From: an uncultured virus (IMG/VR IMGVR_UViG_3300017772_000002)
Lineage: Duplodnaviria > Heunggongvirae > Uroviricota > Caudoviricetes
Length of the DNA: 64,000 bases
Reading direction: 5' to 3' (one strand)
IMG/VR virus record: IMGVR_UViG_3300017772_000002
Position numbers and translations under genes: made by a program. This document shows positions 1 through 64,000 of this stretch, piece by piece. The notes beneath the pieces are model-generated. The model was not told the origin of the DNA and did not search any database. It worked only from the letters and a program-made list of their open reading frames with translations. Position 1 is the first letter of the stretch. Each line of letters starts with the position of its first letter.

Positions 1-390
1 CCTGTACCATCTTGAATCTCTGCCTTCTACAGCAGCCTCCTTCCAATCACCACATTGCAGCGCTGCGTTGTGCTTTCTAAATTTACTTAAGCGCGTAAGT
101 CCCATATTAAACATCATATTAGCAACAACTTGTCTTACTTCTTCAGGGTAATCATCCCATCCTTCATGTAGTTTTTTACAGTCAGAGAGGACAGATTGTA
201 CGTCTTTATCAAAGCATTCGATTGTACGTTCTTCTGATACTGGGGTTCCCACATCTTGGCCATACTCTGGATCTGATTCGAGGACCAAGTGGCCAATTCC
301 GAAAGTTGGGTAGCCCAAATGGTCTTTATAAATTTCATTTACTTTCCCCTCATCGATTGTTAGTTGTTCTCTTAATTGTTCAATATTCAT
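1..390 (-). CDS. T4-type lysozyme/endolysin (GH24), runs off the window start; missing from the ORF track
   Basis: Manual translation from ATG at 390: MNIEQLREQLTIDEGKVNEIYKDHLGYPTFGIGHL...NMMFNMGLTRLSKF...DSRWY. Catalytic E..D..T pattern of T4 lysozyme. Confidence 0.9.
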   Translation of the reverse strand, partial: MNIEQLREQLTIDEGKVNEIYKDHLGYPTFGIGHLVLESDPEYGQDVGTPVSEERTIECFDKDVQSVLSDCKKLHEGWDDYPEEVRQVVANMMFNMGLTRLSKFRKHNAALQCGDWKEAAVEGRDSRWYR

Positions 391-399
391 ATTCTTTCC

Positions 400-999
400 T
401 TATTTTTTTGTATATTTTACTTTTACTGGAGTAGGTAAACCCTTAGCCCACTCTGTTATTTCAGGTCCTAAGCCAAATGGAATAATATAAGGCTCTTCGC
501 ATATTTCAACGTCCATATATTCCTCAGCTCTATGTATTTGAGTTCTTGTTAGAGCCATAAGATCTGTGTTAGCACTTAAATGTATTTCAACGAAACCATT
601 TGCATTAATACTATCTAAAAAATTTAGTCTTTCTATACAATATTCGCTTCCCCAGTACCAAAGTTTATTACCATTTAAATTTCTGCCCATTGCATCTGTT
701 TGTCTTAAAATATCATCAGGTTGTCCATATTGTATTCCATTTTGCCAGATAGCTAATAAGATAAGAATACCAGAATCTCTTACTTCTAAAACAAAGTCGC
801 TTTCTAAATGATTACTTATAATATTATTATATGTTTCCATGTAATAAAGTCTTCTTTCATCATAACTCATTTCTCGACCAACCACTAGCTCTTCCTGAAA
901 AAACGGATCGCCATTTCTTAAGATTATATCGTAATTTTCTTCAAATAGCTCTGAAAATTCATTTTCATCAATATTTACTGCTTTAGTTACTGTAATCAT
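400..999 (-). CDS. hypothetical protein (199 aa)
   Basis: ORF with ATGA overlap to the upstream gene; no recognised motif. Confidence 0.7.
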   Translation of the reverse strand: MITVTKAVNIDENEFSELFEENYDIILRNGDPFFQEELVVGREMSYDERRLYYMETYNNIISNHLESDFVLEVRDSGILILLAIWQNGIQYGQPDDILRQTDAMGRNLNGNKLWYWGSEYCIERLNFLDSINANGFVEIHLSANTDLMALTRTQIHRAEEYMDVEICEEPYIIPFGLGPEITEWAKGLPTPVKVKYTKK

Positions 1000-2726
1000 G
1001 TTAACACCACTATTAATTTTTGGCTAGCACTATAAAATTGTGCCGGGTTAGTCTTAGTTCCACTCCAAGTTAAGCTAGTAGTATTAGAAATAATTCTAGA
1101 GTTATATTCCGGCGGGCCTGAAGATCCCGCGGGAAATACGTATCCTAAGGTCGCATCACTAGACGCAACTAAAATATTTGCAGTTGGATCAATTATGCTA
1201 ACTCTATTAAATTGTTTGCCACGTATCATTTTATTAGCAATATCAATCCTAATAGGGCTATTGGCGACGTTATTGAATAAGACAGATTTTATTTCTAAAT
1301 CCAATTCCCCTTGCGAATGATCATCTTCTGGAGGATCAAGAAAATGTGGTGTAATATCGGTTATAGAGCCAGCATCAGGCCAATATCCATAATAATAAGT
1401 CGTAGAGCAGTTGTTTTTAAAGCAGCTGGTTATCGCTTTCTGACCAAGAGTTATCTCTGCAGCCCATAATGGTTTGTGAGTGCCTTTAAAATCACTAAAT
1501 CTGATTTCTCCAGAAGATGGAACGCCACTCCATTCAGATAATAAATACATATGATAAAAAGCAGTGCCGGATAACTCAGCTTGCCTGACTGAAGTTGCAT
1601 AGTCATCATCAATTAAAGTTTGCTCATCAGGATCAGTTCTTCTATAGAAATCTGACATTTTAACTTGATTATAGCCACCTGCTATTTTGCCATAGTGATG
1701 ACCTATAGATTTATCTACTACTCGAGTTTCAACAGGGTTACTATTATTTTTCTTAAAGAACTCTATTTTATATCCAGCTGCGCCAGATGGCGCGCTATTG
1801 AGCAGGTTGAAATCAGAGTTATTAATTGTCCACATCAATGCAGCCCGAGGGTCGTTGTGAAGCTGTAGAGTTTGTGGCTCTGCGGAGTGCTTATCTGCTG
1901 CTTCTACCTCAAAAGTTATTTTATCATTAACGACAACATAATCAAAATCGCTAAGAACTCCAGTCGCTTGGTTATTTTTAATTATCCCTAGGCAAAAACC
2001 TCCATAATAACCATCAAGGCGATAGCCGGACGTATTACTCAGAGTATCTTTAAACCAAAAGCATTGTTCAATTTGTATATCATCAATCTCACCATCAGAA
2101 CCAGAAGCCCAAGAACCAAAGGCCGTATCGCCATTTCCAAAGTTTATTCCTGTTGAAAAATTCTGCCCTCCGAAATATATGTTCCCAGGTGCAGATATGG
2201 ACTGCATATGAGTATACGCACCTGGAATAGTCGCGTGCTCGTACATTAATGAATCGGTCACTTCGTTAAACCAAGGCAAACCAAAACCTGCTGTATATGC
2301 TAGGGATGAATCCCCAGAATAATTACTCCCAGTGGCATTGCTAGCGCTAGGATTAGTATCTCTAAAATAAAAATTCTTTTTAACTGTTGCAGCGTTATAA
2401 TCCGGATTACTGTTAAGCGTCATAGTAGACGCTCTGTTTGAAGATACGCCGTAAACAGCATTACTATAGACCAACTGCTGGGGATAGTATGAACTAGTAT
2501 TGCCATTTGATATATTAATAAATCTATATGCTGATTTAAATTCTATAGAGGTTTGAGGCGATGATGAGTTAAAATATTGAGCGCTTCCTAAACTTACTTC
2601 ATTTCCTGTAATAGTTGCAGTCGTATCTAAGCTTCCAGTTGGCGAAGTGGCTAAGCGTAATTCACCATCGTCGTCACGAATTTTTCGGTTTAAGCGATTG
2701 ATGGCCGCAGCGGTTGGTATACCCAT
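996..2726 (-). CDS. putative virion fibre/adhesin-like protein
   Basis: 576 aa, S/T/N/G-rich; KMSDFY and GEIRFSDFKG motifs resembling 45759..46505; downstream of a late promoter at 3009. Confidence 0.5.
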   Translation of the reverse strand: MGIPTAAAINRLNRKIRDDDGELRLATSPTGSLDTTATITGNEVSLGSAQYFNSSSPQTSIEFKSAYRFINISNGNTSSYYPQQLVYSNAVYGVSSNRASTMTLNSNPDYNAATVKKNFYFRDTNPSASNATGSNYSGDSSLAYTAGFGLPWFNEVTDSLMYEHATIPGAYTHMQSISAPGNIYFGGQNFSTGINFGNGDTAFGSWASGSDGEIDDIQIEQCFWFKDTLSNTSGYRLDGYYGGFCLGIIKNNQATGVLSDFDYVVVNDKITFEVEAADKHSAEPQTLQLHNDPRAALMWTINNSDFNLLNSAPSGAAGYKIEFFKKNNSNPVETRVVDKSIGHHYGKIAGGYNQVKMSDFYRRTDPDEQTLIDDDYATSVRQAELSGTAFYHMYLLSEWSGVPSSGEIRFSDFKGTHKPLWAAEITLGQKAITSCFKNNCSTTYYYGYWPDAGSITDITPHFLDPPEDDHSQGELDLEIKSVLFNNVANSPIRIDIANKMIRGKQFNRVSIIDPTANILVASSDATLGYVFPAGSSGPPEYNSRIISNTTSLTWSGTKTNPAQFYSASQKLIVVLT

Positions 2727-2989
2727 TACTTGATAATCTCCGTAATTAAATCTTCGAATTGTTCTATTTTTTCGACTCTATTTGGCCAAAGAATATATTC
2801 TTTCTCTGGATTTTTCTTTAAATTTGTTAGCAAAGGAAGTATAGAGTTGTATAACTTATTAAGTTTATCTTCCAACTCTTGTGCTGTAGCAGAAGCTGAT
2901 GTAGCTTCAGACTTGACAGATTGTACAGCTTCTAGCTCATTTTCATCGACAGCTGTAAAGCCAAAATCAAAATCTAATAAATCACTCAT
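2726..2989 (-). CDS. conserved T4-like hypothetical protein
   Basis: DFDFGFTAVDE...LKKNPEKEYILWPNR; GGAG SD; late promoter upstream. Confidence 0.7.
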   Translation of the reverse strand: MSDLLDFDFGFTAVDENELEAVQSVKSEATSASATAQELEDKLNKLYNSILPLLTNLKKNPEKEYILWPNRVEKIEQFEDLITEIIK

Positions 2990-3008
2990 ATATTATCTCC
3001 TTTACTGT

Positions 3009-3016
3009 TATTTATA
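3009..3016 (-). promoter_or_regulatory. T4-type late promoter TATAAATA
   Basis: Exact match, intergenic. Confidence 0.7.
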
Positions 3017-3037
3017 CAAGTTAAAAGGTTAAAGTGA

Positions 3038-3154
3038 TTAATTATCTTCTACTTTTTGATCTTTAATCTGTTTAATAATTTCTATTAATTCTTCAATTGT
3101 TGAAACATCTGTTTGATTTTCTGTATCTATTTCAACATTTATAGTTACTTTCAT
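3038..3154 (-). CDS. small hypothetical protein (38 aa, MKVTINVEIDTEN...)
   Basis: Manual translation; overlaps the stop of the upstream ORF. Confidence 0.5.
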   Translation of the reverse strand: MKVTINVEIDTENQTDVSTIEELIEIIKQIKDQKVEDN

Positions 3155-3330
3155 AATCCAATTAATGCCCAGCCATGATTAGCTATAGCATTTAAAATAA
3201 TAAACCAACAAGTGGCCATGTGAGTTAACCACCATACTGTTCGTATAGCAGCAATCGTATTTGCTTGTTTATCGGTCTCACCGACTTTTTCACCTAAGCT
3301 TTTAGCCCAGATTCTCCACCACTTATGCAT
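3151..3330 (-). CDS. small membrane protein (start re-assigned to MHKWWRIW)
   Basis: Hydrophobic C-terminus; translational coupling to 3323..3493. Confidence 0.6.
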   Translation of the reverse strand: MHKWWRIWAKSLGEKVGETDKQANTIAAIRTVWWLTHMATCWFIILNAIANHGWALIGL

Positions 3331-3493
3331 GTCCACGCTTTTTAAGTTCTTTAAGAATCTTTTGCTTTTTCTTAGGAGGGGTATTGTTACTCTCATATGC
3401 ATCTTTAAGCTCCTGCAAAGGAGTAGATCTCATATAGTAGTTTTGTACAGTACCGTCTCTATTTTTTACTGTTTCTTTAAATTTTACAGGCAT
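3323..3493 (-). CDS. small basic hypothetical protein (56 aa, MPVKFKETVKNRDG...)
   Basis: Manual translation; TAATG overlap with the HAD gene. Confidence 0.55.
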   Translation of the reverse strand: MPVKFKETVKNRDGTVQNYYMRSTPLQELKDAYESNNTPPKKKQKILKELKKRGHA

Positions 3494-4077
3494 TAAATTT
3501 CTCCAGTGATATGCTTATATATATCCTTCCATTTCCAATATCTTGGGATATCGCCATCATAATAAGCATTGTGATCATGGGCAACTAATATAGATTGCAA
3601 TCCATAAGAAGCACCAAGTTCAGCATTTTTAGGTTTATCTTCAATCCACCAACAATCTGAATTAGCATAAGGTAATAATGCATCATCTTTGTCAGCACCA
3701 CAATCTAGAATAATATATTCATCAAATAACTCTTTACCAAACAACAATTCTAGATTTTGTATTCTTAATTTTTGAGCATATCTGTTTTTACTTAAAGACG
3801 TAATACAATGGAACTTATATCCATGTAACATATTTAATCTTTTCATGTAATAAACAGAATCTCTTAATGGTGGTAAAAACGCAATTGCTGCTGAGTCGTT
3901 AAACTCTAAAACTAATTTTTTACCTTCAGCTCTTGTAAGACCAAATCTTTTACCAACGTTATATTGAGATCTTTCTTTAGTTGGATAACCTTTGTGGTTC
4001 ATCCATTGCGTAAAAGAATATTCCCAATCACACAATACACCATCACAATCTACTAAAATAATATTATCTTTCATCAA
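3493..4077 (-). CDS. HAD-family 5'(3')-deoxyribonucleotidase-like phosphatase
   Basis: DCDGVL motif I, ITS motif II, WIEDK motif IV. Confidence 0.75.
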   Translation of the reverse strand: MMKDNIILVDCDGVLCDWEYSFTQWMNHKGYPTKERSQYNVGKRFGLTRAEGKKLVLEFNDSAAIAFLPPLRDSVYYMKRLNMLHGYKFHCITSLSKNRYAQKLRIQNLELLFGKELFDEYIILDCGADKDDALLPYANSDCWWIEDKPKNAELGASYGLQSILVAHDHNAYYDGDIPRYWKWKDIYKHITGEI

Positions 4078-4304
4078 TGGAACACTCTTTCCTTCCCATC
4101 TATTACTAGATGAGTTACGTGTAAATTACCTATAGGATTCATAAATCCAAAATTGGGTAAAGAGTTACACATTTTATCCCAATCATCGCCATCATTAGAT
4201 AAAGCCAGTTTAACTAACTCGCTAGGTACTGGCAATTCGCAATTAATATCAAATCTGACAGCACCGTCTATAATTGGATTTCCTTTTATTATCACTTCAT
4301 TCAT
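4074..4304 (-). CDS. hypothetical protein
   Basis: ORF with AGGAG SD directly after a promoter. Confidence 0.65.
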   Translation of the reverse strand: MNEVIIKGNPIIDGAVRFDINCELPVPSELVKLALSNDGDDWDKMCNSLPNFGFMNPIGNLHVTHLVIDGKERVFH

Positions 4305-4329
4305 AAATACTCCTTATCAATATATGTAT

Positions 4330-4359
4330 ATTATAACACATATTTAGATAAAAGTAAAC
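4330..4359 (-). promoter_or_regulatory. sigma70-type early promoter
   Basis: GTTTACT-N17-TATAAT. Confidence 0.75.
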
Positions 4360-4372
4360 TGTTTTTTTAAAA

Positions 4373-4582
4373 TTATTTAAAATATTTTTCTAACATTTCA
4401 AATTTTTCTACATAATCAGCCATTAGACCAAGCTCTTTTTCAAGAGTCTCCATTTGATCTGAATGTTCACCAACTGATACATGATTACTTAAAATAATTT
4501 CTGCATTCATTTGATGCTTTGCTGCTTGTGCTTGCATATAGTCCATAGATGTCTTTACCATCTGATCTCTAAAGTTTTTCAT
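4373..4582 (-). CDS. conserved hypothetical protein
   Basis: VSVGEHSDQMET motif; start at MKNFRD with GGAG SD. Confidence 0.65.
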   Translation of the reverse strand: MKNFRDQMVKTSMDYMQAQAAKHQMNAEIILSNHVSVGEHSDQMETLEKELGLMADYVEKFEMLEKYFK

Positions 4583-4583
4583 A

Positions 4584-5282
4584 TTATCTCCCAAATAATT
4601 TTCTACGTTTATATTCAGCAATAGTTTCTAATAACTTTTTGCTCCAATTATCGCGATGCTCAATAAAAACTTGAGCACCTTCGTCACCAGCAATCACTGT
4701 AACTAATTGAGTAATTGGCATACCAGTTCTTTCTTCCCACATAATTGCATAAGCAGTTTCTTGTACAAAGTAACCTTCACACCATTCTTTCTTTTTAGTT
4801 TTAGCTGCTGTTTTATAATCAATGATAGAATTTTTACCATCAAAGACACCAACACAATCCACTCTTCCAGCAACGCCAAGATGTTCTGAATAAAGAGCAG
4901 CTTCTTGCGCATATACTTTGGTCAACCTTTTGTCAAGTATATTCTTTACTTCCATAAAGTTAGATTTTACAACTAAGTTAGCGTCTTTAAAATAATCTTC
5001 TTCATTGTCAACATATCTTTCCAAAACAGCATGAACTGCTGTTCCACGAGTTGAAGCTCTTTTTGAAATACGATTTGCTTCTTCCTCTCCAACTCTGGCG
5101 CGCCATTCTCTTATATGGTCTTCACTTAGAATGGAAAGTACTGTAGTAATAGAAGGATACTTAATCCCATTAGGAGCAGCGTACTTTCTCCCAGCTGAAG
5201 TAGTTTTTGACTCCAAATCTGAGTAGCCAAGATTAATTGGTTCATGCGTAAAATTTCCTGTATTCATGTTTGTTTTCGCCAA
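4584..5282 (-). CDS. PD-(D/E)XK exonuclease (Cas4/RecB-like)
   Basis: YPSITTVL, RGTAVH, AGRVDC...IIDYKT, Q..AY motifs. Confidence 0.85.
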   Translation of the reverse strand: MAKTNMNTGNFTHEPINLGYSDLESKTTSAGRKYAAPNGIKYPSITTVLSILSEDHIREWRARVGEEEANRISKRASTRGTAVHAVLERYVDNEEDYFKDANLVVKSNFMEVKNILDKRLTKVYAQEAALYSEHLGVAGRVDCVGVFDGKNSIIDYKTAAKTKKKEWCEGYFVQETAYAIMWEERTGMPITQLVTVIAGDEGAQVFIEHRDNWSKKLLETIAEYKRRKLFGR

Positions 5283-5569
5283 GGCTTTTTAGACCCATCT
5301 TGTGGTCTTCCATTTTGTGCCATTTCAGACCTATAACCATTAAGTATAAAATTTAATTTGTAGGTATCTATATTTTTAGTGGCTTCAATAGCTTTTTTAA
5401 CAGCCATAAGCTCTTTCAACCTTTCAGGAGAACAATGCTTCTTCTTTTCCTTATTAATAATTCTATACATTTCATAACGTTGATTCATTGATAATCCATT
5501 TATAAGTTCCCTTGCTTCTTGATCATAGTTACGATTATCGTCCTTCTCTTCATATCGCCATTTACTCAT
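5264..5569 (-). CDS. hypothetical protein
   Basis: ORF track. Confidence 0.6.
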   Translation of the reverse strand: MSKWRYEEKDDNRNYDQEARELINGLSMNQRYEMYRIINKEKKKHCSPERLKELMAVKKAIEATKNIDTYKLNFILNGYRSEMAQNGRPQDGSKKPWRKQT

Positions 5570-5629
5570 TTTATAACTCGCTTTATTAATTTATATGGCC
5601 ATTATACCATGCTTTTGTCCGGATGTACA

Positions 5630-6313
5630 CTATAATTGGCCATTTTCATATAGTTCCTTAGTCATTATAAAGTCTCTTACAAATCCACTTCTTACAATGT
5701 CTTCCCATTTAAATTCAATGTGTTCAAATTGATTCATATGTTTAATAACATTGATAAAGTCTTTAATACCATCTTGATCGCTCTTTCGAGTAAAATCAGA
5801 TTGATAATAATCACCGGCCATGATGAATCTACAATCTTCATCAAGCCTAGTAATTACTGAACATAATTCATGGTAATTACAATTTTGCGATTCATCGACA
5901 ATAACAACTGCGTTTTTGATAGTTAAGCCTCTTATAAAAGATGTTGTTAAAAATTCAATCTTCTTGTTGAGCTTTGTAAGCTTATCCCAAGCTTCACCGT
6001 CATCGAAAAGATCTGTAACAATAGCTTTATAAGGCTGCGTATATGCGTCTTCCTTTTCTTCTTGAGTTCCAGGAAGAAATCCCATATCCCTTGTTGGTAC
6101 AGCAGATCTTACTATAACAACCTTATCATATTCTTTTTTTAATACCGCTTCAAGAGCTAGATATAAAGATATGAATGTTTTACCTGTACCAGCTGAACCA
6201 TCAAGACACATGTGACTACCTGATTCAAAAGAATCAAACGCTAATTTTTGATTATGCGTTAATGGTTCTAATTTTACTAAATGTTCTAGCTTTAATACAT
6301 TTGGTTTTTTCAT
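5630..6313 (-). CDS. phoH: PhoH-like ATPase
   Basis: GSAGTGKT, MGFLPG, RGLT, DESQN, GDYYQSD, DIVRS. Confidence 0.95.
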   Translation of the reverse strand: MKKPNVLKLEHLVKLEPLTHNQKLAFDSFESGSHMCLDGSAGTGKTFISLYLALEAVLKKEYDKVVIVRSAVPTRDMGFLPGTQEEKEDAYTQPYKAIVTDLFDDGEAWDKLTKLNKKIEFLTTSFIRGLTIKNAVVIVDESQNCNYHELCSVITRLDEDCRFIMAGDYYQSDFTRKSDQDGIKDFINVIKHMNQFEHIEFKWEDIVRSGFVRDFIMTKELYENGQL

Positions 6314-6552
6314 TTCGTCTTAATCTTATCCCGGTCTTGTGGTGGCATACCACTTTGAATTCTTTGTTGAACTTCTTTCCACCCATCACCAGCTTGCTTT
6401 AATACTGATCCAGAAGTTTCTCCCATAATTTTTGGTGCGCTAATAACTTTTTGAATATTAGGATTTTTTACATATTCTTCCATATCAGCGATAGACATCA
6501 TTTTTGTCTCTATCTCACCAGTTTTTAAATTTTTAAAATCATACAACGGCAT
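6310..6552 (-). CDS. FmdB-like small protein (lacks the Zn-ribbon cysteines)
   Basis: MPLYDF N-terminus; typical position next to phoH. Confidence 0.6.
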   Translation of the reverse strand: MPLYDFKNLKTGEIETKMMSIADMEEYVKNPNIQKVISAPKIMGETSGSVLKQAGDGWKEVQQRIQSGMPPQDRDKIKTK

Positions 6553-7096
6553 TAAACCACTCCGGTTGTTTACGTTTAGTCCAAATCATTTTAAATCTTT
6601 CCTGTTTAGTTTGATAAAAAGCACGATAAGATTTCACAGCATCTTCAAACATGCATTCGGGATTAGAACCCATTGCCAATTTGAATGGTGTCTTACCAAT
6701 AGAATGCTCTATATTTTTTGGTTGTTCTCTTAGAACTGTTTCCAATTTTGTTTGAGACATATGTACTTTACCGTACCTATATGTATATTCATGACAAAGC
6801 GCTATAAAATGTTTGTAGTGCCATTCATAATTACTGGCGTTCTCACGAGTCCAAACAGTACATGGATGATTCATATGTACAGCTTTGTATAAAATATTTT
6901 CTTTGTAATTATCCAGCTTCCAATATTTTACAATACGTTTGCCAGATTTTGAGGGTCTCATTTCGATAGTCCCATCGAGCATACGATGGACTGTTGATAG
7001 CATTTGCGCTGATTCTACAACCATTTTTGGAATATGCTTATCGCATTGTAGTTGCGCTGCTTTTACAGGATTATTGTCTAAAATAAATATATTCAT
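6539..7096 (-). CDS. pyrimidine-dimer DNA glycosylase (DenV-like)
   Basis: MNIFILD, DKHIPKMVVESAQMLST, NHPCTVW, EYTYRYGKVH. Confidence 0.8.
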   Translation of the reverse strand: MNIFILDNNPVKAAQLQCDKHIPKMVVESAQMLSTVHRMLDGTIEMRPSKSGKRIVKYWKLDNYKENILYKAVHMNHPCTVWTRENASNYEWHYKHFIALCHEYTYRYGKVHMSQTKLETVLREQPKNIEHSIGKTPFKLAMGSNPECMFEDAVKSYRAFYQTKQERFKMIWTKRKQPEWFNAVV

Positions 7097-7103
7097 AATG
7101 TAT

Positions 7104-7133
7104 ATTATAACATAGTTTCAATCAAATGTAAAC
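7104..7133 (-). promoter_or_regulatory. early promoter
   Basis: GTTTACA-N17-TATAAT. Confidence 0.75.
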
Positions 7134-7165
7134 CCCTCAGTGAAATTATTTTCCACTGAGGGGGA
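7133..7165 (-). terminator. GC-rich hairpin, probable terminator abutting the next promoter
   Basis: cccctcagtg...cactgagggg inverted repeat. Confidence 0.55.
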
Positions 7166-7169
7166 TTTG

Positions 7170-7340
7170 TTATTGAGCTTTGCTTATTGCCTCCATATCA
7201 TCTAGGTAATGATTTAAATGCGCAATCTTTTTTTCCATTTTATATGCTAGCACATCTTTACCTTTTTTAATTAATTTTTTTTGATAGTATAATGCCTCGT
7301 TTCTGTCTTTCTTTAGGCGTTCAATTTGAATATAACTCAT
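7170..7340 (-). CDS. hypothetical protein (start MSYIQIE)
   Basis: GGAG SD upstream of the second Met. Confidence 0.6.
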   Translation of the reverse strand: MSYIQIERLKKDRNEALYYQKKLIKKGKDVLAYKMEKKIAHLNHYLDDMEAISKAQ

Positions 7341-7406
7341 AAACAATCTCCAGGTTAAAGTTAATTGAAAAACTATCATGATATAGAATTTTTAGTAATG
7401 GTTCTC

Positions 7407-7829
7407 CTATTTTTTTATTAAATTTGGAAACGCTGTTTTTACCATAGCCTTTGTAACATATTTGAATTTTATATTTTTATCTTTGGCTGATAGGAATAAC
7501 TGTGCGTCATCCGGATGAATAGATTCAAGTAAATCAATAAAGATTGTTTCTCTTTTAAATTGATTTAAGTTTGGTGATACGGCTTTTACAAAGTTAGCAA
7601 ACTTAGGATATTCAAACCTAAGCTCTTTAGCTTTTTGTTTTTCAGGATTAAGCTTTTTAAAGGGTGGCTCTCCTGGCGGTAATGATAATTCGATAGTATC
7701 GTCAAAGTTGATACGTAATATATCCCTAAGAGCTGTACAGTCTTGCTCTTGCAGATATTTGACTCGGTCGTCTTTAGTTTTTAATTTATTAGCCGTAACT
7801 AATACCTCTGAAATTAATGGTTTAGCCAT
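7407..7829 (-). CDS. conserved T4-like hypothetical protein
   Basis: LPPGEPPF, KRETIFIDLLESIHP motifs; adjacent to rnh. Confidence 0.7.
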   Translation of the reverse strand: MAKPLISEVLVTANKLKTKDDRVKYLQEQDCTALRDILRINFDDTIELSLPPGEPPFKKLNPEKQKAKELRFEYPKFANFVKAVSPNLNQFKRETIFIDLLESIHPDDAQLFLSAKDKNIKFKYVTKAMVKTAFPNLIKK

Positions 7830-8676
7830 TGTAAAATTCCTCCACACATTCAATCAATAGATTGCATCTTTTTTTAATTAAGTAATTCAAAACTTTCATC
7901 TTCATTGGAAGCTTCTGTTCGTTAAAAGTATTTATAATATTATTCTGATGAGATTCTGGTATCTCTGATAAATCAATTAAAGTTTTATTTCTTTGATAGT
8001 TTCTATACTCCTCTTGAGTCATAACTTCTTTTAGGTTATCTATATTATCAGCCCAATGTTCGATCTTCTTTTTAGTCATTGGTGTTTGACGTATGCCTTC
8101 CATAATAGCATTATCAGGAGATAGAATATTAGGAATACCATCACCCTTGTCGCCTCTACAAATATGATCAAAACAATAAGATCTTGGATTCTTATCTACT
8201 ACCATTTTCTTTTGTATAGGTGAATATTGCTTGATGTTGTTATATTTGTGAAGTTGAATAAAATCTTTATCAGAAGAAATAATCATCACTGGTTCATGTT
8301 GACCAAACTCTTGAGTCTCCATAGCGAGTGTGCCAATAATATCATCAGCTTCGCACCCTTCTAAATGAAGAACTTTGTAAGGTAAATTTTCTCTTATTTC
8401 TTCTCTTACCAAATTTAAAATCCTAAATATTTCTGTCCAATCTTGATCAGATTCTTTCCTATTCTTTTTACGCATTCCTTTGTATTGTGGAAAGTAATCC
8501 CTACGCCATGTATTGGCTCCATCGGCACATATAACCATTTGGCCATACTCGTGTCGATATTTTTTGTTGTACATACGAATACTGTTTAGTATCATATGTC
8601 TTATCATATCTTCATCATTTAGTTTTTGTACAATAATATTAGATAGCGCTATTTGGCTATAATCAAGTAAAATCAT
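7822..8676 (-). CDS. rnh: T4 RNase H-like 5'-3' exonuclease
   Basis: EADDIIG, SSDKDF, GDKGDGIPN. Confidence 0.92.
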   Translation of the reverse strand: MILLDYSQIALSNIIVQKLNDEDMIRHMILNSIRMYNKKYRHEYGQMVICADGANTWRRDYFPQYKGMRKKNRKESDQDWTEIFRILNLVREEIRENLPYKVLHLEGCEADDIIGTLAMETQEFGQHEPVMIISSDKDFIQLHKYNNIKQYSPIQKKMVVDKNPRSYCFDHICRGDKGDGIPNILSPDNAIMEGIRQTPMTKKKIEHWADNIDNLKEVMTQEEYRNYQRNKTLIDLSEIPESHQNNIINTFNEQKLPMKMKVLNYLIKKRCNLLIECVEEFYNG

Positions 8677-9014
8677 TCATCAGGTCCTATAGTTTTCATT
8701 AAGTCGTTATATATATTATCAAAGTGATCATGTAAAAAATGATGAACTCCACCATATTTCATTAGCATTGATGAAATCATATTGACTATAACAAACATAT
8801 CTCTCGACTCTGGTAAGTTACTATCTCTAAAATCTATCTCATCAAATGAACTACATTCATTCAATAACAATTCCTCAATCATAAGAAGTATAATTTGTGA
8901 TGTTTCTCTACATTCATCTGTAAATTCTTCAAATTCCACTCTTAGCTCATCGTGTTCTCTTGCAATTGCAGCTTTACGAGCTTCAGTTGGAAATTGTATC
9001 ACATTATCTTTCAA
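8673..9014 (-). CDS. hypothetical protein
   Basis: NVIQFP N-terminal motif. Confidence 0.65.
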   Translation of the reverse strand: MKDNVIQFPTEARKAAIAREHDELRVEFEEFTDECRETSQIILLMIEELLLNECSSFDEIDFRDSNLPESRDMFVIVNMISSMLMKYGGVHHFLHDHFDNIYNDLMKTIGPDE

Positions 9015-9039
9015 TATTATATCCCTTATTAATTTATAT

Positions 9040-9069
9040 ATTATAACATACTTTTAAGCAAATGTAAAC
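9040..9069 (-). promoter_or_regulatory. early promoter
   Basis: GTTTACA-N17-TATAAT. Confidence 0.75.
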
Positions 9070-9071
9070 GT

Positions 9072-9497
9072 TTATTTTGAAAAATTTTTCACTGAATTAC
9101 CACCAATTCGGCAATTAATTATACCATTATAATAGTCATCAGTAAATAAAACCTCTCTATCAAACTGTTCCTTTGTTTCCATGTATGCGCATTCTGATTT
9201 AGTCTTACATATATGAAGTATTTCTCTATAAAAAAGTTCTTCACCTTGTTTTGTAACGTCTTCTTGAAGATGCTTATTTGATCCCCAATAGTTCATCCAA
9301 TCAGATTCAACTAATAATTTCTTTCTTCGCTTGCGAGTCTTGGTTATTGGTAGCGTCTTCTGACTCCAGAAAAACTTCTTCCCTACGTACTTCTTGCCTG
9401 TAGCTCTGTTCGTTATCATGTATACAAAACCGTACACGTCTTTGTGACTGAGCTCTTCTGGCAGTTGCCATTCTTTGCCTTGATAATGCCATGTCAT
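9072..9497 (-). CDS. GIY-YIG-like endonuclease domain protein
   Basis: GFVY-x9-KYVGK, YWGS, helix Glu, YYN. Confidence 0.75.
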   Translation of the reverse strand: MTWHYQGKEWQLPEELSHKDVYGFVYMITNRATGKKYVGKKFFWSQKTLPITKTRKRRKKLLVESDWMNYWGSNKHLQEDVTKQGEELFYREILHICKTKSECAYMETKEQFDREVLFTDDYYNGIINCRIGGNSVKNFSK

Positions 9498-9498
9498 A

Positions 9499-9639
9499 TT
9501 ACTCTTCGAAATCTAGTTCTTCTAGTTCGTCCTTTATTTCTTCTCCACAACAAGGACAAAATAAAATTATTTCATCTTCGCTGTGTCCAATTACTGTTCT
9601 GTTATAACAATATTCGCAATCTATGACAGAACGCTTCAT
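9499..9639 (-). CDS. small Zn-ribbon protein (46 aa)
   Basis: Manual translation MKRSVIDCEYC...FCPCCGEE; acidic tail. Confidence 0.65.
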   Translation of the reverse strand: MKRSVIDCEYCYNRTVIGHSEDEIILFCPCCGEEIKDELEELDFEE

Positions 9640-9857
9640 TAAACAACCGCCTTGAAAGCGTCCCAGCCTCCTATAACCTTTCCATCTATTTTAATTTGAG
9701 GGAATGTTCTTGCAGTAGGAAATTGCTCAAATAACTCTTCTCTACTAAAATCTTTTCCTAATTTTAAAACAATATAAGAAGCTTTCATTTTAGACGCTTT
9801 ACTAATTGCCATGTCGCATTGAGAGCAATTATCCTTACTATAAATTTCTATATTCAT
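9639..9857 (-). CDS. nrdC: glutaredoxin
   Basis: CSQC, RTFPQI, IGG; follows nrdB. Confidence 0.9.
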   Translation of the reverse strand: MNIEIYSKDNCSQCDMAISKASKMKASYIVLKLGKDFSREELFEQFPTARTFPQIKIDGKVIGGWDAFKAVV

Positions 9858-10927
9858 AAACTGAGTCCTTTTAACGCGTTACTATCAATATCTTGTTTTA
9901 CTCCACCAATTACGTAGGAGCTAATTTCTGTTTCTTGTGGAGCAACTTGAACATTACCACCACCAATCCATTTTTCTGTCCAAGGTAATGGATTAGCTTG
10001 TGGAACCACATAAGGACAAGGTAGTCCAATTGCTCTCATTCTTTTACAACCAATCCATTCAATATAATCTGCTAAAATCTTTTCATTAAGGCCAATCATA
10101 GATCCATTTTTAAATAGATATTTAGCCCATTCTTTTTCTTGGTCTATAACTTCTACATATAGTTTTACACATACATCTTCCATTTCCTTAGCAATCTTTT
10201 CAAAGTCCTTATCTTCTTTTTTAAGAAGCTTTAGAATAGTAGTTGTTGATGCCAAATGGAGGTTTTCATCTCTGGCAATTAGCTTAATAATCTTTGCGTT
10301 GCCTTCCATTTTTTTAAGTTCAGCAAATGCCCATGAACAAGCAAATGATACATAGAACCTAACGCCTTCAAGAGCATTGGCACTCATCATTGCCATCCAA
10401 ATTGCTCTTTTATGATCCATTTTATTTGTAGGACCATTATTACAATCAACTAATTCATCATAATACTTTGATATTGATTTACCACAATCCATAATATTTT
10501 GTTGATTTAAAAGATCATCAAATACAAAAGATGGATCTGGATAAATATTACGAATAATATGAGTATATGATCTACTATGAATAGTTTCAGAAAATGACCA
10601 AGTTTCAATCCAGTTCTCTACTTCAGGTAAAGACACAATTGGAAGAAATGCTAAGTTTGGAGCTCGACCTTGAACACTATCGAGCAATATTTGTCTTTTA
10701 AGATTACTTGTAAAAATATGCTGCTCATTTTCAGTAAGCGCACTAAAATCTTTTTTGTCTTTTGAAACATCAACTTCTTCTGGTCTCCAGAAAAATCCTA
10801 ATTGTTTGTCTGTAATCTTATCTATTTGTGGATATTTTACTTCATCATAACGTTGAATATCAACAGCTTCGTCAAGAAACATATTTTTTAGTAGATGCTG
10901 CTTTTTATTCTTTTTCAATACTGCCAT
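9854..10927 (-). CDS. nrdB: ribonucleotide reductase class Ia beta subunit
   Basis: FFWRPEE, ETIHSRSY, EGVRFYVSF, RDENLH, QVAPQETE. Confidence 0.97.
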   Translation of the reverse strand: MAVLKKNKKQHLLKNMFLDEAVDIQRYDEVKYPQIDKITDKQLGFFWRPEEVDVSKDKKDFSALTENEQHIFTSNLKRQILLDSVQGRAPNLAFLPIVSLPEVENWIETWSFSETIHSRSYTHIIRNIYPDPSFVFDDLLNQQNIMDCGKSISKYYDELVDCNNGPTNKMDHKRAIWMAMMSANALEGVRFYVSFACSWAFAELKKMEGNAKIIKLIARDENLHLASTTTILKLLKKEDKDFEKIAKEMEDVCVKLYVEVIDQEKEWAKYLFKNGSMIGLNEKILADYIEWIGCKRMRAIGLPCPYVVPQANPLPWTEKWIGGGNVQVAPQETEISSYVIGGVKQDIDSNALKGLSL

Positions 10928-11081
10928 TTATTTTTCCTTCTTTTCTAAATCTTTTATTATATCCCCGTTTGATACTCTTTGTAACACCAGGGCTTGTTAA
11001 ATACTTATACCATCTACGCGCTGACGTGAGAGCGTCATACTCTGCTCCGCCTTTAAGTTTTATTCTTGGTTTTTTATTCAT
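10905..11081 (-). CDS. small basic protein between nrdA and nrdB (58 aa)
   Basis: Manual translation MNKKPRIKLKGGAEYDALT...KRGYNKRFRKEGK; overlaps both neighbours. Confidence 0.6.
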   Translation of the reverse strand: MNKKPRIKLKGGAEYDALTSARRWYKYLTSPGVTKSIKRGYNKRFRKEGKINGSIEKE

Positions 11082-13393
11082 ATTTTACAGCTTTCGCAAT
11101 CGTCATCTTCATACTCTGTTTGAACTTCACCGTCATATGCATGATGTGTTTCTCCATCAGTCATTTCTCCAGCTCCATCAAAGGTATTAAAATAATAAAG
11201 TTGCTTTAAACCGTATTTATAAGCTGTCACAAGGTCAGTCAACATTACAGACATTGGTATCTTATTATCTTCATAGTGTTCTGGATTATAAGATGTATTT
11301 ACACTAATGCCTTGATCTATGTATTTTTGGAGTATAGCACAGATCTTAAGATAACCATCAGGGGATGTTTGATCCCATAATAAGTCATACTTATTTTTTA
11401 AATGATGATAGCCAGGAACAACCTGAGCCATAACACCATCTTTAGACTGTTTGTAACTAACTAATGCTCGAGGTGGTTCAATACCATTCGTGCTATTAGA
11501 AATTTGAGCGCTTGTTTCAGCTGGCATAAGTGCCATGAGTGTAGAATTACGAGTTCCCGTTTCTTGGAGTTTATTTCTAAGCTCGTTCCACGGCAATCTT
11601 TCTTTATTCTCTATTAAATTATCTAGCTCTCGTTTATATGTATCAATTGGGAGGACTCCATCGGCATATTTTGTGTGATTTTTTAAAGGAATTTCACCTT
11701 TTTCACTCGCTAATTCCTGAGAAGCCTCAATTAGGTAATAAGACCATGCTTCAGCATACTCATCAACAATATCAAATGACTCTTCATTATATTTAAGACC
11801 ACGTTTGGCTAGGAAATAAGCTAAGTTAATTATACCAATACCAAGTGGTCTTCGATTCATAGTCCCGCGTTCTGCTGCACGTACAGGATAAGACTGGTAA
11901 TCAAGAAGCTCATCGAGAGCACGAACAGACAAGTTGCAATATTTTTTAAATTCTGATGGTTCATTAATTAATCCCCAGTTAATTGCTGATAAAGTACATA
12001 AAGAAATTTCTCCATCTTCTGGATTTTCTCCTAATGGACTTGTTGGTAAGTCAATTTCACAACATAGATTACTCATTCTTACTGGAGCTTGTTTTGGTTT
12101 AAACGCTCCATGATCATTAGCATGGTCTACATTCATTATATAGATTCTACCTGTATCCTTTCTTTGTTGGATCAATGTAGAAAATACTTCAGTTGCCGGT
12201 AAAGTCTTTTTACGAACTGATCTGGCTCTTTCATATTTTTCATATAATTCTTTAAATTTGTCTTGGTCATCAAAAAATGTTTCATATAGACCAGGAACAT
12301 CATTTGGGTCAAAGAATGTAATATCACCGCCAGTCAATAAACGTTCGTACATCAACTTGTTTAGTTGGAATGCATAGTCCATGTGGCGAACACGATTTTC
12401 TTCAATACCTTTATTGTTTTTAAGAACAACTAGATCTTCAAATTCGTAATGCCATATTGGTAAATATACAGTAGCGGCTCCGCCACGAACACCACCTTGA
12501 GAACAAGATTTTACTGCAGCTTGAAAGTATTTTAAGAATGGAATAAGACCTGTATGTACAACTGATCCATCACCAACACGTGATCCTTCAGCTCTAATTG
12601 AACCAGCGCCAATACCAATACCCGCTTTCTTAGAAATATATTTTACTATTGAAGTGGCAGTTGCGTTGATAGAATCCAAACTATCACCAGATTCAATAAG
12701 CACACAACTCGAAAACTGACGCGTTGGCGTACGAACTCCAGCCATGATGGGCGTAGGGAGCGAAATATAGAAAAGAGATATTGCATCATAATAGTCCTTA
12801 ACGTATTTAATTCTAGTTTCTTTTGGATATTTAGAAAATAATGTTGCTGAAATCATCATGTACAATATTTGTGGAGTTTCATAATGCTGTTTAGTTTTTC
12901 TATCTTGTACTAAATATTTACCTCTAAACTGTTCCATTCCAGCATATGTAAAATTATCATCCCTGTCATGCTTAATATATGCATCTAACTCATCAACTTC
13001 ATTGTAGTCATAATCTTGCATGATGGCACCGTCATATACATCCCTTGAAACATTTTCAATAATAATTTGCCTTAATGACCATGGCTTGTAATCTCCATAT
13101 ACCTCTTTACGAAGCTTATATGAAATAAGTCTGGCGGCTACAAATTGATAATTAGGTGTGTGCTCGGAAATAAGCTCAGCGGCAGATTTAATGAGAAGCT
13201 CATGAATATCATAAGCGGGGATCTTGTCATACAGTTGTATATTTGCTTTAATCTCTATTTCTGATACAGATACTCCAGAAATATCAGCTGTAGCCCATTC
13301 TAAAACTTTGTGTACCTTATCTAAATCAAAGTCCTGAGTAGTGCCGTTACGCTTAGTTACGTGCATCGTCATATTTAGTTGTCCATCATTCAT
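11078..13393 (-). CDS. nrdA: ribonucleotide reductase class Ia alpha subunit with ATP-cone
   Basis: VTKRNG ATP-cone, QFSSC, SNLCCEI, C-terminal CESC. Confidence 0.97.
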   Translation of the reverse strand: MNDGQLNMTMHVTKRNGTTQDFDLDKVHKVLEWATADISGVSVSEIEIKANIQLYDKIPAYDIHELLIKSAAELISEHTPNYQFVAARLISYKLRKEVYGDYKPWSLRQIIIENVSRDVYDGAIMQDYDYNEVDELDAYIKHDRDDNFTYAGMEQFRGKYLVQDRKTKQHYETPQILYMMISATLFSKYPKETRIKYVKDYYDAISLFYISLPTPIMAGVRTPTRQFSSCVLIESGDSLDSINATATSIVKYISKKAGIGIGAGSIRAEGSRVGDGSVVHTGLIPFLKYFQAAVKSCSQGGVRGGAATVYLPIWHYEFEDLVVLKNNKGIEENRVRHMDYAFQLNKLMYERLLTGGDITFFDPNDVPGLYETFFDDQDKFKELYEKYERARSVRKKTLPATEVFSTLIQQRKDTGRIYIMNVDHANDHGAFKPKQAPVRMSNLCCEIDLPTSPLGENPEDGEISLCTLSAINWGLINEPSEFKKYCNLSVRALDELLDYQSYPVRAAERGTMNRRPLGIGIINLAYFLAKRGLKYNEESFDIVDEYAEAWSYYLIEASQELASEKGEIPLKNHTKYADGVLPIDTYKRELDNLIENKERLPWNELRNKLQETGTRNSTLMALMPAETSAQISNSTNGIEPPRALVSYKQSKDGVMAQVVPGYHHLKNKYDLLWDQTSPDGYLKICAILQKYIDQGISVNTSYNPEHYEDNKIPMSVMLTDLVTAYKYGLKQLYYFNTFDGAGEMTDGETHHAYDGEVQTEYEDDDCESCKI

Positions 13394-13422
13394 TGTCAGT
13401 TAATTAAGTAATAATACTATAT

Positions 13423-13452
13423 ATTATATCACAAAATTTAGGTTTTGTAAAC
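13423..13452 (-). promoter_or_regulatory. early promoter for nrdA
   Basis: GTTTACA-N17-TATAAT. Confidence 0.75.
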
Positions 13453-13459
13453 TGTTTTT

Positions 13460-13825
13460 TTAATTATTTTTGCTATTGTCATCAACCCAGATTGGCATTT
13501 CGCCACTAGGAGCAATATTGATTTTTCCCTTGGTTTCATCAACATGAGAAATAATAGCCTTTCTAATTAGAGGAAGATCTACTAGCATATCTAAATCTGC
13601 TTCCATTTCATCTAATCTTTCAGCTTGGAGTGGATATTGTTTTCTAAATTTGGCATCTTTTTTCATCAATTCAAGTTCATATTTTTCAGCAAAATATTCC
13701 ATGAACCTATCAACTTGTTTTTGAAACCATATACCAAGAGTTGTCCCTTGGAACCAAGCATAAAATGAACTGCCAATTATAGAAGATAATATAGATTTAA
13801 GTGTAAGTACTATAAGCCAATGCAT
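13460..13825 (-). CDS. hypothetical protein with N-terminal hydrophobic segment
   Basis: ORF track. Confidence 0.65.
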   Translation of the reverse strand: MHWLIVLTLKSILSSIIGSSFYAWFQGTTLGIWFQKQVDRFMEYFAEKYELELMKKDAKFRKQYPLQAERLDEMEADLDMLVDLPLIRKAIISHVDETKGKINIAPSGEMPIWVDDNSKNN

Positions 13826-13827
13826 AA

Positions 13828-13944
13828 TTAATCCTTAAATTTGTTATCGATCCAGCATTTGCCGTAATAAAGTACGCCAAGCCAAACGGTAAATAAAAAA
13901 CCATCTACATAGGTTAAACTATTCCATGCGCCAACAGGATCCAT
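13828..13944 (-). CDS. small single-TM protein (38 aa)
   Basis: Manual translation MDPVGAWNSLTYVDGFLFTVWLGVLYYGKCWIDNKFKD. Confidence 0.55.
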   Translation of the reverse strand: MDPVGAWNSLTYVDGFLFTVWLGVLYYGKCWIDNKFKD

Positions 13945-14699
13945 TATTTTTCTCCTTTTACTAAAGCCTTTAAAGCTTTTACATAATTAGGCATACCATG
14001 ATCTACAATACCGTCAAAGAATTTGAATCTTTTCCAGCTATTTACAATACCATAAAATACATCAGCCCAAGTTGGTTTTAAAGCTCTATTTCCATTTCTA
14101 TCAAAATAGATCATTTCTCCATGATGTCTAAATCCTAGCCAAGCTGGTGGGATTCTACAAACGATATCATTATTATTCATAAATCTATAATGAGGGCATT
14201 TTATATTTTTGATGAAGTGTTTACCTCCGACCCGCGGTGACCCAAACGTGAAGAGCTCATTCGGTGTATAACGTGTTGTAGCAATAGTAGCCATGGCAGC
14301 ACCAAGACTATGTCCAGTAAAATATACATCTTTTCTTACCTTTAATTGATCGTTATGTTCTAGTTCTTTTACGATATCCATCCAAAGGTCATTGACTTCT
14401 TCTTGAAATCCTCCATGAACCTTACCACCAGCAACAGCTGAATTTTTAATTACTTTTAAATCAGCCATAACATCATTAAGCTTAGATGGCTCAGTACCTC
14501 TAAAGGCAAACCATAGATCATTTCTATCTTTTGCGATTAATACTTCAGCACCATCTCTACTGATAATTTTTCCTGAAGCAAAGCCTAATTTTTTACAAGC
14601 TGTTTCAGCTGGCTTTGGATTCATATATGCGATTGCGGAAAGTTTTGCTGCTATTTCAGCTCTTTCCCATACTGTCATAGATTCTTTCATTCTACTCAT
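13944..14699 (-). CDS. class 3 lipase (alpha/beta hydrolase)
   Basis: AFRGTE, VHGGF, TGHSLGAAMA, TFGSPRVG, NDIV, DH. Confidence 0.92.
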   Translation of the reverse strand: MSRMKESMTVWERAEIAAKLSAIAYMNPKPAETACKKLGFASGKIISRDGAEVLIAKDRNDLWFAFRGTEPSKLNDVMADLKVIKNSAVAGGKVHGGFQEEVNDLWMDIVKELEHNDQLKVRKDVYFTGHSLGAAMATIATTRYTPNELFTFGSPRVGGKHFIKNIKCPHYRFMNNNDIVCRIPPAWLGFRHHGEMIYFDRNGNRALKPTWADVFYGIVNSWKRFKFFDGIVDHGMPNYVKALKALVKGEK

Positions 14700-15180
14700 T
14701 TTCTTTCTCCACTTTAATTTCAACTGCAGCTCCTTCCATGTCATTTATTGTCACACTCCTATAATAAACTATCACTTCCCCCAGTTGATTGATATATCTT
14801 TTAATTTCTTGAGTATTATAAGCCATTAACTCATAATCCTCAACTGTCATGGCAACAAAGACTACATCACCACCATGCTGCTTTTTCATATCGTCAAGAA
14901 ACTTATCTAGGTAAGTATATCCTTCTGGATATAAATCTTCACGACCTAATTTACAATTTGCCTTTTTAGTATCTGGATCTTTAAGGCAATTTTCAATAAT
15001 CTTAGTGTCAGACACAACATACCATTTTGGTTCTTTTAAATTAATTGCTCTTGGCATCACCGGTTGAACAATTTCTATTTGAACTGGTTTAGTTATAACT
15101 TCAACTTCCTTTGGTCCTAATAAAGAACAACCACTAATCATTAAGATCAGAAATGCGCTTACTATCGGCTTCAATCGCAT
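14692..15180 (-). CDS. lipoprotein, putative o-spanin (Rz1-like)
   Basis: Signal peptide with lipobox ISGC; overlaps the 3' end of a TM/coiled-coil gene. Confidence 0.6.
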   Translation of the reverse strand: MRLKPIVSAFLILMISGCSLLGPKEVEVITKPVQIEIVQPVMPRAINLKEPKWYVVSDTKIIENCLKDPDTKKANCKLGREDLYPEGYTYLDKFLDDMKKQHGGDVVFVAMTVEDYELMAYNTQEIKRYINQLGEVIVYYRSVTINDMEGAAVEIKVEKENE

Positions 15181-15502
15181 CAAATACCTCCTTTGTTCTC
15201 TTATTAAAACTTGGTTCAATTAACCCAGGCTTGGCACTTGCTAATTTAGCAAGATTATGTCTTCTGAATATATCCAAATATTCTGACATTTCTTCTTCAT
15301 ATTTTTGATTTTGTACTTGAAGGCCTCGTAGGGCTTTTTGGTTAGTTTCCATTTGCTCTTGGATAGCGCGTATGGTTTCTTTTTGTTCAGCATCTCTCAC
15401 TTCATAGGCTATATTAAGCCGTTGCAGCTCAATATTTTTATTATAGAGGAAGTATCCTCCTAAACCCATGATAACAATCACACCAATCAATATTTTTGAC
15501 AT
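15134..15502 (-). CDS. putative i-spanin (Rz-like)
   Basis: N-terminal TM followed by a long coiled coil. Confidence 0.6.
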   Translation of the reverse strand: MSKILIGVIVIMGLGGYFLYNKNIELQRLNIAYEVRDAEQKETIRAIQEQMETNQKALRGLQVQNQKYEEEMSEYLDIFRRHNLAKLASAKPGLIEPSFNKRTKEVFDAIEADSKRISDLND

Positions 15503-15505
15503 AAT

Positions 15506-15703
15506 TTAATTTACCTCTTTCTTGGATTCCCTCGCGGCTCTGCTTGCTAAAATTCTTTGAATGAATTTTTTACCTTCTTTAGTTCTACCGTCAAAAAGGT
15601 CTTTCTTTTTCTTTTTCTTTACAGCATCTGCTGGTAATGATACATCACCGCTTGATACTGAATTAGCCGCAGCGTCCTCCCACATGTCTTTAAATGTCTT
15701 CAT
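15506..15703 (-). CDS. small putative internal head protein
   Basis: MKTFKDMWED resembles a capsid-targeting sequence; DGRTKE motif. Confidence 0.6.
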   Translation of the reverse strand: MKTFKDMWEDAAANSVSSGDVSLPADAVKKKKKKDLFDGRTKEGKKFIQRILASRAARESKKEVN

Positions 15704-16293
15704 CTTTTTAAGTCCATACTAGTTACTAATATTTTTTGTTTAGTTAAAATATGCTCAACTTGATATACATTTAATCCAAATATATCACCATGAGCTTCTG
15801 TAAAATCATTTGCTCTTACCTTAGTATTTATATGCGCCATAACTTCTCCAGTTTTTGGAGATGCTATTTCTTGTACTAATGTATATGTTCCTGGAGCTAA
15901 TTTATTATTTTTATCAAACCATTGAGCACTTTCTGATATATTAATAGTTTCTTCTAAATCTTCAAAAACATCATTTAGTACATTTCTAATCTCTTCATCA
16001 GTAAGGTCAGTATTTTCCTTAATTAAAAATAATGCTGACGCATAAGACGCTAGTTTAGTTTGACCAAATGGTAATTTATTAAGCAATCTTTTAACATTAA
16101 AAACTAACCTATGAAAAACGGTATATGCAGATTTTTCTTGAGGTGTTTTTCTGTCTTGTGCCTTTTTTAATAATTTACCTTTATCGTCAATAATGCCTAG
16201 CTTATATGCTTCAGTATTATCCCAAGACGAAACTAACAGCTTTAGAAATCTAAAGGCATAAAATAAATCAGCTGTTCTTGAAATTGCTCCCAT
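15700..16293 (-). CDS. conserved T4-like virion-associated protein
   Basis: AYKLGIID..G, FHRLVFNVKRLL, ASYASALFLIKE. Confidence 0.65.
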   Translation of the reverse strand: MGAISRTADLFYAFRFLKLLVSSWDNTEAYKLGIIDDKGKLLKKAQDRKTPQEKSAYTVFHRLVFNVKRLLNKLPFGQTKLASYASALFLIKENTDLTDEEIRNVLNDVFEDLEETINISESAQWFDKNNKLAPGTYTLVQEIASPKTGEVMAHINTKVRANDFTEAHGDIFGLNVYQVEHILTKQKILVTSMDLKR

Positions 16294-16664
16294 TAAAGGT
16301 TCCTTAGTCTGTTTATTATTTCCTGATCCAAAGGTATTTCTACATGTGAATCTTCTGGTAAATAATTAAGAAAAATCAAAAAAGTTTTTAGTATGCTATA
16401 ATGTTCTGGTTCAACCTTAAACCACATCATTCTATTAGCTGCTTCTATACCAAACACGTTATATAAAACTATAATGTGATTCAATATAAGCCTTTCTTGA
16501 AGATCTTCATATTGTTCATAGCGTCTAAGTAATCTTTTAAGATACTTAAACCTTGTTAAATCTTCTTTAAACTCGTCTACGTCACAGCATTCTGGATTGC
16601 TATAATGCTGTGACGCATAGAGTTCAAAATTCCTACTATTAAGCTTGTCAAATATTTTCATCAT
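16293..16664 (-). CDS. conserved T4-like hypothetical protein
   Basis: YSNPEC, ERLILNHIIVLYNVFG. Confidence 0.7.
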   Translation of the reverse strand: MMKIFDKLNSRNFELYASQHYSNPECCDVDEFKEDLTRFKYLKRLLRRYEQYEDLQERLILNHIIVLYNVFGIEAANRMMWFKVEPEHYSILKTFLIFLNYLPEDSHVEIPLDQEIINRLRNL

Positions 16665-16687
16665 ATATTATCTATACAAGATAAATT

Positions 16688-17932
16688 TTATCGATATTTT
16701 TGTCTAGATTTCCTAAATACATCGTCTGCATCAGCTTTAGATCTAGCTGCTTTTGACATAGTAGCTCTCTTCACTGCCTTTTTAGCTTTACCAGCAGCTT
16801 TTCTAATTGAACTACCAAGACCTTCATCAACATCTGATTCGTTATCAGCCTCGTAGTTCTTATCAACATAGTCAAAAAATTCTTTCTTTTTATCGCCTTT
16901 AAGTTGAGCGGGTGAGTCAACGCCAAACTTCTTCAAAGCAGACTTAAAGAATTTTTGATACCTTTCTTTGTCTTCTTGCTGTTGGGTTTTCTTCTCATTT
17001 ATTTCATGAGCTTCAGCTACTATTTCTTCAGTAACTTCTTCATTAGCAAGTTGTAAAGCTGCTTTTACTTCTGGATCGTCAGATAAACCTTTTTTCATTT
17101 TTTCGATTTTCTTTACAGCTCCAGTCATATTACCACCCATCTTTAATGCAGTGTCAGTAGCTTTTTTCAATAAAGCTTTTGAAAACTTAGACTTAGCTTC
17201 CATTAGTTCTGGGAAAAGGTCTTCGATATCTTCTGCATCCATATCATACTCTTTTGATTGCAAATAAGCTAAAATGTCTTTCTTTTGTCCAGAAAGATCA
17301 AAACCACCTTTAGTTTTCTTAAATTTTACTTTAAATTTCTTTTCAGTAGCCTTTATGTCATCGCCTTCATGATCAATGTCGATCTTAGCTTTACCTTTAC
17401 CAGCTTTAAGCTTAGCTTCGGTAATTGAAATAGTTACTTCTTCCTTAACTACTGAAACATCTTCATTAGGTAATGATTTTACAAATTTATCTACTTTTTT
17501 CTTATCACCACTTACTGTAACGTCCATACCAGTTTTAGTTTTTTTAACTTCTGCTTTTAATCCAGCCTTTTTTGCTAATTTAACCGCGTTAGATGCTGTA
17601 TCATCATCCATATCAACTAATTCAAATGTGTCTTCTTTGACTACAGAACCGTCTTCTTTTTCACCAGATTTTTTAACGGTATGTTTACCTTTAAATTCTT
17701 TTTCGCCTTTAGCTTTAGGCTCACCGGCTTCTTCGACTTCTGGTTTTTCGTGAGTATAACCTTTTTTAGCAAGAGCTTTATGCTCAGCTTCGTCCTTAGC
17801 TACCTCTTTTTCGCCTGTTTCAGGATGAAACATATCATGCGGATATTTTGCTTCTTCCTTTTTACTTTTACCTTCAAGTACATCGCTAACAGCGGCAGCA
17901 ATGCTTAAGGTTGCATCATCTTTTAGTTTCAT
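16688..17932 (-). CDS. K/E-rich modular protein, putative internal head protein
   Basis: Highly charged, with repeated (I/V/L)xE-A/E junctions between short modules. Confidence 0.55.
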   Translation of the reverse strand: MKLKDDATLSIAAAVSDVLEGKSKKEEAKYPHDMFHPETGEKEVAKDEAEHKALAKKGYTHEKPEVEEAGEPKAKGEKEFKGKHTVKKSGEKEDGSVVKEDTFELVDMDDDTASNAVKLAKKAGLKAEVKKTKTGMDVTVSGDKKKVDKFVKSLPNEDVSVVKEEVTISITEAKLKAGKGKAKIDIDHEGDDIKATEKKFKVKFKKTKGGFDLSGQKKDILAYLQSKEYDMDAEDIEDLFPELMEAKSKFSKALLKKATDTALKMGGNMTGAVKKIEKMKKGLSDDPEVKAALQLANEEVTEEIVAEAHEINEKKTQQQEDKERYQKFFKSALKKFGVDSPAQLKGDKKKEFFDYVDKNYEADNESDVDEGLGSSIRKAAGKAKKAVKRATMSKAARSKADADDVFRKSRQKYR

Positions 17933-17942
17933 ATTAGTTCTC

Positions 17943-18245
17943 CTATTGTATGAAAAGCATTCCTGTGATAGCTGTGGCTGCGCCAGCAATTACTATCCAG
18001 AATAGTTTATTAATTACGTTTACGGTTTGGGCGTTTTCCCTCACCATGATTTCAAGCCTATCAACTCTATTTATAAGAGTTAATATTTGCTCTCCTTGTT
18101 GTTTACCAAATTCTGCCATAGTAGCAATTTTTTCTTCAGCTCGAGCTAAAGAAATAATAGCAGTAGACATTTGATCAATCTTCTGCTCAATTCTATCAAG
18201 ACGTGCAGCGGTTGCGGCTCTTTGTTCTTTTACTGACTCAGTCAT
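17943..18245 (-). CDS. coiled-coil protein with C-terminal TM
   Basis: RLDRIEQKID heptads; hydrophobic C-terminus. Confidence 0.6.
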   Translation of the reverse strand: MTESVKEQRAATAARLDRIEQKIDQMSTAIISLARAEEKIATMAEFGKQQGEQILTLINRVDRLEIMVRENAQTVNVINKLFWIVIAGAATAITGMLFIQ

Positions 18246-18511
18246 TTAAAATATACCTTACATTTTAATGGCGTAACGCCTTTGATTAACCTGTGATATT
18301 CTGATTTCTTAATATCAAATATCATACCTTCTTTTAAAAGCCAAGGCAAACAATCTTGCAATTGAAATTGCCAACCTTCACCCTCTAAAATCTCTATCTC
18401 TCGATCTTCAGCGTCCCTATGCCATACAAACTCAGCGTCGGGCTGATTCGGATCGAATGTTCTTACCATACCATCTTCCCAATATGGCCTACCAGAAATA
18501 ATCTCCACCAC
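18242..18511 (-). CDS. cupin-like small protein
   Basis: WHRD...E...YHRL. Confidence 0.55.
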   Translation of the reverse strand: MVEIISGRPYWEDGMVRTFDPNQPDAEFVWHRDAEDREIEILEGEGWQFQLQDCLPWLLKEGMIFDIKKSEYHRLIKGVTPLKCKVYFK

Positions 18512-18866
18512 CTTTTAACCCCAAATCCTTAGCATACTTCGGGAGGCGACATGCCCAATAGCCTGCTTTCATTTTATCGGTTTTTGTATCGCAATTATGA
18601 CGTGAAGCAAAATTCTTCGCTGCATCCCTGTCATTAATCTTTGATGTTAAACCACCCTTTTCATCGCCGAATTCTATCTTCTTTACGTTCCCTGTTTTTG
18701 GGTTTTTAACGTAAACAACATATTTCTTTTTGCCACTCGACCTTTTAGGTTTATTTAATTCAGGTTCTGCAGCTTCATCTAGTTCAATCATTGGTTGTTC
18801 TAAAGGCACATATTGACCTTCATAGATACCAAATCTTTCTTCTATATGTTCTAAAAAACTATGCAT
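18489..18866 (-). CDS. conserved phage protein with CTS-like N-terminus
   Basis: MHSFLEHIEE; KKYVVYVKNPKTGNVKK.FGD; RHNC...YWAC. Confidence 0.65.
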   Translation of the reverse strand: MHSFLEHIEERFGIYEGQYVPLEQPMIELDEAAEPELNKPKRSSGKKKYVVYVKNPKTGNVKKIEFGDEKGGLTSKINDRDAAKNFASRHNCDTKTDKMKAGYWACRLPKYAKDLGLKGGGDYFW

Positions 18867-19534
18867 TACTTCTTTTGTCCTTTAATCCATTTGACAGCAA
18901 TTGAGTTTTCAGGTGGTCTTGCTGCCCATGTTTTTATATCTTTATAAGCTTCCAATGATTGTTGTTCTATGTCTGATCCTTCAGAATTATCAACAATAGT
19001 AATTCTATTTCTAAACAATGCTTGGAACTTACCAATATTCTTTTGTACATCTTTCCACATTTTAGTTACTTCATCGTCAGGCAATGACCTTGGTCTCTGT
19101 CTATTTCTTTGTAACGCTGTTTCTATATCAGTGTTTACAAAAATCATGTGAACAGCATAACCAATTTTTCTAAGTAAATCTACTTGCTTTTTGATTTTTG
19201 CATAGTCTTTACCAGTACCATCAATAACTAATCCTAATCTACCTTCAATAGATCTAGTCATAACTTTTCCAGTTATAGCTTTGGATTTAGCTCTAACTGC
19301 TTGGCCTTGAGCCGAAAATATATCTTCTGGATCCATTGTTAATCCAGCTTTCTTTAAACCTTTTTCGAAACCCTCATCGGAATTAATTAATCTAAACCCT
19401 AGAGACTTCAAAGCAGTTTTACCAACAATAAAAGATTTGCCACTACCAGGACCACCTGCTAGAAAAACCGCTTTAAAAATAGAAGGATCATTTACACCTT
19501 CCATTATGTTATTATGTTCTTTAAAACTATCCAC
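18866..19534 (-). CDS. P-loop kinase (zeta-toxin/AAA_33-like)
   Basis: LAGGPGSGKS, INSD, VIDGT, ALQRNRQRPR; probable GTG start (VDSFKEH). Confidence 0.8.
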   Translation of the reverse strand: MDSFKEHNNIMEGVNDPSIFKAVFLAGGPGSGKSFIVGKTALKSLGFRLINSDEGFEKGLKKAGLTMDPEDIFSAQGQAVRAKSKAITGKVMTRSIEGRLGLVIDGTGKDYAKIKKQVDLLRKIGYAVHMIFVNTDIETALQRNRQRPRSLPDDEVTKMWKDVQKNIGKFQALFRNRITIVDNSEGSDIEQQSLEAYKDIKTWAARPPENSIAVKWIKGQKK

Positions 19535-19772
19535 CGAATTCGTGTCCCGCAACCCTTTTCATTTGTTTTTTATATTCATCAAAATCTGGTTTATTTTTGT
19601 AAAGCTTAATTGAGATTTCGTCTCTTTCTTTGCCCTTTATTCTCCAATTATATCCCTTGTCTTTATGCTCAGGATCAGTTGTTTTTACAACTCGTCTTTT
19701 ATAACCATCTTCCCATGTTTCGCCTTTATATTTACCCTCACCTTCAGTAATATAGTCTTTAAACGTAATCAT
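19527..19772 (-). CDS. small putative internal head protein
   Basis: MITFKDYITE N-terminus. Confidence 0.6.
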   Translation of the reverse strand: MITFKDYITEGEGKYKGETWEDGYKRRVVKTTDPEHKDKGYNWRIKGKERDEISIKLYKNKPDFDEYKKQMKRVAGHEFGG

Positions 19773-20005
19773 TTTTTCAAATCATACCTAAACGATTTGC
19801 CTGAAGCTTGCCCCTTTTTAGTAATTCCGTAACCAGCGATATTAGCTAATTGCTTTAATATAGGCCAGTTTTTTTCAGGCTTTTTAGACCTAATATTTTT
19901 AGATAGGTCAGTTTCAATTTTATGAAACAATGTTTTTACCATATCTAGGTCTTGCATAACCAATGGTGCTTCGTCTAAATTAGCCTGTTCTTTAAAAGAT
20001 TTCAT
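19769..20005 (-). CDS. small putative internal head protein
   Basis: MKSFKEQANLDEA N-terminus. Confidence 0.6.
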   Translation of the reverse strand: MKSFKEQANLDEAPLVMQDLDMVKTLFHKIETDLSKNIRSKKPEKNWPILKQLANIAGYGITKKGQASGKSFRYDLKK

Positions 20006-20544
20006 TAACCAAATTCCTTTGCAAATGTTTTTATGTCAATGGTTTTAAATGAACCAAACTCATCTGTTACTTTAAACGCTAGTTTACCTTTATCTGCCAC
20101 TGGCTTTACTGTATGTAGTTTACCTTTTTTATTTTTTAAACCACTAATTTCTGAACCATAAATGCTTAGACCCTTTATTTTCGGAGCCTTGGCTTCGTTG
20201 ACATCATCTTTAATCATTTTACCTACACTCATACCACTTTTAAGTCTACCTTTAGCATCTACTGCTTTAGGATACATCTTAGCAATTAGATCATTATAAC
20301 CTACAAGGACATTTAAAATGTCTGCTCTAATCTCATCGGTATCAATACCTTTGATTACTTTCTTAACTGCACCAAGATTACCTTGATTAAGAGCTCTTGC
20401 AACAGCCATATAATCTTTCTTATTTTGACCACTTTCTTGCTTTGCAAGTCTTGCCATATTCTTTTGAGCAAGATCTAAGTCTTGAGCATAATCTTCTTTT
20501 ATTTTCGGAGCCTTGGCTTCTCTCATATCTTTAAATGATTTCAT
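20005..20544 (-). CDS. putative internal head protein
   Basis: MKSFKDMREA; duplicated EAKAPKIK. Confidence 0.6.
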   Translation of the reverse strand: MKSFKDMREAKAPKIKEDYAQDLDLAQKNMARLAKQESGQNKKDYMAVARALNQGNLGAVKKVIKGIDTDEIRADILNVLVGYNDLIAKMYPKAVDAKGRLKSGMSVGKMIKDDVNEAKAPKIKGLSIYGSEISGLKNKKGKLHTVKPVADKGKLAFKVTDEFGSFKTIDIKTFAKEFG

Positions 20545-21740
20545 TAACTTCCCCTTACTTTAGCAGCTAGGTCTTTATCAGCCCCGCCCCATGTACCTTT
20601 TGATTTAGTAGCAAATGAATTAACTCTTGCTAATCCCCATTGAGTTGGATTTGTTCCAGGTCTATGGCTTGTTTTCCAGGCCGCGTATCCTCTATCAAAT
20701 ACCTTTTTTAGTATACCATAAGGCATACCTGATTTTTCTGCTTTCTTTTTAAGTGCTGCTTTTGCATCAGCCTCTTCTAGCGATTGTGAAAAGCTTTTTA
20801 ATTCTACTGAATCTCCAAACTGTTTTCTAAAATTCTTTGTATGTTGGCTTTCTGGAGCATTTTTTCTTGGTTTATTATAAGCAGACCTTTCTTTAGAAGT
20901 CATATCAGTATATTTTTTCTCTTCTAAATGTTCAACATCATCTAACCAAACTCTTTTTTTCCATTCGCCAAACTCAACAACCAAAAAGTTTGTACCGCAT
21001 CTTTTAATAATACCAACTTGATTGGTTTCTTTAAGTACAACTTCATCACCTTCTTTATAAAGGTTACCTTCTATAAACTTTTCTCTTTTTTCTGATACTG
21101 GTTCTAATTCAACATGCTTTCTATGCATATGAGTTTCTTTTAGTCCCATACCTTTTCTAATAGCATTAAACAATGCTTTTGCATCCTTATAAGCTTTAGG
21201 CATTCCCTTTGAGAAATTTTCTAAATCATTGTCAGATGCAAATGCTCTTAATTTAGAAGCTGACATACCAGTAACACCTTCAGCATCAGGATCTCTTTCC
21301 CCAGCTGAAACTACTTTAATACCATTTTCGAAATTATAAAAACCGTGTCTAGAATCAACGCCATTATATTTATTGAGAAGAACGTCAAATTCTTTTAATC
21401 TATCTGATCCAGCAACCATTGTTACTGATGTAAAACCTTGGTCATATAGTTTAACACAAATGTCTAATGCATTTCTTACATCAGCATCAGCCATAATACT
21501 ACGTGCATGTTTTGGGAACATTTTTCTAAGGAATTTTACTTTATCTTTAAATCCGAGTGGATTCTTTTTGGGGTCTTGTGATTTTGATCCATATATTCTA
21601 TATGGACTACCACCAGCTGTCTTTTTTAACATATCAAACAGCTTTTCATGTCCTGAAGTTGGAGGGTTAAACCTACCAAAAACGAAGTATACTTCGCCTT
21701 TAGCTTCAGTTAAATATTCACTAAAACTTTTAAATTCCAT
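20544..21740 (-). CDS. HxGH-type (cytidyltransferase/NMNAT-like) nucleotidyltransferase with extra C-terminal domains
   Basis: FGRFNPPTSGH, AGSDR, MSASKLR; CTS-like N-terminus. Confidence 0.8.
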   Translation of the reverse strand: MEFKSFSEYLTEAKGEVYFVFGRFNPPTSGHEKLFDMLKKTAGGSPYRIYGSKSQDPKKNPLGFKDKVKFLRKMFPKHARSIMADADVRNALDICVKLYDQGFTSVTMVAGSDRLKEFDVLLNKYNGVDSRHGFYNFENGIKVVSAGERDPDAEGVTGMSASKLRAFASDNDLENFSKGMPKAYKDAKALFNAIRKGMGLKETHMHRKHVELEPVSEKREKFIEGNLYKEGDEVVLKETNQVGIIKRCGTNFLVVEFGEWKKRVWLDDVEHLEEKKYTDMTSKERSAYNKPRKNAPESQHTKNFRKQFGDSVELKSFSQSLEEADAKAALKKKAEKSGMPYGILKKVFDRGYAAWKTSHRPGTNPTQWGLARVNSFATKSKGTWGGADKDLAAKVRGS

Positions 21741-21742
21741 AA

Positions 21743-22129
21743 TTAGCTATCACCACCTTTGCTTTTTAATTTAGCACGATCTTTCTTTTTAACAGAAGGT
21801 AATAGCTTTTTAGCGATTTTAGCAATAGCACCTTTTTTAGTTGCTAGCTTTTTCTCAATACCAGCTCTTGCTGAAAATGATAAATCGCCTTTCTTTTTAT
21901 TTTTAAGAAGTTTTTTGATTAAAATTTCGCGAGCTTGTCTTGTCGCACGACTTTTAAGTTTATCAGGAGACGCTAATTTTCTTGCTGCTTTCTTTTTACC
22001 TAGAGCAATTTTAGCTTTATTTTTTCTGAAGCTGGCTTTCATTTTCATTCTATGCGCAAGTGACATAGCTTCTGAAAAATCGCCACTATCTTCAGATAGT
22101 TCTGCTTCGTATTCTTTAAACGATTTCAT
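21743..22129 (-). CDS. very basic putative internal/prohead-core protein
   Basis: MKSFKEYEAELSE followed by a K/R-rich body. Confidence 0.6.
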   Translation of the reverse strand: MKSFKEYEAELSEDSGDFSEAMSLAHRMKMKASFRKNKAKIALGKKKAARKLASPDKLKSRATRQAREILIKKLLKNKKKGDLSFSARAGIEKKLATKKGAIAKIAKKLLPSVKKKDRAKLKSKGGDS

Positions 22130-22147
22130 ATTTATCCTCGGTTCCCA

Positions 22148-23389
22148 TTAGTTAGGATTATCCCAACCTTTAATAATGTCTTTGCTAAAGTTGTTAGTAG
22201 AAAATTCTAGTCTATCAACAAGTTTAACAGCTCCACCTTCCATACGATCTATAGCAACAAAACCTTCAGGGTTGGTTACTTTAAATCCGGACTTAGTTTT
22301 AACAAAAGTACCAATTTTATTTAAACTGTTTAGTTTATTTATAATAATTAATTTGCTATCTACAACTAAATTTTGCAAATCAAACACATTTTGTAAGTTT
22401 TTTAAATTAGATTTGTCAAAAAACGCAAGTAATTGATCCCTTTTTGCAATTTGCTTATCTTTACCAGCTTGACTGCTTCTCTTGTCAATTTCTTTTTGGT
22501 ATCGATCTTGGACAAACATAATAAGACCAGTTGCATGCTTCTTAGTGTCTGTGATTCTTTGGCCATTTCTTACTTTTCTATTGTTATATACATTAATAAC
22601 AAGATTTAATTCTTTATTTGATTCTAGCTCTTTAAGAGTAGATCCAGATATTTTTCTAAATAATTTGCCTGCATCTGATAATTTTTTATTTAGCTCATCA
22701 GTTTCGCTTTTTGTTAAAGTTGCTGTACCTGATAGATCATCAAGGGTCGCATCTTGCATCCACACATCCTTAGATGGTTTAAGTTTAGTAACAATTTCTC
22801 TGCCAAACTCAGCTTTCATCGTTTCGAACGTTGCTCCAGAGTATGTAGTATGCCAAACAATTCCGATCTTAGCTGATCCAATCGTCTTAGCGAGAGAACT
22901 ACCAGTAGGTACTGCATAAGCGATAGTGTTAGGATGAAACACAATATGACTAATTCCATTTATCTTCTCCTTTTTAAGGTCTGACTTATCAAACATAAAG
23001 TCACCTTGTATAACACCTTTAATTCCTAAAGGCTTAAGATAATCGTATGCCATTTTTAATTTTTTAGATAGATCTCCACTTGTATCAGCATCAATATCAG
23101 CATGAGACTTATAAATCTTTGGATTAGCATTAAAGATACCTTTTTTTGCTACAAAGAATTGGCCATCTGACGGATCTTCTCCGGCAAATACGGCGGGAGC
23201 GCCATCCCATTTAACAGTAACGTCTACTGCAGATTTTGCGTTACCCGACAGCATATCTCGCAATGATCTCAATGCAAGTATAGCTTGGCGCGCTCCCTTA
23301 ACTCCGCCATCAAGAATAAGATCCTCAATATGAATCATATGAGTGTTCTTTCCTGCGGCTTCAGCTAGTTGATTTTTAAATCCTTTCAT
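22148..23389 (-). CDS. ATP-dependent ligase-fold nucleotidyltransferase (DUF6267-like)
   Basis: KWDG (motif I), QGD, EGFV, VKLV motifs. Confidence 0.7.
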   Translation of the reverse strand: MKGFKNQLAEAAGKNTHMIHIEDLILDGGVKGARQAILALRSLRDMLSGNAKSAVDVTVKWDGAPAVFAGEDPSDGQFFVAKKGIFNANPKIYKSHADIDADTSGDLSKKLKMAYDYLKPLGIKGVIQGDFMFDKSDLKKEKINGISHIVFHPNTIAYAVPTGSSLAKTIGSAKIGIVWHTTYSGATFETMKAEFGREIVTKLKPSKDVWMQDATLDDLSGTATLTKSETDELNKKLSDAGKLFRKISGSTLKELESNKELNLVINVYNNRKVRNGQRITDTKKHATGLIMFVQDRYQKEIDKRSSQAGKDKQIAKRDQLLAFFDKSNLKNLQNVFDLQNLVVDSKLIIINKLNSLNKIGTFVKTKSGFKVTNPEGFVAIDRMEGGAVKLVDRLEFSTNNFSKDIIKGWDNPN

Positions 23390-24753
23390 TATTCGTATAC
23401 CTTTACATAAACACTTGAGTCTTCTGATTTAGACCCAGCATAATTAATAATTTTAGTTATCCATCTATTAGCTCGTGTTCCCATGTGAATATCAACAACA
23501 TAAACGACATATAAACAAGCTAGTTTTGATCCGATCCAATATACATCCTTTGCTGATAATTCTTTTTCAAAGTTCTCATATGAATCGTTCTTATAAAAAT
23601 GGCTATACATTTTATGAAATACAGAAATAGACTTTTTGTCGCCTTTAAGTATTTTTTTAGCCATTTGATTGATTTTGCCATTGTCTGGTATTTTCTTTCT
23701 TAAAGTTGATTGAAGAGCGTCTTGCATAATACCATATCCAGCACCGCCACCTCTTGCTGTTTTAAGAGCAATTTCTCCTTTAATCGCACCACCAAGACTA
23801 CCAGCTCTTAAATCGAATTTACCATCGTCAAATAAGATAGTTGCTCCTTTGTTACTCCAAAAAGTACCACGCTTTTCACCTTGAAGTAGTATTTTAAGAA
23901 TCTTATGATCATCAGTATCAGGTGGTAATTTAGCATTAAGAACTGCAATTTTAGGCTTTTTCTTAACAAGCTTAAGTGATATACCAACTAGTTGTCTATC
24001 AGCAAATGCTTGAAGTAATGCTTTATTATATGCTTGAATTGAACTTGTGTCCAAAGCTTTAATGTTAAATGATTTTTCAACTGCCCAGAAATCTCCAGGG
24101 TTCCATTTATCATCTTTTACTGGCTTTTGTTTTGAATTTTTATATGCTACATTTTTTAAAGCATATACAGTATTCATCAATTTACTATTTCTATGGAATG
24201 TTTGTGACTTATTGATATAACCTTGTTTGATCAGTGCTTTTGCTGATTCATAAGATGAATGAAACCATGTGCCTTCAACACTCATAATTTCATCAAATGA
24301 AGCATCAACAAATACTTTTTTAAATGCAGGTTTGAGTATTTCTTCTGACTCAAAGTATTCTTCTTCTTGAATGCCATTATCTAACATTGCTTGGCATATA
24401 ACACATTGATGAGATTCAGTAATTTTGGTATTTTCGGTACCACCTCCAGCGCCGCTTCCTCCACCAAAAACTTTACTTTTGCCTAAGTCAGAGGAGCTAA
24501 TAGTTTTACCATCGCCATGAAGATTAAATGCTTTACCAAGTTTTTTAAATATTTCAATTTGCTTTAAAGCATCTTCGACTTCAGTTACTTTAAAAGTACC
24601 ACCTTTTGCTAATTCTAGTGGTACTCCATCTCTGATAAGCCTAGCAAGAATATCTGTTCTCGCTTCGCCTGTGTTGGCATTTGGCTTTTTAAGTTGACCA
24701 GGAGCTAGCTTAACAGCTTCCTTTATTTCTTGATGTATTAAAAAACTTTTCAT
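23389..24753 (-). CDS. putative PD-(D/E)XK restriction-like endonuclease
   Basis: TESHQC helix, DKWNPGDFW, GISLK. Confidence 0.5.
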   Translation of the reverse strand: MKSFLIHQEIKEAVKLAPGQLKKPNANTGEARTDILARLIRDGVPLELAKGGTFKVTEVEDALKQIEIFKKLGKAFNLHGDGKTISSSDLGKSKVFGGGSGAGGGTENTKITESHQCVICQAMLDNGIQEEEYFESEEILKPAFKKVFVDASFDEIMSVEGTWFHSSYESAKALIKQGYINKSQTFHRNSKLMNTVYALKNVAYKNSKQKPVKDDKWNPGDFWAVEKSFNIKALDTSSIQAYNKALLQAFADRQLVGISLKLVKKKPKIAVLNAKLPPDTDDHKILKILLQGEKRGTFWSNKGATILFDDGKFDLRAGSLGGAIKGEIALKTARGGGAGYGIMQDALQSTLRKKIPDNGKINQMAKKILKGDKKSISVFHKMYSHFYKNDSYENFEKELSAKDVYWIGSKLACLYVVYVVDIHMGTRANRWITKIINYAGSKSEDSSVYVKVYE

Positions 24754-24792
24754 AATGGTATTATAACACTCCTGCGAATAAATGTATAATAC

Positions 24793-24800
24793 TATTTATA
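24793..24800 (-). promoter_or_regulatory. late promoter heading the internal-protein block
   Basis: TATAAATA. Confidence 0.75.
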
Positions 24801-24986
24801 CTATTTTTTTACTCTATATGTGGGTATATATGACTTATTTGGATATACGTTATCATCATCGTCAATTGTAACTATGCCAATATATTCCAGCATTTCAAGC
24901 ATTCTTTCACTTCCTTCTTGAACGCCGACACGATAAGATGTATATCCAGCGCCAACTAGACAGACGCAAAAAATTATGTACTCCAT
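24801..24986 (-). CDS. small membrane protein
   Basis: N-terminal TM. Confidence 0.6.
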   Translation of the reverse strand: MEYIIFCVCLVGAGYTSYRVGVQEGSERMLEMLEYIGIVTIDDDDNVYPNKSYIPTYRVKK

Positions 24987-25325
24987 TAAACATCAACCTT
25001 AAAGCATACGCAATCATAGCCTTTGCTTGTCATATCTCCATAAAACATATCAGCTTCTTCTTGATGAGCAAATACATAATTAGCAACCACTTCATATGAT
25101 TTGCTAACTGCAATAACTCTAAAAGCTTCTAATTTTTCCATTATTCTTCCTCGATCCATTCGAATTGACCATGTAGTGGATTAAATTGAGCACATTCTGT
25201 TTCAGCAGCATCTAATCTCCAAGAGCTTTGAACAGAAGTAGCAGCAATTACTACTCCAAGTATAAGTGATAAACCCATTAATACAATTACGCCTGCTAGA
25301 TCTTCCATTCCATACTTCATTATTA

Positions 25326-25535
25326 TTACCTCATATATTTTTCGACTGGTTTTAGTTCTACAAACTTTCTACGTGTTTTTGAAAATTGCTTCATTGGACT
25401 TTTGAATTGAATATATTCCTTTGTACTAGTTTTTCTATATCCAACACAATGACCTTGCGCATTTAAGATATACGTGTGGTTTGGTGTATTATCATCCCAC
25501 TTAGTAATCTCTTTAAATGCTCTTAATAATACCAT
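25326..25535 (-). CDS. hypothetical early protein
   Basis: KEITKWD..PNHTY...FSKTRRKF. Confidence 0.65.
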   Translation of the reverse strand: MVLLRAFKEITKWDDNTPNHTYILNAQGHCVGYRKTSTKEYIQFKSPMKQFSKTRRKFVELKPVEKYMR

Positions 25536-25852
25536 GATGACTTCCTATGAACATAAACATCAATTGTTTTAGCATGCCTAATTGGAAGGCATGAATCATA
25601 AGCAGTTTTATGTCTACCATCAGCAATAGCAGCAGCTCTACGTGGACCTCTGGGCATTAGGCTTACTCTATATTGTGGTGACTTTTTTGGTAACTCATCA
25701 GACCAACCAGTATTATACCTATATAGATTCATTTGATCTTCTTGTTTAGCCATTTTGTTAATAGCTCTAATAGATTTTCTAATTGTTTCAATTTCAAGCA
25801 TATCGCCCGCACATTCGGTATGGGCTGTCATTACATAACTATCGGTTCTCAT
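25523..25852 (-). CDS. hypothetical early protein
   Basis: YRVSLMPRGPR...DVYV; GGAG SD. Confidence 0.65.
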   Translation of the reverse strand: MRTDSYVMTAHTECAGDMLEIETIRKSIRAINKMAKQEDQMNLYRYNTGWSDELPKKSPQYRVSLMPRGPRRAAAIADGRHKTAYDSCLPIRHAKTIDVYVHRKSSWYY

Positions 25853-25853
25853 A

Positions 25854-26021
25854 TTATACTCCATGAGTCATGTGTTCATATGACTCTTCACAATTATCTA
25901 GTTTTTTTCCACAAGCGCAAAGTTCTGATTCTTCTACAGATGGCGCTCCAACAATTGATCTCACTTGATCTTCGGTTAACGTTTCTTCAACTAAGCTTTT
26001 TATTACTTCTTCTAAATTCAT
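25854..26021 (-). CDS. small hypothetical protein
   Basis: CACG...C...YEHMTHG; SD GGAG. Confidence 0.6.
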   Translation of the reverse strand: MNLEEVIKSLVEETLTEDQVRSIVGAPSVEESELCACGKKLDNCEESYEHMTHGV

Positions 26022-26031
26022 AATGTACTCC

Positions 26032-26361
26032 TTAAAGTCCAAAACAAAGTTGTCTCATTGGTAATTCTTCAAATACGTTACCTCTAGCAAAGTTTGTAGC
26101 TGGAGCTTTCCAACTTGCTGCCATTAACATATCACCAATTTTAAACTTTTCATTAGTTTTATTATCTAATGCTTTGGGGGATTTTTTAACTACAAAACCT
26201 ACAACGCTTTGACGGCCATTCTCATCTCTAATTAGCTTAATGAAATTCCTACCTGGTTCCATTATATATTGAGTGGTATCGATGGTATGTTCGAACCTAG
26301 TGTGTAGTTGATGCTGCATGAGATCCAGTAGTTCTTGGGTTTTTTCAATTAGTTGTGTCAT
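26032..26361 (-). CDS. hypothetical early protein
   Basis: GDMLMAASWKAPA..ARGNV motif seen in phage early proteins. Confidence 0.7.
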   Translation of the reverse strand: MTQLIEKTQELLDLMQHQLHTRFEHTIDTTQYIMEPGRNFIKLIRDENGRQSVVGFVVKKSPKALDNKTNEKFKIGDMLMAASWKAPATNFARGNVFEELPMRQLCFGL

Positions 26362-26397
26362 AATGTAGTTCCTTTCTTTATCATTTAATATAGGTAT

Positions 26398-26457
26398 ATT
26401 ATATCATAAAGAAAGGAGGTTGTAAACTGTTTTAGTGAAAATAATTCACTTTTTTTA
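26398..26457 (-). promoter_or_regulatory. strong early promoter with UP-like A/T tracts
   Basis: GTTTACA-N17-TATAAT plus upstream AAAAAAGTGAATTATTTTCAC. Confidence 0.8.
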
Positions 26458-26467
26458 TATCATTTAG

Positions 26468-27127
26468 TTATATGACATCATCGAGAGGGAATATTTGGTA
26501 TATAGCTTCAGCGCATGCCCTTGCAATTTCTTGGTGTTCCTTTTGAGTTCCATTACCAGCTCTTAATTGCATATAATGAATCCAAGATCTTAAGGTACCA
26601 TTGACATACATACGAGACATTGTAAGTCCCTCAGGAAGAATTGCTCTCGCCTGTTCTTTAGCTATACCAGCATTAATAGCCCATTCATAAGCGTGTTTAC
26701 ATCGCTCAATAATCACTTCTTGATATGACTCCCAAATATGGTGAATCGAATCTTCCATTGGAATATCAACGGAGTTTTGTCTATTCTTTTCGTCTTGGAG
26801 TCTAGCTTCCCTGGTCACAAAGGTTAAATCCTTTGTAGGGTCGGCATATCGCTGACTAAATTCTTGGAATGAAAAAGATCTGTGTCTAAGAATTTGTCTA
26901 GCGATATCCCTTGTAGTGTCAATTTCCATACATACATTAACCATCTCTAAAGGTGACCAATGTTGATGTTTAATTAGATATTGCACTAATTTTTCCGCGC
27001 TAGCTTCATTATTTTGGTTACTCGGATTTGATACTCTTGCGCAAAATGCGACCATTTGTAACAAATCATCTTTCAGTTCAATTCCAATAGCAGGTTTGCT
27101 ATGGGAGATAACGCGAACGTTAAACAT
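26468..27127 (-). CDS. thyX: flavin-dependent thymidylate synthase
   Basis: HWSPLE, RHRSFSFQEFSQRY, QKEH. Confidence 0.95.
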   Translation of the reverse strand: MFNVRVISHSKPAIGIELKDDLLQMVAFCARVSNPSNQNNEASAEKLVQYLIKHQHWSPLEMVNVCMEIDTTRDIARQILRHRSFSFQEFSQRYADPTKDLTFVTREARLQDEKNRQNSVDIPMEDSIHHIWESYQEVIIERCKHAYEWAINAGIAKEQARAILPEGLTMSRMYVNGTLRSWIHYMQLRAGNGTQKEHQEIARACAEAIYQIFPLDDVI

Positions 27128-27130
27128 TAA

Positions 27131-27295
27131 TTAGTCCTCTTTTTGTACTAATGTATATATACCCCAAGCTAAGCCAGCCCAGGCAAGAAGTTTAGCGATA
27201 CCGCCAAACAAAATAACAGAACCACAAATTACAATAAGTGATACGCCATCTAGAGATGTTCTTTCTTTTACTCTAGCTTTAATCCAATCTAACAT
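27131..27295 (-). CDS. small two-TM membrane protein
   Basis: MLDWIKARVKERTSLDG followed by two hydrophobic segments. Confidence 0.65.
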   Translation of the reverse strand: MLDWIKARVKERTSLDGVSLIVICGSVILFGGIAKLLAWAGLAWGIYTLVQKED

Positions 27296-27305
27296 AGTAT
27301 TTCTC

Positions 27306-28709
27306 CTATACTTTAAATTCAGCAAACGTGTCTTTATTTTCATTGTCACCCCACGTTGCTATTGGTTTATCGGGAATCTTCATATCAGACATTATATCTG
27401 ACTGAGCAGATTCTTCTACATCATATAATTTCATTCTAGCACGATCAATACCAATTACAAAACGTTTATATTTAGTAGGATCGTTATAACGATTTTTCAA
27501 TTGTTTAACCATTACTTGGTTTAACTCGTCTAATTCTTCTGTCGCTATAAGAGCAAACATTAAATCAGCTGTGGCCGGTAGGCCGAATGATTCAGAAGTA
27601 TCTTCAAGACCAACATCAGTATTACTAAAGCCTGACCTTGTTGTTTGAGTTGCTGTCATAATTGGAACATTAAACTCAATAGCCAAACCTCTTAATTCTT
27701 CTGCAATCGCTTTAATATACGTGTAACTATTTATACTACCACCCATAGCCTTCATACGAGACGATGAGCATATGTTGAGATAATCAATGTATATAATATC
27801 AGGAGCAAATTTCTTTTTCATTTTTAGCTCATTAAGTAATGCTCTAAAATGACCAGAATGAGCAGCACCGGTTGGATATTCTTTAATGAGAAGTTTCCCA
27901 ATGGTACCTGTTGCTATCCTTTGAATTTTTTCTGAAAATACATTTTTAGGTAGCGACTCAAGTTGTTGAATTGGTAAGTCCATAAGATTAGCATCAATAC
28001 GTTCAGCAATTCTTTCTTCAGCCATTTCCATAGTAATGTATAAAACATTTTTACCTTGTTGTAAAACAGAAGCAGCATTATGACACATAAACAAAGATTT
28101 ACCTACGCCAGTACCAGCCAAACAAACATTAAGTGTTTTATTTGGAATACCACCTTTGGTAATTTTGTTAAAATAATCAAGATCCCATGGAATGCGCTCT
28201 TCAGTTTTATTATAAAAATCAAAACGACTGTCAGAATCATCAATATAATCATGCCCAATAGCCTGATCAAATGACACTCCTAAAGCATTTGATAATATTT
28301 CTGGAATAGCACCTTCGGTTCTTTCTTTATCTTTGCCGTCAATAATACCGATAGAGTCCATAATCGCAAGATATACGGCTCTATCTTTACACCACTTTTC
28401 TGTTTCTCTAATAAGGTAATCAGTATCCAAATCAGTCTTTGTATTGATTTCATTAATCAAAATTGAAGATTGATTTAATACGTCTTCTGGTGCAGCTACT
28501 TTTTGTAACTCAATATCCAATACTCTACCAGTTGGTAGTTTATTATGTGTAGCTACAAAACTTACAATAAGGTCGAATACTACTTTATGCGAACCTTCAA
28601 AATATTCTTTTTGAAGATATGGTATTACGCGTCTACAGTATTCTTCGTTATTAAGTAGATGGCTCAGTACGTGTGTCGGTATCTCGTTGTGCAATTGTTC
28701 CTTCCTCAA
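27306..28709 (-). CDS. gp41: replicative DnaB-like helicase (gp41)
   Basis: AGTGVGKS, TMEM, IDYL, ATQTTR, SESFGLPATAD, KNRY. Confidence 0.95.
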   Translation of the reverse strand: MRKEQLHNEIPTHVLSHLLNNEEYCRRVIPYLQKEYFEGSHKVVFDLIVSFVATHNKLPTGRVLDIELQKVAAPEDVLNQSSILINEINTKTDLDTDYLIRETEKWCKDRAVYLAIMDSIGIIDGKDKERTEGAIPEILSNALGVSFDQAIGHDYIDDSDSRFDFYNKTEERIPWDLDYFNKITKGGIPNKTLNVCLAGTGVGKSLFMCHNAASVLQQGKNVLYITMEMAEERIAERIDANLMDLPIQQLESLPKNVFSEKIQRIATGTIGKLLIKEYPTGAAHSGHFRALLNELKMKKKFAPDIIYIDYLNICSSSRMKAMGGSINSYTYIKAIAEELRGLAIEFNVPIMTATQTTRSGFSNTDVGLEDTSESFGLPATADLMFALIATEELDELNQVMVKQLKNRYNDPTKYKRFVIGIDRARMKLYDVEESAQSDIMSDMKIPDKPIATWGDNENKDTFAEFKV

Positions 28710-28959
28710 TAATAAATCCTAAAATTTCTCCGATGTAGTTATTAAAACCTTCATCTTCTTTCAAATCATCATGGTCAAAGTCACCAGGATCATTAATATT
28801 ATACGAAAACGATAATGTTGCCATATCGATTTCTGGCGATTCTTTTATAGAAACAGTTCCATAAATATATCTAACGCCAGCCCATGGCGATGGATCTACC
28901 AATTGAATCGCATAAAAATCCGAATCTGGATGTTCGACAATTTTATATTCATTATCCAT
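28651..28959 (-). CDS. conserved protein at the gp40 position
   Basis: Lies between uvsX and gp41 as gp40 does in T4. Confidence 0.5.
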   Translation of the reverse strand: MDNEYKIVEHPDSDFYAIQLVDPSPWAGVRYIYGTVSIKESPEIDMATLSFSYNINDPGDFDHDDLKEDEGFNNYIGEILGFIIEEGTIAQRDTDTRTEPST

Positions 28960-28960
28960 T

Positions 28961-28989
28961 ATTATACCACATTTTCATTGTTTTGTAAA
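28961..28989 (-). promoter_or_regulatory. early promoter overlapping the uvsX stop codon
   Basis: TTTACA-N17-TATAAT. Confidence 0.7.
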
Positions 28990-30029
28990 GGACTTTCTGG
29001 GTCAAAATCAATTAAAGATTTATGGCCTATTTGGTATTGATTAATTAAGAAGTTTTTAAACTTATCAGTATTGAGAATTGGTTCCCAGAACTCATCAGTT
29101 CTAGTTTGCTTTTCTCTTACTTTAGGTTCAACCATTTCACCGGTATCTTGATCAACCATGCAGTACCAACCATTACTTGGTTTAACTACAAATCCACCAG
29201 CTAAAGCAATATCAAGTAAACCACTATTGCGTTCTACACCGCCGTCCCATGAGACCGATACTGGAATCTTAGATTTCTCTTTTACCATTCTGGATTTTTC
29301 TACATTAATAATAAAGTCATATCCTGTAACTTCCATACCTTGCTTGTTTTGTCTACGACCTAGAATCCAGATATTATCAGCTGAATAGTAAATACCAGTA
29401 CCACCGGAAACTACAGCTTTAGGGAATAGACCCATTTCTTGATACGTATGATTAATAGCCAATAGAGGCACATCTTTCATAGTCAAGTAAGGTGTTACCA
29501 TACGGAATAGACCTTTAAGTGCTTTTGCTCTTGACATATCAGCAACTGATTTTTCATTTAAAGCATCTTCAAGTTCTTTCTTAGAAGCAAGGTTACCAAT
29601 TGAATCAATAACAATAATTACTTTATCTTTACGCTCAATATTATCCAATTGACCAACTAGATCAAATTTAAGTTGTTCAACATCAGTAATTGGCGTATGA
29701 AGTACTCGACTAGTGTCAATACCGAATGCTTCAAAATATGATTGTGGTGAACCAAACTCTGAATCATAAAATAGCATTACTGCATCACTATGTTCTTTCA
29801 TATAAGACGCAGCCATCAATAATGCAAATGATGTTTTAAAGTGTTTAGATGGACCAGCCAATACTGTCAAACCAGAAGTTAATCCACCGTCTGGATCTCC
29901 TGAGAGAGCAACATTGATCATTGGAACTTCTGTCTTGACCATGGTCTTATCACCAAAGAAAATACTTTCAGATAGTGTATCCGAAGTTTTAATCTTTGAG
30001 TTCTTTTTTAGTTTATCCATTATACTCAT
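28962..30029 (-). CDS. uvsX: RecA-like recombinase UvsX
   Basis: [24 protein letters not shown]. Confidence 0.95.
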
Positions 30030-30298
30030 CGTACTTTTCTCCTGCCGAATTGTGTTTGTTGAATAGAATCAACCTGCCTTTTATGACGCGCGATAGCTTC
30101 GGCTTTTTTACGTTTGCGCTTGGCAGTAGGTTTTTCATAATATTCTTTTCTACGTACATCTTGTAGAATACCTGCCGCTTCAACTGCTTTTTTGAACTTT
30201 CTCAAAGCAACATCGAATGGCATGTCTTGTGGTGGCCGCTGGTTTTTCTTACCTTTACGGTATTTAGCGGGCTGTGCTTTTAAATTAATACTAGGCAT
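30026..30298 (-). CDS. rpsU: ribosomal protein bS21 homolog
   Basis: [10 protein letters not shown]...[20 protein letters not shown]. Confidence 0.9.
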
Positions 30299-30331
30299 AA
30301 TTCCTCTTTTTTAATGGTTAATATATTGTAT

Positions 30332-30361
30332 ATTATATCATAAATTCAGTCAATTGTAAAC
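30332..30361 (-). promoter_or_regulatory. early promoter for bS21/uvsX
   Basis: GTTTACA-N17-TATAAT. Confidence 0.75.
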
Positions 30362-31523
30362 TGTTTTTTACAAATTCATAGGTTTTTTTCTTATTATCTT
30401 GTACCATATAATCAGTATCTATTGAATCAAGTTTTCCCTCAAGATACTTTTTAACCATAGCTGCTGGATGTTCGGCTGTGGTTACAGGTACATTTTGTCA
30501 TATATGATTTAGTGATCTTTTAGGATTCACTAATTTATAGTCATTTGGCAATTTCATCAAAGACATAGATTCTCTTACTGTTAAAAATCTATCTTCGTCT
30601 GGATGTGTTATGCTTGTTGGCATATGACCTACGAAAGCTCCAATTTTATCCTTTGGAATTTCAACGCCTTTACGCATAATATTACCACCTGCTTTGAGCT
30701 TGTGATAAGCTCTATCGCATTTACGAGCTACATTATCGTATCCATTTGCTCGCATCCACTCAGCAACCTTGTTATAGGTTGTATGTTCTTCAATATAATC
30801 TTGAACATTTGTGGTCTTTTCAATCTTAGCTGCAAACTCTTTGTGGGTAATTCCACCTTCGAGTTCTTCTAAGATATACTTATAATATGGATCTTCTGAT
30901 GGAGTTTTATCATTACATAAAATTTGACTCATTTCATCAGATGGGTCATTCACTACAGATCTAATATCATCTGCAATCATTGTTGGTGGAACTTCAATAT
31001 AGTCAAATAATGGAACAGTATTGTCTTTCCAAAAGAAATAAAATGTTCGATCTCTAACTTGACTCAATCCATGTAATAAAGATTTTGTTTTAAAAATACT
31101 AAATGTATAACCATTGTCTTCAGCAATTTTACGTAATCTTCTTACAACTGGTTCACCCATTTTTGATGCTAGTCTTGGAGCGTTTTCTCCCCAAAATACC
31201 TTTGGCGACATTTCACTTAAAACATATTCTGCTGATTTAATCATCCAATCATTTGCTGGATTATTGCTTGAAGCAGAAGGACTTAAAGAACTTAGACCAG
31301 CACATGGACATACTGTATTTACAACATCAACGCTTTCAGTATGCTTATCACCATTTGACAAATTCAAATATGGAATCTCATTATTGTAATAGTTTCTCAA
31401 ATGTTCTTCATTTGCTTGAAATCCATCAAATGTTAAAAAATATTTTGGTTTAGTTTTAAAAACGTTTTCCATTGCGATGGTCTCACCACCAATCAATGGT
31501 ACAATGCTTGCCCATGTAGTCAT
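30333..31523 (-). CDS. divergent C5-cytosine DNA methyltransferase-like protein with an in-frame TGA at 30498-30500
   Basis: PC (VCPCAGLS), ENAP, QVRDR, RFLTVRE motifs; frame continues 54 codons past the TGA (QNVPVTTA...EFMI). Confidence 0.75.
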
Positions 31524-31524
31524 A

Positions 31525-32514
31525 TTAGAAAAATTCCTCAAGTGTATTTGTTATTTTAGTTTCGATTCCATTCCAATATGGATAAAACTCTCTTGACAGA
31601 TGAATTGATTTTGGCTTTTCCATATATTTAAAATCAAGCTCACCAGCCTTATTCATTAATTTATCGGTCCATCTTATGATGCCGTATTCCTTTTCAATGT
31701 AATCGTTAAATTGATTACGAATATCTGTTCTTTCATGCCATGAACCCCAGAATGGTTTACCTTTATGATATCCAGATTGTGGGATCTTTCTTGATTCATG
31801 TTCAATTGGCAATAGTTCATATATCTTAGCGTCAAATTTACTAGCTTCTTCCATGTATCTATCAGCCAAATCAATAATACTTGCTTCTAATCTAATAATA
31901 TGATGACGCACATCAATGTTACCAAAATAACAATGAAGTTCTTTATATCCTGTTGGCGGAATAAATGTTTTGAATCCTTGTTTCAATGCGCCATTTAAGG
32001 TTTTAAATGGAACGCTATTAACAGTCCAACCTGGACGATACATACATATTGAATGACTATCACCAATAATAACTTTATCTGTTGGATTAGGATAATCAAC
32101 TCTAATTGCTGTGTCATGCATTCTTTTAAGATTTTTTAAGTCAACCTGATGCCATTCAGGCTGAACGTCTCGTTTAGCAGCATCTAATTTACTTTTAATC
32201 ATTTCATGATATGGAGGAAAATCCATACCTATAGAATAGACTTGACCTTTAAATTTAGAAAAGTTAACAGTGTTAGCAACGTATGGGAAACCATAAACGC
32301 CACCAAACATATTAAGACCGCCGCTATAATCACTGCCATGATAAACCCAGAGATTATCATAAGCATTATGATCTGTAATTTCTCCACCATAGTTGACATC
32401 GCAGTTTCCATATTTTTCCTTAATCATATCTCCATAGATAACGCCTTGAGCTCCTCGGTGAGATGCATGACGTTTTGCTATTGGAATAAATGGGCAGTTG
32501 ATTATATTTTTCAT
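31525..32514 (-). CDS. SGNH/GDSL-like protein in the modification operon
   Basis: IIGDSHS, FGNID, SIHLS; C-terminus TLEEFF. Confidence 0.5.
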   Translation of the reverse strand: MKNIINCPFIPIAKRHASHRGAQGVIYGDMIKEKYGNCDVNYGGEITDHNAYDNLWVYHGSDYSGGLNMFGGVYGFPYVANTVNFSKFKGQVYSIGMDFPPYHEMIKSKLDAAKRDVQPEWHQVDLKNLKRMHDTAIRVDYPNPTDKVIIGDSHSICMYRPGWTVNSVPFKTLNGALKQGFKTFIPPTGYKELHCYFGNIDVRHHIIRLEASIIDLADRYMEEASKFDAKIYELLPIEHESRKIPQSGYHKGKPFWGSWHERTDIRNQFNDYIEKEYGIIRWTDKLMNKAGELDFKYMEKPKSIHLSREFYPYWNGIETKITNTLEEFF

Positions 32515-32515
32515 C

Positions 32516-33580
32516 TTAAAAAAACTCAGTTAATGTGTTTTGAGGCGTCTTAGCTCTAGCAACTTGACGTCTTCCACATGCCTTTTCGTCATCTCTTATT
32601 TGTAGATATACACCATACTGGCAACATAGAACCTCAGTACCGTAGTACTTTAATCCATTCTGTTGTTCTTTAAATAAATGTGAACCATTGTCTAATTCAA
32701 TATTATATGCTGATTCATGGAACGTAACATCCTTAGTCAAACCAATTTCAGCTGCGTTTTCTCTTATAAAATAAATTGCTTCAGCTAGATATTTATTAGG
32801 AACATCTGGCCAAAGTAATTTTATCGTATAAACTGCTCCTGGTCCTGGCGCAACAAACCTTTGATCATGATGATATTTCATTTGAGGTAAAACAGATGTT
32901 GAAGTTGCACAATGGAATCCATAATATTCACCAACTCCTGGTAAAGTTCTTAATAAAGTAAACACTTCAAAAAGATCTTTAGCAGCTAGCATACCTTCAA
33001 TTATTTTAGTATCTCTGAAAGAAGCAACCCATTCACTTACGTCAACTGGATGAAACTTACGATCTGGATCATTATATTTTTTACGACAATAGTTTCTACC
33101 AGCAGTTTGAATCGATGTGTGTAACTCAGTCGTTCCCCAGATAGGTTGTTTATTTCTTATAGCTTTATCGATGTTATTACGTAGAAACTTAATATAGTCA
33201 TCATCGCCATCTGCAATTCGATCAAAATCAACAAAGGTTCCTTCCTTTCCTGATACTATCCAGTGAACTCCACGAGCCCCATAAAAGTGAGATATAATCG
33301 TGTTACCAACAATATTAGTATCGCTCATTCGAGATGTAGCAATTTCAGTACCAATAAATCTCATACGATCATCTAAGGTAATTGTAGGATGAAAATATTC
33401 AACGTTCTCACCTAAGCCATGGTCAATTACACCATGACGATTTAGATTTTCATATTGATCATTAGTAAAACCTTGATGAATAGCTGCACGATCGTTAATC
33501 TTTTTTAAGAAATGATTGAAGTCAAGCATAAGGTCTTTATCAAATGACCACCAATCATAATTATAAGAATTAGTAGCCAA
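32516..33580 (-). CDS. aGPT-PPlase/amino-acid:DNA-transferase-like protein (HhH glycosylase fold)
   Basis: LPGVGEY HhH motif, APGPGA, TEVLCCQY; C-terminus TLTEFF. Confidence 0.6.
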   Translation of the reverse strand: MATNSYNYDWWSFDKDLMLDFNHFLKKINDRAAIHQGFTNDQYENLNRHGVIDHGLGENVEYFHPTITLDDRMRFIGTEIATSRMSDTNIVGNTIISHFYGARGVHWIVSGKEGTFVDFDRIADGDDDYIKFLRNNIDKAIRNKQPIWGTTELHTSIQTAGRNYCRKKYNDPDRKFHPVDVSEWVASFRDTKIIEGMLAAKDLFEVFTLLRTLPGVGEYYGFHCATSTSVLPQMKYHHDQRFVAPGPGAVYTIKLLWPDVPNKYLAEAIYFIRENAAEIGLTKDVTFHESAYNIELDNGSHLFKEQQNGLKYYGTEVLCCQYGVYLQIRDDEKACGRRQVARAKTPQNTLTEFF

Positions 33581-33959
33581 TGAGACCCTCTCTGACTAAG
33601 TGGATTATATTTAATTCTGGATGAACCTTTTTAATTTCTTCAATTTGAATAGGATCGTCCTCAAAGTGTAGTCCAATCTTAAATGATTCTTTAAGCTTTG
33701 TGATACATTTAGCTTTATGAATACCTGAAGCTTTTCTGCTATAAGCATCATCACTTCGCTTTAAAGGATTAAACATTACATGATTATGTATATCACGAGA
33801 TTTTAGCATAACAATGGTATCAAGCTCTTGTTGATACGACCTTCCGGTAATAATAACATCATCACGGCCAGGACGCACACCAGTTACGTCCTCGCCGAAA
33901 TAAATTACTCCATCAATATCAAATGTATTAATTAATTGCTTAGGCATAATCGTTTTCAC
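33570..33959 (-). CDS. minimal HAD phosphatase
   Basis: FDIDGV, ITGR, K, HFEDD. Confidence 0.75.
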   Translation of the reverse strand: MKTIMPKQLINTFDIDGVIYFGEDVTGVRPGRDDVIITGRSYQQELDTIVMLKSRDIHNHVMFNPLKRSDDAYSRKASGIHKAKCITKLKESFKIGLHFEDDPIQIEEIKKVHPELNIIHLVREGLIGY

Positions 33960-35220
33960 CTGATTGGAATGTATAAGTTAGATCTTCAACTTTAGGATTA
34001 TTTTCTTTAAGTTGAGGAGTTGTTTTATCAGTTAAAACTCTACGAGCCAATGCATCACATTCAAATTTAGCATCTGCAGTTTTAAGCTGCTCAGGTGGAG
34101 TCTTTTGTGACCAAGCTGATGGTCCACGTAAGTAACCAACAATTCCCATTTCAGAAGCAACTTTACAGAATCTAATAGCATCATACACGATACCAGCACT
34201 ATTTGGAGAATCCTGAACTGATAAACGAGCGGTTAGCTCATAACGAGCGCCAGCCCAACCCCAAAATACCATATCGATATTTGCAATTTTATTATCAGAT
34301 CCAATATATTCACCACCTGGCTTTTGGAAAACTGTAAGTGATGGACCAGCATACATTGTAAGTCCTGCGATATCTTTACCACGAACTGTAGCTTGGCCAT
34401 TAAGTACATTCTCTTTTGAAATATGCTTATTTTTCAAACGATCTTTTGTTGCCATATTTAAGAAATCAGTATTTGCTGTTCTACCAATCCTACGCATATC
34501 ACCTTGGGTTGTACCACAAGCTTTATTTTCTTGAATGTGTTGTGTAACCAAAAGGCCAGAATCCATAATAGATCCTTGAAGAACTTCAGATAAACGTGAT
34601 GCGCCATAATCAGATCTCATATCAGAGCCAACAATTGTTACACCATTGTCAATAGCCAATTGCTCTAATTCCATAGCATCTTTTGTAGAAATATAAGTTG
34701 GCATACAGTTTACAACATGAACACCAGCCTTAATAGCATTTTCAATGTGCCATGCTGCAGCTTCTTCAGCTCCTACTGGCATATAATTAAGTAATACATC
34801 AACTTTGCGATCTTTAAGAATTTTTCTATATTCAGATGCTGTAATTGGTGTGGTTTTATTGTCCTCTAGGAATGTAACATTTTCATCAAGCTCATTCATA
34901 TGAGGAGCAATCCCGTCCATAGTTGGAGATCTGAATACTGTAGACTCATTAGCAATACAGCTCATATCGTGACCTGGAGGAAATACTTCCATGTTACAAT
35001 TTGGTTTAGCATAAATTGCTTTATTCAACCGTTGACCAACTTTACGTGAATCAACGTCAAATCCAACGACGAAGTTAAAATTCTCAGCTGAATAGCCACC
35101 AATGTCTTCAAACATCAGGCCAATTTTATCTTCTGGTTTTTCTATATAATATTGAACGCCTTGCACAAGTGCCGATGAACAATTACCTACGCCCGCGATG
35201 GCGATATTTATTTTTGACAT
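33940..35220 (-). CDS. myo-inositol-1-phosphate synthase (Ino1) homolog
   Basis: IAGVGNCSSALVQG, FDVD..KVG, NYMPVG, NTDFLNM, SK, DSPNSAG. Confidence 0.85.
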   Translation of the reverse strand: MSKINIAIAGVGNCSSALVQGVQYYIEKPEDKIGLMFEDIGGYSAENFNFVVGFDVDSRKVGQRLNKAIYAKPNCNMEVFPPGHDMSCIANESTVFRSPTMDGIAPHMNELDENVTFLEDNKTTPITASEYRKILKDRKVDVLLNYMPVGAEEAAAWHIENAIKAGVHVVNCMPTYISTKDAMELEQLAIDNGVTIVGSDMRSDYGASRLSEVLQGSIMDSGLLVTQHIQENKACGTTQGDMRRIGRTANTDFLNMATKDRLKNKHISKENVLNGQATVRGKDIAGLTMYAGPSLTVFQKPGGEYIGSDNKIANIDMVFWGWAGARYELTARLSVQDSPNSAGIVYDAIRFCKVASEMGIVGYLRGPSAWSQKTPPEQLKTADAKFECDALARRVLTDKTTPQLKENNPKVEDLTYTFQSGENDYA

Positions 35221-35313
35221 AATTTTCTCCTTTATATCAGTTTATTATAGTGAGACATTTGACTGGATCAGAGTAGCTCACTTTTGTTAATCATATTAAT
35301 AGTTATAATGTAT

Positions 35314-35342
35314 ATTATAATACATTTTTCACTAAATGTAAA
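35314..35342 (-). promoter_or_regulatory. early promoter for the Ino1 operon
   Basis: TTTACA-N17-TATAAT. Confidence 0.75.
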
Positions 35343-35586
35343 GGGAAGTCATAATATTTTTAAACAAAAACATTAATCCAACCCCGTTAAGTAGTATTAA
35401 AGCTCTATCTTTCCATAAGATAGAAACCCATAACCACAATGCGATACCGATTGCTGATAGAACAAGATCCCACATTTGTAGTCCATCAATGCCTCTAATA
35501 GACATTGCGCAAAGAACAATTACAGAAGCTGCCCATTTAACATACCAATCGATTGTATATTTAGGGGTTGTAAACTCTTTAGTCAT
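35332..35586 (-). CDS. small multi-TM membrane protein
   Basis: DWYVKWAAS...WKDRALILLN. Confidence 0.7.
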   Translation of the reverse strand: MTKEFTTPKYTIDWYVKWAASVIVLCAMSIRGIDGLQMWDLVLSAIGIALWLWVSILWKDRALILLNGVGLMFLFKNIMTSLYI

Positions 35587-35761
35587 TCTTTTGATTTCTT
35601 TTTTTAATTTCATTAGCTGCACTTTCTTCCTTGGTTGTGGCGCAATCATCTACTGCGCTTGGTTTATCTTTTTTACCGAAAATATCATCCCAGTTATCTT
35701 GGTATTTTTTGTTGTCGGTAGGTCTTTGTTTACTACCTTTGCCACCATGCCAGTTACTCAT
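35579..35761 (-). CDS. small conserved phage protein
   Basis: WHGGKGSKQR...NWDDIFGK. Confidence 0.65.
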   Translation of the reverse strand: MSNWHGGKGSKQRPTDNKKYQDNWDDIFGKKDKPSAVDDCATTKEESAANEIKKRNQKND

Positions 35762-35939
35762 CTAGTTCTTCTCTTATATCCGTACGTTTAAAAAATAAAC
35801 GACCATCTTGTGTTAGTTGTAGAGTAAATGAATCTCCAATTTCTAATGGTGTATTTTTTAATTGGATCATATCTCCATCTTTGTCCGACATAATTAATCC
35901 ACATTGATTAATTTCAAACATATATCCGCTATATAACAT
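35754..35939 (-). CDS. hypothetical protein
   Basis: ORF track. Confidence 0.55.
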   Translation of the reverse strand: MLYSGYMFEINQCGLIMSDKDGDMIQLKNTPLEIGDSFTLQLTQDGRLFFKRTDIREELDE

Positions 35940-35940
35940 A

Positions 35941-36084
35941 TCATTCTCCTTTTACGATTTTACATTCATTAATTATTCTCATACTATATCTTACTCCATA
36001 TAAATCGTCGGTATTTTTGATGGAAAATGCTAGCCATATTAGTAGTATTCCTCTTAATAACCATATACCATTTGTACGTTTCAT
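35941..36084 (-). CDS. small TM protein (47 aa)
   Basis: Manual translation MKRTNGIWLLRGILLIWLAFS... Confidence 0.45.
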   Translation of the reverse strand: MKRTNGIWLLRGILLIWLAFSIKNTDDLYGVRYSMRIINECKIVKGE

Positions 36085-36098
36085 TTCAACTCTTTATT

Positions 36099-36175
<77 letters not shown>

Positions 36176-36181
36176 AAATTC

Positions 36182-36490
36182 TTATTGAGCTGGATCCTGT
36201 TGTTTCTTCCAGTCGTCAAAAGCTTTCCAGCTAGTATCAGCCGTAAGCGCATCGTGTTCTTTAAATTGTTCGGTTTTGATCATCTCTTCAAAGATGCTCC
36301 AAACTTTTTCCATTCGTAATTCAAATATATATTTTAATCCAAGCATTTGATTTTGTAATGTATCACAATCTTTAGGATTTAAAATTAAGTTATCTGTATT
36401 ATGATATACGAGATCTAGATCTTCAGATGTTGCCCATGCATTCATGATCGCTTGCTCTAAGTCAAACCTGTCTTTTTTAAATGAAGTCAT
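36182..36490 (-). CDS. hypothetical protein
   Basis: DRFDLEQAIM motif. Confidence 0.6.
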   Translation of the reverse strand: MTSFKKDRFDLEQAIMNAWATSEDLDLVYHNTDNLILNPKDCDTLQNQMLGLKYIFELRMEKVWSIFEEMIKTEQFKEHDALTADTSWKAFDDWKKQQDPAQ

Positions 36491-36941
36491 AAATAATTCC
36501 TGCCTCTTCAAACAGTTTTCTAGTTAATACTGTAGATTCAACCCATCGTTCTGGCATTGAATCATCTATTTCTGATGTTACAACTCTTGTTACACCAACT
36601 TGTATAATACCTTTAGCGCATTCAGAACAAACTGGTAATCCGTGAATATACATTGTTGATCCATCTAATGAAGTGCCGTTATATGTAGCATTATATATAC
36701 AGTTCATTTCAGCATGAACGACCCTTTCATATTTAGTAATTTTATTATTGTACATAGAATCTTTATCGTCAATTCCACGTGGAAATCCATTATAACCTTG
36801 AGCTAAAACCTGTCCTTTAGTTCCTACAGCAACAGCTCCAATTTTACGAGATGGATCTTTAGACCAAGACGCGATATGTCGAGCTAATTCAAGATATCGC
36901 TTATCCCATTTATAAGTTTTTGATATTCCCCAATCGTTCAT
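36477..36941 (-). CDS. cd: dCMP deaminase
   Basis: SKDPS, GYNG, HAE, PVCSEC. Confidence 0.93.
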   Translation of the reverse strand: MNDWGISKTYKWDKRYLELARHIASWSKDPSRKIGAVAVGTKGQVLAQGYNGFPRGIDDKDSMYNNKITKYERVVHAEMNCIYNATYNGTSLDGSTMYIHGLPVCSECAKGIIQVGVTRVVTSEIDDSMPERWVESTVLTRKLFEEAGIIYDFI

Positions 36942-37591
36942 TATTTCACCAAATCAAAATGTCTTTCATAGACATGTAAATTCTGTACTTGCCAGTACAT
37001 ATCACCATCATTAACGCCAAGTTCATCAGCCAATGCGCAAAGAACATATTCTTGCCATGCATAATCATTACGATAGCCAAATATAACATCGTTTGATCTC
37101 ATTTGTACTACACAATGTAATTCATCATCTCGAATATAGTATGTCACCGAATTAGTACAAATAAAATCATTTTTGTTTTGATCATTATATTCGACCCATA
37201 TACTTGGACGAGTATAAATCATCGATGCTCTACGCGAGTCAGGTTTGGTTCTTAGTTCATTAACAACTGAATTAAACTGATTATGATATTGTTCACTCCA
37301 GATGAGATGACCATAATTAGAATTAATTTCACCATGACGATTTGCTGTCATTTGCCAAGCTTTAGGTGGATCTCTATCAACGTAAATATCGTTAATGTTT
37401 GTTGATTGAGACTCATACCATGATATTTCAGCATCAATATATTCTTGGTTTGGTTTACCAAAGATTGCTGGTTCAGTAGCATGGAAAGATGCACCAAGCA
37501 ATTCAATAGTTTTACTGCCATTACGATCAGTTGTAAAATTTTTATTTAATAATTCATTACGAAAATGATTTCTTATATCACTTATTTTCAT
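36941..37591 (-). CDS. gp42: gp42-type dCMP hydroxymethylase/hydroxylase (thymidylate-synthase fold)
   Basis: NSNYG, SRRA, DFICTN, MRSNDVIFGYRNDYAW (Asp at the dCMP-specifying site), LHVYERHF. Confidence 0.85.
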   Translation of the reverse strand: MKISDIRNHFRNELLNKNFTTDRNGSKTIELLGASFHATEPAIFGKPNQEYIDAEISWYESQSTNINDIYVDRDPPKAWQMTANRHGEINSNYGHLIWSEQYHNQFNSVVNELRTKPDSRRASMIYTRPSIWVEYNDQNKNDFICTNSVTYYIRDDELHCVVQMRSNDVIFGYRNDYAWQEYVLCALADELGVNDGDMYWQVQNLHVYERHFDLVK

Positions 37592-37896
37592 TTTTTGTAC
37601 CTATCATCGACTTCTGGATGTTCAATAGCATGTGTCATGAGAATCATGATTTGAGTCGCTGCATGCGCAAGATGAGTCATACCAGATTCATCGTCATTGT
37701 CAATACTAGAATGCCATGCATTAAGATGTCGCTGAACAGATGAATATGTTCGAATCCAGCTGGTTGAGTCGCCATCATAACGCCAATTGTTTACACCATA
37801 CTTTTCAGCACCAAAGCCAAAGACATCAGCAATTTGAGCTAATGCTTCTGGTGGTATTAAGCCAAGTGGTGTTTTGTTTTCGTCAAATTTAGCCAT
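37588..37896 (-). CDS. dNTP diphosphohydrolase (DUF5664-like)
   Basis: KFD..K..L.L, FGAEKYG..NW, RHL, DESG..HLAHA. Confidence 0.8.
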   Translation of the reverse strand: MAKFDENKTPLGLIPPEALAQIADVFGFGAEKYGVNNWRYDGDSTSWIRTYSSVQRHLNAWHSSIDNDDESGMTHLAHAATQIMILMTHAIEHPEVDDRYKK

Positions 37897-37921
37897 GTGT
37901 TATCCTTTGTTTAATACGTAT

Positions 37922-37951
37922 ATTATAACACATTTTGGAGTGTTTGTAAAC
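37922..37951 (-). promoter_or_regulatory. early promoter for the dNTPase-gp42-cd operon
   Basis: GTTTACA-N17-TATAAT. Confidence 0.75.
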
Positions 37952-38417
37952 GTTTTTTATTAAGTAATTTATAACTTCGCATTTTAGTTTGTGACTCGTT
38001 TAGTGCTTTCATTACTGGTAAAAATCCATCTACATTAAATTTAAGAATATCTCCAATTTTATAATTACTTTCAATATTTTGAGTATATCCAACAATATGA
38101 GTCAGTTGTCCCATTTCATAAGACTCTTCTAATCGTCCTTTAGCTGAAAGAGAAATATTATCTGACCATTTTGGTCTACGTTTAAGATCTACAAAAATAG
38201 AATCAGATAATTCAAGATCGTGTCTCCAAGTCTTTGGTCTTTTAAATCCACCGGCTTTATAAAGAGTAAATTCTAAAGCAAGCGCTTCAACATTATTTCT
38301 ATTACTATAAGATCCTTTTTGATACTCTTCTTCTAAAGCATCTAATAACCACTGGTCAACAATATATGTGTGATTATTTATTCGATCAATTAATTCACTA
38401 ATCGGGGTCATATACAA
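37923..38417 (-). CDS. hypothetical protein, possible PD-(D/E)XK nuclease
   Basis: E...HD...VDLK spacing. Confidence 0.4.
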   Translation of the reverse strand: MYMTPISELIDRINNHTYIVDQWLLDALEEEYQKGSYSNRNNVEALALEFTLYKAGGFKRPKTWRHDLELSDSIFVDLKRRPKWSDNISLSAKGRLEESYEMGQLTHIVGYTQNIESNYKIGDILKFNVDGFLPVMKALNESQTKMRSYKLLNKKRLQTLQNVL

Positions 38418-38820
38418 TACCTTGCTCGTTTAAAGCTTTTCTATTAGACAAATGATGTTCTTCTGTAAGGTCTTTTGAATCACCATAATATGGAACTGCG
38501 CGAAAGTTATCAATCATCATTTTATTTACTGATCTATCAAAGTTTCCATAAATATATAACTCTCCTAAAATTCTACCAAACTTGCCTTTGTCATGGGATA
38601 TTAAAGTTACAGGACAATCCAACAATAGTGTTTTTAAGAATTTTTTAGATTCTAAACCATAAAATTTTTCTTCAAGATCACGAGTTCTGGATTCTGGAGT
38701 ATCAATACCCATCATTCTAACACGTTGTTTTTTATAGACCATTCCAAAACCTAAGTCAATATCTACATCAACAGTATCACCATCAACAACTCTTACCACT
38801 TCAACGTTATAAGTATACAT
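38398..38820 (-). CDS. thermonuclease (SNase-like)
   Basis: VVDGDTV, RVRMMGIDTPE, GKFGRIL. Confidence 0.9.
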   Translation of the reverse strand: MYTYNVEVVRVVDGDTVDVDIDLGFGMVYKKQRVRMMGIDTPESRTRDLEEKFYGLESKKFLKTLLLDCPVTLISHDKGKFGRILGELYIYGNFDRSVNKMMIDNFRAVPYYGDSKDLTEEHHLSNRKALNEQGIVYDPD

Positions 38821-39083
38821 TATGAAATCACCGCCTTAATCCACTCAACATCTATAATTGCTGCAGCTTCGCCTTCATAATCGACTGGCATAGCTTTATT
38901 CCAATCAAGAAATACTCTTTGACCTGATTCAACTCGATCAATAGCTAATGGTCCAACAGATAAAACTAAACCTGGCTTAGATCCTTTAGTTGTATCACCA
39001 GTAAGAATAATACCACCTGCCGTTGTTTGTTCTTTTTCTACAGCCGTTACTAAAACTTGACTGCCTAACATTTTAATACCCAT
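38820..39083 (-). CDS. groES: GroES-like co-chaperonin
   Basis: VLV...EQTTAGGIIL mobile loop, VLSVGP. Confidence 0.85.
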   Translation of the reverse strand: MGIKMLGSQVLVTAVEKEQTTAGGIILTGDTTKGSKPGLVLSVGPLAIDRVESGQRVFLDWNKAMPVDYEGEAAAIIDVEWIKAVIS

Positions 39084-39092
39084 CTTTTTCTC

Positions 39093-40010
39093 CTATATAT
39101 TATTTCGAAAGACAAAATCAATTGCTCTTTCTGCTTCTTTTACCATATCTCGTTTACCATACCAACCACCAGTTTCATTGTCCAAGTCTGAACAAATCCA
39201 AGCAACTTCACGAGCCGAGATTGGATAACCTCGTTGCATTGCGTTACCAGCAGTAGATACCATAATCTTGTACATTTGTAAATACCAACCAGATCCAGTT
39301 ATTGATTTATATTCATCAACTTGTTTTTGGTTTACAAAAGGACAGTCTTTATATCCTGTCCATGAAAAGTCAGTGTTGTTAAGCTGAGCTTTTCGGTGTT
39401 CGACGATTCCATTTCTGATAGCTTCGGGTAGCTTATCGAAAAACGATTCATTTGGTACAACGTATCTGTGTCTTTCCATAAGTTCTGACGGATCCATGGT
39501 GATTCCGTTGTGAGTGAATATGAAGTTGTATGCACCTTTGTATCTTGAAGGTACGTAGTACATTCGACTAAGATCTTTTGTTTGGGCATCTGCGATGTCT
39601 CCTATTTCTTTATTGAGAGCAAACCAAAAATGTTTAATTTTGTCTGCTGGTACCTGTTCAGTTAATGGAAAAACTAATCTGAATTTTGGATGTTGTTTTG
39701 TAGAACTTGCTGTTGAGTAACAAACATATTTGTACTTAGAATATTTTTCATGAATATCATCAATAGAACCTTCATAATCATCTACATCAACAATGCCGAA
39801 ACCACCCCAGCTTAATACATTAGCATTAGCTCGAGTGGTTTTGGTCTTATATGTGGCCGGTGATATTAAAGGAGCATCAGTCTTTTTTTGATACTTATCA
39901 CTTTCCGCCAAACGGTATAAAACTTTTTCAAAATCATCAAAAGAGTTATAGTCTACTCTTTTAGTAGTTTTATTATCGTATATGCTGTCAAATATTGTTA
40001 AGGAGACCAT
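39093..40010 (-). CDS. putative archaeo-eukaryotic-type primase/PrimPol
   Basis: RANANV, VDVDD, YSTASST..HPKFRLVFPL, D.QTKD.SRMYY. Confidence 0.7.
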   Translation of the reverse strand: MVSLTIFDSIYDNKTTKRVDYNSFDDFEKVLYRLAESDKYQKKTDAPLISPATYKTKTTRANANVLSWGGFGIVDVDDYEGSIDDIHEKYSKYKYVCYSTASSTKQHPKFRLVFPLTEQVPADKIKHFWFALNKEIGDIADAQTKDLSRMYYVPSRYKGAYNFIFTHNGITMDPSELMERHRYVVPNESFFDKLPEAIRNGIVEHRKAQLNNTDFSWTGYKDCPFVNQKQVDEYKSITGSGWYLQMYKIMVSTAGNAMQRGYPISAREVAWICSDLDNETGGWYGKRDMVKEAERAIDFVFRNNI

Positions 40011-40389
40011 GATTACCTAAGTGTGATGGAGCTTTCCAACCTTCAGGTTTTACTAGATCGGGAAGTCCCAATGGATTAGGGCGTGATTCTTTTACGCCAA
40101 CTTTTTTAGCCATATTTGCTTTATTTACTTCATGCCAAGCTTCATGAGCGTCAACACCCATGAGATCAAGTGTCCCAATAGCTACAACGCAAAGATCAAT
40201 TAGACCATCAACAATTTCTTCAGCATCTTTTTCTCCAACAGCCTTAAATGTTTCATCAAATTCTTCTTTGAGAAAGGCTACACGGAAATGAAGCAGCTGT
40301 TCAAGTTTATCTGGATTATTTTTAACCCATTCATGAACACCATACTTATGATGCATATCTTTAATATCATTTACCCAGTTCATGCTCAT
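39988..40389 (-). CDS. MazG/PRA-PH-like NTP pyrophosphohydrolase
   Basis: EEFDE...EIVDGLIDL, ANMAK, KPEGW. Confidence 0.8.
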   Translation of the reverse strand: MSMNWVNDIKDMHHKYGVHEWVKNNPDKLEQLLHFRVAFLKEEFDETFKAVGEKDAEEIVDGLIDLCVVAIGTLDLMGVDAHEAWHEVNKANMAKKVGVKESRPNPLGLPDLVKPEGWKAPSHLGNHGLLNNI

Positions 40390-40670
40390 ACAATAATTCC
40401 TTTGTTTGGTGTTACAATAGCTCCAGTCGCTTCTTTGTATTGACCAAGAATTTGATCTACAGGATCAACAGTAAAAAGCACATGAGTATTTTTTACAGTT
40501 AGTCCATCTTCAGCTTTTGTATATGGAATATAAGGCATAAAGCCAATTTTACCTTCTTCAGCAGCATAAAGCGCGATTGGATTTTCGAATGTGATTGAAT
40601 CATTAGATTCATCAGTAATTTTTGCTAAGACTTCTTCACCTGAAGTAAGCCTGATTAATTTAATAGACAT
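40386..40670 (-). CDS. conserved T4-like small protein (Sm-like)
   Basis: IKLIRLTSGEEVLA. Confidence 0.65.
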   Translation of the reverse strand: MSIKLIRLTSGEEVLAKITDESNDSITFENPIALYAAEEGKIGFMPYIPYTKAEDGLTVKNTHVLFTVDPVDQILGQYKEATGAIVTPNKGIIV

Positions 40671-40695
40671 TTGTATCTCCTTTAATAATAGATAT

Positions 40696-40725
40696 ATTAT
40701 AACACATTTTTATGTGTTTGTAAAC
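40696..40725 (-). promoter_or_regulatory. early promoter
   Basis: GTTTACA-N17-TATAAT. Confidence 0.75.
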
Positions 40726-40742
40726 TGTTTTTTTCATTTATT

Positions 40743-43253
40743 TTAAAAAAATTCATCAAGAGTTGCAACATCCTTAGAGTTCCAACCGATAGCTGAAAGT
40801 ATTGGATCAATTACATCCAAAAACGTTTTATTAAATTGAGTATCGTAATCAATATATCGATGTAAACCAAACTCTTCCGGAAGGTAATCAAGGAAAGATA
40901 TAACATTTTCCTTTATGTGGTTTGGTATTCGAAGATATATGAATTTGATCTTTTCACCATTTTGAATTTTGTTATATTGCCTTTGAAGTGATTTGTCAAC
41001 AAGAAGTTTATTGTACATAATACTGCCACGTGCATGAATTGGTGTACCTTTTTTGTATATAGTTTGATTATCCATATAGTTTGTAAGATTAGTTATACCA
41101 CGTGGAAAGGCAATTTGATCGGGGGAAAGTGTTTTAAAATGTGATCTGAATAATTCAATATCTTTTTGAACTGCAGATTCTGAACCACTAATAATAGTTT
41201 TAAACATTTGTTTTAACGCTTCACGACATGGAGCTGGAGTTGAAGATTTTATAGCTTCAATACCCATGATCTTAAGTTTAGGTTCAGCATAACGAACACC
41301 TTCATTATCAAGAACATTGAGAATATATCTTTTCTTAGCTGTCCATATACCACGATTAGCAATAGCTTCACGTTTCATAACCATTCGATTTTCAATACCA
41401 CCCATGGTTTCGAATAAAGTGTTATAACTGTCTTCAAGGACTTTTTCAAGCTTTTCGTTGCAGACAGTGTTTACAAATTCAAGTGGATTTTTAGGATTGA
41501 CAGCTTTAACAAGATCATCGAGAACTACATAAACAGAATCGGTATCAATAGCAACTACATAATCTTTATTGCTTTTAAGGACTTTGTTAAGATATTCATT
41601 GATTGCCTTTTCAGCCCAACGAATTGTTAATTGGCCAGATAAAGTAATACCCTCAGCAATACGTTGATCGAAGAATCTGAAATACTTGTTACCTAGGGCG
41701 CCATAAAGACTGTTTAGAAGAATCTTAATCGACATTTGCTGGTTTTCAGCAATGTTAATATCCCTTTGGACTCGATATAATTCTTGCTTATCTTTTTTAT
41801 CAACCTTTTCGAGCTCACGCTGAGAATTAATCATTTGTCTTTTTATGACAACGCGTTCACTATACATTTCATCGATAATTTTTGGAAGAATACCTTGAGT
41901 GTCAGTTTTAAAATATTGGCCTGAAGCTGCAGCGCATTCGTTAGATTCAAGCCTAGGTTTTACCTCGCCACTAAGAAGTGTATCAACCGAAACATTAGCA
42001 ACTTTACCATTAATAATAGTTTCAGGTGACATATTATTCTGCATAATGATTGATGGATACAGCGAGTTTAAGTCAAAAGAAACAACCCATTCATGAATTC
42101 CAACATGTGGATCTTTTACATAACCACCAGGATATGGTGATTTAAACTTTTCTTCGCCAAAGGGAACAATTACATTGTTAGCAAAGAGATTACGGAAAAT
42201 AATAGAATCCCATATTGCAGTTGTACCCATAACATCGCCATAGTTAACACCACCACGATAAGCCATAGTAAGAGCAAGAGTAATAAGACCCATCTTATCC
42301 TCAAAGCGATCTACAAGATCCACATCTTTGATATTATAATCAATAAATTTTTGATGGTCATATTTGTATAAAGTATGTAGGTTACCGTGTTCTTCATATG
42401 AGAGCTTACGTTCACCAAGAACAACATGCGCAATATGATCTAGCTTATATGATTCTTGTGGACCATAAGAGTAACCAAATTTACGAAATAGATCAAGGTA
42501 ATCCATTTGGGCAATACCTTGAATTTCATATGCACATTGTTTGCGTTGCATTGTTGTAACGTCGCGTCGATCAATTAAACCCCATGGTGATAACCTACGT
42601 ACAAACTCTTCGCCATGAATTTTGATAATACGATTAATAAGATATGGCATATCAAAGAATCGTGAATTCCAACCAGTAATAACATCTGGACAATGAGAAG
42701 GTAAAGCCCAGTGCGCGATAAATTTAAGTAGAAGTTCAGATTCGGTTAAACATTTTTCATATACCACACGACTTTCTTGCATGTAGCTGTTTTCTACATC
42801 ATAGTCTTTAAGACCCCAGACATAAAAAGTTTTGTCAATATTGTTTTTGATACATATTGCTGTAACTTCATGAGCCGCTTCTTCAGGCTCTGGAAATCCA
42901 GCATCAGACTGAACCTCAATATCGATTGTAGTTACATTAATAAGATTACGATCAAATTTGATATTCCCTGGAAATGCTTCATTGATATAAGCGGGAATGT
43001 GTTTATTGTTTCCATAGATATGACGACCAGCAGTATGTTGATTTGCTGAAAGCCATTCTTTTGCGTCACGCATATCAGAAAATTTGATAGGCGCAACCTT
43101 TGTGCCATCTAAGGCTCGATAACCAGTGTCCTTAGTTGTATTAACATAATAGGTTGGTTGGTATTTAATTTTTGTTTGAATTTTTTTGCCATTAGCATAA
43201 CCTCTATAAAGAAGGTTATTGCCGTAGCGAGATACTGAGGTATAAAATTTCAT
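40743..43253 (-). CDS. gp43: family B DNA polymerase (gp43)
   Basis: DIE exo I, DLNSLYPS, K...NSLYG, DTDS, KKRY; C-terminus TLDEFF. Confidence 0.98.
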   Translation of the reverse strand: MKFYTSVSRYGNNLLYRGYANGKKIQTKIKYQPTYYVNTTKDTGYRALDGTKVAPIKFSDMRDAKEWLSANQHTAGRHIYGNNKHIPAYINEAFPGNIKFDRNLINVTTIDIEVQSDAGFPEPEEAAHEVTAICIKNNIDKTFYVWGLKDYDVENSYMQESRVVYEKCLTESELLLKFIAHWALPSHCPDVITGWNSRFFDMPYLINRIIKIHGEEFVRRLSPWGLIDRRDVTTMQRKQCAYEIQGIAQMDYLDLFRKFGYSYGPQESYKLDHIAHVVLGERKLSYEEHGNLHTLYKYDHQKFIDYNIKDVDLVDRFEDKMGLITLALTMAYRGGVNYGDVMGTTAIWDSIIFRNLFANNVIVPFGEEKFKSPYPGGYVKDPHVGIHEWVVSFDLNSLYPSIIMQNNMSPETIINGKVANVSVDTLLSGEVKPRLESNECAAASGQYFKTDTQGILPKIIDEMYSERVVIKRQMINSQRELEKVDKKDKQELYRVQRDINIAENQQMSIKILLNSLYGALGNKYFRFFDQRIAEGITLSGQLTIRWAEKAINEYLNKVLKSNKDYVVAIDTDSVYVVLDDLVKAVNPKNPLEFVNTVCNEKLEKVLEDSYNTLFETMGGIENRMVMKREAIANRGIWTAKKRYILNVLDNEGVRYAEPKLKIMGIEAIKSSTPAPCREALKQMFKTIISGSESAVQKDIELFRSHFKTLSPDQIAFPRGITNLTNYMDNQTIYKKGTPIHARGSIMYNKLLVDKSLQRQYNKIQNGEKIKFIYLRIPNHIKENVISFLDYLPEEFGLHRYIDYDTQFNKTFLDVIDPILSAIGWNSKDVATLDEFF

Positions 43254-43289
43254 AATTATAGTGTGTACATATCCAAATAATAAGTATAT

Positions 43290-43319
43290 ATTATATCATA
43301 GTTTAAACATATTGTAAAC
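43290..43319 (-). promoter_or_regulatory. early promoter for gp43
   Basis: GTTTACA-N17-TATAAT. Confidence 0.75.
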
Positions 43320-43370
43320 GTTTATTTTAAATAAGTTGGGAGAGATTTCTCCCTCCCTCCCTAAAAGACG

Positions 43371-43490
43371 TTAGAATGAACTCGCAGCAACCATCATAAT
43401 AAATGGAGATATACTTAATATCGCTCCTATTAGTAAAATTGCTTCGAATCCAGACCTAATGCCATGCTTGTGTTTACGTAAGTAACCCAT
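43371..43490 (-). CDS. small single-TM peptide (39 aa)
   Basis: Manual translation MGYLRKHKHGIRSGFEAILLIGAILSISPFIMMVAASSF; GGAG SD. Confidence 0.55.
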   Translation of the reverse strand: MGYLRKHKHGIRSGFEAILLIGAILSISPFIMMVAASSF

Positions 43491-43548
43491 AGTCTGACTC
43501 CAGTAAATTGTTTATTACAACCTACTGAGTTTCGCTGCTCACCGGAAT

Positions 43549-44004
43549 TTAATCTTGAATAAATTCCTTCTTCGTTGATGTCCCAGTAGATCCGATTTCG
43601 ATCTTCCGAGGACGCCTCTCTTCTGGAACTTCGACCCTGGCATTAACCACAAGTATCCCGTTCACAAGATCAGCCCCATCTATTACAACAAATTCAGAGA
43701 GTCGGAAGGACTTCTCGAATTTGCGGGATGAGATACCTTTGTGTGCGTATTCACGTTCATCATCAGCTTGATGTTCTCCTTTTACTAAAAGAATTCCATC
43801 TTTTACTTCGATAGAGATATCGTCTTCTGTAAAACCCGCTACTGCAAGTTCGATAATGAAATTTTCAGCATCGATCTTTACAACATTATGGGGTGGATAG
43901 TTATCTTGAGCTCTACCAGCTGTGTGGATTCTTTCAAGCTCATTTAGTATTGGTTCAAAACCAATGAATAGTGAACGTGGTACGTTCATAGTACTTCTTA
44001 CCAT
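43549..44004 (-). CDS. hsp20: small heat-shock protein (IbpA-like)
   Basis: NYPPHN, ELAVAGF, HKGISSRKF, NGIL, PRKIEI. Confidence 0.95.
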   Translation of the reverse strand: MVRSTMNVPRSLFIGFEPILNELERIHTAGRAQDNYPPHNVVKIDAENFIIELAVAGFTEDDISIEVKDGILLVKGEHQADDEREYAHKGISSRKFEKSFRLSEFVVIDGADLVNGILVVNARVEVPEERRPRKIEIGSTGTSTKKEFIQD

Positions 44005-44073
44005 TTTAGTTTCCTCCTATATATAGCAAGGTTAATATTGCACCCGACCATTCGGCATGCAATTATATTTATA
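44005..44073 (-). promoter_or_regulatory. late promoter (44066-44073) with a structured leader including a ROSE-like thermometer hairpin
   Basis: CCUUGCUAUAUAUAGGAGG: UUGCU opposite the SD. Confidence 0.6.
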
Positions 44074-44177
44074 CCAGCAAACTTGCTAGTTTAAATATTC
44101 TTTAGTAGTTTATTCCAAATTTTTTGGATTCTACCTGATTTCATTAATTTGTGTAATTTTTTAAACATATTTATTTA

Positions 44178-45209
44178 TTAGTATATTGGATCTTTTGCTG
44201 GAAAACAAACTAATCCGCAAGTATCTGGTATGTAATCTTCTGGAAAAAATGTTTCAGGAAAATCTACATACTCTGGTTTATCTGTAACGCATTTATTATT
44301 TGCGAGCAATTTATCATATTCGTCACCAAGTTTATTCATCCAATTTATCCAACCCCAGTCGCATTCAGTCTGATTTACAAAATCAACTATACCTTCTAAT
44401 CTTTGATCATACACGTATGTTGGGTAAATTTCATGAAGATGTCTTAAGTCTATATCACCTTGACTCCAAGCATATTTTAAATTTAAATACTGCATTGTAT
44501 CTTCGCCAACAATAAGTTCTGGATCAAATCTAAATTCATTAGTTGTGGCTTTTTTAGAATAAAATGTTATTCGTAAATGTGGTTCCCAGTTATCAATATA
44601 ATTATATGCAAAAGAATATATTCTATGCTGAGCTGCATTGAGAGCTATTGAATATCCAGGGCCATCGGGATGTAAATTATCTATATAAACTCCGGTACCA
44701 GCAAGTTGTTTTTCCCACCACTTTTTACACTGCATAAATGATCTAAGAGCATAACTTGGTTTATGGCTTGGATCTAGCTCACCGTATTGAAAAAGCGATT
44801 TTTGAAACCCATTGCCAATTAATCCCAATTGATATTCTAGTGCTATAACATCAGGTGGTGAGTCTGACTGTGCTATTTTGTCGTATAGCCATATCCCATG
44901 TGGTGTAATAAAATCATCACCATCAACTAAAACCATATAATCATTATCAGAAGCTTGGAATATATCCAAAACGCTGTTCTTACCAGTTGATGGAGTTCCA
45001 TCGCTATCTGTTATATAATATTCTAAATTTTCTGATTTTGCCCAAGCTTCAGCGTCAACTAAATATTGAGAATTTCTTTCATAATGTATTTCACAATCGA
45101 CATTCGAATTAAAGACATATACAATATCTTCTTTAGGAATAGTCTCTAAATGTTTTTTTGTAGTAAATATATTACTACTGCATAAAACATAATATTTTAA
45201 CTTAGCCAT
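44178..45209 (-). CDS. GT-A-like glycosyltransferase
   Basis: GTPSTGKN, DYMVLVDGDDF (DxD), VGED. Confidence 0.55.
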   Translation of the reverse strand: MAKLKYYVLCSSNIFTTKKHLETIPKEDIVYVFNSNVDCEIHYERNSQYLVDAEAWAKSENLEYYITDSDGTPSTGKNSVLDIFQASDNDYMVLVDGDDFITPHGIWLYDKIAQSDSPPDVIALEYQLGLIGNGFQKSLFQYGELDPSHKPSYALRSFMQCKKWWEKQLAGTGVYIDNLHPDGPGYSIALNAAQHRIYSFAYNYIDNWEPHLRITFYSKKATTNEFRFDPELIVGEDTMQYLNLKYAWSQGDIDLRHLHEIYPTYVYDQRLEGIVDFVNQTECDWGWINWMNKLGDEYDKLLANNKCVTDKPEYVDFPETFFPEDYIPDTCGLVCFPAKDPIY

Positions 45210-45212
45210 AAA

Positions 45213-45746
45213 TTACTCAGTTGGTTTTGCTGGCCAGGTAACGCTTATTGGAAAGGTTTCTTGAGTTGTTATATCTCTTAAAGCCTGTCTATATGCTATC
45301 ATTTCTGCAGATAAAGTACGATCTGATAATGCAGTGTTATCTGTCATAGATAATAGCTCATCTCTTTTGCTTCTAATAGCTGAAGCTCTTTCTTCCTCAG
45401 TTAAATTGCGAACTGTTGTAATTCTTTTTCTAAGAGTTTCTGTTTCTTCCCATGTTTCTTCAAGCCATTCAGCATTTGGATCATAATCGGGATTAATATC
45501 AAGTTCAATGTCTTTAAGTGTTCCAGTCCAACTTTCAGGAGCAAAATCTGATGATGCTGATTCTCTTTTATAAAAAACAGCAGCTTCTATTTGAGCATCT
45601 TTGGCCAAATTAATAAGTTTTTCTTCAGATAAATCACCTTCAAAATATCTTCTAGTGATATAAGGTCTAAAGCTTTCTTCAGTAAATTTAAATAATACCA
45701 TTCTTTCAGTGGTATCAATAAGTTTTATTTCATAATTTTTATACAT
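45213..45746 (-). CDS. tail-fibre assembly chaperone-like protein
   Basis: IRSKRDELL..TD...YRQALRDIT.Q..FP...WP.KP. Confidence 0.75.
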   Translation of the reverse strand: MYKNYEIKLIDTTERMVLFKFTEESFRPYITRRYFEGDLSEEKLINLAKDAQIEAAVFYKRESASSDFAPESWTGTLKDIELDINPDYDPNAEWLEETWEETETLRKRITTVRNLTEEERASAIRSKRDELLSMTDNTALSDRTLSAEMIAYRQALRDITTQETFPISVTWPAKPTE

Positions 45747-45758
45747 TGGTTTTTCCTA

Positions 45759-46505
45759 TTAAGTATTTATTTTAATTGCTATATGACCTGAGTCTGACAT
45801 ATCAACTGGCCTGCCAATTGAAGCTCCTCTAATAGCTCTATATAAAGAAATTTCAGCTGAAGTTGTACACTCAAATCTCCAGAAATAAGCATATGCTCCC
45901 TCATAATAACTACCACCAATTTGGCCAAAGGTATCTGCATTGGTTCGAGTTAATGTTGTTGAGTAATTAGTAAAATTTACTGCAGAATCAACCGGCTCGC
46001 CGTAAGATTGTGCAATATTATTATATCTAAAATTTATAGAACTCCAACCACTATTACCTGAACCTCTTTTAGTAATAAATATTTGGCCGTTATTAGTACC
46101 ATCTCTTTGGTTATAAATTCCTATTAATTTTTGTCCCGTAGAAAATGTTAAATTTCTTGATATATGACCAAATGAACTAACTGAAGATCCTGTTTCTCCG
46201 GTAGAATATTGAAATATACCAGCCTTATACGATTGCCAACCATTTCTTGCTCGGCCGTCATCGTCAGAGTCCCATGAACGTGCACAAGTTAATTCTGCGG
46301 TTTTACCACTAGCACCAAAAAAATCTTGGAAGCTTATTTCAGGTTCTGTATTATGAGTCGCAATATATGGAAACGGCGTTGGCGCATAAGGATCACCATT
46401 TGGATGATAAAAATCAGCCAATTCAATTTCATTACCAGTGGGATTTTGGCCGGCAAACTCAATATATAAATCAGTCAAATCTAAGTTTGATGTTGATATG
46501 GTCAT
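45759..46505 (-). CDS. putative fibre/adhesin-like virion protein
   Basis: IELADFY and EISFQDFFG motifs; G/S/T/N-rich. Confidence 0.5.
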   Translation of the reverse strand: MTISTSNLDLTDLYIEFAGQNPTGNEIELADFYHPNGDPYAPTPFPYIATHNTEPEISFQDFFGASGKTAELTCARSWDSDDDGRARNGWQSYKAGIFQYSTGETGSSVSSFGHISRNLTFSTGQKLIGIYNQRDGTNNGQIFITKRGSGNSGWSSINFRYNNIAQSYGEPVDSAVNFTNYSTTLTRTNADTFGQIGGSYYEGAYAYFWRFECTTSAEISLYRAIRGASIGRPVDMSDSGHIAIKINT

Positions 46506-46510
46506 TTATC

Positions 46511-46936
46511 TTAATCCTTGCTACTATTACCTATATTATATTTAGGGCATAGTTGCCACTCGTTTTTCTCTTTATATGGAATAACTTTAATTTGTCTTAG
46601 TGGGGCGATATCCTTAGCTTGTTCTGGATCTACAAAAGATACTAAGCCCCAATCACTAAGTAATGTTGCAATAGTATTTCTTCGTTGAATATCATTCAGC
46701 AATAAGTTAGATGGTTTTCCATCTAATAAAAATAATTCTTTAAAATGTACAATAAAATACCTACCTTGCTTATGTAGAATATGGCAAGACTGATATAATT
46801 TTTGGTCTTTTCGTGAAGCAACACCGATTCTAGTCAATGTTTCTCTGATTTTTAAAAAGTCATCAGGTTCGTTTAAAGTTATTTCCAACATTGAAGTTGG
46901 TGTCCATTGGACCTCTATGTTATTTTCGTTTTCCAC
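46511..46936 (-). CDS. regA: translational repressor RegA
   Basis: DFLKIRETLTRIG, LYQSCHILHKQG.YFIVHFKE. Confidence 0.97.
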   Translation of the reverse strand: MENENNIEVQWTPTSMLEITLNEPDDFLKIRETLTRIGVASRKDQKLYQSCHILHKQGRYFIVHFKELFLLDGKPSNLLLNDIQRRNTIATLLSDWGLVSFVDPEQAKDIAPLRQIKVIPYKEKNEWQLCPKYNIGNSSKD

Positions 46937-47300
46937 CTTTATAAATCCTCGTTTTCAATTCGTTAATTTGTTCATCATTTAATAATGACAATACGGATTT
47001 AGCTTTCTCATTGCTATATCCATAATATTCTTTTACTAATTCTAGGTTTTCAATACTCATAGGCTTGGCCCATTTAGAAAACCTTTTCTTTTTGTTAATT
47101 ATATTTATAAGAAAATCAAATTGAAGACGATGATCAATATGGTGGTTTAAATTCATTTCATTTGCGAATAGTATCGTGTCTGGAAAATAAGATAATCCAC
47201 GATTAACCATAAATGGACTATATGCTTTTTCTGCTACGTCATCAACCATTAAATCCTTTTTAGTTGTATTTATTGCGTTTAAATATTCGAATGGATTCAT
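46920..47300 (-). CDS. gp62: clamp loader small subunit
   Basis: YSPFMVNRGLS, YYGYSNEKA; synteny. Confidence 0.92.
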   Translation of the reverse strand: MNPFEYLNAINTTKKDLMVDDVAEKAYSPFMVNRGLSYFPDTILFANEMNLNHHIDHRLQFDFLINIINKKKRFSKWAKPMSIENLELVKEYYGYSNEKAKSVLSLLNDEQINELKTRIYKGGKRK

Positions 47301-48232
47301 TTAAATCTAACTCCAGCCATAATCTCTGTCAAACAAGCAACAGTGTTAAGTTCATGGTCGGCAACAAATGAATTCTTATATTGATAATCAGCTAAAATAA
47401 GTACCAGCTGTGGTACACTTTGCGGATCAATATAGTCATTCATATTGTCATAAATTTTACGATATATTGCTGCTGGTTCAGAATCAATATTGTTTGAAAC
47501 CCATTGTCTCATACCTTTAAAGTTTTTTTCTTTGAGATGAGCCATAAGATCATTTAAAGAAACTTCCGATAAAGAAACAAGAATGCCACTATCAATTACG
47601 CCACTGGCTGAATATCTTTGTAATTCATTAAGAACTTTACGCCAATCAGGCATGTGTTTCATAATTAATTCAGCAACTACCTTTTTGTCATAGGTAATAT
47701 TTTCATTTTCCAATATATCACCAACCCTATGAAGAAATTGGCCACATAGAGCAGCTGAATCTTTTTTAGAAACATTAAATTCAATTGTTGTACAACGAGA
47801 ATGTAAGGGATCAATAATTCGATTTTTAAAATTACACGTAAGAATAAATCGACAGTTATTACTAAACTCTTCAATAAACCCACGCAAAGCTGGCTGAGTT
47901 GATTGTGCATTTAAGTAGTCTGCCTCGTCCAAGATGACTACCTTGTAGCCACCTTGAAGAGAAACAGATGATGCAAACTGTTTAATTTTATTACGTAAGG
48001 TGTCAATGCCAGATTCCTCGGATCCATTGATCAGAAGATAATCCAGTTCAAGTTCGTTACATAAAGCCTTTGCGACTGTAGTCTTACCAAGACCGGCAGT
48101 GCCGGTAAGAAGCATATTGTGTAGGTCACCTCCTCTAACAATATCTTCAAAGGTGGATTTTATGTGTTTTGGTAAAATACAATCTTTAATTTTTTGTGGA
48201 CGATATTTTTCAACCCAAAGAAATTCTGACAT
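47297..48232 (-). CDS. gp44: clamp loader large subunit
   Basis: LWVEKYRP, GLGKTT, DEAD, SRC. Confidence 0.95.
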   Translation of the reverse strand: MSEFLWVEKYRPQKIKDCILPKHIKSTFEDIVRGGDLHNMLLTGTAGLGKTTVAKALCNELELDYLLINGSEESGIDTLRNKIKQFASSVSLQGGYKVVILDEADYLNAQSTQPALRGFIEEFSNNCRFILTCNFKNRIIDPLHSRCTTIEFNVSKKDSAALCGQFLHRVGDILENENITYDKKVVAELIMKHMPDWRKVLNELQRYSASGVIDSGILVSLSEVSLNDLMAHLKEKNFKGMRQWVSNNIDSEPAAIYRKIYDNMNDYIDPQSVPQLVLILADYQYKNSFVADHELNTVACLTEIMAGVRFK

Positions 48233-48504
48233 TATAGTACCTCCCAACCAAGAACTGTTGATACACGGAATGATCTCCATGCGTCTTTATCCAAAGACCA
48301 AACAGCTAAGTGTTCAGAATCAGGACTGATAGAATCAACAGTGGAATTAACACCATTGGCTTCTAGAACAGCAGGGTTAAGAGAACAGGGCATGACTCGT
48401 ATTTCGTCTGAGTCAATTTTTTGAAAGGTAACAGTTACTGTACCTTTTTTAAGTGCTTCAATCAAGCGGGAACATTCATTTCGATCCATAATAATATCCT
48501 TCAT
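48232..48504 (-). CDS. WYL-like/SH3-fold small protein
   Basis: VTFQK...R.M.C.L...VW....WRSFR. Confidence 0.6.
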   Translation of the reverse strand: MKDIIMDRNECSRLIEALKKGTVTVTFQKIDSDEIRVMPCSLNPAVLEANGVNSTVDSISPDSEHLAVWSLDKDAWRSFRVSTVLGWEVL

Positions 48505-48509
48505 AATAA

Positions 48510-48541
48510 AATTAATAAAATGCGGAGGAGCTACCTCCGCG
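48510..48541 (-). terminator. intrinsic terminator
   Basis: GCGGAGG/CCUCCGC stem followed by a U-rich tract on the minus strand. Confidence 0.65.
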
Positions 48542-48557
48542 ATAAGCTAGTTCGACA

Positions 48558-48827
48558 TTAAGCTTCTTCAGCTTCGACTTCCTCAGGAAGATCATCGCCT
48601 GCAGGAACTGCGCCTTCAGGAACTTCATCTTTAGGAGCAGCAGCTTGTAGGAACCCTACAACTCTGTTTCTTACTCCACCAACAGCTTCAAGCTCTTGGC
48701 CTTCGAAAGCGCCACGTCTAGAACAAATATCGATAATTTGTGCCATAGTAGCGATATCTTGCAGAGACAATTGAGGTGCCTCACCTTCTTGAGCAGCATC
48801 TACTGCTGCGTTTACTTCTTCAGTCAT
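48558..48827 (-). CDS. acidic conserved hypothetical protein
   Basis: LSLQD...IIDICSRRGAF..EL..VG. Confidence 0.7.
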   Translation of the reverse strand: MTEEVNAAVDAAQEGEAPQLSLQDIATMAQIIDICSRRGAFEGQELEAVGGVRNRVVGFLQAAAPKDEVPEGAVPAGDDLPEEVEAEEA

Positions 48828-48928
48828 TTTCTTCTCCTTTGCAAAGTAGACTAATTAATGAAAACCCGACCATTCGGCATTTCCAATATTATCCTCATAT
48901 TATTATGAGAATTTTTTCTGTGCATAAT

Positions 48929-48936
48929 TATTTATA
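48929..48936 (-). promoter_or_regulatory. late promoter
   Basis: TATAAATA overlapping the gp45 stop. Confidence 0.65.
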
Positions 48937-49597
48937 CACCGAAACTTGACGATTTTTCCAAAGCTATAAAATAATCCAAAGGATTATCAGCGTTTCTCCA
49001 ATTAGAAATAAGCTTTGAAGAGATCGATACTTTATAATCACCTTGTAGCATTTTTAAATTAGAAATACTAAATACGTAATTAAAAGTTTCTGTTGAGGTA
49101 GTACCTAGATTAATATCAAAAGTATTAGCTGTTGAATCTTTTTCATTAAATACAGAAGCTATAACTTCGCTGCCTTGGCCGCTGAAGCTTAGTTCAGAAT
49201 GACCAAGAACTGCTGCAGCTTTTCGAATTTTATCTAGGTTTGCTGACGAAATATCAAGTACAACTTCACATTCCGGCATATTAATGTCTTTAGTTGGTTG
49301 TGTAAGAATATCAATTTCTGAATAGAAATATTTAATCTTTTGAGAACCATCAGACATTGTGAGATATTTATCTGAAAAATCAAGCTCTGGGTCATCCATA
49401 AGACTATGCAGAGACAAGAATTCGTTGAGATCATATACACCAAATTCTACTGGAAAGTCTTCCAAAATAGAAGCTGATGCCATAATAGTTTTAGCTTCAG
49501 ACAAAGTTTTAAGCTCTTTGCCCGGTTTAAAAACTAGGTTTGCGTTAATTCCTGAGAAATTTTTCAGGATGTTTATTGTATCACTTGAGATTTTCAT
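48932..49597 (-). CDS. gp45: sliding clamp
   Basis: LKNFSGIN, FGVYDLNEFL, YFIALE. Confidence 0.95.
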   Translation of the reverse strand: MKISSDTINILKNFSGINANLVFKPGKELKTLSEAKTIMASASILEDFPVEFGVYDLNEFLSLHSLMDDPELDFSDKYLTMSDGSQKIKYFYSEIDILTQPTKDINMPECEVVLDISSANLDKIRKAAAVLGHSELSFSGQGSEVIASVFNEKDSTANTFDINLGTTSTETFNYVFSISNLKMLQGDYKVSISSKLISNWRNADNPLDYFIALEKSSSFGV

Positions 49598-49622
49598 ATT
49601 GTACCTTTGTAGTTAATAGTAT

Positions 49623-49652
49623 ATTATAACACATTTTTGTCATAATGTAAAC
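49623..49652 (-). promoter_or_regulatory. early promoter for gp45
   Basis: GTTTACA-N17-TATAAT. Confidence 0.75.
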
Positions 49653-49656
49653 GTTT

Positions 49657-49953
49657 TTAAAAATTATTTTTTCGGTCATGTTCAAATAATGCTAGGAAAC
49701 CATAATGGATAATTTTCATCAAGTCTTTACGATGATCTGATGGATCGCCTTTCTTTCCGTATCTACCATTATACTTATCAACATTTCCTAAGAAGAAACC
49801 AATACCATGACCACGGTCAATGATTACCTCTGATGATTGGAGACCACCTTGTCCATAGTGGCCACCATAAGTTTTATCAATGTACTCACTAAATTCCGCA
49901 ATGAGCTCGTCTTCACGGAATTTATAGTCTATTGATGTTTTCTTTTTTGCCAT
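49657..49953 (-). CDS. DUF3310-like protein
   Basis: HY...GFFLGNV.KY..RYGKK...DLMKIIHY. Confidence 0.65.
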   Translation of the reverse strand: MAKKKTSIDYKFREDELIAEFSEYIDKTYGGHYGQGGLQSSEVIIDRGHGIGFFLGNVDKYNGRYGKKGDPSDHRKDLMKIIHYGFLALFEHDRKNNF

Positions 49954-49954
49954 A

Positions 49955-51097
49955 TTATTCTCCAAAAATTTCTTCGTGCGTTGGCATTTCAGCTTCTGTT
50001 GCTTCAACAACCTCAATGCCAGCGTCGACTTTACTGTAAAGATCTAGGAACGCAGACTTTGTATCTTCGTCAAACCTCGCAATACATAGATCTATTGACT
50101 TAGCCCTATTGTTGAAAATAGAGTAGGTTTGAACAATGTGACAAAGTCTACGTGTTGAAATAACTTCATCAACTCCTTCATCATAAAAAGTCTTTCTAAT
50201 AATATCAGCCCAAGTCACTAGCTTTTCAACGAAGTCTGTATCATCAGCTCCGAATTTAGCCATGTGATTATTGAGAATTTTAGTTTCAATCGAAGGTGAT
50301 GGAAACTTTTGGTCAATAGCAACTGTAAACCTTTCAAGGAAAGCTTCATCAATAATAGAAGCAGCGGTAAACCTACCGTCTTCTGAGCCTTTACCTTTGG
50401 TATTAGCTGTTGCTATAACATTGAATCCAGGCGCCGGAGTAATTGTTTCACCCGTTTTCTTAACGACAACAGGCTTGCCTTCAAGTATACCTTGCAAGCA
50501 CATAATTTTATTTGTAGCTCTATCGATTTCATCGAGTAATAGAACCGCACCGTTCTCCATAGCTTTGAGAACCGGACCTTTAGCGAAGACAGTTTCTCCA
50601 TCGATAAGTCTAAAACCTCCCAACAAATCGTCTTCATCTGTTTCAGGATTGATTTGAACACGTATGAACTCCTTATTAAGTTTAGAACATGCTTGTTCTA
50701 CCATAAAGGTTTTACCATTACCAGATAGACCAGAAATGTAAACCGGATAGAACATTTGCGATTTAACAATTTTAACAACATCACTAAAAGCGCCCCATGG
50801 AACGAATGTTGGATCAGCTTTAGCAAATGATTTTTCTTCATTAACAATTGATTGCATTTTTGCCTTTGGCGATATTTCTACCACGTTAGTTTCCAAAGTT
50901 TGTAGCAGAGCGCTTAGGTCATATGTACCTATTTTAACTCTATTTTCTTTTTGCATTAATGGATTGTAATCTTTACCAGTATAGCCCATAGCTTTACCAG
51001 TGCTTTCGATTACGTTTTTTCTGAACGAAGTTTGGTCAGGATAGTTCGTGGCCAATTCTTTCAGAATGTTTTGGGTTGATATTTTCAAATCTTTCAT
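49955..51097 (-). CDS. CobS/MoxR-like AAA+ ATPase
   Basis: GLSGNGKT, LLDEID, ATANTKGKG, FLERF, STRRL. Confidence 0.9.
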   Translation of the reverse strand: MKDLKISTQNILKELATNYPDQTSFRKNVIESTGKAMGYTGKDYNPLMQKENRVKIGTYDLSALLQTLETNVVEISPKAKMQSIVNEEKSFAKADPTFVPWGAFSDVVKIVKSQMFYPVYISGLSGNGKTFMVEQACSKLNKEFIRVQINPETDEDDLLGGFRLIDGETVFAKGPVLKAMENGAVLLLDEIDRATNKIMCLQGILEGKPVVVKKTGETITPAPGFNVIATANTKGKGSEDGRFTAASIIDEAFLERFTVAIDQKFPSPSIETKILNNHMAKFGADDTDFVEKLVTWADIIRKTFYDEGVDEVISTRRLCHIVQTYSIFNNRAKSIDLCIARFDEDTKSAFLDLYSKVDAGIEVVEATEAEMPTHEEIFGE

Positions 51098-51126
51098 AAT
51101 GTAGTTCCTCATCAAATAATAGATAT

Positions 51127-51197
51127 ATTATAACATACTTTTAGCGTATTGTAAACAGTTTTTTGAAAAAAAATCACTTTTTTTTCACTTTTTTTCA
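51127..51197 (-). promoter_or_regulatory. early promoter with phased GTGA/A-tract upstream repeats
   Basis: GTTTACA-N17-TATAAT plus three GTGA repeats. Confidence 0.75.
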
Positions 51198-53309
51198 CTA
51201 AGCTACAATCCTACCAAAGGTTGTCATAAGTACTTTGTTCTGCTTTTTGCTCTTAGAGTATTTCTTAAAAGCATTAGCCATTTGGTTTTTAGTTTGATCT
51301 GAAGTAACGCCAAACTCATCGTTTTCAGTCGATAGCTTATTACCACCTTTGATCAAGTAAAATTCTTTGTATCCAAGTGCGTCTTTACGCACAACACACT
51401 TGTTTTTTCTGTATTCTTTATTAGCTTCATTTCTGAATTTGTCATCCCAGCTGTTATGAATCTGAGAAATTTTGTGGTTAAACATTCTATTGTCATCAGC
51501 CATAAAGAATCCAATAGTATTGGTTGCATATCTTTTACCAATATTCTCAAGTAATGCTTGCGCTACATCTCTATTACTTTCAGCTTTAACAATTTTACGA
51601 TCAACAATAAGATTAACACCTTTGTATGAACCTCTGGTATCAACTTTGTTACCTTCAAGTTTGCTATCGCTATATGCTTGAAGCGAATTAGATTCTCCAT
51701 CAGAAAGTACAACCAAGTTCATTTTTTCAACTTGGTTTTTAACTTTAAATTCTTTGACAAGATCATGCGCCACAACCAAAGCTTGGTTAAGAGGTGTTGA
51801 CCCAAAGTCTTCAATTTTACCAATCATCTCACGACCAGTCCATTGAGAAACTTTAGACCTCAACCAAAGAGCTTTAACTGATTCATCAAAATCTTTCTTT
51901 TTCAGCTTTGATGATGTTAATAGTGGAAGCGCAATATTGTCTAGATCCATATCACCATCTAATAATAGGCCTTCATCTCTTAGATTGTAAAAGTTTAAAG
52001 CATCGTTTGTTGTAGTAAATGCATAAACGTCAAATGGTATATTTACCTGCTTACAGAAAAGAACCAAGTGAATAAGTTGTTCTAAAACACGAGGTAAAGA
52101 ATCATACATAGATCCAGAATAATCGATCATCATAATCATACCATGGCTTTTGGCATCGTATAATCTTGTTGTTTGTTTAAAGATATCGTCACTGGTTCTG
52201 TACGAGTGAAGCTTATTAACATCAATAACACCAGTCTTTGCTGTAGAAGCTTTAGCCCATTGAGTAGCTGCTTTTCTCATTTCAAATTCTTTAACAGCAA
52301 TAGCAACATTTCTTTTTATGTCTTTAATAGCTTTAGGAAAATCCATTTCAGCAATTTCAATTTCTTTAACTTGACTCGAATGTAAATTTTGCTTTGCATC
52401 TTCTCTTTGTTTTTTGACTTCAGCATAAGGTATAACAATTCTTTTCTTTACTGCTTTGTTAATGTCTTCAACAACTAAAAGTTGATCACCATTTTGATCG
52501 ACATCAAGTAAAGAAGACTCATTAGCTCTAAAGGCTTCGTCAGTAATTGAAACATCCCCACCAGCTCCTTTTTGTGGCTTTTGTTCTGAATCATCTTCTT
52601 CGTCTTCAGCCTCATCGCCACCGACACTTGGTGATTCAGTTTCTTCTTGGTTTTCTTGATCACCTTCGCCATCATTAGAAGAATCGCTTTCTTCTGATTC
52701 AGTACCTTCGTCATTTTCGTTTTCTGGTTCATCGCTTTCAGGCTCTGGCTCTTCTTCCTTTTGAGTTTTGTCATAAGCCACGATGTCTTTAACTAACTCC
52801 AAAACTTCTTGGAAGTCTTCAGTTGAGTTAGCTCTATCCAAAAACTCTTGTTCTTGGTCGTTAAATTCTAAATTAAGATGAGCACCAACTTTAGCTTGAA
52901 GATTAATTTTATCGATAACTTTTAGCTTGGATAGATCATCAATATTATCAGTACCAAAAAAGTTATCATCAAATAATTTTGCGTATGCTCTTGCGAAAGG
53001 ACCAACAAGACCTGGGTATCTAGCTTTTACTTTTCTCTCAATCCTAGCGTCTTCAATAACGTTGATGTATGACCTAGGACAACCTGCTAGTTTTTCTGGA
53101 CTATCATGCCAGCCTTCGTATGGTGTTTCTAATGCATGACCAACTTCATGACCAACAAAAAGATCATAAACGTCTTTACCCATGTCCTTCCATAATGGAA
53201 GACCAAGTACTCTGTTTTTGATATCAAACCAAGGAGTCTGATAATTACCATGTCTAATAGTAATGTTCTCTTTGGCTAGAAGTTTTGGTAGGCTTGAGTT
53301 GTTATACAT
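51198..53309 (-). CDS. CobT-like metallopeptidase-vWA protein
   Basis: HEVGH, EDARIE, acidic linker, MIDAS DYSGS, STPL, LSDGE. Confidence 0.85.
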   Translation of the reverse strand: MYNNSSLPKLLAKENITIRHGNYQTPWFDIKNRVLGLPLWKDMGKDVYDLFVGHEVGHALETPYEGWHDSPEKLAGCPRSYINVIEDARIERKVKARYPGLVGPFARAYAKLFDDNFFGTDNIDDLSKLKVIDKINLQAKVGAHLNLEFNDQEQEFLDRANSTEDFQEVLELVKDIVAYDKTQKEEEPEPESDEPENENDEGTESEESDSSNDGEGDQENQEETESPSVGGDEAEDEEDDSEQKPQKGAGGDVSITDEAFRANESSLLDVDQNGDQLLVVEDINKAVKKRIVIPYAEVKKQREDAKQNLHSSQVKEIEIAEMDFPKAIKDIKRNVAIAVKEFEMRKAATQWAKASTAKTGVIDVNKLHSYRTSDDIFKQTTRLYDAKSHGMIMMIDYSGSMYDSLPRVLEQLIHLVLFCKQVNIPFDVYAFTTTNDALNFYNLRDEGLLLDGDMDLDNIALPLLTSSKLKKKDFDESVKALWLRSKVSQWTGREMIGKIEDFGSTPLNQALVVAHDLVKEFKVKNQVEKMNLVVLSDGESNSLQAYSDSKLEGNKVDTRGSYKGVNLIVDRKIVKAESNRDVAQALLENIGKRYATNTIGFFMADDNRMFNHKISQIHNSWDDKFRNEANKEYRKNKCVVRKDALGYKEFYLIKGGNKLSTENDEFGVTSDQTKNQMANAFKKYSKSKKQNKVLMTTFGRIVA

Positions 53310-53335
53310 AATATGATCCTTTTCAATATACGTAT

Positions 53336-53392
53336 ATTATATCACAAACAAGAGGCATTGTAAACAGTTTTTGTGAAAAAAAGTGATTTTTT
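53336..53392 (-). promoter_or_regulatory. early promoter with UP-like tract
   Basis: GTTTACA-N17-TATAAT preceded by TCACTTTTTTTCAC. Confidence 0.75.
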
Positions 53393-53419
53393 TTATATTA
53401 TTTTGTTATATACTTATAA

Positions 53420-55135
53420 CTATTTGATCTTAGAGAAGTTTCTATCCTTAGTAAACTCAATCTTAGATCTAAACTTATTTTCAAGAATATCGCCTTTATG
53501 TGATATAATAAAGACGTTTGTTCCATCTTCCAAAGTGTTTAAAATCTTAGTCAAATTATCAATACCATCATGATCTAATGAAGAGTCAAAAGTTTCATCC
53601 AAAACCAGCAAATTAGTTGCTGCTGAGTTTTTCATTTTAGCTATTTGTCTCCAAGTAAAGAGTAATGCCAAATCGATACGTTGCTTTTCGCCTTCACTAA
53701 ATGATGTATAATTAAACGCATCACGATGTCTAGATTTTATAGTCTCGTTAAAGATTTCATCTAAATGGAATGCGACAAAGAAATCCAAAACCTGTAGATA
53801 CTGATTAATAAGTCTATTCATTACCGGTAGATACTGTTTAATTACCTTAGTTTTAATGCCTGTATCTTTCAACATCTCGCCTATAACTTCATTATACGTG
53901 CGTTCTTCTACATAAGCGAGCTTTTTCTCTGTAACAGTGTCTTTTGATTCTCTTAATGTTTCAAGATCAGTCTTGGCAGTTTTAATATCACCAGAGGACT
54001 GAAGTAAACCACTAATTTCCTTTTGAATCTTTTCTATTTCTTTTTGAATAAGATTAATTTTGTCATTATTTGAATTAATAGTTCTTTGTCTAGCTATAAG
54101 ATCCTTCATATTATTTTGACAATCTTTTAACTGAGTAATACATTCATTATTTTCTTCAGACAGTTCTTTCATACCTTGTTGTATATTTGCGGCTGAAGAT
54201 TTAATATGACTTAATTTATTCTCTTTAATATTAACATCAATATCCTGATCACATGTTGGACATATTTCATTATCTTCAAAAAACTTTGCTTGGCTTACTA
54301 AATCTTTTATTTTTGATTTGAATAATCTATCTTCAGATTTTATATCTGATATTTTTTGAGAAAGCTCATCGCTTCTTTTATTTTCGATTTCAGTCAAAGC
54401 ATCTAGATTTTTACCAAGCTCTGCTGATTCATTTACTAAATTTTTAACATCACCCTCATAACCACCGATTGATTCTTCTTTAGATTTAATCATATCCTTA
54501 TTAATAGATTGTAAATCACGGATATATTTGTTTTGAGTTTCGATCTTAGCTTTATAAAGATTTAATGAATGGTTTATTTCAGATAGTTCTTCTTTAATTT
54601 TAGAATTACGTTCTTTTAATAGTGAATTCATTTTACTAAAGATATTAATATCGAGAAGGTCTTCAATAACCTCTCTACGTTGGCCTTGTTGTAATTGCAT
54701 AAATGGAATAAATGAACTACTACCAAGTACTACTACCTGATGAAATGATTTATGGTTTAGCTTTAGAATATTTTGTTCTAAGAATTTTTGATAATCTCTA
54801 GCATTACTAGATTGATTAATCATATTACCATTTTGATAAATTTCAAACTTACCGGGTTTAATACCTCGATAAATTCTAAAATCAGAGTTACCAACACTAA
54901 ACTCAACTTCAACAACAGTACCCTTTTTATTAATACTATTGACTAGTTGATCCTTTTTAATATCCCTATGTGACTTACCAAATAAACCAAATGAAAGAGC
55001 ATCCAACATTGTTGACTTGCCAGCACCATTAGATCCAACAACTAATGTTGATGGGGTTCTATCTAATTGTACCTTAATAGTATCATTGCCAGTTGAAAGA
55101 AAGTTCTTCCAGCTAACACTTTTAAAATGTATCAT
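53420..55135 (-). CDS. gp46: Rad50/SbcC-like recombination ATPase
   Basis: GSNGAGKS, CPTC hook, FSEGEK, LDE. Confidence 0.96.
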   Translation of the reverse strand: MIHFKSVSWKNFLSTGNDTIKVQLDRTPSTLVVGSNGAGKSTMLDALSFGLFGKSHRDIKKDQLVNSINKKGTVVEVEFSVGNSDFRIYRGIKPGKFEIYQNGNMINQSSNARDYQKFLEQNILKLNHKSFHQVVVLGSSSFIPFMQLQQGQRREVIEDLLDINIFSKMNSLLKERNSKIKEELSEINHSLNLYKAKIETQNKYIRDLQSINKDMIKSKEESIGGYEGDVKNLVNESAELGKNLDALTEIENKRSDELSQKISDIKSEDRLFKSKIKDLVSQAKFFEDNEICPTCDQDIDVNIKENKLSHIKSSAANIQQGMKELSEENNECITQLKDCQNNMKDLIARQRTINSNNDKINLIQKEIEKIQKEISGLLQSSGDIKTAKTDLETLRESKDTVTEKKLAYVEERTYNEVIGEMLKDTGIKTKVIKQYLPVMNRLINQYLQVLDFFVAFHLDEIFNETIKSRHRDAFNYTSFSEGEKQRIDLALLFTWRQIAKMKNSAATNLLVLDETFDSSLDHDGIDNLTKILNTLEDGTNVFIISHKGDILENKFRSKIEFTKDRNFSKIK

Positions 55136-56193
55136 ACAACCTCTAAGTTTTGAGCTTCAGTATAGAGCTTTCTCAATTCAACCTTTATGTGATCCTTATC
55201 TAAATCAGTCTCAACAGCATCAACATACGTATCTAGCAATTCACCAGTATCCTCAAGAGATACCTTTTCGTCTTCAATGCTATCACCTAAATATTCTTCA
55301 AAGGTTTCAGCAATTTTAAGTTCATATGTTTCTATGCTTTGTAGTTTATCAACAAATCGATCAAACATATAAAGATCAGTTTTATTAACAACAATTAACT
55401 TAATAAACTTATTAGCATATTCTGAAACATCAATTGTGTTATAATCGGTTTTAGTATCATCATAAACAATCTTTTTAAACATAGTAATTGGGTTTCTTAC
55501 AGGTGTTACTTCACGTGTTTCAGTATCTAAGATATGGAAATACTTAGGATCATCACAATCAGACCAAGTAAACTCCATTTGACCACCAAGATAATGTACG
55601 TTTCCTTGACTTGATTTAGTATGGAAATGACCAGTTAACACACTTTCAAATCTAGAAAAAATATCAGCATTCATACCATGTGGATTAGTTATACCAGCCA
55701 TAAGCTCAAAACCTTTAAGCTCTAAGTGAGCGCCAAGAATAGAAGCATTACAGTTCATAGCCCACTTCGTATATTCTTCATAATTAGCATTATTAATCCA
55801 TGGAATGAGACCAACCTTAAGACCATCATAATCAAGTACAGTAGGTTTCATAATGATATTCACATTGCTAGTAAAATAACCTAGCAATTCTTTAAGAGAA
55901 CATAATTCATTAGTGTTTTTATAATAGACATCATGATTACCAGGGATAATATCCATAGTGATACCAAGATCACGCATAGGTTCAAGAAAATGTTTACGAT
56001 TTGCATTAAGAGCTTTAAAGTTTACAAACTTCCGATGCTCATAGTAATCACCTAAGTGTAATATGTTTGTAATACCATGTTCTTTTAGGTATGGAAAAAA
56101 TATTTCACTATAAAATCTTTCTTGGTAATCTAAAAAAATGTCAGATGAATTTCTTACACCACAATGGGTGTCATTTAAAATAGCAATCTTCAT
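55132..56193 (-). CDS. gp47: Mre11/SbcD-like nuclease
   Basis: DTH, GD, GNHD, GHFH. Confidence 0.96.
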   Translation of the reverse strand: MKIAILNDTHCGVRNSSDIFLDYQERFYSEIFFPYLKEHGITNILHLGDYYEHRKFVNFKALNANRKHFLEPMRDLGITMDIIPGNHDVYYKNTNELCSLKELLGYFTSNVNIIMKPTVLDYDGLKVGLIPWINNANYEEYTKWAMNCNASILGAHLELKGFELMAGITNPHGMNADIFSRFESVLTGHFHTKSSQGNVHYLGGQMEFTWSDCDDPKYFHILDTETREVTPVRNPITMFKKIVYDDTKTDYNTIDVSEYANKFIKLIVVNKTDLYMFDRFVDKLQSIETYELKIAETFEEYLGDSIEDEKVSLEDTGELLDTYVDAVETDLDKDHIKVELRKLYTEAQNLEVV

Positions 56194-56194
56194 A

Positions 56195-56770
56195 TTATAC
56201 CATAAATAATTCTAGTTTTTCTCGTTCTTTCTCAATCTTAGCAAACTCTTTAAGTTTAGCATCCTTGGTTCTAATTTGATCAATACGAGCTCTTAAGGTA
56301 TCTACGTACTCCATAGTTTGAGCAGCACCATTATCATCCATTCCCATAGCAGCAAAATCTTCAATACCCATCTTTTCAATATATTTAAATTTTATTTCTT
56401 GTTGTTTCTTCTCTTTGGTAATACGCCTAATAAATGCAAAGAAACAAATTTGAGTAAAATAAGAAAATGCATTTGGATTACCTGTTCTTGTAGCAGTATC
56501 AATATTATAGTTATTAATAGCTCTCAAACAATTTTCAACTCCATCCATAACCATTTCTTCTCTATAAGTGTACCGAACGAAGTTCGGTCTGTGAGACAGT
56601 CCTTCCGATATTTTCATGAAACAAGAGGCAATATAATTGGTTACCTTTGGGATTTCTTTTTCAGCTTCTTTTGCTGCATTTACAGATTTTACATACTCAA
56701 CAACCGCTAAGGAAAATTCCTTATTGTTCACATAATGTGGCTTAGCTTTCGGTTTGATTTTTGTGGTCAT
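56195..56770 (-). CDS. gp55: late-transcription sigma factor
   Basis: HYVNNKEF, YTYREEM..DG.ENC, NAFSYFTQI. Confidence 0.95.
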   Translation of the reverse strand: MTTKIKPKAKPHYVNNKEFSLAVVEYVKSVNAAKEAEKEIPKVTNYIASCFMKISEGLSHRPNFVRYTYREEMVMDGVENCLRAINNYNIDTATRTGNPNAFSYFTQICFFAFIRRITKEKKQQEIKFKYIEKMGIEDFAAMGMDDNGAAQTMEYVDTLRARIDQIRTKDAKLKEFAKIEKEREKLELFMV

Positions 56771-56794
56771 AATTATCTCCTAATAATGTATTAT

Positions 56795-56824
56795 ATTATA
56801 TCATAGTTTAAGGCAAATGTAAAC
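56795..56824 (-). promoter_or_regulatory. early promoter for gp55
   Basis: GTTTACA-N17-TATAAT. Confidence 0.75.
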
Positions 56825-56854
56825 GTTTATTTCATAAAATTTATTTAAAATTAA

Positions 56855-56906
56855 TTCACTTTTTTTCACAAAAACCGTTTACAAATCATAAAAAGTATGA
56901 TATAAT
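56855..56906 (+). promoter_or_regulatory. plus-strand early-type promoter with no downstream sense gene
   Basis: TCACTTTTTTTCAC-AAAAACC-GTTTACA-N17-TATAAT. Confidence 0.75.
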
Positions 56907-56942
56907 ATAGATGTTACCGGGGAGGTTAGGGGTATACTAAAG

Positions 56943-57317
56943 TTAATGATAGGTTGGTTCAATGTCTTCTTCATCGTCTGTATCATCATCTAATGCACGC
57001 TCACCTTCGAGTTCATAATTATGTTTACTAAATTCACCACGTATGAGCTCTTGACAAGAATATTTAATGTATGATTCCTTTGTCTCTTCAACTACTTCTG
57101 TATGGTTAATCACAAACCTTTTCATGATCTTAAACACCTTTTTATCGGAAAACGGAAACCAGTCACCAAACGTAAACATTCCATCTGATGATACCTGCAC
57201 GACCGCAGGTCGTTCTACGATAAACGCATGCTCATTTGAGCTTTGAACATAGCAAATAATATCTTCGCTATTTGTAAGTTTAAAATGTCTTATATCGACT
57301 TCTTTAATAGTTTCCAT
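56943..57317 (-). CDS. conserved T4-like protein (Sm-like)
   Basis: FKLTNSEDII; position between uvsW and gp55. Confidence 0.65.
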   Translation of the reverse strand: METIKEVDIRHFKLTNSEDIICYVQSSNEHAFIVERPAVVQVSSDGMFTFGDWFPFSDKKVFKIMKRFVINHTEVVEETKESYIKYSCQELIRGEFSKHNYELEGERALDDDTDDEEDIEPTYH

Positions 57318-58826
57318 TTATATATTTATATCATGAACTTTATAGTCAAATTTTTCTTTGCTATAAATCCTGATCCTTTCAGCAGCATGTTGAAGCGTGT
57401 AATTTTTCTTTGATTTCCAGTGTAAGTCATCAGCTATATCGTATACCTTAGTATCTATACCATCAGCTGACTTTCTTAATCCTCTCCCGATGCTTTGTAA
57501 AACCCGAATTTGCGACTTACTAGGTGAAGCAAAGATAATGTTATGTAGACGTTTAATATTAATACCTGTAGAAAAAGTGCCCATACTAGCGACAATGATC
57601 GCGTCATCTTGCTTCTCTGTAATCGCTCGTATCTCTTCCCTCGTATCAACATCGGTTTCACCTGATACATAAAACAATCTCCTCGTATTTCTAGGCAATT
57701 CATCAAACTTTTTCTGTAATAAATCATGAAGTGGCTTACCATGTTTATCTACAAACTGAAATAGTATCAATGTATTACCATTTTGATCCATAGCCAAATT
57801 AGCTATAAAATTATTTCTTGGTCCGTATTTTACTATAAAATCAATCTCTTCTTGATATTTCATTTTCGAAACTAACTTACAGTACTCATCGGTATATTTC
57901 AATAACAAGACAAATATGTCTAGTTGTGATAAAGAATTTTCTTCAATCAACTCTTTAGTTGTGGTCACTTTAAATACCGGACCAAATAAGCCTTCTAATA
58001 CTAACTGATGAGTTTGTGATCCATCTAAAGTACCAGTAGTACCAATTCTGTATTTAGCATTAACGCATTTTTCAAGTATTGACGTCAAAGATTTAGCTTT
58101 AAAGTTGTGTGCCTCATCACCAACAACCATACCAAAATCTTGAAACCAATTACTGTTTAGCTTATAAACTGACTGCCATGTTGTAATAATCACTCTTTGT
58201 TTTATATTATATTTTTCTTTACCTGCATAAATTTTATGACAATTTTTGCTAACATCCCAATCATCTTTTGTCGAGTAATCACCAAAATCAGAATACATTT
58301 GCTCAACTAATGATGTCGTTGGCACAATTAACATAACATTACCATCATTCATATCTAAGTAATATCTAATTGCTAAATATATGATTAAACTCTTTCCTGA
58401 AGCTGTAGGGCTTAAAAGCAAAGATTTTTTATCTGATAGCGCCCTCGAGAGTGCATCAAGTTGATAGGGCCGGGGTGTTATACCTACTCCGTTCACAGAG
58501 AGTGACAGACCGCTCAGGAACGTCTCTATATCGTGTAACTCTTCTGTATCCGGCCTTCCGTACTTAGAATTATCCTCTGTAATGAGTTCATACCCTCTCG
58601 CATCGGCAAATTCCTTTAAATATTTGAATAAACCACCATATATCACCTTTTTTCTTAAGTCAAATAGGCGTATCTTCCCATCCCACATGCGATTTTTATA
58701 CGCTGGCATGAATTTATACCCTGGAACATAAAAACAGAAGTGCTCTGTCAATTCCATCTCTATCCCCGGTTCGGTCACAACATGTAGAAAAACTTCGTTC
58801 TTCTTTTTAACAGTAATTTTTTCCAT
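57318..58826 (-). CDS. uvsW: SF2 helicase UvsW
   Basis: PTASGKS, DEAH, TGT, QSIGRGLR. Confidence 0.96.
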   Translation of the reverse strand: MEKITVKKKNEVFLHVVTEPGIEMELTEHFCFYVPGYKFMPAYKNRMWDGKIRLFDLRKKVIYGGLFKYLKEFADARGYELITEDNSKYGRPDTEELHDIETFLSGLSLSVNGVGITPRPYQLDALSRALSDKKSLLLSPTASGKSLIIYLAIRYYLDMNDGNVMLIVPTTSLVEQMYSDFGDYSTKDDWDVSKNCHKIYAGKEKYNIKQRVIITTWQSVYKLNSNWFQDFGMVVGDEAHNFKAKSLTSILEKCVNAKYRIGTTGTLDGSQTHQLVLEGLFGPVFKVTTTKELIEENSLSQLDIFVLLLKYTDEYCKLVSKMKYQEEIDFIVKYGPRNNFIANLAMDQNGNTLILFQFVDKHGKPLHDLLQKKFDELPRNTRRLFYVSGETDVDTREEIRAITEKQDDAIIVASMGTFSTGINIKRLHNIIFASPSKSQIRVLQSIGRGLRKSADGIDTKVYDIADDLHWKSKKNYTLQHAAERIRIYSKEKFDYKVHDINI

Positions 58827-59272
58827 TACATTCCACTAGTAAACTTATTCCACTCAATTATGTTTTTAATGTTTTGATGTCTCCATTTGATGTTTTCTAA
58901 TATTTCCTTTAATGTATCTATAAGCTCTTGAGTATAATGCATTTTAGCTTGATGCTCTTGTATAAGAGGATCTGCATCATACCATTTATCCATATCGCCT
59001 TTAAGTACTGTAAGCCCGTCTAATGGATCATATGACCAGCCCTTTGCATCCATTTCAGCTTGAGTAAGCTTACCGTTATAGTGCATAAATTTATCTCGCA
59101 ATAGTACCTTAAACTCAAGATCTAATTTCTTATATCTAAGTTTATTTACTGAATAAAGTTCTAAATACTTCGAATGAAGTTTTGCGGTATCTCGAGCTGA
59201 CTGATCTAATTGAAGTTCATCAATAACTGAATCTTTTTTCCACATCTCAAGTATTTGTTCTAGGTTGTTCAT
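58826..59272 (-). CDS. uvsY: recombination mediator UvsY
   Basis: WKKDSVID, LHSKYL, IKNIIEW. Confidence 0.92.
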   Translation of the reverse strand: MNNLEQILEMWKKDSVIDELQLDQSARDTAKLHSKYLELYSVNKLRYKKLDLEFKVLLRDKFMHYNGKLTQAEMDAKGWSYDPLDGLTVLKGDMDKWYDADPLIQEHQAKMHYTQELIDTLKEILENIKWRHQNIKNIIEWNKFTSGM

Positions 59273-59293
59273 AATATCTCCATTGTATAAAAT

Positions 59294-59301
59294 TATTTAT
59301 A
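59294..59301 (-). promoter_or_regulatory. late promoter upstream of uvsY
   Basis: TATAAATA. Confidence 0.6.
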
Positions 59302-59378
59302 TGTATACAGTTATGTAAACTTTAGTGTACATAGTTAAAACAATAGTTTAACCATTTCAATTTGTGTAAACTTATATA

Positions 59379-59837
59379 TTAACTAATATCAAAGTATGTA
59401 TACTTTAATGTAACATCTGCTTGTAAGTATTCTACTTCAGTTTGTTGAGTAGAAAATTCAACAGCCGATAGACTTGTTGGAAAGCAATCTTTAAACGTTA
59501 CTTCTTTTGTAACATTATTGTGACTACTTAATATAGCAAGAGTTGCATCTGATTTTTGCCCCTCACCTTTTTGTATAACATCATGCATCCAGTTATACAT
59601 CTCAATATAATTTTCCATATCTTCGGTAATATTAAATCTAATATTTAATTCGCCAAAAGTCATACGATCGCCAGTCATACCCATATTTGATGTCTTATAT
59701 GGTAATGGAACTTCTGATATAGATAAATCTGGAAGCGTGACAGCAGTACAAAAATACTCAATATTAGAATATTTTGTTGAATCTATTTTGAATTGAAACC
59801 CTACAGGGCTTAAAAAGTTTTTATTTAAAGTAGCCAT
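59379..59837 (-). CDS. gp3: tail completion/tube terminator (gp3-like)
   Basis: NFLSPVGF, EDMENY, KSDATL, FP.SLS; start MATLN after late promoter 59843-59850. Confidence 0.88.
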   Translation of the reverse strand: MATLNKNFLSPVGFQFKIDSTKYSNIEYFCTAVTLPDLSISEVPLPYKTSNMGMTGDRMTFGELNIRFNITEDMENYIEMYNWMHDVIQKGEGQKSDATLAILSSHNNVTKEVTFKDCFPTSLSAVEFSTQQTEVEYLQADVTLKYTYFDIS

Positions 59838-59869
59838 ATATCTATTTATACAAGTTTGAAAGTTAAATT

Positions 59870-59964
59870 GAAGCAATGTGCGGTATCTTCCTCCGCGTAC
59901 CCGCAACCAAGGCAGGATCTTAGTCTCTTCGTAACCTTTGTCACTTCTAGATCAACACTGCTTC
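59870..59964 (-). ncRNA. candidate structured ncRNA (multibranch), late-expressed
   Basis: 10-bp closing stem plus three internal hairpins; TATAAATA immediately upstream at 59970-59977. Confidence 0.6.
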
Positions 59965-59982
59965 TATATTATTTATACACAT

Positions 59983-60010
59983 AAAAAAAGGGACTCCGAA
60001 GAGTCCCTTT
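59983..60010 (-). terminator. gp23 intrinsic terminator
   Basis: GGGACUC-UUCG-GAGUCCC-UUUUUUU. Confidence 0.92.
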
Positions 60011-60036
60011 AAAGTACAAGACTATCTAATTAAAGA

Positions 60037-61410
60037 TTAGCTTGATGCAGGCTGAGTCATAATACCGTCTACTCTAAAGATTCTAAAGTATGGGTTAGAT
60101 CTGTCCGCACCAACTGTACCGTCAGTAGCTACAAATGGGTTAGCAACCATGCCGTATCTAGTTTTGAAACCGATTCTTGGCTGGAAGTCTTCCTCACCGA
60201 TCGCTTTAACCATTGTTAAAGGAACGTATGGGCAGTAGAATACACCTGCGTCATATGGAGTAGTACCTCTGTAACCTACACAAACGTAGTCCTGGTTAGT
60301 ACCACCAGCATACGGATCAACGTATACTTTGAACTTACCATTAAGAACACCAGCAAAAGTATTACCAGTATCATCTACGTTTAGGTTAGTTGCCAATGCT
60401 GGGCTATAGTCAAGCATACCAGAAGCAGCAAGTACTGAAGCAACGTCAGAAGAACAGATTACATAGTTACCTTTTCCTCTTCTTGTTTCTTTAGCAATTA
60501 CATTAGCTTCTCTTTCGATTTGAATAATCAAACCTTTAGCTTTTTCAGCCAACCATCTGCCGTCTGTGTCAGTAGCCATGTTAAAGATACCTTTAATAGC
60601 GTTAGAAGCTTGACCAGCACCTAGCTTAGCAGTTCTGTTTACAGTTCTAACAACTTCTCTGTTGATTTCCGCAAGGATTTCAGAAGAAAGGATGTTAGCA
60701 AGCTCGCCTTCAGCGTCTAGACCGTGGATTGCTTTAAGATCTTGAGCAAGTTCCATAGTGTATTCAGCTTTAAGAGCTCTTGACTTAGCAGTTACTGTAG
60801 CTTTCTCGATTGAGAATGCCATTTCACCGAATGAACCGCCTGAACCACCAGTACCTAGAGCTTCAGAAGCAGCTGTAGACATACCAGCTGAGTAATCAGA
60901 AACGATTTCACCAGCAGTTTCGTTTGTGCCTAAGTTATTATCACCGTTATCAACAGCTGTTTCTAGACCAGAAGGACCTGCTTCTTGAGCTGTACCATGG
61001 CCAGAGAATGCAGTGTTTGCTTCGTCCATGAAAGCTTCAGTTTTTGTAACTGTGCCGTCACCAGCAACATTTACATACTTAGACTTCATAGCAAAGATTA
61101 GACCAGTAGGACCAGTCATAGGCTGTACACCAGCGATATCGTAAGCGATAAGGTTTGGCATTGCACGTCTTACCAATGAGATAAGAACGGGATTAAAACC
61201 AGCTACTTCAGCGCCAGTTGCGTTATGAGGAGCGTCTTCTCCAAGGAAGGTTCCTGATTTAGCAACAGCATCTTCTCTAGCTGCGATTTCTTGGTTTTCA
61301 AGAAGTCTAGCTGTAACAGCTGCTTTATGACTATCTTGAATTGTTGGAACATCTGTGTGCTCGAGAACCGGGCTCCACTTTTCCATTAAGTTTTTGTCTG
61401 CGTTAAACAT
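60037..61410 (-). CDS. gp23: major capsid protein
   Basis: LVRRAMPNLIAYD, VQPMTGPTGLIFAM, KSRALKAEY, FQPRIGFKTRYG. Confidence 0.98.
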   Translation of the reverse strand: MFNADKNLMEKWSPVLEHTDVPTIQDSHKAAVTARLLENQEIAAREDAVAKSGTFLGEDAPHNATGAEVAGFNPVLISLVRRAMPNLIAYDIAGVQPMTGPTGLIFAMKSKYVNVAGDGTVTKTEAFMDEANTAFSGHGTAQEAGPSGLETAVDNGDNNLGTNETAGEIVSDYSAGMSTAASEALGTGGSGGSFGEMAFSIEKATVTAKSRALKAEYTMELAQDLKAIHGLDAEGELANILSSEILAEINREVVRTVNRTAKLGAGQASNAIKGIFNMATDTDGRWLAEKAKGLIIQIEREANVIAKETRRGKGNYVICSSDVASVLAASGMLDYSPALATNLNVDDTGNTFAGVLNGKFKVYVDPYAGGTNQDYVCVGYRGTTPYDAGVFYCPYVPLTMVKAIGEEDFQPRIGFKTRYGMVANPFVATDGTVGADRSNPYFRIFRVDGIMTQPASS

Positions 61411-61427
61411 TTTTAGTTTCCCCTATA

Positions 61428-62555
61428 TTAGACTTTGTTATATTTTGATATAGCTGATGTGTATCGAGCCATTGTGTCACTGACGTCAACCGGAGCTTCG
61501 TCGGTGCCAACTAAGTTTTGAGCTTCATCTACTGATTCTTGAGCTTCAGTTTTAAAATAAGACTCTTTAACTACGTTTACTTTCATTTCGAAAGTTTCTG
61601 CAGTATCAAAGTCAATATCTTCTACCAAAGATGCAAGCTTTTCAGCTTCAGTTAATGCAAGCCCAACAGAAGCATTTCTTACGATCTCAGCTCTTTCCAA
61701 GTTGGAAACAGATTCGGTCAATGCAATATTTTCTTCTGTTGTTTTGTTTAAAGATTCTTCGAGTTCAGTAACCTGTTCTGACAATTCGTCAATCAGATCA
61801 ACTTTACCTTCTGGAACCTCAATGTAATGTTCTTTGAACACTGATTGTAAAGAAGCCATAAAGTCTTCAGCAATCTCAGTCCTAAGACCAGTTTCAACTG
61901 CAACTTTATTTTCTTCCATCCAGTTACCAACCACATAGTTAAGGTAAGAATCTACCTTTTCTACAAGCTCGGACTTGATTTCTGAAACTTCTTCTTCAAG
62001 GTTTTGAACGTACTCAGACTCTAGTCTTTCGATTTCTGAACCCACTTTTGATTTAAGGGCAGCTTCGAAGATGATTCCAGCTTTAGCTTGGAAACCATCT
62101 GACAAAGTAGCTTCTTCAGCAACTAGGTTGTCAAGGTCTTCTTGGTAGTCAATATGTGCAACGTCTACATCAACGTCTTCTTTCTTGACTGAAGCTTTCT
62201 CTTCAACATCAGGTGCCTTAAGTGTTTTCACAACGCTAGAATAGATTCTTTGTGCGTCAATTTTTTTAGAGTTTTTCAACATATCATTTACTGATGCCAT
62301 GATTGCTGCTTTAGTTTTAGGCATTGGCTCTTCTTCCTCTTCGACTTCTTCGTCGTCGTCAGAATCGTCGTCATCGTCGTCCTCATCGGACTCTTTGACT
62401 TCTTCCTCGTCACCTTCTTCTTCAGCATCATCATTAGCTTCTACGATTTCTTCGTCTTGAACTTGTTCGTCTTCAACGAGCTCCTCGTTTGAAAGCTCTT
62501 CAGTTTCTGATACGTCTTCGACTAATTCATTATTTTTGATTTCGTCTAATGACAT
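61428..62555 (-). CDS. gp22: prohead core scaffold
   Basis: IFEAA, KVDSYLNYV, WMEEN; acidic N-terminus; synteny. Confidence 0.93.
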   Translation of the reverse strand: MSLDEIKNNELVEDVSETEELSNEELVEDEQVQDEEIVEANDDAEEEGDEEEVKESDEDDDDDDSDDDEEVEEEEEPMPKTKAAIMASVNDMLKNSKKIDAQRIYSSVVKTLKAPDVEEKASVKKEDVDVDVAHIDYQEDLDNLVAEEATLSDGFQAKAGIIFEAALKSKVGSEIERLESEYVQNLEEEVSEIKSELVEKVDSYLNYVVGNWMEENKVAVETGLRTEIAEDFMASLQSVFKEHYIEVPEGKVDLIDELSEQVTELEESLNKTTEENIALTESVSNLERAEIVRNASVGLALTEAEKLASLVEDIDFDTAETFEMKVNVVKESYFKTEAQESVDEAQNLVGTDEAPVDVSDTMARYTSAISKYNKV

Positions 62556-62569
62556 AATTTATTCTCCTA

Positions 62570-63223
62570 TTAAGAATTTACAAGTTTAGAGAGGAAATTT
62601 TTAAAAGCTTTAATCTCGACATCAGATGAACTAATACCTCGAGCTTCCTTGATTTCAGTCTCAATTTTTTCAATTTCTTGTGGACAAAGCACGCCATTAT
62701 TCCATACCCACTCAACACCTTCCATAATTCCATTGACAAATGCCTCTGGAGCTGAAGGGTCTTGAACGATATCTACTGTAGACAACATAAAGTCATCTTT
62801 CACATACATAGCGCCATTTTTTTGCACAAGACTTCCCATACCACGACTTGATACACCAAGCTTAACGCCACCATCGAGCAAACCTTTTACGATCTGACCC
62901 ATAGGAGTTTCTAAGATTGATGCTTTTCCAATAACATTACTTCCGTCAAATCTGAGTTCAGTAATCTTATGTGAAACTTTATCTAAGTTAATGGAAGGAC
63001 CTTCAGGGTGGTTTAATTCCCCAACTGCTCTTCCAGTACTTACTTGATCTTTTACGTATTTATTAACGGCATTCTCCAAGATTTCTTTTGGATATACTCT
63101 GCCATTTCTGTTTTTAGAATCAGCTTGCATAAAAACACCCTCAATACAGAGAGTTTTTTTACCGTTAACTTTTTCTTCAATAACCTCTAGGTTATTGTCA
63201 TTGTATTCTGCTATAAGGTTCAT
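62570..63223 (-). CDS. gp21: prohead protease
   Basis: NRNGRVYP, GELNHP, GVSSRGMGS, DIVQDPSAP. Confidence 0.97.
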   Translation of the reverse strand: MNLIAEYNDNNLEVIEEKVNGKKTLCIEGVFMQADSKNRNGRVYPKEILENAVNKYVKDQVSTGRAVGELNHPEGPSINLDKVSHKITELRFDGSNVIGKASILETPMGQIVKGLLDGGVKLGVSSRGMGSLVQKNGAMYVKDDFMLSTVDIVQDPSAPEAFVNGIMEGVEWVWNNGVLCPQEIEKIETEIKEARGISSSDVEIKAFKNFLSKLVNS

Positions 63224-63241
63224 TTACTTATTTCCGTTTAG

Positions 63242-63409
63242 TTATTCCTCTTCTTTAGAGGCTTGTCTATCTTGTAATGTAGATGCCACTTCGATTTTTT
63301 TAGCATCAAACGCAGCTGACAACTTGTCAGCCATGATAGTATTAAAATCTTTACCAGCTTGAACGTTGTCTCCGCTCTTTACATTATCAATTAGTTCTGC
63401 AATATTCAT
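63242..63409 (-). CDS. gp67-like prohead core protein (55 aa)
   Basis: Manual translation MNIAELIDNV...FNTIMADKL..A.DAKKIEVA; late promoter at 63432-63439; synteny. Confidence 0.65.
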   Translation of the reverse strand: MNIAELIDNVKSGDNVQAGKDFNTIMADKLSAAFDAKKIEVASTLQDRQASKEEE

Positions 63410-63457
63410 TATTTCCTTTTCCTATGTTATATATTTATAAAAAATTAAATTTCAAGA

Positions 63458-64000
63458 TTAAAAATCTTCATCATCAATGTCTTCAATTTCACCAGATGCT
63501 TTCTCATCAGCTATTTGTTTCTGTATTTCAGCAATTTCATCATCAGATTGTCTTAAAACATTCTTACGAATCCACTCATTAGATACATATTTTCCAACAT
63601 ATTCATCCATTTGAGCTAACATCTCAAATCTTTCTCTTAGAATTTCAGCTTCTTTTAGTTCGCTAAAGTAATTGTCTTCAATAAAATCAAAGGCAATATC
63701 TTCTTTAAACATGTGCCAATCTTCTTTAGTAACAATACCTTTCAATAAACATTGTGTTCTTAAAAGCTGTACAAATAAATCACTAAATCTTTTTCTTAAT
63801 CTATCTAAAAACTTTTTAAATTTAACTTCGTCTCTTGATATTTCAGTAGACCTACCTAAATTAAATCCAGATTCTTGTTCTAAACGATTAACTGGAACAT
63901 TTAGTGATTTGTATAATTTCTTTTGGAAATATATAATATCATCGATTTGTCCAAGATTCTCACCACCAGGAAGCGTTGAAATCTCAGTACCTCTTCCGCC
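63458..64000 (-). CDS. gp20: portal protein, C-terminal part (5' end outside the window)
   Basis: GRGTEISTLPGGENLGQIDD..YFQKKLYKSLNVP, EISRDEVKF, DNYFSELKE. Confidence 0.95.
   Translation of the reverse strand, partial: GGRGTEISTLPGGENLGQIDDIIYFQKKLYKSLNVPVNRLEQESGFNLGRSTEISRDEVKFKKFLDRLRKRFSDLFVQLLRTQCLLKGIVTKEDWHMFKEDIAFDFIEDNYFSELKEAEILRERFEMLAQMDEYVGKYVSNEWIRKNVLRQSDDEIAEIQKQIADEKASGEIEDIDDEDF

What the first reader, a model, noticed from the sequence alone, without database searches (positions are those of the whole stretch)
59865..59977. Structured ~95-nt ncRNA with its own late promoter between gp23 and gp3
Seen: directly after the gp23 terminator lies TATAAATA, then GAAGCAGUGU...ACAUUGCUUC (10-bp closing stem). 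The stem encloses GAUCU-AG...CU-A-AGAUC with an apical GUGAC-AAAG-GUUAC hairpin, then CCUGC...GCGGG and GCGG...CCGC hairpins, forming a four-way junction. It is GC-rich relative to its surroundings and is not a canonical tRNA. gp3 has a separate late promoter (59843-59850), so this element is not needed as the gp3 leader. Inference: a discrete late RNA that could be packaged, act as a decoy or anti-defence RNA, or be ribozyme-like.
Basis: partly seen in the sequence, partly recalled or inferred. Interest (0 to 1): 0.8.

Follow-up and report, generated by a model that had tools for sequence, protein, structure and literature searches.

The report
Stand-alone copy of phage tmRNA-spacer RNA
A small, tightly folded RNA between the capsid and tail genes of this marine T4-like phage is real and conserved, and it is a free-standing copy of an RNA module that related phages carry inside the cut-out spacer of their ribosome-rescue (tmRNA) genes; what it does is still unknown.

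Summary
On the minus strand, window 59870-59964 is a 95-nt four-way-junction RNA. It starts 5 nt after a TATAAATA box (59970-59977), downstream of the gp23 terminator and upstream of gp3's own TATAAATA.

In 18 homologues (16 distinct), 98.1% of pair cells are standard pairs, 18 of 30 pairs show changes on both sides, and 0 of 500 shuffles reach this. Rfam 15, ARAGORN and GenBank phages give no match.

The new result is its kinship. The same 75-nt core sits in the excised intervening sequence of permuted two-piece tmRNA genes of uncultured marine phages (10 variants). It also sits once in a tmRNA leader, once after tRNA-Ala in a tRNA cluster, and once at the end of a long non-coding unit. Each copy is clamped by a closing stem of context-specific sequence.

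Cultured relatives (Mosig, HTVC008M, Melnitz) have the tmRNA spacer stem without this core, and one lineage carries an internally deleted core. The core therefore looks dispensable for the tmRNA.

Best reading: an autonomous "passenger" RNA that works through its invariant internal loop. Function and transcript are unproven. It is a new RNA family of moderate-to-high interest.

The parts
59970..59977 (-). T4-type late-promoter box TATAAATA of the cassette. Predicted +1 is G59964, the first base of the closing stem.
   Evidence: Sequence read. All 16 of 16 TATAAATA in the window lie on the coding (minus) strand, and 8 of 16 are intergenic. Box geometry of -13 to -6 comes from passages of PMC2988020. 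The start site is inferred, not measured.
59870..59964 (-). The 95-nt four-way-junction RNA element (whole)
   Evidence: Fold z = -2.98. The covariance model R1 finds one hit in the window, 103.3 bits, E 1e-23.
59955..59964 (-). P1 5' strand (GAAGCAGUGU)
   Evidence: Pairs with 59870-59879. 9 of 10 P1 pairs show changes on both sides across homologues.
59917..59952 (-). P2: basal stem with bulged A, invariant internal loop (AA opposite GAAGAGA), and apical hairpin GUGAC-AAAG-GUUAC
   Evidence: Alignment columns 13-48. Nearly all loop and basal-stem bases are invariant in 18 sequences. One basal pair covaries (U-A 12, A-U 4) and one apical pair covaries (A-U 9, G-C 6).
59900..59916 (-). P3 hairpin CCUGC-CUUGGUU-GCGGG with a variable loop
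   Evidence: 3 of 5 pairs have changes on both sides. Loop length and sequence vary.
59880..59896 (-). P4 hairpin GCGG-AGGAAGAUA-CCGC with a partly conserved loop (G75, A79, U80 invariant)
   Evidence: 4 of 4 pairs have changes on both sides. Invariant columns are listed.
59870..59879 (-). P1 3' strand (ACAUUGCUUC)
59987..60010 (-). gp23 intrinsic terminator, the left border of the cassette slot
   Evidence: 10-pair stem, 5 G-C pairs, T-run.
59843..59850 (-). Proximal TATAAATA of gp3, five bases before its ATG; the right border of the cassette slot
   Evidence: The same box-N5-ATG arrangement is seen in most related gp3 loci. A contig of a relative replaces 59858-59966 with 257 other letters (table 5).
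59379..59837 (-). Downstream gene, the gp3-position tail protein (152 aa)
   Evidence: Pfam Phage_T4_gp19, E 5.4e-08. Synteny is gp23 - this gene - UvsY - UvsW. Annotated as tail completion or tail tube protein in HTVC008M and Mosig.
60037..61410 (-). Upstream gene gp23, major capsid protein (457 aa)
   Evidence: Pfam Gp23, E 1.9e-143.

Best explanation
The element is a free-standing copy, with its own T4-type late promoter, of a portable RNA module of about 75 nt (P2-P3-P4 around a four-way junction). Marine T4-like phages carry this module in several non-coding transcription units.

In most relatives the module is the apical insert of the end-to-end hairpin that forms the excised intervening sequence of their permuted two-piece tmRNA genes. 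It also occurs in a tmRNA leader, after a tRNA in a tRNA cluster, and here in the swappable cassette slot between gp23 and gp3.

Proposed working:
- Transcription from TATAAATA starts at the first base of the closing stem P1, so the RNA has no single-stranded 5' end (inferred).
- In the tmRNA and tRNA contexts the same closed junction is set free as a by-product of tRNA-type end processing (inferred).
- The resulting compact RNA of about 95 nt acts on its own, most likely by presenting its invariant P2 internal loop and P4 loop to a protein or RNA partner (inferred).
- It is not part of tmRNA maturation itself.

Shown: structure, homology, contexts and dispensability for the tmRNA gene. Not shown: the transcript, its ends, any partner, any phenotype.
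For: 1. Structure under selection. In 18 sequences (16 distinct), 98.1% of 480 pair cells are standard pairs and 18 of 30 pairs have changes on both sides. 0 of 500 shuffles reach this, and sliding the 3' partners by 1-3 columns drops pairing to 28-37%. RNAalifold independently gives P1, the apical part of P2, P3 and P4.

2. Selection on specific bases. Stems P1, P3 and P4 vary with compensation while 37 columns, mostly unpaired, are invariant.

3. Portability.
- Ten variants are tmRNA spacers. ARAGORN calls a permuted tmRNA in L063, L070, L072, L075 and L079.
- Rfam tmRNA_permuted matches L082, L072, L063, L070 and L085 and treats the element as an unmodelled insertion.
- For L067, L083, L094 and L097 the tmRNA flanks were only read by eye.
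- One copy follows tRNA-Ala-CCA in a cluster of six tRNAs (L086).
- One is a tmRNA leader that starts five bases after an AATAAATA box (L183).
- One ends a long non-coding unit that has a sigma-70-like promoter and a terminator (L089).
- Five are in the gp23-gp3 slot.

4. P1 belongs to the context and the core is exchangeable. The window and L092 have identical P1 but cores only 83% alike, and L021's core is 92% like the L063 tmRNA spacer.

5. Not needed for tmRNA.
- Mosig, HTVC008M and Melnitz all have permuted tmRNAs with the same CCA-to-GGGG end-to-end stem but other interiors, and none matches the model.
- L174, L178 and L180 carry an L063-type tmRNA with a 33-nt internal deletion of the core, and ARAGORN still calls that gene.

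6. Promoter geometry. The box-to-P1 spacing is 4-5 nt in all five slot copies and in L183. The T4 box spans -13 to -6 (PMC2988020, passages).

7. Phage-restricted as far as the patterns can see. The strict pattern finds 0 places in one genome each of 185,579 species. Of 14 places found with a looser pattern, 0 are confirmed by the model.
Against: - No transcript, 5' end or 3' end has been seen. The RNA-library runs were contigs only and say nothing about the element.
- There is no terminator after the element, so it could simply remain the 5' leader of a gp3 mRNA.
- No partner is known, and no co-occurring gene could be tested because the contigs are fragments.
- The family is phylogenetically shallow and its copies recombine, so some of the invariance could reflect recent spread rather than constraint.
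- Only 4 of 59 related gp3 loci carry it (4 of the 50 that have enough upstream DNA), so it is not essential to this phage group.
- The 3' arm of P1 was placed by me where pairing was best. This favours P1 pairing, although the unsupervised alignment A1 gives the same register in 15 of 17 rows.
Confidence: 0.45

Rival explanations
1. It is a cis-acting end-forming or stabilising element. The closed junction at the extreme 5' end protects the long late transcript that runs into gp3. Alternatively it works as a tRNA-shaped 'punctuation mark' at which host tRNA-processing or double-strand nucleases cut, defining the ends of the neighbouring RNA: tmRNA pieces, tRNAs or gp3 mRNA.
For: - The predicted +1 is the first base of P1, so no free 5' tail remains.
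- No terminator lies between the element and gp3.
- The linker pattern (2 / 0 / 3 / 0 nt, four arms) has cloverleaf topology.
- Every other context is one where RNA ends must be made: after CCA of a tmRNA acceptor piece or of tRNA-Ala, or before a tmRNA.
- P1 is 13-16 bp in nine of the ten tmRNA spacer copies (L085's longest unbroken run is 4 bp), 14 bp in the tRNA-cluster copy L086, and 9-10 bp in the five gp23-gp3 slot copies and in L089. This is what trimming of the outer helix would leave.
Against: - Related tmRNAs are made without the core, and one lineage has deleted it.
- gp3 has its own proximal box, and 46 of 50 informative relatives lack the element.
- The slot holds a small lipoprotein-like ORF or nothing in other phages.
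- A plain hairpin would suffice for 5' protection, which leaves the invariant internal loop unexplained.
- There is no tRNA signal in ARAGORN or Rfam.
Confidence: 0.2
2. It is a new class of small self-cleaving ribozyme. It splits the precursor it sits in, speeding the separation of tmRNA pieces or tRNAs and giving the gp3 transcript a 5'-OH end.
For: - The size (about 95 nt), the multi-stem junction, the many invariant unpaired bases beside freely covarying stems, and phage intergenic locations fit the general signature of small ribozymes. That signature is recalled, not tested.
- Conservation pattern.
- All contexts are places where a cut would be harmless or useful.
Against: - No match to any ribozyme family among the 4227 Rfam models, even at E up to 10.
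- No cleavage-site feature could be identified.
- The tmRNA genes of relatives work without it.
- No biochemical data exist.
Confidence: 0.1
3. It is a functionless or selfish filler: a spacer insert copied into the gp23-gp3 slot by recombination, persisting because the slot and the spacer tolerate any content.
For: - The slot between the two TATAAATA boxes is a swap site. Relatives hold a small lipoprotein-like ORF, other small ORFs, or nothing, and a contig of a relative replaces 59858-59966 with 257 other letters.
- tmRNA spacer interiors differ completely between related phages.
- One lineage has a decayed copy.
- Cores are exchanged between copies.
- Earlier notes of this scan describe swappable spacer inserts in other phages. 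These are leads only.
Against: - Neutral filler would not keep 98% pairing through 18 doubly changed pairs while holding 37 columns invariant.
- The slot copies kept P1 by compensatory changes of their own, for example G-U to C-G at column 7/89.
- Five diverged slot variants exist, with gp3 protein identity down to 69%.
Confidence: 0.12
4. It encodes a small peptide (ORF 59846-59944 minus, 32 aa, GTG start), or it is a degenerate tRNA or tmRNA gene.
For: A 32-aa ORF is listed mechanically. The same GTG opens a 46-aa ORF in L089.
Against: - One-base length differences in the P2 and P3 loops among homologues shift the frame. In L070-type copies a stop follows after seven codons (read from the alignment).
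- No Shine-Dalgarno sequence is present.
- ARAGORN and Rfam find no tRNA or tmRNA here.
- The flanks hold no CCA end and no GGGG start.
Confidence: 0.02

Closest known systems
Intervening sequence (IVS) of circularly permuted two-piece tmRNA genes (Rfam RF04321 tmRNA_permuted, RF01849 alpha_tmRNA; described in PMC11915505, passages read)
   Same: - Ten homologues of the element are such spacers. They lie between the CCA end of the acceptor piece and the GGGG start of the coding piece.
- An end-to-end closing helix is present in all copies, including this one.
   Different: - The window copy has no tmRNA pieces around it and has its own promoter.
- The Rfam consensus spacer is a short A/U-rich loop of about 23 positions, and the element is aligned to it as an unmodelled insertion.
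- The passages I read say only that the spacer is absent from mature tmRNA. They mention single cases with a tRNA-Ala or a repetitive element inside, not a conserved structured family.
tmRNA genes of cultured Kyanoviridae myophages Melnitz, Mosig and HTVC008M (PMC9004378, passages read)
   Same: - Same phage group and gene order: gp23, tail protein, UvsY.
- Same permuted alpha-type tmRNA.
- Same spacer stem design, starting at CCA-UAAACAC in Melnitz and Mosig and at a related CCA-AAACCAC in HTVC008M.
   Different: - Their spacer interiors are a plain loop (Mosig), a small hairpin (HTVC008M) or a stretch of about 130 nt with an SD-ATG ORF (Melnitz).
- None matches model R1, and none has the element before gp3.
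- In the passages I read, the paper discusses a glutamine riboswitch in the 3' domain of ssrA, not the spacer.
T4 stable RNAs species 1 and 2 (rnaC, rnaD) in the T4 tRNA cluster
   Same: They are small structured phage RNAs of unknown function made alongside tRNAs, annotated in NC_000866. One homologue of the element (L086) sits in a phage tRNA cluster directly after tRNA-Ala.
   Different: There is no detectable similarity. With filters off, model R1 gives only noise in the T4 region (best 12 bits, E 0.15) and nothing over rnaC or rnaD.
tRNA cloverleaf and tRNA-like processing signals
   Same: Four arms with linkers of 2 / 0 / 3 / 0 nt, a topology like acceptor, D, anticodon and T arms.
   Different: - No T-loop or D-loop signature, and no CCA.
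- The loop in the 'anticodon' position varies in length (4-7 nt) and sequence.
- ARAGORN and the Rfam tRNA model are silent.

Membership tests
IVS of permuted two-piece tmRNA genes | Lies between the 3' CCA of the acceptor piece and the 5' end of the coding piece of one tmRNA gene | tested here: not met
   Window: no tmRNA by ARAGORN or Rfam gathering scan. The flanks are a promoter box and the gp3 upstream region. The feature is met by ten homologues elsewhere.
IVS of permuted two-piece tmRNA genes | End-to-end helix that brings the two ends of the spacer together | tested here: met
   P1 is 10 bp in the window. 9 of 10 pairs covary. P1 is 13-16 bp in nine of the ten tmRNA copies, where it includes the CA of CCA; in L085 the longest unbroken run is 4 bp.
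IVS of permuted two-piece tmRNA genes | Sequence or structure homology of the interior to known spacers | tested here: met
   Model R1 scores 100-108 bits on the spacer copies and 103.3 bits on the window. Core identity is 65-92%.
tRNA | Cloverleaf with T-loop and D-loop, anticodon loop and acceptor end, recognised by ARAGORN or Rfam RF00005 | tested here: not met
Known small self-cleaving ribozymes (all Rfam 15 classes) | Match to the family covariance model | tested here: not met
   No ribozyme family among the 11 weak matches at E up to 10 in 59600-60200.
Known small self-cleaving ribozymes (all Rfam 15 classes) | Site-specific self-cleavage | not testable with these tools
   Needs an in vitro assay.
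T4 species 1 / species 2 RNAs (rnaC, rnaD) | Similarity to the T4 genes | tested here: not met
   No R1 match over L100 4909-5172 with filters off.
T4-type late promoter | TATAAATA box about one helical turn upstream of the start | tested here: met
   An exact box is at 59970-59977. 16 of 16 boxes in the window are on the coding strand. The total count is not above shuffles (16 against a mean of 12), so the argument rests on strand and position.
T4-type late promoter | Transcription starts there late in infection | not testable with these tools
   RNA runs were available only as contigs.
Riboswitch aptamers with a four-way junction (e.g. SAM-I) or glutamine riboswitch | Match to the Rfam model | tested here: not met
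   The resemblance in architecture is recalled only.

The most novel reading that the evidence does not exclude
The invariant core is an RNA machine in its own right. It would be either a new class of self-cleaving ribozyme or a tRNA-shaped cleavage signal that these phages insert wherever an RNA must be cut: tmRNA halves, tRNA clusters, late mRNAs. Alternatively it is a trans-acting decoy that captures a host RNA-processing or defence protein late in infection of the ocean's most abundant bacteria.
Probability: 0.15. Interest if true: 0.85.

Novelty: new variant of a known kind. Interest (0 to 1): 0.6.

Why it matters
- Spacers of two-piece tmRNA genes are treated as discarded filler. Here one spacer insert behaves as a conserved, structured, portable RNA that phages also express on its own from a late promoter. 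This suggests that at least some 'waste' from tmRNA and tRNA processing is a way to make functional small RNAs.
- The carriers are relatives of the myophages of SAR11 and OM43, which are very abundant marine hosts, and no cultured phage has the element yet.
- It is a clean candidate for a new Rfam family, and for biochemical tests of self-cleavage, nuclease recognition and protein binding.
- Its natural controls already exist: spacers without the core, and a spacer with an internally deleted core.

Tried and rejected
- **Rfam.** All 4227 families at E up to 10 on 59600-60200 gave only noise on the terminator, and no family covers the element. The gathering scan of the whole window found only tRNA-Arg.
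- **ARAGORN.** No tRNA or tmRNA at the element.
- **GenBank phages.** blastn against 50,697 records gave no match for the window element. An L070 spacer gave only three short chance matches.
- **T4 rnaC/rnaD.** No similarity.
- **Bacterial and archaeal genomes.** The strict pattern gave 0 places. The loose pattern gave 14 places, all rejected by the model.
- **Chance pattern hits.** L069, L076, L077, L078, L081 and L095 were dropped after reading them and after the model search.
- **RNA libraries.** 20 runs were listed and 4 laid, all as contigs.
  - One contig identical to the window covers 59464-59918 and stops inside the element. Its run is probably DNA.
  - No contig of the laid RNA libraries identical to the window covers the element. 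This says nothing about expression.
- **Co-occurrence with a tmRNA in the same genome.** Metagenome records are not held. The viral records reached are 6-12% complete fragments or lack both features. The window's own assembly is not held.
- **Coding reading.** Rejected by frame-breaking loop indels.
- **Loop-loop pairing.** I looked by eye for complementarity between the P2 apical loop, the P4 loop and the UAC linker and found none.
- **SD mimicry.** The SD-like GGAGG in the P4 loop is not conserved; L063 has GGCAG, L086 has GGCGG, and L085 and L183 have UGAGA.
- **Earlier scan notes.** Nothing by place or by sequence.
- **Literature searches.** None of the following showed a description of this motif in the listings or the passages I read:
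  - 'two-piece tmRNA' + 'intervening'
  - 'Melnitz' + 'tmRNA'
  - 'permuted tmRNA' + 'phage'
  - 'tmRNA' + 'intervening sequence' + 'phage' + 'structured'
  - 'pelagiphage' + 'noncoding RNA'
- **Supplements.** The supplementary tables of PMC9004378 and PMC11915505, which list phage tmRNAs, were not opened and could hold such spacers.

Full report
**What is there**

All genes in this part of the window are on the minus strand. The ORF at 60037-61410 is the major capsid protein gp23 (Pfam Gp23, E 1.9e-143). It is followed by a 152-aa tail protein in the gp3 position (59379-59837), then UvsY and UvsW. This is the gene order of marine T4-like myophages. The best DNA matches of the gp23 end are to phages of OM43, SAR11 and cyanobacteria.

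Between gp23 and gp3 the minus strand reads as follows:
- a strong intrinsic terminator at 59987-60010;
- TATAAATA at 59970-59977;
- five bases, then a 95-nt element at 59870-59964;
- 19 bases, then a second TATAAATA at 59843-59850;
- five bases, then the gp3 ATG.

**The observation**

As RNA, the minus strand folds into a four-way junction at -30 kcal/mol, z = -2.98, with 1 of 200 shuffles as good. The plus strand gives z = -1.02.

One outer pair of the second arm is better assigned to the third arm.

ARAGORN and Rfam see no tRNA, tmRNA or any other family here.

**Relatives in the same place**

Of 59 viral contigs that encode a relative of the gp3-position protein, model R1 finds the element upstream of the gene in 4: L001, L020, L021 and L042. 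L001 is identical to the window. Nine of the 59 have too little upstream DNA, so the count is 4 of 50 informative loci. A fifth variant came from a metagenome contig (L092).

In the other loci the space between the gp23 terminator and the gp3 box holds a small lipoprotein-like ORF, other small ORFs, or nothing. There is often a first TATAAATA right after the terminator.

A contig of a relative in a marine RNA-seq library replaces 59858-59966 with 257 other letters. The two late-promoter boxes therefore frame a cassette slot, and the cassette here is 'promoter plus RNA element'.

**Relatives in other places**

Pattern scans with the invariant core found the element in quite different settings (viral contigs; metagenome contigs).

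- **tmRNA spacers.** In ten distinct variants it is the interior of the intervening sequence of a circularly permuted two-piece tmRNA gene. The acceptor piece ends in CCA, the element follows, and the coding piece with its tag reading frame starts two bases after it.
  - ARAGORN calls a permuted tmRNA in L063, L070, L072, L075 and L079.
  - Rfam tmRNA_permuted matches L082, L072, L063, L070 and L085 at 76-112 bits and aligns the element as an unmodelled insertion in the spacer loop.
  - For L067, L083, L094 and L097 I only read the tmRNA ends in the flanks.
- **tRNA cluster.** In L086 the element follows tRNA-Ala-CCA by three bases, inside a cluster of six tRNAs.
- **tmRNA leader.** In L183 it starts five bases after an AATAAATA box and precedes a permuted tmRNA whose own spacer is of another kind.
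- **Long non-coding unit.** In L089 it ends a non-coding stretch of about 470 nt between a sigma-70-like promoter and a terminator.

**Structure and conservation**

On a MAFFT alignment of 18 copies (16 distinct rows), the five helices give 98.1% standard pairs in 480 cells. 18 of 30 pairs have changes on both sides: 9 of 10 in P1, 3 of 5 in P3, 4 of 4 in P4, and 1 each in the two parts of P2.

0 of 500 column shuffles reach these values. Sliding the 3' partners by one to three columns drops pairing to 28-37%. RNAalifold predicts P1, apical P2, P3 and P4 on its own.

I chose the 3' arm of P1 where pairing was best. This favours P1, but an unsupervised alignment with flanks puts it in the same register in 15 of 17 rows.

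37 columns are invariant. They cover most of the P2 internal loop and its flanking pairs, the UG and UA(C) linkers, and three bases of the P4 loop. In contrast, the P3 loop and the apical P2 loop vary in length and sequence.

The one-base length changes in those loops rule out a conserved reading frame.

**What the contexts say**

P1 belongs to the context and the core travels.
- The window and L092 share an identical P1 but have cores only 83% alike.
- L021's core is 92% like the tmRNA spacer of L063, while their P1 arms are 55% alike.

Three cultured relatives, Melnitz, Mosig and HTVC008M, all have permuted tmRNAs. Their spacer stems run from the CCA to the GGGG in the same way, but they enclose a plain loop, a small hairpin, or a stretch of about 130 nt with an SD-ATG ORF. 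None matches the model.

L174, L178 and L180 carry an L063-type tmRNA in which 33 nt of the core are deleted. This destroys the junction, yet ARAGORN still calls the gene.

The core is therefore an optional passenger of the spacer hairpin, not part of tmRNA maturation. Earlier notes of this scan describe swappable inserts and spare copies of tmRNA spacers in other phages. They agree with this picture but are unchecked leads.

**Promoter geometry**

All 16 TATAAATA in the window lie on the coding strand. The total number is not above chance in this A+T-rich DNA.

In T4 the box spans -13 to -6 (PMC2988020, passages). This puts +1 on G59964, the first base of P1. The spacing is 4-5 nt in all five slot copies and in L183.

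This is inference; no RNA ends were available.

**How it most likely works**

I take it to be an autonomous small RNA.
- It is made either directly from a late promoter with a fully paired 5' end, or as a by-product when host tRNA-type enzymes trim tmRNA pieces and tRNAs around it.
- It would act through its invariant loops on a partner that is still unknown.
- P1 is 13-16 bp in nine of the ten tmRNA spacer copies (L085's longest unbroken run is 4 bp), 14 bp in the tRNA-cluster copy L086, and 9-10 bp in the five gp23-gp3 slot copies and in L089. Trimming of the outer helix would yield the same species from each source.

Rival readings are a cis-acting 5' stabiliser or cleavage 'punctuation', a new self-cleaving ribozyme, and tolerated filler. 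The evidence weighs against each but excludes none.

**Comparison and novelty**

It works like, and is homologous to, a tmRNA intervening sequence. The window copy fails that family's defining feature, since it has no tmRNA around it.

It is not a tRNA, not any Rfam family, and not T4 rnaC or rnaD.

It was not found in one genome each of 185,579 bacterial and archaeal species by two patterns, nor in 50,697 GenBank phage records.

Five literature searches and the passages I read in PMC11915505 and PMC9004378 show no description of it. The supplements of these papers were not opened.

I rate it a new variant of a known kind: a conserved, portable, separately expressed spacer RNA.

Noticed in passing
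window 59837-59850 (-); also 57317-57330 (-): gp3 and a 124-aa ORF start exactly five bases after a TATAAATA box. With T4 geometry the transcript would begin at the A of the ATG, giving a leaderless mRNA. The same box-N5-ATG spacing recurs in most related gp3 loci.
   Followed up: partly
L002-L029, L047, L048, L059 (upstream of gp3): In many relatives the gp23-gp3 slot holds a small ORF with a lipoprotein-type signal (…LLAGC…) instead of the RNA element. L004 and L005 keep only its tail, and L031 and L033-L036 hold a short Trp-rich ORF. The slot is a cassette swap site framed by two late-promoter boxes.
   Followed up: partly
L089 230-735: A non-coding stretch of about 470 nt lies between a TTGACA-N17-TATAAT promoter and a terminator. 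The first 350 nt or so are unidentified (no Rfam match at E up to 0.01) and the element is at the 3' end. This may be a longer unknown RNA.
   Followed up: no
L085 (minus strand, about 170-365): This tmRNA gene has two spacer modules in tandem. A first hairpin with a different interior is followed by a short GGGCC…CCACCA remnant, then the four-way-junction element. It looks like a partial duplication of the permuted gene.
   Followed up: no
L123 1562-1700 (Melnitz MZ577097 tmRNA spacer): The Melnitz tmRNA spacer is about 130 nt long and contains GGAGAA-N5-ATG opening a short reading frame that runs into the coding piece. The published account places a glutamine riboswitch in the 3' domain, not in the spacer.
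   Followed up: no
L174, L178, L180 (tmRNA spacer): A natural 33-nt internal deletion of the element lies inside an otherwise intact-looking permuted tmRNA (tag ANDDNFAHGDYALAA). It is a ready-made negative control.
   Followed up: partly
L070, L072 upstream of the tmRNA: The tmRNA genes have a TTGACA-N17 sigma-70-like promoter whose -10 region overlaps a TATAAATA box. This suggests both early and late expression.
   Followed up: no
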